Positions 1-25,060 are shown, counted from the stretch's first letter. The stretch: DNA of 25,060 nucleotides from Microcoleaceae cyanobacterium (GCA_051652765.1 JBOFUV010000070.1:1-25060); one strand, 5' to 3'. Notes: a model not told the origin generated them from the letters alone. Program-made: numbers and translations.

Positions 1-283
1 TGTCGATTTCTACATCTCGGCTTTCTACTGAACCATGGGCCTGTTCGTAATCCTTAAAACAGACGTGGTAACAGAGTTCCCAAATATCAATCCCGATCGT
101 TTGGGAATCGCATTCTAGATCCAATCGATAACCGGGATAGGGAATCTGAATGGTCTGGTAAGTCCCTGTCCAACGAGAATTTTCCAACTTCTTGCGAATA
201 TTATCTAGCACCCGAATTAAGGCAGGTTGCATCAACAGTTCGGCTTGATTCCAGGCTAGCTGATCTTTGATTTTGGGTCTCAT
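1..283 (-). CDS. Conserved cyanobacterial hypothetical protein, 5' part only (runs off the window start)
   Basis: Manual translation from ATG at 283: MRPKIKDQLAWNQAELLMQPALIRVLDNIRKKLENSRWTGTYQTIQIPYPGY...IDIWELCYHVCF..., open to base 1. Absent from the ORF track because it has no stop in the window. Confidence 0.8.
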   Translation of the reverse strand, partial: MRPKIKDQLAWNQAELLMQPALIRVLDNIRKKLENSRWTGTYQTIQIPYPGYRLDLECDSQTIGIDIWELCYHVCFKDYEQAHGSVESRDVEID

Positions 284-395
284 TAAGTTAAATCAAGTTT
301 GGCTTCAATGTTTCAGCTTCAGGCTTTTTCTGCGCGTTCGGTGACTTTAAGATTCAGTTGAATCCCAAATATTAGAACTCTTCTTAAGGAATTTA

Positions 396-454
396 AATTG
401 TTAATTCTGAATTGTTAATTCAAAATTGTTATTTAAACTTGTTAATTTAAACTT
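396..454. repeat. Imperfect AT-rich tandem repeat, about 4 x 13-14 bp
   Basis: TTGTTA cores at 398, 412, 426 and 439, in the divergent intergenic region upstream of cysH. Confidence 0.6.
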
Positions 455-828
455 AACCGAGTTGGAAGACCTTACCAATCCAGATGTTACAATTTTTCAT
501 GAAATCTTGCAGGGAATCTTTCATGGAATTTTTCATAAAAGATTACTCAGCTTGACAAAATGAAAACAATTGTAATTTTTCCTAATTTTTAGGGAAAAAG
601 CAGAGTTGATTGGTAAAATCGGGTAAGTATTTAATATATGCTGTGCAGCAATAGCGTTCAAAGGTAACATTCAAAGATTACAAATTAAGTTTCCGGCGCT
701 CCTTGAGGGTGAATTCAAGCGTGATAAAAACTTAGTTGCAACCTTCAGCATCAACTGCTGTAAGATATTCTAAATAATGAATGGATCTCTTCCTAATTCT
801 GATTATTCAGCTTGTAAATCAGGGTATT

Positions 829-1698
829 ATGCCAGAACTTCATCTGATCGACCTCAGTCTGAATGGTCAAACCCATCCTTTAGCTAATGTTATGCCTGTT
901 GCTGTTCAGGAAAAGCATCCAGCTCATTTACTGACGGACGAGGGTCAAGCAACCCTTTCCCAAGCAAATTTGGACTTGGATGCAGTCAACCAATCCTTGG
1001 CAGCAGCCAGTGCAACAGAAGTTATTCAGTGGGCAGATGAAACGTTTAGCCGGGGATTAGTTCTGAGTACCAGCTTTGGAATTCAGGCGGCAGTGATGCT
1101 GCATTTGGTGACACAGGCGATTCCTAATATTCCGGTGATTTGGATCGATACAGGATACTTACCGGCAGAAACTTATCGATTTGCTGAACAGTTAACCGAA
1201 CGATTGCAGCTTAATCTCAAAGTTTATCAATCTCCAATTAGTCCAGGCCGGATGGAAGCGATCCAGGGTCGGCTTTGGGAACAAAATGACTTAGAGGCAC
1301 TCAATCAATACGACGCTATCCGCAAAGTTGAGCCCATGCAGCGAGCCTTGCAAGAATTGCAGGCGACTGCTTGGCTAGCAGGGTTACGTTCTGATCAAAC
1401 CAGCCACCGGAAGACGTTACGAACCGTTGATCAACAGTTGGGCTTGTATAAGATTTACCCAATTCTGTCCTGGAATGCCCGCGATATCTACCAGTACCTA
1501 ACCGCCTACGATTTGCCCTATCATCCCTATTTTGATTTGGGATATACCACAGTTGGGGATTGGCATTCGAGCCGACCCATGACTGCTGATGACAATAACG
1601 ATCGAGATACTCGGTTCCAAGGCTTGAAACAAGAATGTGGTTTACATCTTCCCAAAACAGAAGAGGAAGCAAAGAGTCTGGATTCTAGCTCTCTCTAG
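829..1698 (+). CDS. cysH: Phosphoadenosine phosphosulfate (PAPS) reductase, thioredoxin-dependent
   Basis: STSFG, IDTGYL, RKVEP, GY.TVGD and C-terminal ECGLH motifs; lacks the Fe-S Cys motifs of APS reductases. Start could be 781; ATG 829 preferred. Confidence 0.93.
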
Positions 1699-1717
1699 CA
1701 TATTGAAGAACTGGTAC

Positions 1718-1776
1718 ATAGCAATCTGACTTGAAGTATGAGCACAGACATCTCACAAATCATGACTGATTGCTAT
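1718..1776. repeat. 59-bp inverted-repeat element (REP/MITE-like)
   Basis: ATAGCAATC (1718-1726) and GATTGCTAT (1768-1776) form perfect ends; the arms match 19/25 as an imperfect inverted repeat. Confidence 0.6.
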
Positions 1777-1826
1777 ATCAACCCTAAATAACTGACAGCA
1801 AGCACTTATTCTCTTTACCCTTTTGG

Positions 1827-1854
1827 CTGTTCCTCACTCACTGAGGAGGAACAG
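1827..1854. terminator. Stem-loop between convergent genes, possible terminator
   Basis: CTGTTCCTC...GAGGAACAG 9-bp stem; no clear U-tract. Confidence 0.35.
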
Positions 1855-2058
1855 TCCATCGAGCCCTTGTTATCCTTTCAGCTAACAGTCTAAACTGTTG
1901 ATGCTACCCAAGCACCAAACGCTTCCTTGCAACATTCCTAACACCAATCACTAACCCTATGCACGGAAATATAACACCTGTTATACTCCTTGTAGAGTTT
2001 AACCTTTATTGGCAGGAGGATTCAAGATCCAGTTTGTAAAGTTAAGGTAAAGGTAGTC

Positions 2059-2201
2059 GGCGTTGCTGAATGGCGGGATGAATTCGCCCCCCAGCCCCCA
2101 ATTCTGGGGGAGCCGGATTTCTCAAAGTCCCCCAAGGTTGGGGGATTTAGGGGGCGAGGAAACTTACAACTCAGACAGTCATCTCTACATTCAGCAACGC
2201 C
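2059..2201. mobile_element. 143-bp MITE with 14-bp perfect terminal inverted repeats and 9-bp target-site duplication
   Basis: TIRs GGCGTTGCTGAATG (2059-2072) and CATTCAGCAACGCC (2188-2201), extending to 20/23; direct repeat AAGGTAGTC at 2050-2058 and 2202-2210; no transposase ORF. Confidence 0.9.
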
Positions 2202-2215
2202 AAGGTAGTCATCTG

Positions 2216-2716
2216 CTATGACTCGACAGTGACGGAATAATTAAACTGAAAGGGTTTGAAGGTTTCTCCATTCTGGGGAGTGCCCCTGAGTTCTAACCAG
2301 TATCTTCCCGGTTTTGGAAAAACGACCTCTGTCCCTGGAATGCCTTGATACTGCTCTGCAGAAATTGCTGTTAGGGTCGGAGTCAAGACAGGTTTAGACT
2401 GCTCTGAACGCGGTTCAATATAGATTGCTAATTTACAGTTGCATTGATCTAGAGGGATGATCGCTCCGCCTTTGCGAGTCAAAGCAAACCAAACTCGAGC
2501 TATTTCTCTCGCTTTAGGGTTGTGGTTGGGTTCTAAATGAAACGTTGCCGCAACGTTTCCTGAAACCTCCACTTCATGAGCAAGGACAGGTGGAGATATG
2601 CCTGCCTCAAGATTGGCTGCAACTAGAATCAAGGCTGAACCTAGAAACACCCCTGAAAGTAATCTTGGAATTAACCCTATCCAGCCGCTTGTTGATCTGT
2701 TAACTCGTTGCATCAT
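2216..2716 (-). CDS. Exported hypothetical protein, possible metal-binding beta-sandwich
   Basis: Hydrophobic signal region ending VLA-HEVEV; H-rich FHLEPNHNP; C-terminal FPKPGRYWLEL motif; 9 bp downstream of the membrane protein gene. Confidence 0.75.
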   Translation of the reverse strand: MMQRVNRSTSGWIGLIPRLLSGVFLGSALILVAANLEAGISPPVLAHEVEVSGNVAATFHLEPNHNPKAREIARVWFALTRKGGAIIPLDQCNCKLAIYIEPRSEQSKPVLTPTLTAISAEQYQGIPGTEVVFPKPGRYWLELRGTPQNGETFKPFQFNYSVTVES

Positions 2717-2725
2717 GGCGTTGCA

Positions 2726-3946
2726 TCATGGATCTCTATAAAACTTGTCTAATGACAACAATGACCAGGGCCATCGCGATCGCACCAACAAAATTCCTAA
2801 GGTAACTATTCCTAGAATACCCACCCTGATCTGGTTCACGACTGATCCTTCAAATCCGCCCCAATAGTGAGATCCATTGAGAATGACATGAACTACGCCT
2901 AGAAGCAAGGCTGGAAGCGCCAAAAGATGAATTTGCCTCCAAGTATTGCCCAAAGCCTGTTGCATCCAGTCAAAGCTGGTGAACGCTGATGGAGCCATTA
3001 ACAGCAAGGCAACTATTCCCAACCCAATTCCCCACTGATGTTGGGGCAGCATAAACCAAAACGCCGCTAGATTCCATCTGAACGTATGGTCAATCATTTG
3101 GCCCATGTGGGCCACACTCAGAATAAAAGCACCAACTCCTAAAACTCGGCGATACCGTAAGGGTTGTGCCCAGAGTTGACTGATGGGACGGGCAACCAAG
3201 GCTAACATTAGGCAAGCTAAAGCACCATGCCCAGTGTAATCTACGTGACTTCCCGTTCGCAGCAAGGTAAGCACCCCAATGCTTAAAGTCAGCCACCCCC
3301 CCAAACGAAACAATTGACTGCGCCGATCAACACTGAGTTTGCTGGAGAAAAGGCCCACTCCTAACAGGGCTGGGCAAGTTCCTAGGCCAAAAGCCAGCAT
3401 CGTTGCCATGCCTAGTTCCAGACTGCCCGTTTCTGCGGCTTTAATTTGGGCAGTGTAGAGAAATCCGCAGGGAATAAACCCCCAGAGCAACCCCAGCAAC
3501 AGAGGAGTTGTCCAGTTTTTTTGCATGGACAAGTTCACCATGACTTGGGTGAAGCGATGATGCAATCCCTGAGGTGACAGGGGATGAAATACAGGCAACT
3601 GCGGAACTAAATCCGGCCTAATCTGAGCGAGTCCTAGTCCAACCAACATTAGACCCGTAAGCATCGCAATGCCGCGTCGAATCACGCTACCCATACCTGC
3701 GATCTGGCCACTGGCAATAAGTACCGAACCCAAACCCCCAATTGCAGCACCCGCTAAAACATAGCTGGCAATTCGTCCTAAGTTGAGCAGCAGATGAAAC
3801 CGGAGTGGAAACCGATGGGACTGATCAGAAACCTTAGACAGAGAAAAAGCAATGGTCAAAGGGCCACACATACCAACACAGTGACCAAAACTCCCCAGAA
3901 AACCAAGGATGCTAATTAGGACTAGGTCGAGCATCATCTCAGACAA
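2726..3946 (-). CDS. TauE/SafE-like (DsbD_2/UreH-like) membrane protein fused to a ferric-reductase/MsrQ-like heme-binding transmembrane domain
   Basis: GFLGSFGHCVGMCGP and WGFIPCGFLY motifs; C-terminal YRRVLGV...AH...FTS...WRQIH...VVH pattern. Start may be ATG 3937 or 3934. Confidence 0.85.
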   Translation of the reverse strand: MSEMMLDLVLISILGFLGSFGHCVGMCGPLTIAFSLSKVSDQSHRFPLRFHLLLNLGRIASYVLAGAAIGGLGSVLIASGQIAGMGSVIRRGIAMLTGLMLVGLGLAQIRPDLVPQLPVFHPLSPQGLHHRFTQVMVNLSMQKNWTTPLLLGLLWGFIPCGFLYTAQIKAAETGSLELGMATMLAFGLGTCPALLGVGLFSSKLSVDRRSQLFRLGGWLTLSIGVLTLLRTGSHVDYTGHGALACLMLALVARPISQLWAQPLRYRRVLGVGAFILSVAHMGQMIDHTFRWNLAAFWFMLPQHQWGIGLGIVALLLMAPSAFTSFDWMQQALGNTWRQIHLLALPALLLGVVHVILNGSHYWGGFEGSVVNQIRVGILGIVTLGILLVRSRWPWSLLSLDKFYRDP

Positions 3947-3981
3947 ACAACAATTCCTGTAAGCGTTTTAGTACGCAGTAT

Positions 3982-4100
3982 TTATTGCACTAAGTTGATA
4001 GAGTTGCAGGCATCAGCAAACTCTTGAAGCTTGGCCTCCATTTTGGCGACTTGCTCAGGTGTAGGTGAAGCTCTACAAAGATAGTCAGGATTTGTTTCAT
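3982..4100 (-). pseudogene. tnpB: Truncated, frameshifted 5' fragment of an IS200/IS605-type tnpB
   Basis: From ATG 4100: MKQILTIFVEL, then after a 1-nt frameshift PTPEQVAKMEAKLQEFADACNSINLVQ*, resembling the N-terminus of cyanobacterial TnpB proteins as I recall them; TGGTAAAAT extended -10-like element just upstream. Confidence 0.7.
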
Positions 4101-4132
4101 GGCTGTAATTTTACCAACAAACCCAAGCTAGC

Positions 4133-4162
4133 TGGCAATTGGAGCGATCGCTCCAATTGCCA
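4133..4162. repeat. Perfect 30-bp palindrome centred on HIP1
   Basis: TGGCAATTGGA-GCGATCGC-TCCAATTGCCA is its own reverse complement. Confidence 0.95.
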
Positions 4163-4292
4163 CATTCTAACTCTGCTAATCATTTCGCTAAATGAGTAAC
4201 CCCTCGCACTTTCAGTTGGAGAGTTCGGTTGTAGAGTTCAGTGGACAGATCTACAACTTTAGCCCAATCTAAAACAAATTTCCAAGGTTTTC

Positions 4293-4475
4293 TTAAAAAC
4301 TCTCATTTCCCTCAACTGACTGGAGATCAGAGAAGGAAGATTTGGACTCTGGACTAAGTTTGGACAATCTTACTGCAGGCTTCACAAAAACAAGCAACAG
4401 GCGGACTACAACCACGTAAACAGTCGCTAGCGCAGGAATGGCTAGTGGAAATTCAAGATATTCCATCGGTATCAC
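4293..4475 (-). CDS. Possible small single-pass membrane protein
   Basis: 60 aa (57 from the internal ATG) with a hydrophobic stretch LAIPALATVYVVVVRLLLVFV and a polar tail; family not recognised. Confidence 0.4.
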   Translation of the reverse strand: MIPMEYLEFPLAIPALATVYVVVVRLLLVFVKPAVRLSKLSPESKSSFSDLQSVEGNESF

Positions 4476-5120
4476 TGGGAGGGTGAGGAGGAGCAGAAAC
4501 TAGAAGCTCAACAATGGCCACATCTGACCCATCGCACAAAACCAATGCAGCTCAAGCAATCACTCAACCAACCCACATCAGCCTCACGCAACCCAATGGT
4601 CAAGACTTCCAGTACAAAACACAATCTAAAACCTAGATCGGCCCTAGCATCTTGTTCCTAAATCCTATATCCTAACCTCAGGTTCAGAAGCTTCCTGCTT
4701 CAGATTAAAACCATGGAAACACTTCTTAAAGTCTGCAAAGACCCTTTACTTCTCTAGAAGCGCTAGCCTCGCCCCAGTCTTGCTTTGCCTAGTGTGCTGG
4801 CTCGCAATTCCTCAACTGCTAGGCCGACTGCTTCAGATGTACCTAAATGCTGTAACTTCTATTTTTAGGCTAACACAAGACTTTGACAGTTGTGAAGTTT
4901 TCTGGAAAATCTTTAGTAGCCCTGAAGACTAGAAATTGAACATTTGGGCAACTTGTCAAATATCTAACTTGTGACCCCGAATGTCCCAGTGAGCCCCAAC
5001 CTTGGGAGATCAGCTCCAAATTCAGGAGCGCGGTTGACTTCCCTAAGACAGAAGCTTGGCTTAGAATGAACCTATAATATGTAAAATTTTGTTAAATACC
5101 TGCTTAAGCTAACGTAATCC

Positions 5121-6092
5121 ATGACTGCCAAAACTTCCCTGTTCTCTCCAGTTGAAGCTGACCTACAACTCTTGACGGAAAACCTCAAGCAGCTTGTTGG
5201 TGCTCGCCATCCCATTCTCTATGCCGCTGCTGAACATTTGTTCTCCGCCAAGGGCAAGCGGGTAAGACCTGCAATTGTCCTCCTGGTTTCCCGGGCCACT
5301 CTCCAGGGTCAAGATATTACTTTAAAGCATCGACGCTTGGCCGAAATCACGGAGATGATCCATACTGCGAGCTTGGTGCATGATGATGTGGTAGATGAAT
5401 CGGAACTGCGTCGAGGAATTCCTACGGTTCACAGCCTATTTAGCAATCGGGTTGCTGTTTTAGCAGGAGATTTTTTATTTGCCCAGTCTTCCTGGTATCT
5501 TGCAAATCTGGATAACTTAGAAGTTGTTAAGCTCCTGTCCCAAGTGATCATGGATTTAGCACAAGGAGAAATTCAACAGGGGTTAAGTCAATTTGATACT
5601 AGTTTATCGATTGAGTCTTATCTGGAAAAAAGCTATTTCAAAGCGGCTTCTTTAATTGCAAATAGTGCTAGAGCCGCAGGTGTATTGAGTGAAGTCTCCT
5701 CTGATTTGGCTGAAGATTTATACCAATATGGACGCAACATTGGCTTAGCATTCCAAGTTATGGATGATATTTTGGACTTTACGGGATCAACCAAAATCTT
5801 AGGAAAGCCTGCTGCCTCTGACCTAAAAAGTGGCAATTTAACGGCTCCTGTGCTGTATGCCCTAGAAGAAGAACCGCATCTAGAATCACTCATTGAACGG
5901 GAGCTTGCCCAAGAAGGGGATTTAGAGCAGGCGATTTCTCTGATTATGAACAGCTCTGGAATTCAGCGATCGCGAGACCTTGCAGCTCATCACGCTCAAA
6001 TTGCAGTTGACAGTTTAGGTAAAGTTCCAGCCTCAGAAGAACGCCAAACTTTAGTTGAATTGTCTGATTATGTTCTCAGCCGATTGTATTAG
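5121..6092 (+). CDS. sds: Solanesyl (all-trans-nonaprenyl) diphosphate synthase
   Basis: GKRVRP, first aspartate-rich motif HDDVVD..LRRG, second motif FQVMDDILD; 323 aa, cyanobacterial type. Confidence 0.92.
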   Translation: MTAKTSLFSPVEADLQLLTENLKQLVGARHPILYAAAEHLFSAKGKRVRPAIVLLVSRATLQGQDITLKHRRLAEITEMIHTASLVHDDVVDESELRRGIPTVHSLFSNRVAVLAGDFLFAQSSWYLANLDNLEVVKLLSQVIMDLAQGEIQQGLSQFDTSLSIESYLEKSYFKAASLIANSARAAGVLSEVSSDLAEDLYQYGRNIGLAFQVMDDILDFTGSTKILGKPAASDLKSGNLTAPVLYALEEEPHLESLIERELAQEGDLEQAISLIMNSSGIQRSRDLAAHHAQIAVDSLGKVPASEERQTLVELSDYVLSRLY

Positions 6093-6286
6093 ATTGCCTG
6101 TCAGATCACAGACTAGATGAGATGGTTTAGACAAGTAGCCTAAAGCATTCGTTTGAAACTGTTTCGGAACGTAGTGATCCCGACTGCAAGCAGGCAAATC
6201 TAGGCAGGAAAAATGCCTGAGTTATGGTTATCAAGCCTTTGTCTTGCTGTATTAAGTTTATTGGCTTAAATTTGAGTCATTTAAGC

Positions 6287-7285
6287 TTAAGTTGTCGGAA
6301 CTTGATCGTTCAAGAAAGTTTCCACTTCAGTTGCAGTCGGCTGAGCTGTAGCTGCTCCAGGTTTTGTCGTTGTCAGCGCACCAACTGCATTTGCATAGAT
6401 CATCATTTGTCGAGTTGTTTCCGGGTCTTGTAATCCTTTAATTCCCTGATTACAAAACTGATGAATCAGTCCAGCAACAAACCCGTCTCCGGCTCCTGTC
6501 GTATCCTCAACGTTGACAGAGAACCCTGGAATTAGACCGCTCTGTCCGCTTAGGCAATACGCACAACCCCTTTCCCCAAACGTTACAATTACCCCCTCTA
6601 CTGTTGCTAGTTGATAGCAAACTTCTATTGGGTTTACGGTTCCGAAGAGCCATTCACTTTCTTCATGGGAAAGCTTAACAAAATCAACACACTTTAATAC
6701 TTCTAAAATTAGTAGTTTTGGGTCAACCGTTCCACTCCAAAACATCGGTCGCCAGTTCACATCCATAAAGATTTTTAGATGATGCTTTCCGGCCCATTTT
6801 AAACTGTGAATGGCTGCCTCATGGGAATCAATACTAGCTAATCCAAGGGTTCCCAGGACAAGAAATTCTGCTTCTGCAAATAAATATTCAGGAATCAACC
6901 GAGCTTGTAAGTAAGTATCTGCAAATTCATGGGTTTGCCGTTCCCCAAATCCCGCAAATTCTCGTTCTCCAGTGGGCGATCGCGTGACATAGATGGCTCG
7001 AGTTGGGGCAGTAGAATGCCATTGAATTCCTGCAGTATCAACTCCGGTCTGGTGTAACAGTTGAACCAGTTGTTCTCCGGCTTGATCTTGGCCAACGGCC
7101 CCAATGAATCCGGCTGAAGTTCCCAGCTTAACCAAGCCACAAGCAACATTAGCAGGGGCTCCTCCGGGGTAAGGTGTCCAAGACTGAACGGCTTCAGGCT
7201 GTTGTCCAGGTTGATCGGCTAAGTAATCCAATAAAACTTCTCCTAGGCAGAGAACACGCGGTGAATTCGGTTGAATTTTAGACAT
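6287..7285 (-). CDS. PfkB family carbohydrate kinase (fructokinase-like)
   Basis: GGAPANVA and DTTGAGDGF signatures; ATG 7285 preferred over TTG 7327. Confidence 0.92.
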   Translation of the reverse strand: MSKIQPNSPRVLCLGEVLLDYLADQPGQQPEAVQSWTPYPGGAPANVACGLVKLGTSAGFIGAVGQDQAGEQLVQLLHQTGVDTAGIQWHSTAPTRAIYVTRSPTGEREFAGFGERQTHEFADTYLQARLIPEYLFAEAEFLVLGTLGLASIDSHEAAIHSLKWAGKHHLKIFMDVNWRPMFWSGTVDPKLLILEVLKCVDFVKLSHEESEWLFGTVNPIEVCYQLATVEGVIVTFGERGCAYCLSGQSGLIPGFSVNVEDTTGAGDGFVAGLIHQFCNQGIKGLQDPETTRQMMIYANAVGALTTTKPGAATAQPTATEVETFLNDQVPTT

Positions 7286-7427
7286 AGATGCCTCAATCTT
7301 TAAGCAGTTAATGGGTGAATCAGTCAAAGCAGAGGGAAACTTGAAATTAATTCTTAATTTTTAATTCAGAAACCCGACTTCACCTTTTAGAATGAATTGA
7401 GTAATTGTACAGAGACAAAGAGTCATC

Positions 7428-7754
7428 ATGACCCATGAAAAACCTCTCACTCCTGTGACGCTGTCAGACCGAGAGCTACAAGTGGTTGAACTTGTTGCAT
7501 CAGGACTGACGAATCAAGAAATTGCCGAGCAGTTGGAAATCAGTAAACGGACAGTAGACAATCACATTAGTAATATTTTGACTAAAACAGGAACGGACAA
7601 CCGAGTTGCCCTAGTTCGATGGGCTTTACAATGGGGCAAAGTCTGTTTAGATGATATCAATTGTTGCTTGCTCCCCAACCCAGTTGAGTTATTGAGTGGA
7701 GTGCCTGCCAGTGGAGTTCCCGTGAGCGGAGTTCCTGTAGCTCCAATCGAGTGA
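7428..7754 (+). CDS. pedR: Small LuxR-type HTH regulator, PedR-like (redox-responsive)
   Basis: LSDRELQVVELVASGLTNQEIAEQLEISKRTVDNHISNILTK HTH plus WGKVCLDDINCC Cys motif. Confidence 0.85.
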   Translation: MTHEKPLTPVTLSDRELQVVELVASGLTNQEIAEQLEISKRTVDNHISNILTKTGTDNRVALVRWALQWGKVCLDDINCCLLPNPVELLSGVPASGVPVSGVPVAPIE

Positions 7755-7779
7755 TTCTCAAGTCTGCAATGTAATTTAA

Positions 7780-8094
7780 GTGCAAACTACAATGCCAACT
7801 ACAATGCAAAGTGCCTCAGAACCAACGGTCTCCTATCAGGTTCAATGTCTTGAACTGCCTTTAGCAGTTTATCTAGAAGTTGCTGCCCATCTCCGCCAGA
7901 TTCCTGGGGTAGAAACAGGACTCAACCCTAGGTCAAACTTTTCTCAAGGCTCCTTTAATTATCTCCAAAGTCAGATCGAGAGCCTATGGATTCGTTATGC
8001 TGCGGCTCAAGCCCTAACGATTCAGCCTAAGGTGGATCAAATTTTGAACTACTATGGTGATCGCCATGGAGTCTGGCAGGTTATTCGAGAATAG
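7780..8094 (+). CDS. Conserved cyanobacterial hypothetical protein
   Basis: LPLAVYLEVAAHLRQI...FNYLQSQI...ILNYY motifs; fills the pedR-hisS gap in the same orientation; start uncertain. Confidence 0.8.
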   Translation: MQTTMPTTMQSASEPTVSYQVQCLELPLAVYLEVAAHLRQIPGVETGLNPRSNFSQGSFNYLQSQIESLWIRYAAAQALTIQPKVDQILNYYGDRHGVWQVIRE

Positions 8095-8100
8095 AGATTT

Positions 8101-9357
8101 ATGGAACAGATTCAAGCGCTACGAGGAACCCGCGATATTTTGCCTGGGGAGGTGATCTATTGGCAGCAACTAGAGTCGATTGCCCGGAAGGTTCTAGCCC
8201 AAGGAAATTATCAGGAAATCCGCACCCCGATTTTTGAGCAAACTGCCCTATTTGAACGGGGCATTGGCGAAGCAACAGATGTCGTTGGAAAGGAAATGTA
8301 TACCTTTATGGATCGGAGTGATCGCTCGATCACCCTGCGCCCAGAGGGGACTGCTGGTATCGTTCGGGCCTTGATCGAACATAAGCTTCAGACCACAGGG
8401 GTGCAACGACTCTGGTATCTCGGCCCGATGTTCCGCTATGAACGTCCCCAGGCAGGCCGACAGCGCCAATTTCATCAACTTGGGGTTGAAGTATTAGGCA
8501 GCAATTCTCCTCGGGCCGACGGAGAAGTGATTGCGATCGCTACCCTGATTCTCCAAACCCTAGGCTTGAAAAATCTACGGCTTGACCTGAATTCTGTGGG
8601 AACTCAGGCCGATCGCCAAACTTATCGCCAAGCCTTGGTAGAGTACCTCACGCCCTACAAAGACGAACTGGATGAGGATTCTCAGGATCGGCTGACCCGA
8701 AACCCCTTACGCATTTTGGATAGCAAGAACCAGCGCACTCAGGAAATCGCTGAAAATGCCCCTAGTATTTTGGATTACCTGGGTCAAGAGTCTACGGCCC
8801 ACTTTGAGACGGTACAGGCATTGCTGACTGATCTGGGAATCGTCTATCAGCTCAATCCCCGACTGGTGAGGGGCTTAGACTACTATACCCATACTGCGTT
8901 TGAAATCATCTCTGAGGATCTGGGAGCCCAGGCTACGGTTTGTGGGGGCGGTCGCTACGACACACTGATGGAAGAGCTGGGTGGCCCCGATACTCCGGCG
9001 GTGGGCTGGGCCATGGGACTAGAACGGTTGGTTTTGTTGTTAGAAACCCTGCAAATTGGAGTGACAACAGAACTGGATTTTTATATCGTTTCTAGGGGTG
9101 ATCGCGCTGAAGCTCAAGGGTTAGTTCTGGCTCAAAAATTACGTCAGCAAGGGTTTAAGGTGGAATTAGATCTCAGCGGTAGTGCTTTTGGAAAACAGTT
9201 TAAGCGCGCGGATCGGAGTGGTGCCGTGGCTTGCTTGGTGATCGGGGATACCGAAGCCGAAAACCAGACAGTCAATTTAAAGTGGCTGAAAACGGGAGAA
9301 CAGAAAGAAATCACCCAATCTGAGCTATTGGATCATCCTGAAAAATACACACCCTAA
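8101..9357 (+). CDS. hisS: Histidine--tRNA ligase
   Basis: RGTRD, LRPEGTA, FRYERPQAGRQRQFHQ, LVRGLDYY and GGGRYD motifs. Confidence 0.98.
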   Translation: MEQIQALRGTRDILPGEVIYWQQLESIARKVLAQGNYQEIRTPIFEQTALFERGIGEATDVVGKEMYTFMDRSDRSITLRPEGTAGIVRALIEHKLQTTGVQRLWYLGPMFRYERPQAGRQRQFHQLGVEVLGSNSPRADGEVIAIATLILQTLGLKNLRLDLNSVGTQADRQTYRQALVEYLTPYKDELDEDSQDRLTRNPLRILDSKNQRTQEIAENAPSILDYLGQESTAHFETVQALLTDLGIVYQLNPRLVRGLDYYTHTAFEIISEDLGAQATVCGGGRYDTLMEELGGPDTPAVGWAMGLERLVLLLETLQIGVTTELDFYIVSRGDRAEAQGLVLAQKLRQQGFKVELDLSGSAFGKQFKRADRSGAVACLVIGDTEAENQTVNLKWLKTGEQKEITQSELLDHPEKYTP

Positions 9358-9965
9358 GCGGTTGCCTGGGCGAGTTCTTGCCATCGTTGATGCCACAGTT
9401 GCATTGCATTTTGACTCCCATGAAACTCGTCAAAGGCTTGGCTCTGAAGCTCGAGTTCAGGGGCAAGACGTTCTAGAGACTCAAAGCTGACACAGTACCC
9501 TAAAACTTGCTGCCAGCTTTCTCGCCAATGCTGGTAGGATCGTTGACGCTCTCGCAGGGGTCTAAGACGCTCTTGTTCCCGTGCCCGCCGAAGCGCAGTA
9601 ACCTTGAGCTGCTCGGCTCGATTCTTCCAGGTTGAGCGCCATTGTTCGAGGGTGGCTGAACTGTAGTGGGCCGAATAGGATTCGATTTCAGCCCGCAGGA
9701 CTTCTCCCAAAGTTTCTAAGGCAGCCCGACTATCACAGTGCTGAATTGCTTCAATCCCAGATTCAATCCAGAGAGGCAGGCGGCGGTAGCTCACAAACAC
9801 ACTTCGGGCTCCCAGAACTTTGACCCAAATTTGAGACTCCCAGAGTTCTAGGGACTCAATTTGCCGGGGAGCTATACTAAGTAACATCGCAACCTCTAGC
9901 CAGACCCTTGCTAGAGACCATTGGCCTGGGTTGATTGTGCCTGCGGAGAGTAAGTTCTGAGCCAT
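9354..9965 (-). CDS. Hypothetical protein with Trp-rich helical C-terminal region
   Basis: 203-aa ORF convergent on hisS with a 4-bp overlap; IWVKV...FVSYRRLPLW segment; function not recognised. Confidence 0.75.
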   Translation of the reverse strand: MAQNLLSAGTINPGQWSLARVWLEVAMLLSIAPRQIESLELWESQIWVKVLGARSVFVSYRRLPLWIESGIEAIQHCDSRAALETLGEVLRAEIESYSAHYSSATLEQWRSTWKNRAEQLKVTALRRAREQERLRPLRERQRSYQHWRESWQQVLGYCVSFESLERLAPELELQSQAFDEFHGSQNAMQLWHQRWQELAQATA

Positions 9966-10133
9966 AGTGAGCCATGCCTAGATTCTGGAGGGTAAACCTG
10001 CGACAAACCTATTTGTAAACCTACATCTAGTGTTTCTTAGGATTGCTTGCTCATCTTAACCCTACATTTAGCTATTGTCTAGCGGCAGATTAATTCAACA
10101 TTGGTTCAGTCCAGAGGGCCAGTGGTTTGTCAA

Positions 10134-10454
10134 TTAAATCAGGAATTTCTGAACGTACTGAATGAGTTCGGGAGTTTTCATGACTCCTCTAATTCGAGCT
10201 GCAAGTTCCCGATCAATAAACAGGAGAGAGGTGGGCAGGGCTCTAATTTCATGCTGCGTGAGAAGCTGAGGATATTTGTCAGCGTTAACCTTGATCACTT
10301 GCAATTGATTCTTCATTTGATCCTTAACCTGCTCTAGAATCGGCGCAAACATCTGACTAGAACTACACCAGCTAGCATAAAAACAAACTAAGATGGGCGT
10401 AGTCGAGTGATTAATCAGGTCTTCTAAACTGGAAAACTGTTGCTTAACTGCCAT
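10134..10454 (-). CDS. Thioredoxin-family protein (y-type-like N-terminus) with atypical WCSSS active site
   Basis: MAVKQQFSS start, PILVCFYASWCSSSQMFAP, IRALPT cis-Pro loop and RIRG; canonical sequence is DFxAxWCGPC. Confidence 0.85.
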   Translation of the reverse strand: MAVKQQFSSLEDLINHSTTPILVCFYASWCSSSQMFAPILEQVKDQMKNQLQVIKVNADKYPQLLTQHEIRALPTSLLFIDRELAARIRGVMKTPELIQYVQKFLI

Positions 10455-10495
10455 TTTTACTACTCACTAATGGCTTATTGTTGACATTGCATTTA

Positions 10496-10516
10496 GGGGT
10501 GGGAAATACCCACCCC
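10496..10516 (-). terminator. GC-rich hairpin downstream of the 427-aa gene (terminator or mRNA stabiliser)
   Basis: GGGGTGGG-5 nt loop-CCCACCCC; no U-tract on the minus strand. Confidence 0.5.
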
Positions 10517-10532
10517 ACTGCGGTTATTCCTG

Positions 10533-11816
10533 TTATTCCTGCTGTTGAACAGGAGAAATTTGAGTTGTGTTAATTGGGCAGGATAGAGTTGCATCAATCT
10601 CTTCAACTTTGCGGATTCTTCGAATGAGAATAATCTCCTCTTCCCGCCGAATAATCGTACGCACTGGAGTAACACAAACGATGTCTTGTTCGCGATTGAG
10701 GTTCCAGAGTTCATCACTATTCCAAGGCAGTGAAACAGATATGTCTGTCTTCTCAAGATTCACATTGACACTACTAGAACCTGAACCTGAAGTACCAGGA
10801 GGTACAACGCTTGGGCTACCGGGAGTTGCGCCTACTCCTGCATAGCCTGAACCTGAAGTACCAGGAGCTATAACGCCTGCGCCACCGGGAGTTGCGCCTG
10901 CACTGCCAGTAGTAACACTTGCCCAATAACTGGGGTTGCTGTAGCGACTATTCTCTAAGTCAACGGGCGTAATTGATAGAACAACCTCTCCTTCATTATC
11001 ATTGTGAAGTGTGTCAAAGAAGAGACCAAAGAGTGTTGTTTTTTCATTGACTTTGATGGTCAATTTTTCTTGATATCCATTGAGTGAACACCAACTTTCA
11101 GAAACTGCACTCTCTAGTTTCTGAGAGGGATACTTCGGGATCACTTTGCCGCCTTTCAACCAGATCAGAGCCCAAGGCTCTAGCTCGAATTTCTTATCCG
11201 ATTGCCAATAGCTAATTTGGCCACTCTTGATCGCAATCTCGTAATCTCCTGGCTCTAGCTCAATAAAATTGTAACCAGATTTCTTAATCGCTTCCAACCG
11301 ATTAGTCTTCAGTTTCCAACAGTTTTCTGGACTCTGAATATCGAGAACTTTTTGGTTTTCTGAGGACAAATCTGTGATCGATACCTTAACATTACCACCT
11401 GAACTGATTTGACCTTCGACATCCAAAAATAGCGCACATACAGTAGCTTGCTGACCTGCTCTCACCTCAATCTTCAGATCATCATCCAGTCCATTTAGAG
11501 TTGTCCAAGTTGTACCAATCTCGCGACCTGTATTGAGATTTACAAAAGGGGTGCCGCCATGACCAAAAATCCAGATCACAACTAGGGGCTCGCCTTTAGC
11601 CTGAGTGTTTTGAAAACTGTACCAACCACTCTCAATTTTAATCTTATATCTTCCCCCGTCCAAGACCTGGGAGCGAGCAACTTTTTGCTCTAGATTTGGC
11701 ATTATTTCCTGATCTGAAAAATGATAAACGTTATCATTGGATGACTTGTCAGGAATCACATAGCACGTATTTTTGCCATGAATTTTTAGCTCTTTTACAT
11801 CTGTTGGACTCATCAC
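10533..11816 (-). CDS. Hypothetical protein: two tandem beta-rich domains, Gly/Pro/Ser linker, and a C-terminal module shared with the 77-aa protein
   Basis: Strong AAGGAG Shine-Dalgarno before GTG ATG (11816/11813); internal repeat motifs GxYxIxIxSG, EPxxxIW, WxxLNG, LFxD and VxxSIT. Confidence 0.9.
   Translation of the reverse strand: MMSPTDVKELKIHGKNTCYVIPDKSSNDNVYHFSDQEIMPNLEQKVARSQVLDGGRYKIKIESGWYSFQNTQAKGEPLVVIWIFGHGGTPFVNLNTGREIGTTWTTLNGLDDDLKIEVRAGQQATVCALFLDVEGQISSGGNVKVSITDLSSENQKVLDIQSPENCWKLKTNRLEAIKKSGYNFIELEPGDYEIAIKSGQISYWQSDKKFELEPWALIWLKGGKVIPKYPSQKLESAVSESWCSLNGYQEKLTIKVNEKTTLFGLFFDTLHNDNEGEVVLSITPVDLENSRYSNPSYWASVTTGSAGATPGGAGVIAPGTSGSGYAGVGATPGSPSVVPPGTSGSGSSSVNVNLEKTDISVSLPWNSDELWNLNREQDIVCVTPVRTIIRREEEIILIRRIRKVEEIDATLSCPINTTQISPVQQQE
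10780..10899. repeat. Intragenic duplication with 66-bp period encoding GATPGxxxVxxPGTSGSG twice
   Basis: Copies at 10780-10833 and 10846-10899. Confidence 0.9.
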
Positions 11817-12001
11817 TTTATCTCCTTTGTAGACTTATTTTCAGACTTGAACTTACAGACTTGAACTGATATCAATTGGCTTGAATAACTGACAAGCACT
11901 GCTCAATAAGATGACTAATTCCTTTATCTCCGTCTACTTCCTCTGGTTAATGAATAACCACCTAACTCAGTGAAACTTTTACCCAATAAGCTTACCAAAA
12001 T

Positions 12002-13060
12002 TTACCGAACCATCTGTCGAAGCCGATTGTAAAGTGATAGATTGCCCTGTTGTTGAGCTAGCTCCAAAGCATGGTTAAAATCTGGAATTGCTAACTCAGA
12101 CTCATTGAGCTTTCGGTAAACTAGCCCCCGATTGTAGTACGCTTCGGAATAATCTGGGCTTCGTATAATTGCTGCTTGATAACTGATCAAAGCCTGCTCA
12201 TAATCTTGTCGATCATAGTAGACATTGCCCCTGTTATTGTAGGCTTGAGCATCATCTGGACTGACTAGAATTGCCTGATTATAGTCTGCTAAAGCTTCTA
12301 GATAGTTTTTTAAATCATAGAAAACACTGCCACGGTTATTATAAGCTTCAGCATAATTAGGATTAATGGCAATGGCCTGATTGTAATCCCCTAATGCAGC
12401 TTGATTTTGACCAAGAGCATAAGCTGCTGTTCCTCGATTATTATACGCTTCGGCATAATAGGGATTTAGAGCAATGGCCTGAGTATAATCTGCAACTGCC
12501 TCTGGATAATTTTCTAGAGCCCGATAAGCATTCCCCCGATTGTAGTAAGCTCGAATGGATTCAGGATTAATCTGAATTGCTTGATCGTAATCTGCAACAG
12601 CTTCCTCGTAGTACCCCAAGTTGTAGAATGCATTTCCACGATTATTCAAAGCAGATGATGAGGCTGGGTTAAGCTGAACTGCTTGGGTATAAAAGTTAAT
12701 AGCCTCTTGATAATCATGCTGGAGATAACAAGCATTTCCTTTGCCATAATAATCTTCATAACAGTCATTAGCAGCAATCAAAGCAGCAGTCTGAATTTCA
12801 GGCCGAACAGGAGGCAATTGCTTTGCTAATTGAGCCACTACGAGAAGATCATCTAGGGGTGGATTGGATTCGCTGGGTTGACTATGAGCAAGATCAATCA
12901 ATTGGGTGCTAATTTTAGAACCCTCTGTGAACTGGTTCTCATCAAAATCTTCTTCCCCTTTTGAGTCAGCATCCTCTACCTTTTGAGAGCTTGGAGCCGA
13001 TATAATCACAAAGAGCAAAACAAATAGAATAACAACTGCAACAACTACATCCACAAACAA
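12002..13060 (-). CDS. Membrane-anchored tetratricopeptide repeat protein (about 7 TPRs)
   Basis: N-terminal hydrophobic helix VVVAVVILFVLLFVII, acidic linker, then 34-aa AYNNRG...DYNQAI.INP repeats; TTG start uncertain. Confidence 0.9.
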   Translation of the reverse strand: MFVDVVVAVVILFVLLFVIISAPSSQKVEDADSKGEEDFDENQFTEGSKISTQLIDLAHSQPSESNPPLDDLLVVAQLAKQLPPVRPEIQTAALIAANDCYEDYYGKGNACYLQHDYQEAINFYTQAVQLNPASSSALNNRGNAFYNLGYYEEAVADYDQAIQINPESIRAYYNRGNAYRALENYPEAVADYTQAIALNPYYAEAYNNRGTAAYALGQNQAALGDYNQAIAINPNYAEAYNNRGSVFYDLKNYLEALADYNQAILVSPDDAQAYNNRGNVYYDRQDYEQALISYQAAIIRSPDYSEAYYNRGLVYRKLNESELAIPDFNHALELAQQQGNLSLYNRLRQMVR

Positions 13061-13248
13061 GATTAACCCTACCGCCGTTTCAGTACAAAAATAATATCTG
13101 GAACTGACAACAGATCAAAAACCATCAAAAACCAACTAAGTTAATTAAAATCTTGCCCTTAACAACTGAGACCTTGCCGAGACGTTCACAGAGCTGATTC
13201 TATGACTTAAATCTGTGCCATCAATTGTACTTACAGACTATAAACAAT

Positions 13249-13290
13249 CTAATGACAAGACCAAGCCACATCGGCTGATCTTGCCATTAG
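13249..13290 (-). terminator. Long 3' hairpin after the 77-aa gene
   Basis: Minus-strand RNA CUAAUGGCAAGAUCAGCC-GAUGU-GGCUUGGUCUUGUCAUUAG; two G-U pairs form only on the minus strand; no U-tract. Confidence 0.6.
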
Positions 13291-13304
13291 GTTTAATTAA
13301 AAAT

Positions 13305-13538
13305 TTAACCTTGGGAAGCAACTTGAGTCGTATTTACAGGACATGCTGGGCTAGCATCAACTTCCTCAACTTTTCTGACCTTACGAATCAAAACAACTTC
13401 CTCTTCCCGTCTGACAATTGTGCGAACTGGAGTTACGCAAACAATATCCATCCGAGGATCGCGAGGAAAGCTATCAAAGCTTAAAGCATCAATATTACCA
13501 AGGACGATTTGGTTAGCAGCAGATTGTGATTGATTCAT
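13305..13538 (-). CDS. 77-aa hypothetical protein, stand-alone copy of the C-terminal module of the 427-aa protein
   Basis: 32/42 aa identity to the region 10560-10685 with many synonymous codon differences, which supports real coding; AGGTG SD-like sequence upstream of the ATG. Confidence 0.88.
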   Translation of the reverse strand: MNQSQSAANQIVLGNIDALSFDSFPRDPRMDIVCVTPVRTIVRREEEVVLIRKVRKVEEVDASPACPVNTTQVASQG

Positions 13539-13727
13539 GTTTCAACACCTATAGGAGATTAGATGATAGAGTTATTCATCTGAAGTAGTATTTATCACAA
13601 ACTCCAGTGACCTTGGGTTAAGCTCAGGTAAATAACAGATTCAAATTGAGCCAAGGTGAGACTGATGCTCCGCCTGATCAAGGGTTCCTAACAATTTAAG
13701 TACGACTCAAGAATGTTAAGACATCTG

Positions 13728-15050
13728 TTATAGCCTTAGATCTGATTTTGTTTCGCATCCTTGCTCTGCAGCTAGAAAGTCCACAAATTGACGAGCTGTT
13801 CGTCCAGAGCGTCCATTATGACGAGTTGCCCATTGTAGGGCCTGAAACTTCAAGTCTTCTGGCAGAAATTCTAGTCCTGCTTGAACAGCAAGATGGTCAA
13901 CAATTTTGAGATAAGTCGTCTGATCCGCAGGCTCAAAGGTTAAGGTCAGGCCAAAGCGATCGCTAAACGACAGTTTCTCCTGAACCGTGTCCCAAGCATG
14001 AATTTCATCTTGATCTTTGGGCCGGGGCCGATCTTCAAAAAATTCCCGCACCAAATGTCGTCGGTTAGAGGTGGCATAAACCACAACATTTTGAGGACGA
14101 GCCGTTACGTTTCCTTCTAGAACAACTTTCAACGCTTTGAACACATCATCATCTTCTTCGAAGGACAAATCATCAACAAAAATAATGAACTTTTGTGGTA
14201 ACCCTCGAAGCTTTTCCAGCACAACCGGCAAATCCTCTAGGTCAGATTTTGAGACTTCGATCAACCGTAAACCGCGATCGCGATACTGATGCAAGAGGGC
14301 CTTAATTAAGGAGGACTTGCCTGAGCCTCGACTCCCATACAACAAAACATTTTGGGCTGGATATCCTGCTAGAAGAAATTCCGTATTTTTTACCAATAAA
14401 TCCCGTTGAGATTCATAACCCACCAGTTGATTAAGACATACTGGATCTGGGTAAAGAATCTGGATTAATTCTCCTTGATGCCAACGAAATGCTATGGTTC
14501 TAGCAAACAAACCCGTGCCAAATTGTCGATAATAATTGGTCAAAAGTTCTATCGCATCTGCCCAGGTTTCTAAAGCAGTTAATTGATGCTGGATTGGCAT
14601 TGATTCAGCGTGGCTAGGTGTCGTCTGCCAAACTACGGGTGCTTCAGCTAGAGGCGCAATCATTTGTACCCATTGACTTAACTGTTCTCCACTACAACAA
14701 TACAGCGATTGCAACTGGATTAAATCAGATTGAGCCGCCGCAATTAAGGCTAAGGACAGACGGTCAAATTCTGTATGTTGGGATTGCTGGGTAAACGGAT
14801 TGTCCGCCGTCAAAATTTGAGTCACTAAATACTCTTGCCAACTCTGCTGGGCCTGAGCCTGAACCGTAAACCAAACCCCATAGGCATTTAAACACTCTAA
14901 ACCATTGGTTTCATGTTGCAGGGCCGTCAATAAATTCAAAAAGGCTTGACCTAGGTCTCCATCCAATACACCTCGATACAGCAAAAGAGATGCCGCTTGA
15001 CGTTGTAGCGTCCGAACTTGAGAAATGACTTGAGGGTTAATTGAGGACAT
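13728..15050 (-). CDS. AAA+ ATPase, DUF815 family
   Basis: Walker A GSRGSGKSS, Walker B FIIFVDDLSFE, YATSNRRHL, EKLSFSDRFGL and GRSGRTARQF motifs. Confidence 0.92.
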   Translation of the reverse strand: MSSINPQVISQVRTLQRQAASLLLYRGVLDGDLGQAFLNLLTALQHETNGLECLNAYGVWFTVQAQAQQSWQEYLVTQILTADNPFTQQSQHTEFDRLSLALIAAAQSDLIQLQSLYCCSGEQLSQWVQMIAPLAEAPVVWQTTPSHAESMPIQHQLTALETWADAIELLTNYYRQFGTGLFARTIAFRWHQGELIQILYPDPVCLNQLVGYESQRDLLVKNTEFLLAGYPAQNVLLYGSRGSGKSSLIKALLHQYRDRGLRLIEVSKSDLEDLPVVLEKLRGLPQKFIIFVDDLSFEEDDDVFKALKVVLEGNVTARPQNVVVYATSNRRHLVREFFEDRPRPKDQDEIHAWDTVQEKLSFSDRFGLTLTFEPADQTTYLKIVDHLAVQAGLEFLPEDLKFQALQWATRHNGRSGRTARQFVDFLAAEQGCETKSDLRL

Positions 15051-15299
15051 TAATTTAACGTAAATTTAACGTACAGCAGCTTTAAAACAGTTTCTAAAGT
15101 AGTTTTTCAATTAGTGAAGGACATCTTAATTACTCAAGTCCCCCTTTTCAAGACTATGCATGACTCACAACCGTGTAATCATTACAGGGCAATCAAGAGT
15201 GTAATAAGTTTTATATCAACACCCTCAATAGTTACCTATCTCAGTTGTATAAATCAGTTGTATAAAGAGGTCAAAGAAAAGCGCGAGGACGGTGTGCAG

Positions 15300-15635
15300 A
15301 TGAACTTGGGAAGTTGGGCTGTGATTGCTTATGGTGCATTAGCCCTTGTCGGCGGAATTATAGGGTTTGTTAAAGTCCGTAGCAAGGTGTCCCTTTTATC
15401 TGGGGGACTCAGCGGTTTATTGCTTATCCTAGCAGGAGTGATGGCTCTACAAGGACAAACAGCAGGGTTGGCGATCGCTATTCCAGTGACCCTTGCTCTG
15501 ATCTGTGTCTTTATTGTCAGAATCATTAATACCGGAAAGTGGATGCCTGGAATCGTGATGATTGTGACTGGAGTCATTGGCTTGTCTTTCATGTTATATC
15601 AACTATTGTATGCTCAACCCGTGGGCTCTCCTTAG
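15300..15635 (+). CDS. TMEM14 family small membrane protein
   Basis: AYGALALVGGIIGFVKVRSKVSLLSG and GKWMPG motifs, about 4 hydrophobic helices; ATG 15300 preferred over GTG 15114. Confidence 0.88.
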   Translation: MNLGSWAVIAYGALALVGGIIGFVKVRSKVSLLSGGLSGLLLILAGVMALQGQTAGLAIAIPVTLALICVFIVRIINTGKWMPGIVMIVTGVIGLSFMLYQLLYAQPVGSP

Positions 15636-15762
15636 CCTTAAACCAGCCCGGAGAAAATAGGTAAAATGAGGTTGAGTACTTCAATTGTTCAACTATCAAT
15701 TATTCAACAAAGGGTGTTTAGGGTGTATTCAAGGATTCGGCCAAGACAACGAAGGGAAAGGC

Positions 15763-16266
15763 ATGATCAAACTGATTGATGCAATCAAAGCAGGCAATAT
15801 TGCTCAAGTCAAAGCGGTGTTGGTTCAGGAAGTCTGCGACGTGAATATTCTTGATCCAACCGGCACAACACCCTTAATTTCTGGAATCAGCACAGGCAAG
15901 TTAGACCTCGTTCAAGCGTTGATTGCAGCCGGGGCAGCCGTGAACTTGCCTGATCAGGATGGCTGGACACCCTTAATCGAAGCTGCTGCCGTAGGAAATC
16001 TAGAAATCATTAACCTTTTGCTCAGTCATGGAGCCGAGGTCAATGCCCCAACCGAGTTTGGGATGACTCCCCTAATGAGTGCCGCAAGCAAAGGCCATCT
16101 CCGGGCCATCAATTGCCTACTAGACCATGGGGCTGACGTTACTGCCAAGGATAACAATACCTGGACGGCGCTGGTTTGGGCTGCGGCTGAAGAACATACA
16201 GAAATCGTAGAAGTTTTAAAGCAAGCCCGCGATCGCGCCTCATCTCGATCAGTCTCCAACTCTTAA
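15763..16266 (+). CDS. Ankyrin repeat protein
   Basis: GTTPL, GWTPL, GMTPL and TWTAL repeats at 33-aa spacing; ATG 15763 preferred. Confidence 0.92.
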   Translation: MIKLIDAIKAGNIAQVKAVLVQEVCDVNILDPTGTTPLISGISTGKLDLVQALIAAGAAVNLPDQDGWTPLIEAAAVGNLEIINLLLSHGAEVNAPTEFGMTPLMSAASKGHLRAINCLLDHGADVTAKDNNTWTALVWAAAEEHTEIVEVLKQARDRASSRSVSNS

Positions 16267-16310
16267 TCTTCCAGTAATATTCCAACTCTTAATATCTTGA
16301 TCATTTACGC

Positions 16311-16340
16311 TTGACAGTTTTAGTCAAAAACAGCGACAAT
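16311..16340 (+). promoter_or_regulatory. Putative sigma70-type promoter of rplU-rpmA
   Basis: TTGACA (16311-16316), 18-nt spacer, GACAAT (16335-16340). Confidence 0.5.
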
Positions 16341-16341
16341 A

Positions 16342-16456
16342 TTAGTTTGTGAGTCTAAACTCTGCTCGGATCAGGTTGAGACCTCATTGAAATGTTGACG
16401 AAATGTTAGGACTTTCGGAGTTACAACATTTGTTAGCTACCTGTACGGCAAACTAA
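16342..16456 (+). promoter_or_regulatory. Structured 5' leader of rplU
   Basis: Nested complementarity: TTAGTTTG/CAAACTAA, CAGGT/ACCTG and GTTGACGAAATGTT/AACATTTGTTAGC. Confidence 0.45.
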
Positions 16457-16467
16457 GTAAGTATTCT

Positions 16468-17016
16468 ATGAGCTACGCAATCATTGAAACTGGAGGCAAG
16501 CAACTACGGGTTGAGCCGGGTCGCTTTTACGATATTGAACTGTTGGCAATTGAACCTGAGGAAACCTTAGCGATCGACAAGGTCTTGATGGTTTGTCATG
16601 ACGGAGAAGTCCATATTGGCCAACCTTACGTTGAGGGAGCCATAGTAGATGGTACGGTTCTGCGGCATTTTCGAGGGCGCAAAGTGATCATCTACAAAAT
16701 GCGGCCCAAGAAGAAAACCCGTAAAAAGCGGGGTCACCGTCAGGAACAAACCCGTTTTATGATCGATGCGATTCGACTCAATGGGTTAGTGCTGGCGATG
16801 AGGCAGGACATAGAAGATTTGGCAGAAGACGAAGAGTTCGAACCTTTATCCTTGGAAGAAGTCATCGAGGTGACTGCGGTTACTGTTGCTGAGGAAGCTG
16901 AGGAACTTGATGTGATCGCAGATGCTAAATCTGATGACACTGAAGCAGCTACAGTTCCAGGTGCAGACCTAGGAGTTGAGGCTGATTCCGAACCTGAAGC
17001 TCGTGAAGAAGAGTAA
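16468..17016 (+). CDS. rplU: 50S ribosomal protein L21 with long acidic C-terminal extension
   Basis: [10 protein letters not shown] and KKRGHRQ motifs; followed by rpmA. Confidence 0.97.
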
Positions 17017-17053
17017 ACTGTAAAGCGCGAACTTAACTAATAGGAGAACGGCA

Positions 17054-17341
17054 ATGGCTCATAAAAAAGGAACGGGAAGTACTCGCAACGGTCGCGATTC
17101 TAACGCTCAACGCCTAGGAGTGAAGCGCTATGGTGGTCAGTTGGTACGGGCTGGCAATATTCTAGTCCGTCAACGGGGTTGCACATTCCACCCCGGTAAT
17201 AATGTCGGGTTGGGGGGAGACTACACTTTATTTGCAAAAATTGACGGAATTGTCACCTTTGAACGGAAAGGGAAGAGCCAGAAAAAGGTTAGTGTCTACC
17301 CTAATCCAGTGGTTGAGTCTGTTACAGCAGAAGCAGCTTGA
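17054..17341 (+). CDS. rpmA: 50S ribosomal protein L27
   Basis: [31 protein letters not shown]. Confidence 0.98.
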
Positions 17342-17423
17342 GTTCTGGCTTGAAAAGTATCTAGAAAGTCTCTAGGTTGAACTTTCAGGCTTGAGGTTGA
17401 AGAGATCTTAAATTTAGGATTGA

Positions 17424-17461
17424 GAGGTCTGGAGTATCGTTGGCTTCAGACCTTGTTTTTT
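17424..17461 (+). terminator. Intrinsic terminator of rplU-rpmA
   Basis: GAGGTCTGGAGT/GCTTCAGACCTT stem followed by GTTTTTT. Confidence 0.7.
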
Positions 17462-17918
17462 ATACACCATCAATGTTTACGCTGTAGTGTTCTCAAGATT
17501 TCAGGATTGACTTGGGATCGCTACACACAGCCGTTTCTGTTCAGGTTTGATGGGAGCAATTCTCCTAACTCTCCCTGCTCTAACGAGAAGCCACTTCACA
17601 TCCAGAAAAGGGGAACTTGAGTGGCTGAGAGATCTTTCACTGATTCAAAAATTGCTGTAGAAACTGAGTATTAGCTTGGCACAGTAATTGAGGCTGTTAT
17701 CTAGTTCATTAAAAGTTCACTGAAGGAGCAAGCAAATGTCAATAAATCATCACAAAACCAGGATAGAGGTTGAGACAATAACCTTGTTTTTTTCAGAAAA
17801 AAAGTATACATTTCTGGGAAGAAATAACGATGTTTCCAGATATTAACGGGACGTAATTTGTGCAGCAAATAGAAGTTATTTGTCAGGCTTATATGATTTA
17901 CTCGGGGAGACTTAGCCC

Positions 17919-18401
17919 ATGATTTCATCAACTCAGGATTATCGCCACATTTTGTTTCGAGATGGACAGTCAAGTGTTGATTTAGAACAGTTGCAGTATC
18001 TATTCAAAGTTGCAGCATTTTGGGCTCAGGAACGCCACCGAGAAGACTTGGAGATTGCGATCACCAATAGTGATCCAGTCGTAACGGTTTGGGATGAAGA
18101 CCAAATGATTGGCTTTGCTCGTGGAACCTCTGATGGGATTTACCGGGCAACGATTTGGGATGTAGTGATTCACCCTGATTATCAAGGAGGAGGGCTAGGT
18201 CGAAAGCTGGTTCAGACAGTCCTCAGCCATCCTAAAATGAGTCGTGTGGAGCGCGTTTATCTGATGACAACTCGTCAACAGAAGTTCTATGAACGGATTG
18301 GATTTCAGTACAATTCCACGACAACCATGGTTTTGCACAATCAACCCCTTGACTCTGAATTTTCTAGCTTAGGCTCAGTCCCTTCAGAATGTCATTTTTA
18401 G
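17919..18401 (+). CDS. GNAT family N-acetyltransferase
   Basis: IWDVVIHPDYQGGGLGRKL acetyl-CoA binding motif; FYERIGF. Confidence 0.92.
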   Translation: MISSTQDYRHILFRDGQSSVDLEQLQYLFKVAAFWAQERHREDLEIAITNSDPVVTVWDEDQMIGFARGTSDGIYRATIWDVVIHPDYQGGGLGRKLVQTVLSHPKMSRVERVYLMTTRQQKFYERIGFQYNSTTTMVLHNQPLDSEFSSLGSVPSECHF

Positions 18402-18479
18402 CTCAATAATGTTTAGCCAAGTATTAGCTAAAGCATAGATGAATTGAGCAGTTGAGAGTGTGGTGGTACAAACCAGACT

Positions 18480-18509
18480 AAAAAGCCCCTGTTTTCTTTA
18501 ACAGGGGCT
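18480..18509 (-). terminator. Intrinsic terminator of the HNH gene
   Basis: AGCCCCTGTT/AACAGGGGCT 10-bp stem with a U-tract on the minus strand, directly after the stop codon. Confidence 0.8.
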
Positions 18510-19007
18510 CTAAAGACCAATCATATATTTTTGCCACTCTTTATTCATTCCGCTTTTGACATGTTTGGTCACTTCGAAGTAAAGGCTACTGTAGGGTTTG
18601 CGAGGTGTGCTGCGGAGTAACATGTTCGCCTCTTTGGGTGTGCGGCTCCCTTTCCTAACGTTGCAGCGAACACAGGCAGTGGCCAGATTCTCCCAAGTTT
18701 CCCCTCCTCCTCGTGATCGCGGAACAACATGGTCTAGGGTCAAATCGTCACCTGCATAGCCACAGTATTGACAGGAATGACCGTCTCGGTGCAATATATT
18801 TCTTCGGGTTAGGGGAATTTCCTTGTAAGGAACAGGCACATAATGGCGCAGCCGAATCACAGTTGGTAAGGGAAAATCCGGTAGGAGGTATTTTCCATTA
18901 TGTTCAACTTGCTCTGCCTTTTGCTTGAGTAACAAAACAACCGCCCTCCGCCAGCTCGTAATGTTCAGAGGCTCGTAAGAGGCGTTCAAAACCAGAACGT
19001 TGCCCAT
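18510..19007 (-). CDS. HNH endonuclease family protein (conserved VLVLNASYEPL type)
   Basis: RDGHSCQYCG, TLDHVVPRSRGG, WENLATACVRCNVRKG; ATG 19007 preferred over 19022. Confidence 0.92.
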   Translation of the reverse strand: MGNVLVLNASYEPLNITSWRRAVVLLLKQKAEQVEHNGKYLLPDFPLPTVIRLRHYVPVPYKEIPLTRRNILHRDGHSCQYCGYAGDDLTLDHVVPRSRGGGETWENLATACVRCNVRKGSRTPKEANMLLRSTPRKPYSSLYFEVTKHVKSGMNKEWQKYMIGL

Positions 19008-19281
19008 TGACAATTTCCGCATAATAGTTTTAACCCATATTATTACAGCTTATCGTGTTCTGGGGTCAGGGAGACCTCTGATCTCAAGGCAACTGCATAA
19101 AAAATGCGATCGCGTGGGTTAGGGTAAGGTCATAAGAGATGCCCAGTGAGTCAGAGAATCGATACTAGCCTGACCCATTTGGAGAAAGCTGTTCAAACGC
19201 TTGAGATGTGGGTATTGTATTGACATCTGGATAACCCCAGAGATCAAAAGCCGTTGAAACCGATAGGGTCATTTGACATAA

Positions 19282-20301
19282 ATGAGAATTGCTGATGTTC
19301 CTGCACGGGTTTATCTACTCACTGCTGTAACAATTTTTGGAGCAGCAAATGCGGTCACTCGCCAACTCACTGATCTCGGCGCAGAAAATTTGGTCGATGG
19401 CAGAAATCCCATTTCATTCTGCAATGTTCTGTTTGTGGGAAATGTTTGGGCGCTCATCATCCTGATATCAATCTATTGGAAGGACTGGAACCCTCAAACG
19501 TTACGACAACTTTCAAATCGGGACTGGCTAAGTCTGACGGTTGTGGCTTTGCTTTCTGGGGCATTGGCTCCGGCGCTTGTGTTCTCAGCCCTGGAACGCA
19601 CAACTGTGAATAATGTGGTTTTAGTCGGTCGCATCGAACCGCCTCTGGCATTAGCATTGGCGATTTTTTTTCTCAACGCGAGGGTCAATGGGTGGGTGAT
19701 TGTTGGAGCGATGCTTTCCTTGATTGGGGTAGGGTTAACGCTATTGATTTCTAAACCCCAAGAGTCAATGATCCAAATGGTAGGATTTCAAATTGGTCTT
19801 GGAGAAGCGGGGGCGATTGGGGGTGCAGTAGCAGGGGCGATCGCAGCAGTGATCAGCAAAGTCAGTTTACAAAACGTTCCCTTAGGAATTTTCAGTGTCT
19901 ATCGAACGCTCATGGGAACAGTCATTTTCTGTATAGTGGTGCTCAAACTGTTTGGTTGGAGTCACTTCACTGATGTGTTCTCTCCCTTCGTTTGGCAGTG
20001 GATGTTGCTTTACAGTTTGGTCATTGTCTTTGGAGGACAGTTGGCTTGGTTCATCGGATTGAAGCGATCAGAAGCTTCAGAAGTTTCCTTGGCAAATTCC
20101 TTCACTCCCATTGCTGGAATTCTAGCGGCTTATTTCATTCTGGGAGAAGTCCCAACCTCTGCCCAATATTGGGGCGGTGCAGTGATTTTAGTTGGCATTA
20201 TCTTGAATCAAATTGGCGTTTCCCGCCTTCCTCAGAAACCAATAGTCTCTAAAGGTTCTGCTGAAGGAATGGATGGTTCAGTTGGGTTTAAAGGGGTTTA
20301 A
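19282..20301 (+). CDS. DMT/EamA family transporter
   Basis: About 10 hydrophobic helices in two EamA-like halves; AYFILGEVPT..QYWGGAVIL motif. Confidence 0.9.
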   Translation: MRIADVPARVYLLTAVTIFGAANAVTRQLTDLGAENLVDGRNPISFCNVLFVGNVWALIILISIYWKDWNPQTLRQLSNRDWLSLTVVALLSGALAPALVFSALERTTVNNVVLVGRIEPPLALALAIFFLNARVNGWVIVGAMLSLIGVGLTLLISKPQESMIQMVGFQIGLGEAGAIGGAVAGAIAAVISKVSLQNVPLGIFSVYRTLMGTVIFCIVVLKLFGWSHFTDVFSPFVWQWMLLYSLVIVFGGQLAWFIGLKRSEASEVSLANSFTPIAGILAAYFILGEVPTSAQYWGGAVILVGIILNQIGVSRLPQKPIVSKGSAEGMDGSVGFKGV

Positions 20302-20350
20302 CTTGATTTGGCTCTATTCAGGCCCCAACCTAACCTACAACTAATTTTTT

Positions 20351-21643
20351 CTAATTTTCCCCAATTGCTTGACCTGCTAACCATCCTGTTGTCCAAGCAC
20401 TTTGGAAATTAAACCCACCTGTCACGCCATCGATATCTAAAATTTCTCCAGCAAAATAAAGACCAGGACAGCAACGACTTTCCATTGTTTTGAAATCAAC
20501 TTCTTTCAAATTGACTCCACCACAGCTCACAAATTCTTCCTTGAATACTCCTTTGCCTTGAATTTGATATTGACCCTGAGTCAGTTCTTGAATCAATTGA
20601 TTTAGTTGTTTATTGGAAACTTCTGCCCACCGTTTTTGTTCATCAATCCCAACAAATTGTGTGAGCTGTTTCCAAAGGCGACGGGGCAACAGCACCGGAC
20701 AACTAGCAACCACTGATCGCTGAGGCAACTGAGATTTAACCTTGGATAACTCTGTTCGTAGACTGTCAGGATTGTACTGGGGTAGCCAATTAATCACCAG
20801 TGAAGTGCGATAGTGACAGTCGTGCAAGAATCGAGCTGCCCAAGCCGATAACTTTAAAATTGCAGGGCCGCTCACTCCCCAGTGCGTCACCAATAACGGC
20901 CCAGTTTGTTCTAGCTTGATTTCAGGTAACTTAATCCGCACATGGGGAACCGAAACTCCCGCCAATTCTTGCAGCCGTTCATCTGAAATATTAAAGGTAA
21001 ATAATGAAGGAACTGGCGGAATCACCTCATGGCCGAATGTCTTTGCCCAGCGATACCCTAAAGGATTACTCCCTGTCGCCAGAAGAACGCGATCGCCCCT
21101 CAAGATTTTTCCTGACTTTAAGACAACTTCAAAGCATTTATCTAGCTTATTTTGCTCTAAATCATATTGATCTAACTCATGTTGATCTAATGCTTGTGGT
21201 CTTAAATTCTGCCTTGAACTTTGTCTTAGATTAACAACGATTGCTCCCGTGATAATTTCTACTCCAGAGGATTTTGCTGCATGAATTAAACAATCCACAA
21301 TTGTGGCAGAATCATCAGTAATGGGGAACATGCGGCCATCTGATTCTGTTTTTAATTGAACTCCCTGTTGACCAAACCAATCGACCGTATTTTGAGCCTG
21401 AAATCGACTCAATGCACCTCGCAATTCCTTTGAACCTCTGGGATAATTTCGCACAAATTGGGCGGGTTCAAAACAGGCATGGGTGACATTACATCGTCCG
21501 CCTCCAGAAATCCGAACTTTGGCTAAGGGCTGTTGTCCTGCTTCTAGTAAAATCACTCGAGTTTGCGGAGCAGTTCTGGCACAGGCGATCGCGCCAAAAA
21601 AACCTGCAGCACCCCCTCCAATCACAATAACATTGAGTCCCAT
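20351..21643 (-). CDS. HI0933/YhiN(BaiN)-family NAD(P)/FAD-dependent oxidoreductase
   Basis: GGGAAG, KVRISGGGRCNVT, GRMFP and GEILDIDGVTGGFNFQSAW motifs; ATG 21643 preferred. Confidence 0.93.
   Translation of the reverse strand: MGLNVIVIGGGAAGFFGAIACARTAPQTRVILLEAGQQPLAKVRISGGGRCNVTHACFEPAQFVRNYPRGSKELRGALSRFQAQNTVDWFGQQGVQLKTESDGRMFPITDDSATIVDCLIHAAKSSGVEIITGAIVVNLRQSSRQNLRPQALDQHELDQYDLEQNKLDKCFEVVLKSGKILRGDRVLLATGSNPLGYRWAKTFGHEVIPPVPSLFTFNISDERLQELAGVSVPHVRIKLPEIKLEQTGPLLVTHWGVSGPAILKLSAWAARFLHDCHYRTSLVINWLPQYNPDSLRTELSKVKSQLPQRSVVASCPVLLPRRLWKQLTQFVGIDEQKRWAEVSNKQLNQLIQELTQGQYQIQGKGVFKEEFVSCGGVNLKEVDFKTMESRCCPGLYFAGEILDIDGVTGGFNFQSAWTTGWLAGQAIGEN
21131..21190. repeat. 15-bp tandem repeat inside the flavoprotein gene (LDQHE LDQYD LEQNK LDKCF)
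   Basis: Four degenerate copies at 21131, 21146, 21161 and 21176. Confidence 0.8.
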
Positions 21644-21647
21644 TAGT

Positions 21648-24269
21648 TTATAACCAGTTTCCAACTAAGACAAAAGCCGACCAAAAATAAGGGTGGCTAA
21701 ATTCTTTTTCTTGAAGTAATTGTTGTTGAGCATAGCGTAAAGCTTCTGACTTAGTTGTCCCTACTTTGTTAAGTTCTTGGTAGAAATTGCTCATTAATAA
21801 TGCAGTGGATTGATCATCAACAGACCATAAACTTGCGATGGTACTGCGTGCCCCTGCTCGGACTGCCATTCCTGCTAATCCCAATCCAGCTCGATTATCC
21901 CCAGAGGCAGTTTGACAGGCACTAAGAATAATCAGTTCAATGGGATTGATTTGTTTGGAATCAGCACTCAATAAACGACGTAATTCTTCAATATTAATCC
22001 GTTCATCCCAAGTTAGAACAAAAGTATTCTCGGCATTGGAGCTGAACTCTCCATGGGTCGCAAGGTGAATAATCGTATAAGGATTTTGGGCAATGGCTGA
22101 ATTCACTTGTAGCTCAGTAAAAGTTTCATTCAATAATGTTTTTGTCCGACCCACTTGACGACGAATTTGTTCTAATTCCTCTTCTACTGCAGGCAGAGGA
22201 GGAAATCCCTGCCGACCAACACTCAGTCCTCCTCCCAGAACATTAATTTTTTGCTTGTTTTGAGCAGAAGATAAATCAGTTAACTGTAAGCCGGGAGCGA
22301 TCGCAACTCCATATTTTTCGACCAAGTAATTTTCACCATCATACAAACTAGCAACCGGAATACTTCGCATTTTACCGTCTAAAATAAAGACTAAAGTTTG
22401 GATTTTACTCATCTGGAGTCCATTCTCGACGGGACGAACTAGCCAGTCATAGATCCGTTGAGAAGGCTCTAGAAAGTTTTCAATAAAGACTCGTTTTCTA
22501 GGAACAGTGATTGCCTCTTGTAGTTCTTGTAATTGCCCTTCAATTTCAGTTTGAGACAGATTAATCCGATGATGAATGAGAGATTGATTAGGTAGGGTAA
22601 CAATTACTTCTAGACGGTCAGGCAACAGAATAGTATAAAAAATTGCTGCTTTAGCATCAATGTTTTCAACGTTAACAGGTTTGACATCTAAACAAGCATC
22701 TCGAAAGAAATTATCTAATTCAGCAACTTGTAATGATTCCAACACATTCCTAGCTTGTTTCAAGTTTTCTTGACTCGGTTCTCCCTCTAGCAAGAGACCC
22801 GCCAGCTCTCGATATACAGGTTCAACTTGTGCTCGAAAATCAAACTGAATATCTGAACCAATCGCCACAATATCACTTCGTAAGGATTGCAAACTTGCCA
22901 TAGCTTGAGTGTAGGCAGAAATAGCGATTGTGCGATTGTTTCTCCTATTTAAAACTCGTCCGAGTTGCCACTGCCATCGATAGGCAATATCAGTAGCATT
23001 GATTTCTTGAGCTAAAATAAGTGCTTTTTCTGTTAGCTGTTGTGCCTCACTAAACTGTTGGTTGTGTTCATATAAATTTCCCAAAAGCCCTAACCCATAA
23101 GCTTGATTGCGCTTATCTCCCAAGATTTTTGCCATTTGAATTGCATCAGTTAGATAATCCGCAATCTGAATTGCCAAAATTCTGGGGTGTTCGGTAGTGT
23201 GTTCAGTGGTGGGATTAATTTTACTTAAATTAATTAAGCTTTGGGCTAGGTTAATCTGTCCCTGAACTTTAACTGAAGATGCAGAAAGTTGCTTCAGCAA
23301 AAACTCAATTTCCGAGAGCAGATCAAGTGCTGTATTCACTTGCTGTTGGTCTACTAATATACTCAGTTGATTCAGGTGAGCTTGAAGTTTTAACTCGGGT
23401 GAACTTGAGATTTGAAATGCCATTTGATAAAAGTTGACTGCTGGTTCAAACTGTTTTGCTAATCTTGCCGTATTCCCCAGACTAATTAAACTAATGGCCG
23501 TTTGTTCGGTGTCTTGAAACTGTTTAGCCAAAGCCAAACTTTTCTCTAGAGCAGTCTGGGAAGTCTCTAAACGTCCGACCTCCCGCAACACATCTCCTAA
23601 ACTTTGTAGGGCTTTTGCCTTGAGCAGAGAATCAGATTGCTGACTTAACTGTTGTTCAGCCGCAACCAATTTTTTCAAGGATTGGGAATATAATCCTAGA
23701 CTTTGTAGGGCTTGGGCTTGGTTGATTTGACTCCGAATCCATCCCGTCCAATTATCAGTTTTTTGGTGAATTTCTCCGGCTATTTTCCAGGTTTCCAAGG
23801 CTTGTTCAGGATAACTGGTGAGTAACTGCAGTTGACCTTGAGCATCTAGAGTTGAAGCTTGAAGCTGTTGAATTGTTTCAGCGTTTGGTTGTTCTTTTAG
23901 TAACTCTTTTAACGCTGTTAAGGAATTTGAAATTGCTAGTTGTGCCTGTTGCCAATTTTGGGATTTCAAATGAACCAACCCCAGATTTCTCAAGGCTCTA
24001 GCCATTCCTAGGCGATCGCCCCGATCGGCATAGGTTGCAATGGCTCGTTCTAACAATAACGCACTTTCAGTAAAATTCCCTTGTTCATAAAACTGTTGAG
24101 CTTGGGTTTCTAAGGTATTTTGAGTGATATTCTGGGTAATAGTGCAAGGTTGGTTGTGCTTGAATTGGGAAGTTCCCACTCTACATTCAGGGCTAGATTC
24201 AATCGCTTGGATGGAGAAGTCAGGAACAAAAGCAATCGTTAATCCAATCAATCCTAGGATGATTTTCAC
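21648..24269 (-). CDS. TPR-containing CHAT domain (caspase-HetF-like) protein, probably exported
   Basis: Signal-like N-terminus, TPR-like helices, IHLATHGEF and LSACQTA catalytic His/Cys motifs, HPYFWSAFVLVGNWL terminus. Confidence 0.93.
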   Translation of the reverse strand: MKIILGLIGLTIAFVPDFSIQAIESSPECRVGTSQFKHNQPCTITQNITQNTLETQAQQFYEQGNFTESALLLERAIATYADRGDRLGMARALRNLGLVHLKSQNWQQAQLAISNSLTALKELLKEQPNAETIQQLQASTLDAQGQLQLLTSYPEQALETWKIAGEIHQKTDNWTGWIRSQINQAQALQSLGLYSQSLKKLVAAEQQLSQQSDSLLKAKALQSLGDVLREVGRLETSQTALEKSLALAKQFQDTEQTAISLISLGNTARLAKQFEPAVNFYQMAFQISSSPELKLQAHLNQLSILVDQQQVNTALDLLSEIEFLLKQLSASSVKVQGQINLAQSLINLSKINPTTEHTTEHPRILAIQIADYLTDAIQMAKILGDKRNQAYGLGLLGNLYEHNQQFSEAQQLTEKALILAQEINATDIAYRWQWQLGRVLNRRNNRTIAISAYTQAMASLQSLRSDIVAIGSDIQFDFRAQVEPVYRELAGLLLEGEPSQENLKQARNVLESLQVAELDNFFRDACLDVKPVNVENIDAKAAIFYTILLPDRLEVIVTLPNQSLIHHRINLSQTEIEGQLQELQEAITVPRKRVFIENFLEPSQRIYDWLVRPVENGLQMSKIQTLVFILDGKMRSIPVASLYDGENYLVEKYGVAIAPGLQLTDLSSAQNKQKINVLGGGLSVGRQGFPPLPAVEEELEQIRRQVGRTKTLLNETFTELQVNSAIAQNPYTIIHLATHGEFSSNAENTFVLTWDERINIEELRRLLSADSKQINPIELIILSACQTASGDNRAGLGLAGMAVRAGARSTIASLWSVDDQSTALLMSNFYQELNKVGTTKSEALRYAQQQLLQEKEFSHPYFWSAFVLVGNWL

Positions 24270-24305
24270 AGAAGTTCTATAGTTAACTTAAGTTTCTAAT
24301 TTAAA

Positions 24306-24416
24306 CAGGACTTACGCACTTGCCCCTTAAATCCCCCAATCCTGGAGGACTTTGAGCTTGATTCCCCCCAAACTTGGGGGCAGGAGGCCAAAGAATGCTT
24401 AACTGCGTAAGTCCTA
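24306..24416. mobile_element. About 110-bp MITE with 12-bp terminal inverted repeats
   Basis: AGGACTTACGCA (24307-24318) and TGCGTAAGTCCT (24404-24415); flanking direct repeat TTAAA(C) at 24301 and 24417; GC-rich core homologous to that of the 2059-2201 element. Confidence 0.85.
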
Positions 24417-24434
24417 TTAAACTTGGAATTGCTC

Positions 24435-25060
24435 TCAAAAAGAGAGTCGATAATGAATCGAAAAATAGATACCTTGCTCTTGAAGAGTATTCCCTGTATC
24501 TGGCAAGTCAATCAGAGGGATGCCCCAATCGAGTTGAGCTGTAAAATTTTCACTCACCAACAATTTTAACCCCAGTCCAACGGCAGCAAGGGTATTTTTG
24601 TCTAACTGAGTCTCTTCCAGATCGCCGCTGTTCCAGATGGTTCCCCAGTCTACAAACGGGGTCAGTTTTAACATCATGTCCCACTCAGGAATTCGCAGGA
24701 TGGGAACTTCAACTTCAGCCGAGAGAAACAGACCATTATCCCCGAGGAGCGCGTCCTGACGATACCCCCGAACACTATAAACGCCACCCAAGCTGAACTG
24801 TTCCTGGGCTAACAACGCACTATCCGCCAATTGCATATCTGACCGGAGGATGAGAAACGTATCAGCCGCGAATAATCGTAAATATTGAGCCTGTCCTCGC
24901 CAACCTAAAAACTGGCTGTCCGGCAGATCACTGTTAACCGTGGCATCAAATGCCCCTAGCCCCAGGGAAAATTGCGATCGCGCAGCAAATACGGATTGAG
25001 TGCTACGAGTTGTATACTCCTGAAAAAATCGCAAGGCTGTAATGCGAGTTTTGCCATCAT
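24435..25060 (-). CDS. ShlB/FhaC/HecB (TpsB, Omp85 superfamily) outer-membrane transporter, 3' part
   Basis: EQFSLGGVYSVRGY motif, FVDWG, LDWGIPL and terminal Phe; the frame stays open to the window end (DGKTRITALRFFQ...). Confidence 0.92.
   Translation of the reverse strand, partial: DGKTRITALRFFQEYTTRSTQSVFAARSQFSLGLGAFDATVNSDLPDSQFLGWRGQAQYLRLFAADTFLILRSDMQLADSALLAQEQFSLGGVYSVRGYRQDALLGDNGLFLSAEVEVPILRIPEWDMMLKLTPFVDWGTIWNSGDLEETQLDKNTLAAVGLGLKLLVSENFTAQLDWGIPLIDLPDTGNTLQEQGIYFSIHYRLSF

Follow-up and report, generated by a model that had tools for sequence, protein, structure and literature searches.

A cysteine-bracketed module shared by small proteins and lectin-like carriers of cyanobacteria: a candidate association domain

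The window analysed here – a stretch of 25,060 nucleotides from a Microcoleaceae cyanobacterium (GCA_051652765.1 JBOFUV010000070.1:1-25060) – holds a cluster of minus-strand genes in which a small and a large protein have in common a module of 42–44 residues, with a gene for a TPR protein between them and a thioredoxin gene at the end (Table 1). An earlier note on this DNA had placed both reading frames correctly, together with the module core at 13323-13448 in the 77-aa protein and at 10560-10685 in the 427-aa protein, and its count of 32 identical positions in 42, with six V/I exchanges and one K/R exchange, was reproduced by direct reading. As that note had held, the two proteins look unrelated outside the module: BLASTP aligned this segment and nothing else (32/44 identical, 43/44 positives, 0 gaps, E 1e-23 for this single comparison). 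The absence of a Sec-like signal peptide from both was likewise borne out, there being no hydrophobic stretch at either N-terminus. That there are two carriers is right for the window, but not for the genome, which has a third one elsewhere.

Table 1. Positions of the cluster genes and of the segments recognised within their products
Feature	Positions	Strand	Basis
Small module-only protein, 77 aa, ATG start	13305..13538	-	ORF
Conserved unit in the small protein: aromatic pre-motif (residues ~16-26) and two-cysteine charged core (31-72)	13323..13493	-	Alignments
Large module carrier, 427 aa, GTG start: two beta-sandwich domains, linker, C-terminal module (predicted architecture)	10533..11816	-	ORF; AlphaFold2
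Two tandem beta-sandwich (jelly-roll) domains, residues 5-295, tentatively PA-IL/LecA-like	10932..11804	-	VIA-align
Disordered Gly/Ser/Pro linker, residues 296-367, with internal 54-nt tandem duplication	10716..10931	-	pLDDT <50
Two-cysteine module core of the large carrier, residues 378-419	10560..10685	-	BLASTP against the 77-aa protein
TPR protein, 352 aa, one N-terminal transmembrane helix, between the two module genes	12002..13060	-	Pfam TPR_1
Thioredoxin-fold protein, 106 aa, CxxS for CxxC, extra upstream Cys	10134..10454	-	Pfam Thioredoxin

No other part of the carriers is as conserved as the module: across 15 orthologues of the 427-aa protein, mean pairwise identity is 0.82 in the module, 0.57 in the folded domains and 0.19 in the linker. 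Invariant in alignment A1 are the runs of charged residues and the two cysteines, each followed directly or closely by a proline; the second Cys-Pro recurs in 118/118 unique modules, although it lay outside the selection pattern by which modules were picked. Direct reading puts about 40% of the core residues as charged, and an acidic EE-[VI]-D stretch, likewise conserved, is internal rather than C-terminal; the alignments contain no hydrophobic helix. The earlier description of a 42-mer holds for this core but not for the extent of the conserved unit, which in most family members also takes in a weaker aromatic motif of ~15 residues immediately upstream.

At the DNA level the two copies in the window are far less alike, with 70% identity over 132 nt (93/132) and with 19 of the 32 identical residues encoded by different codons. 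Synonymous differences reach a proportion of 0.75 (saturated), with a dN of 0.157 – values that point to an old duplication under strong purifying selection on the protein, as had been proposed, and not to a recent DNA repeat. A recent repeat, gene conversion within this genome and an assembly artefact were rejected on the same nucleotide identity and saturated synonymous sites, the latter of which also led us to reject an explanation at the RNA level; Rfam and tRNA scans of the window gave no match. A RiPP precursor was considered too and rejected, since large folded proteins have the same segment at one end or the other and the loci show no conserved maturation enzymes.

The earlier note had not recognised the family, and the libraries do not either. 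The 77-aa protein matched 0 families at E<=1 in Pfam-A 2025 and NCBIfam r20 and nothing in PADLOC 2.0, its best match among PDB sequences reached only E 1.1, the ESM Atlas returned no usable match, and a search of the literature found no mention of the module family. By the libraries and literature searched, the module and its gene cluster are new at the level of both family and cluster. An exhaustive profile search of 1.84 billion proteins recovered only 56 clusters with the module, and every match named by a source was cyanobacterial. The small homologues number 80, with lengths of 57-124 aa, those with names all being cyanobacterial entries called 'hypothetical protein'. The spread is patchy, among mostly filamentous cyanobacteria, with 10 of 401 sampled genomes positive, each of them with at least 3 copies (3-5 matches) that include 1-3 module-only genes. 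Judged by record titles, the named carriers come almost only from filamentous taxa, which we take to be largely mat- or sheath-forming; Scytonema sp. NIES-4073, Leptolyngbya sp. JSC-1 and Lyngbya aestuarii BL J are among those named.

The architecture foreseen for the large protein – two globular domains and a flexible linker ahead of the module – agrees with its AlphaFold2 model, in which pLDDT runs at ~77-96 per 10-residue block over residues 41-290 and drops below 50 over residues 296-367, the linker, where a direct repeat (10780-10833 and 10846-10899) is 91% identical between its copies. The module itself is modelled there as a hairpin (pLDDT 46-61), and the 77-aa protein alone receives a mean pLDDT of 55 and no confident fold. 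This low confidence fits a segment that would fold on binding, or it may simply reflect a shallow alignment of low diversity. A prediction of the complex between two copies of the 77-aa protein and residues 360-427 of the 427-aa protein scored 0.02 against a mark of 0.32 and, having been run without controls, is neutral on binding.

On model comparison, the beta-sandwich domains may tentatively be assigned a PA-IL/LecA-like lectin fold. The top three VIA-align matches are all PA-IL-type lectins (6ygq_A, Z 7.4; 3zyb_A, Z 6.6; 5odu_A, Z 6.5), with 95-101 residues aligned and all below the tool's Z 8 caution line. Among language-model look-alikes in the Atlas, the cluster at rank 11 (score 0.90) has PF07828 in 17% of its members, and the related protein P0113 matches PF07828 at E 0.0036, with 17.8 bits against a cut-off of 22.5. 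Foldseek against the PDB gave weak two-jelly-roll matches (bicupins, a Pleurotus lectin) with TM ~0.1. Pfam returned no significant match for these domains, the sole hit of the 427-aa protein being DUF2846 in the cargo region (E 0.011, 16.3 bits against a cut-off of 34.3).

Elsewhere the module is fused to varied ligand-binding domains, a point that the earlier note had marked for checking: PA14, beta-propeller, vWA-named and PA-IL-like beta-sandwich domains all occur as cargo, with PA14 in 9/30 and DUF4394/DUF6923 in 6/30 of the carriers scanned with Pfam, and some carriers are called vWA or fibro-slime proteins by their sources. Its place varies: 55 carriers have the module at the C-terminus, 8 at the N-terminus, followed by a C-terminal extension, and 3 in the interior. 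The relative P0099 combines an N-terminal module with the double beta-sandwich of the window protein. Domains such as PA14, DUF4394 and PA-IL-like usually are extracellular in other organisms, yet a signal peptide was seen in none of the carriers examined by eye. The PA14 carriers with an N-terminal transmembrane helix have their positively charged flank on the module side, from which the positive-inside rule predicts a cytoplasmic module.

The module genes lie on one strand in 59/59 loci, and small and large carriers occur together in 34/59, so that the co-occurrence and synteny that the earlier note had proposed to look for are found, along with at least three copies in all 10 positive genomes. 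An orthologue of the TPR protein sits in the same position, between module genes, in 31/59 loci, and one of the thioredoxin closes the cluster in 32/59. Both are found in 6/10 well-flanked multi-module loci; there is also a well-flanked variant cluster type that has neither. A single module gene was seen in 18/59 loci, many of them on truncated contigs; L026, L051 and L052 are true singletons. The third carrier gene of this genome is followed by a TPR protein gene and lies among glycosyltransferase genes, and GH13 amylase genes flank 12 loci. Pfam scans of the neighbours showed no transporter conserved in the clusters. Effector-like neighbours at some loci comprise an EEP nuclease-family protein, a Tle1-like phospholipase, XendoU plus LTD, and an AAA_35 NTPase, all without the module and lineage-specific; an adjoining DUF815 ATPase, also without the module, has a sub-threshold NACHT match (E 0.029, 14.7 bits against 26.7). 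A scan of positions 9900-13800 yielded no interpretable signal: the promoter-like sites numbered 14 (7.8 +/- 2.9 expected), and the sole terminator-like site lay on the wrong strand.

The TPR protein of the window matches TPR_1 in seven stretches (E 2e-63), and an N-terminal hydrophobic helix is present in 31 of the 32 TPR proteins of the clusters. The 106-aa protein is a clear member of PF00085 (E 3.1e-19, 69.3 bits against a cut-off of 23.5) that stays below the equivalog cut-off of TIGR01068 (80.9 bits against 96.8), and its active site is CxxS, not the dithiol CxxC. The same replacement is found in 11/32 cluster thioredoxins, all 11 with an extra cysteine six residues upstream, and the 21/32 with CxxC all lack this residue. 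Genomes whose clusters have no thioredoxin contain only paralogues of 40-45% identity elsewhere, which may or may not stand in for it. The thioredoxin and most of the TPR domains of the clusters look cytoplasmic.

What could such a module do? Our preferred reading, to which we give a probability of roughly 0.4, is that it is an autonomous association domain joining module-only and lectin-like proteins, with the thioredoxin controlling its two invariant cysteines. A unit of ~45-60 residues, tethered through a flexible linker, would function at either end of a protein and gather the small proteins and the ligand-binding ones into one complex. In this genome those partners would be the double PA-IL-like beta-sandwich protein and a beta-propeller protein; elsewhere they would also include PA14/fibro-slime, vWA-named and PA-IL-like proteins. 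The module would bind either another module or a shared partner, possibly the membrane-anchored TPR protein, and the two cysteines bracketing the charged core could form a redox latch, through an intra- or intermolecular disulfide, that the cluster's own thioredoxin would set or reset. Module association, disulfide formation and the action of thioredoxin on the cysteines are what we infer from sequence, models and gene order; the complex probably lies on the cytoplasmic face of a membrane.

The association domain is suggested by the conservation of the module above everything else in its carriers, its presence in at least three copies per positive genome, its clustering on one strand and its independence of position behind a linker, and further by the recurrence of a thioredoxin beside invariant cysteines, by the membrane-anchored TPR partner and by co-variation within genomes. 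As to the last, in 46/53 large carriers (29/33 loci) the module resembles that of the small protein of the same genome more than it resembles modules from other genomes, on average by 2.3 of 42 residues, the loci compared being related and not independent; lineage-specific duplications or gene conversion, rather than co-adaptation, could produce the same pattern across the family. Against the association domain stand the window's own pair, which has no such co-variation (32.0 versus 31.9 of 42), the variant clusters lacking TPR protein and thioredoxin, and the true singletons. The earlier note had read the module as a homotypic assembly tag, with the small protein as the major subunit and the large one as the minor subunit, as in a fibre with a tip adhesin; for this proposal the co-variation across the family would be the sole support, and an indirect one. 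The membrane TPR protein, the dedicated thioredoxin and the N-terminal modules, all missed earlier, are as compatible with a docking or association domain under redox control as with a fibre. Polymerisation, which is the more elaborate version of the idea, we regard as unlikely: the module would be the repeating unit of a cytoplasmically made, disulfide-latched polymer or scaffold, with a module-only backbone, lectin-like, PA14, propeller and vWA carriers as decorated subunits, the TPR protein nucleating or anchoring it and the thioredoxin (in some lineages a natural monothiol variant) timing covalent locking.

Of the rival explanations, the one we rate highest, while still holding it to be rather unlikely, dispenses with contacts between modules. 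The module would serve as a recognition tag only, by which a receptor without the module – likeliest the membrane-anchored TPR protein – docks the carriers singly at a membrane, and the module-only proteins would be competitors or regulators of docking. The TPR gene between module genes at 31/59 loci speaks for this, as does the TPR gene that follows the third carrier of this genome, although TPR genes are common in cyanobacteria and this adjacency is weak evidence. Extended peptides are typical ligands of TPR domains, and the module monomer is predicted to look disordered; its acidic EE-[VI]-D stretch, moreover, is one that we take to resemble the ligand of Hsp70/Hsp90-binding TPR clamps, but the known clamp needs a free C-terminus and the stretch is internal. 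A tag also leaves unexplained why every positive genome has at least three carriers, including 1-3 module-only genes, and the TPR gene is missing from a whole cluster type. Less probable is a role as a non-classical export or sorting determinant, whereby carriers without a Sec signal would form an extracellular lectin network on sheath or exopolysaccharide, the disulfides forming only outside and the thioredoxin keeping the cysteines reduced beforehand. Such a role would suit cargo typical of surface or secreted proteins (PA14, DUF4394/DUF6923 and PA-IL-like domains; vWA and fibro-slime names) on carriers that, where read, have no signal peptide, the near restriction of named carriers to filamentous taxa, and the glycosyltransferase and GH13 amylase genes nearby. 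It would also suit the RTX-repeat nature of this genome's canonical DUF4394 protein, RTX-repeat proteins being exported without a Sec signal. Modules at the N-terminus of 8 carriers and inside 3 would, however, be unusual for a terminal secretion signal, the clusters have no conserved transporter, and the cytoplasmic side predicted for the module in the PA14 carriers, like the cytoplasmic look of the thioredoxin and most TPR domains, is at odds with export.

Two further explanations are much less probable than these. In one, which we consider very unlikely, the module is a conditionally disordered, thioredoxin-regulated switch of the CP12 kind, whose oxidised form would fold and clamp a conserved housekeeping target, with the fused domains and the small proteins as alternative regulators of that target. 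Small size, predicted disorder, two invariant cysteines, a linked thioredoxin and the coexistence of stand-alone and fused forms all accord with it, but there is no match to the CP12 family, lectin-like cargo has no obvious tie to metabolic regulation, and a spread over 10/401 genomes argues against a universal housekeeping target. The least probable of all is a conflict or immunity system, in which ligand-binding sensors would nucleate the polymerisation of a module-only adaptor through a module resembling a death-fold or amyloid signalling motif. Adjacent genes with a common motif are the hallmark of bacterial amyloid signalling pairs, and effector-like neighbours do occur at some loci. These neighbours, however, are lineage-specific and have no module; no NLR (NB-ARC/NACHT) or recognised membrane-disrupting effector with the module is found among the carriers scanned, and PADLOC matches the core proteins only through generic TPR. 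A core that is ~40% charged is, besides, unlike amyloid signalling motifs.

Few short protein segments in these genomes are as conserved as the module, which nevertheless has no entry in the family libraries searched. The cluster around it brings together module-only proteins, several lectin-like carriers, a specialised thioredoxin and a TPR protein anchored in the membrane. Should the module prove to be a docking or homotypic domain, it would represent a new bacterial way of assembling multivalent complexes that bind glycans, and protein engineers would gain from it a compact tag that is redox-switchable. The redox hypothesis is directly testable, as the natural CxxS thioredoxins are ready-made substrate traps. 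Were the carriers exported, they would point to a non-Sec lectin route not yet described; to our knowledge, the surface route of some signal-less bacterial lectins, such as LecA, is itself still unsettled. A polymer, finally, would add a new class to the assembly systems of bacteria, serving signalling or the organisation of matrix or sheath.

Several known systems invite comparison. The cargo domains come closest to the lectins PA-IL (LecA), PllA and EclA, their top three structural matches (Z 6.5-7.4, below the confidence line), and LecA, too, has no signal peptide; these lectins, however, lack the module, and the window protein lacks a Pfam match. Curated sorting signals (PEP-CTERM, LPXTG, the T9SS CTD and others) gave no match in NCBIfam, and the module has no hydrophobic helix and is N-terminal in 8 and internal in 3 carriers. 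CP12, a scaffold protein of cyanobacteria and plastids, is small and, in its monomeric state, disordered; its cysteines are paired and regulated by thioredoxin, and it exists free and fused. The module would resemble it in size, in predicted monomer disorder, in its paired cysteines and in having both forms; it differs in its motif, in its patchy spread and in a cargo that is lectin-like instead of CBS domains, and the 77-aa protein has no match to the CP12 domain in Pfam at E<=1.

Dockerin and cohesin, the partners of cellulosomes, offer a parallel at the level of organisation, in that a conserved module of ~60-70 aa is linked to varied functional domains that are gathered on a common scaffold. 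The module described here has two invariant cysteines and a charged core in place of Ca-binding repeats, comes with module-only proteins, with a transmembrane TPR protein and a thioredoxin as partners and with no signal peptides seen, and neither family was found in carriers or neighbours by Pfam scans. Amyloid signalling motif pairs (BASS) occur in filamentous cyanobacteria and consist of a motif that a Bell-domain effector has at its C-terminus and an adjacent NLR-like protein at its N-terminus (bioRxiv 10.1101/2020.01.06.895854). The likeness lies in a short motif in collinear neighbouring genes – here on the same strand in 59/59 loci and on small and large proteins together in 34/59 – that is terminal, follows a flexible stretch and is one for which homotypic templating is proposed. 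The module differs in having no NLR and apparently no Bell partner, in being longer (~45-60 aa), highly charged and cysteine-bracketed, and in occurring on 3-7 carriers per genome and not as a pair; NB-ARC or NACHT above the Pfam cut-off was absent from the proteins scanned (6 of the window, 30 + 20 others).

The endospore appendage (Ena) fibres of Bacillus (PDB 7a02, 9i0y) are made of small jelly-roll subunits, assembled intracellularly without Sec export and cross-linked by cysteines. The resemblance is a generic jelly-roll match (Z 5.0-5.4) to the cargo domains, not to the module, with no relation in sequence, and the cysteines of Ena lie in the N-terminal connector of the same jelly-roll subunit. 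By analogy, Ena may nonetheless be the nearest precedent for the idea of a small major subunit held by a disulfide latch.

The 77-aa and 427-aa proteins of the window share a module of 42–44 residues with two cysteines, and it is to this segment that their BLASTP match is confined (32 of 44 residues identical, 43 of 44 positive, no gaps, E 1e-23); the earlier note, which had proposed the sharing, also had the module's coordinates and residue counts right. The two DNA copies are 70% identical across 132 nt. Because synonymous sites are saturated (difference proportion 0.75), dN is 0.157 and codons differ at 19 of the 32 identical residues, the likeness reflects an old duplication maintained by selection on the protein. 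Synonymous saturation and the 70% DNA identity rule out a recent repeat, and the saturation also rules out an RNA element; neither Rfam nor tRNA scanning gave a match in the window.

Coordinates of the features discussed
Feature	Sequence	Coordinates	Strand	Minimal core
Thioredoxin, 106 aa	window	10134-10454	minus	member
Large protein, 427 aa	window	10533-11816	minus	member
Module of large protein	window	10560-10685		
Tandem duplication in linker	window	10780-10899		
TM-TPR protein, 352 aa	window	12002-13060		member
Small protein, 77 aa	window	13305-13538	minus	member
Module of small protein	window	13323-13448		
DUF815 gene	window	13728-15050	minus	
873-aa ORF	window	21648-24269	minus	
467-aa protein	L054	7460-8860	plus	
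Third carrier, 326 aa	L062 (G000 contig C8)	7250-8230	minus	
DUF4394 protein, 676 aa	L061 (G000 contig C152)	691-2721	plus	

The module is undescribed and ultra-conserved. The 77-aa protein matches no family in Pfam-A or NCBIfam at E ≤ 1 and nothing in PADLOC, the top-ranking PDB sequence has E 1.1, and literature searches using motif strings, locus tags or combinations of domains found no mention of the family, so that the novelty suspected earlier holds across these sources. The sole Pfam match of the 427-aa protein, DUF2846, is sub-threshold and falls within its N-terminal part; in their source annotations, relatives are called 'hypothetical protein' or are named after the cargo only ('vWA domain-containing', 'fibro-slime domain-containing'). 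By word-indexed search, 80 small relatives (57–124 aa) came to light, the named ones all cyanobacterial; a second search gave 67 longer carriers. An exhaustive HMMER profile search of 1.84 billion representative proteins yielded just 56 clusters at E ≤ 1e-3 (51 at E ≤ 1e-10), so that this is a narrow family with sharp limits and no distant relatives apparent. The unit conserved in the family consists of a weak aromatic pre-motif and, after it, a core. Invariant in a 24-sequence alignment are the core's arginine/glutamate runs and both of its cysteines, each with proline at the next position or close to it; the second Cys-Pro, outside the pattern used to select modules, occurs in every one of the 118 unique modules. 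When 15 orthologues of the 427-aa protein are compared pairwise, the module averages 0.82 identity, the folded domains 0.57 and the linker 0.19.

Of 401 genomes sampled evenly across the class, 10 (from 9 of 168 genera, and including that of the window) have the module, with three to five matches apiece; six further genomes from the same family as the window lack it. Its distribution is thus patchy and all-or-none, and its occurrence obligately multi-copy. Carriers number three in the window's genome: the two already described and, third, a beta-propeller protein (DUF6923/DUF4394) on another contig. This last is flanked by a 1083-aa multi-glycosyltransferase on one side and, on the other, by a 484-aa TPR protein and then a GT2 glycosyltransferase – neighbours that suggest a possible connection with polysaccharide synthesis.

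Of 146 candidate stretches, 112 were confirmed when a single genome per species was scanned; they make up 57 loci, and the window and the third carrier's locus bring the total to 59. The module HMM detects 134 carrier ORFs in them: 68 small carriers of at most 135 aa, 55 with a C-terminal module, eight with the module near the N-terminus followed by 180–330 further residues, and three with an internal one. That small and large carriers co-occur in synteny was borne out: both are present in 34 of the 59 loci, many of the rest being short contigs, and the module genes of a locus share one strand in all 59. The usual order runs from the small gene or genes through a TPR gene and the large carrier or carriers to a thioredoxin gene, and the window holds the minimal core (77-aa, TM-TPR and 427-aa proteins and thioredoxin). 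Two further proteins, a membrane-bound TPR protein and a specialised thioredoxin, belong to the conserved cluster. The TPR protein, whose N-terminal transmembrane helix is seen in 31 of the 32 members of its cluster, is found in 31 loci, the thioredoxin in 32 and both in 24; of the ten loci with at least 3 kb on each side and two or more module genes, six contain the pair. A variant cluster type (e.g. L045, L054, L055) has neither, and a few N-terminal-module carriers (L026, L051, L052) are true singletons.

Several other neighbours deserve mention. Where the TPR and thioredoxin genes are absent, L054, L055 and L060 have at the corresponding position a 467-aa protein that matches no Pfam family and has a hydrophobic N-terminal region and a long acidic tail. 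Directly upstream of the window's small module gene and co-oriented with it lies an AAA-type ATPase gene (DUF815, Pfam E 2e-96), which probably stands outside the system, since it grouped with no recurrent neighbour family in other loci; BLAST places the 873-aa ORF in the TPR protein cluster. Lineage-specific, hydrolase-like neighbours without the module (L007, L012, L018, L019, L030, L054 and other related loci) include a GH13 alpha-amylase family (12 loci), an endonuclease/exonuclease/phosphatase family, a Tle1-like phospholipase domain, XendoU with a lamin-tail domain, and an AAA_35 NTPase encoded downstream of a pentapeptide-repeat protein.

The thioredoxins, compared between the window and L004–L056, are of two forms: 21 of 32 have CxxC and 11, including the window's, CxxS. 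An extra cysteine six residues upstream is present in all 11 CxxS forms and in none of the 21 CxxC forms. Its position is, we assume, that of the buried Asp26 beside the resolving cysteine of E. coli thioredoxin, which would suggest a relocated resolving thiol; that the two features change together shows selection on this protein's thiol chemistry within the cluster.

The cargo consists of ligand-binding, mostly lectin-like domains. Among 30 larger carriers scanned with Pfam, nine have PA14, six DUF4394/DUF6923 propeller repeats (one with both) and one TPR repeats, while four give weak matches only (including PA-IL, E 0.0036, and VWA_4, E 0.0014) and 11 none. The architecture proposed for the large protein – two globular domains, flexible linker, module – holds in an AlphaFold2 model built with 15 orthologues: two beta-sandwich domains (residues 41–290, pLDDT about 77–96 per 10-residue block), a disordered linker (296–367) and the module as a low-confidence hairpin (strands 378–386 and 394–402). 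Foldseek gives weak two-jelly-roll matches. The first three VIA-align matches among 48,161 chains are PA-IL-type lectins (6ygq_A, Z 7.4; 3zyb_A, Z 6.6; 5odu_A, Z 6.5), all below the caution line of Z 8, and one cluster on a language-model list of look-alikes has a 17% PA-IL share; on these grounds the modelled cargo is tentatively PA-IL-like. Module-less, free-standing single copies of this domain also occur within clusters. As one carrier, P0099, has the same double sandwich with an N-terminal module, the module is position-independent, tethered by a disordered linker at either protein end. The window's Gly/Ser/Pro linker, which contains a 54-nt tandem duplication (91% identical), has ~70 residues, and that of the closest relative (L004) more, versus about 10–25 in most orthologues. 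The only canonical DUF4394 protein in the genome lacks an N-terminal signal peptide and is packed with Gly/Asp-rich nonapeptide-like repeats; it presumably resembles an RTX-type substrate.

Our leading interpretation, to which we give a probability of roughly 40%, is that the module is an association domain that would gather module-only proteins and cargo carriers into a single complex, its two cysteines acting as a redox latch handled by the cluster thioredoxin. Co-occurrence, synteny, novelty and architecture stand from the earlier interpretation; its fibre assembly is still only proposed. Under plain divergence since an old duplication, a large-carrier module would be equidistant from own and foreign small-protein modules. 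It is nearer its own genome's in 46 of 53 large carriers and 29 of 33 loci, on average by 2.3 of 42 positions. The comparison is descriptive and not a statistical test, as the loci are mutually related; lineage-specific duplication or gene conversion would produce such a bias just as well, and the window's own pair shows no co-variation (32.0 own versus 31.9 other genomes).

That the module is instead a tag which the TPR protein alone recognises seems unlikely, though it comes next in our estimation. Somewhat less probable again is non-classical export into a matrix: the cargo types are usually extracellular and no carrier read has a signal peptide, but most TPR proteins and the PA14 carriers with a transmembrane helix have basic flanks placed so as to predict a cytoplasmic domain. 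We consider a redox regulator resembling CP12, the thioredoxin-regulated disordered scaffold of cyanobacteria and plastids, improbable, and least of all expect an immune signalling assembly analogous to the bacterial amyloid signalling motifs (BASS). At the level of family and cluster, no known system matched. BASS membership itself fails on partners: BASS are defined by NLR and Bell partners (bioRxiv 10.1101/2020.01.06.895854), and Pfam scans of the carriers here and their neighbours recognised neither.
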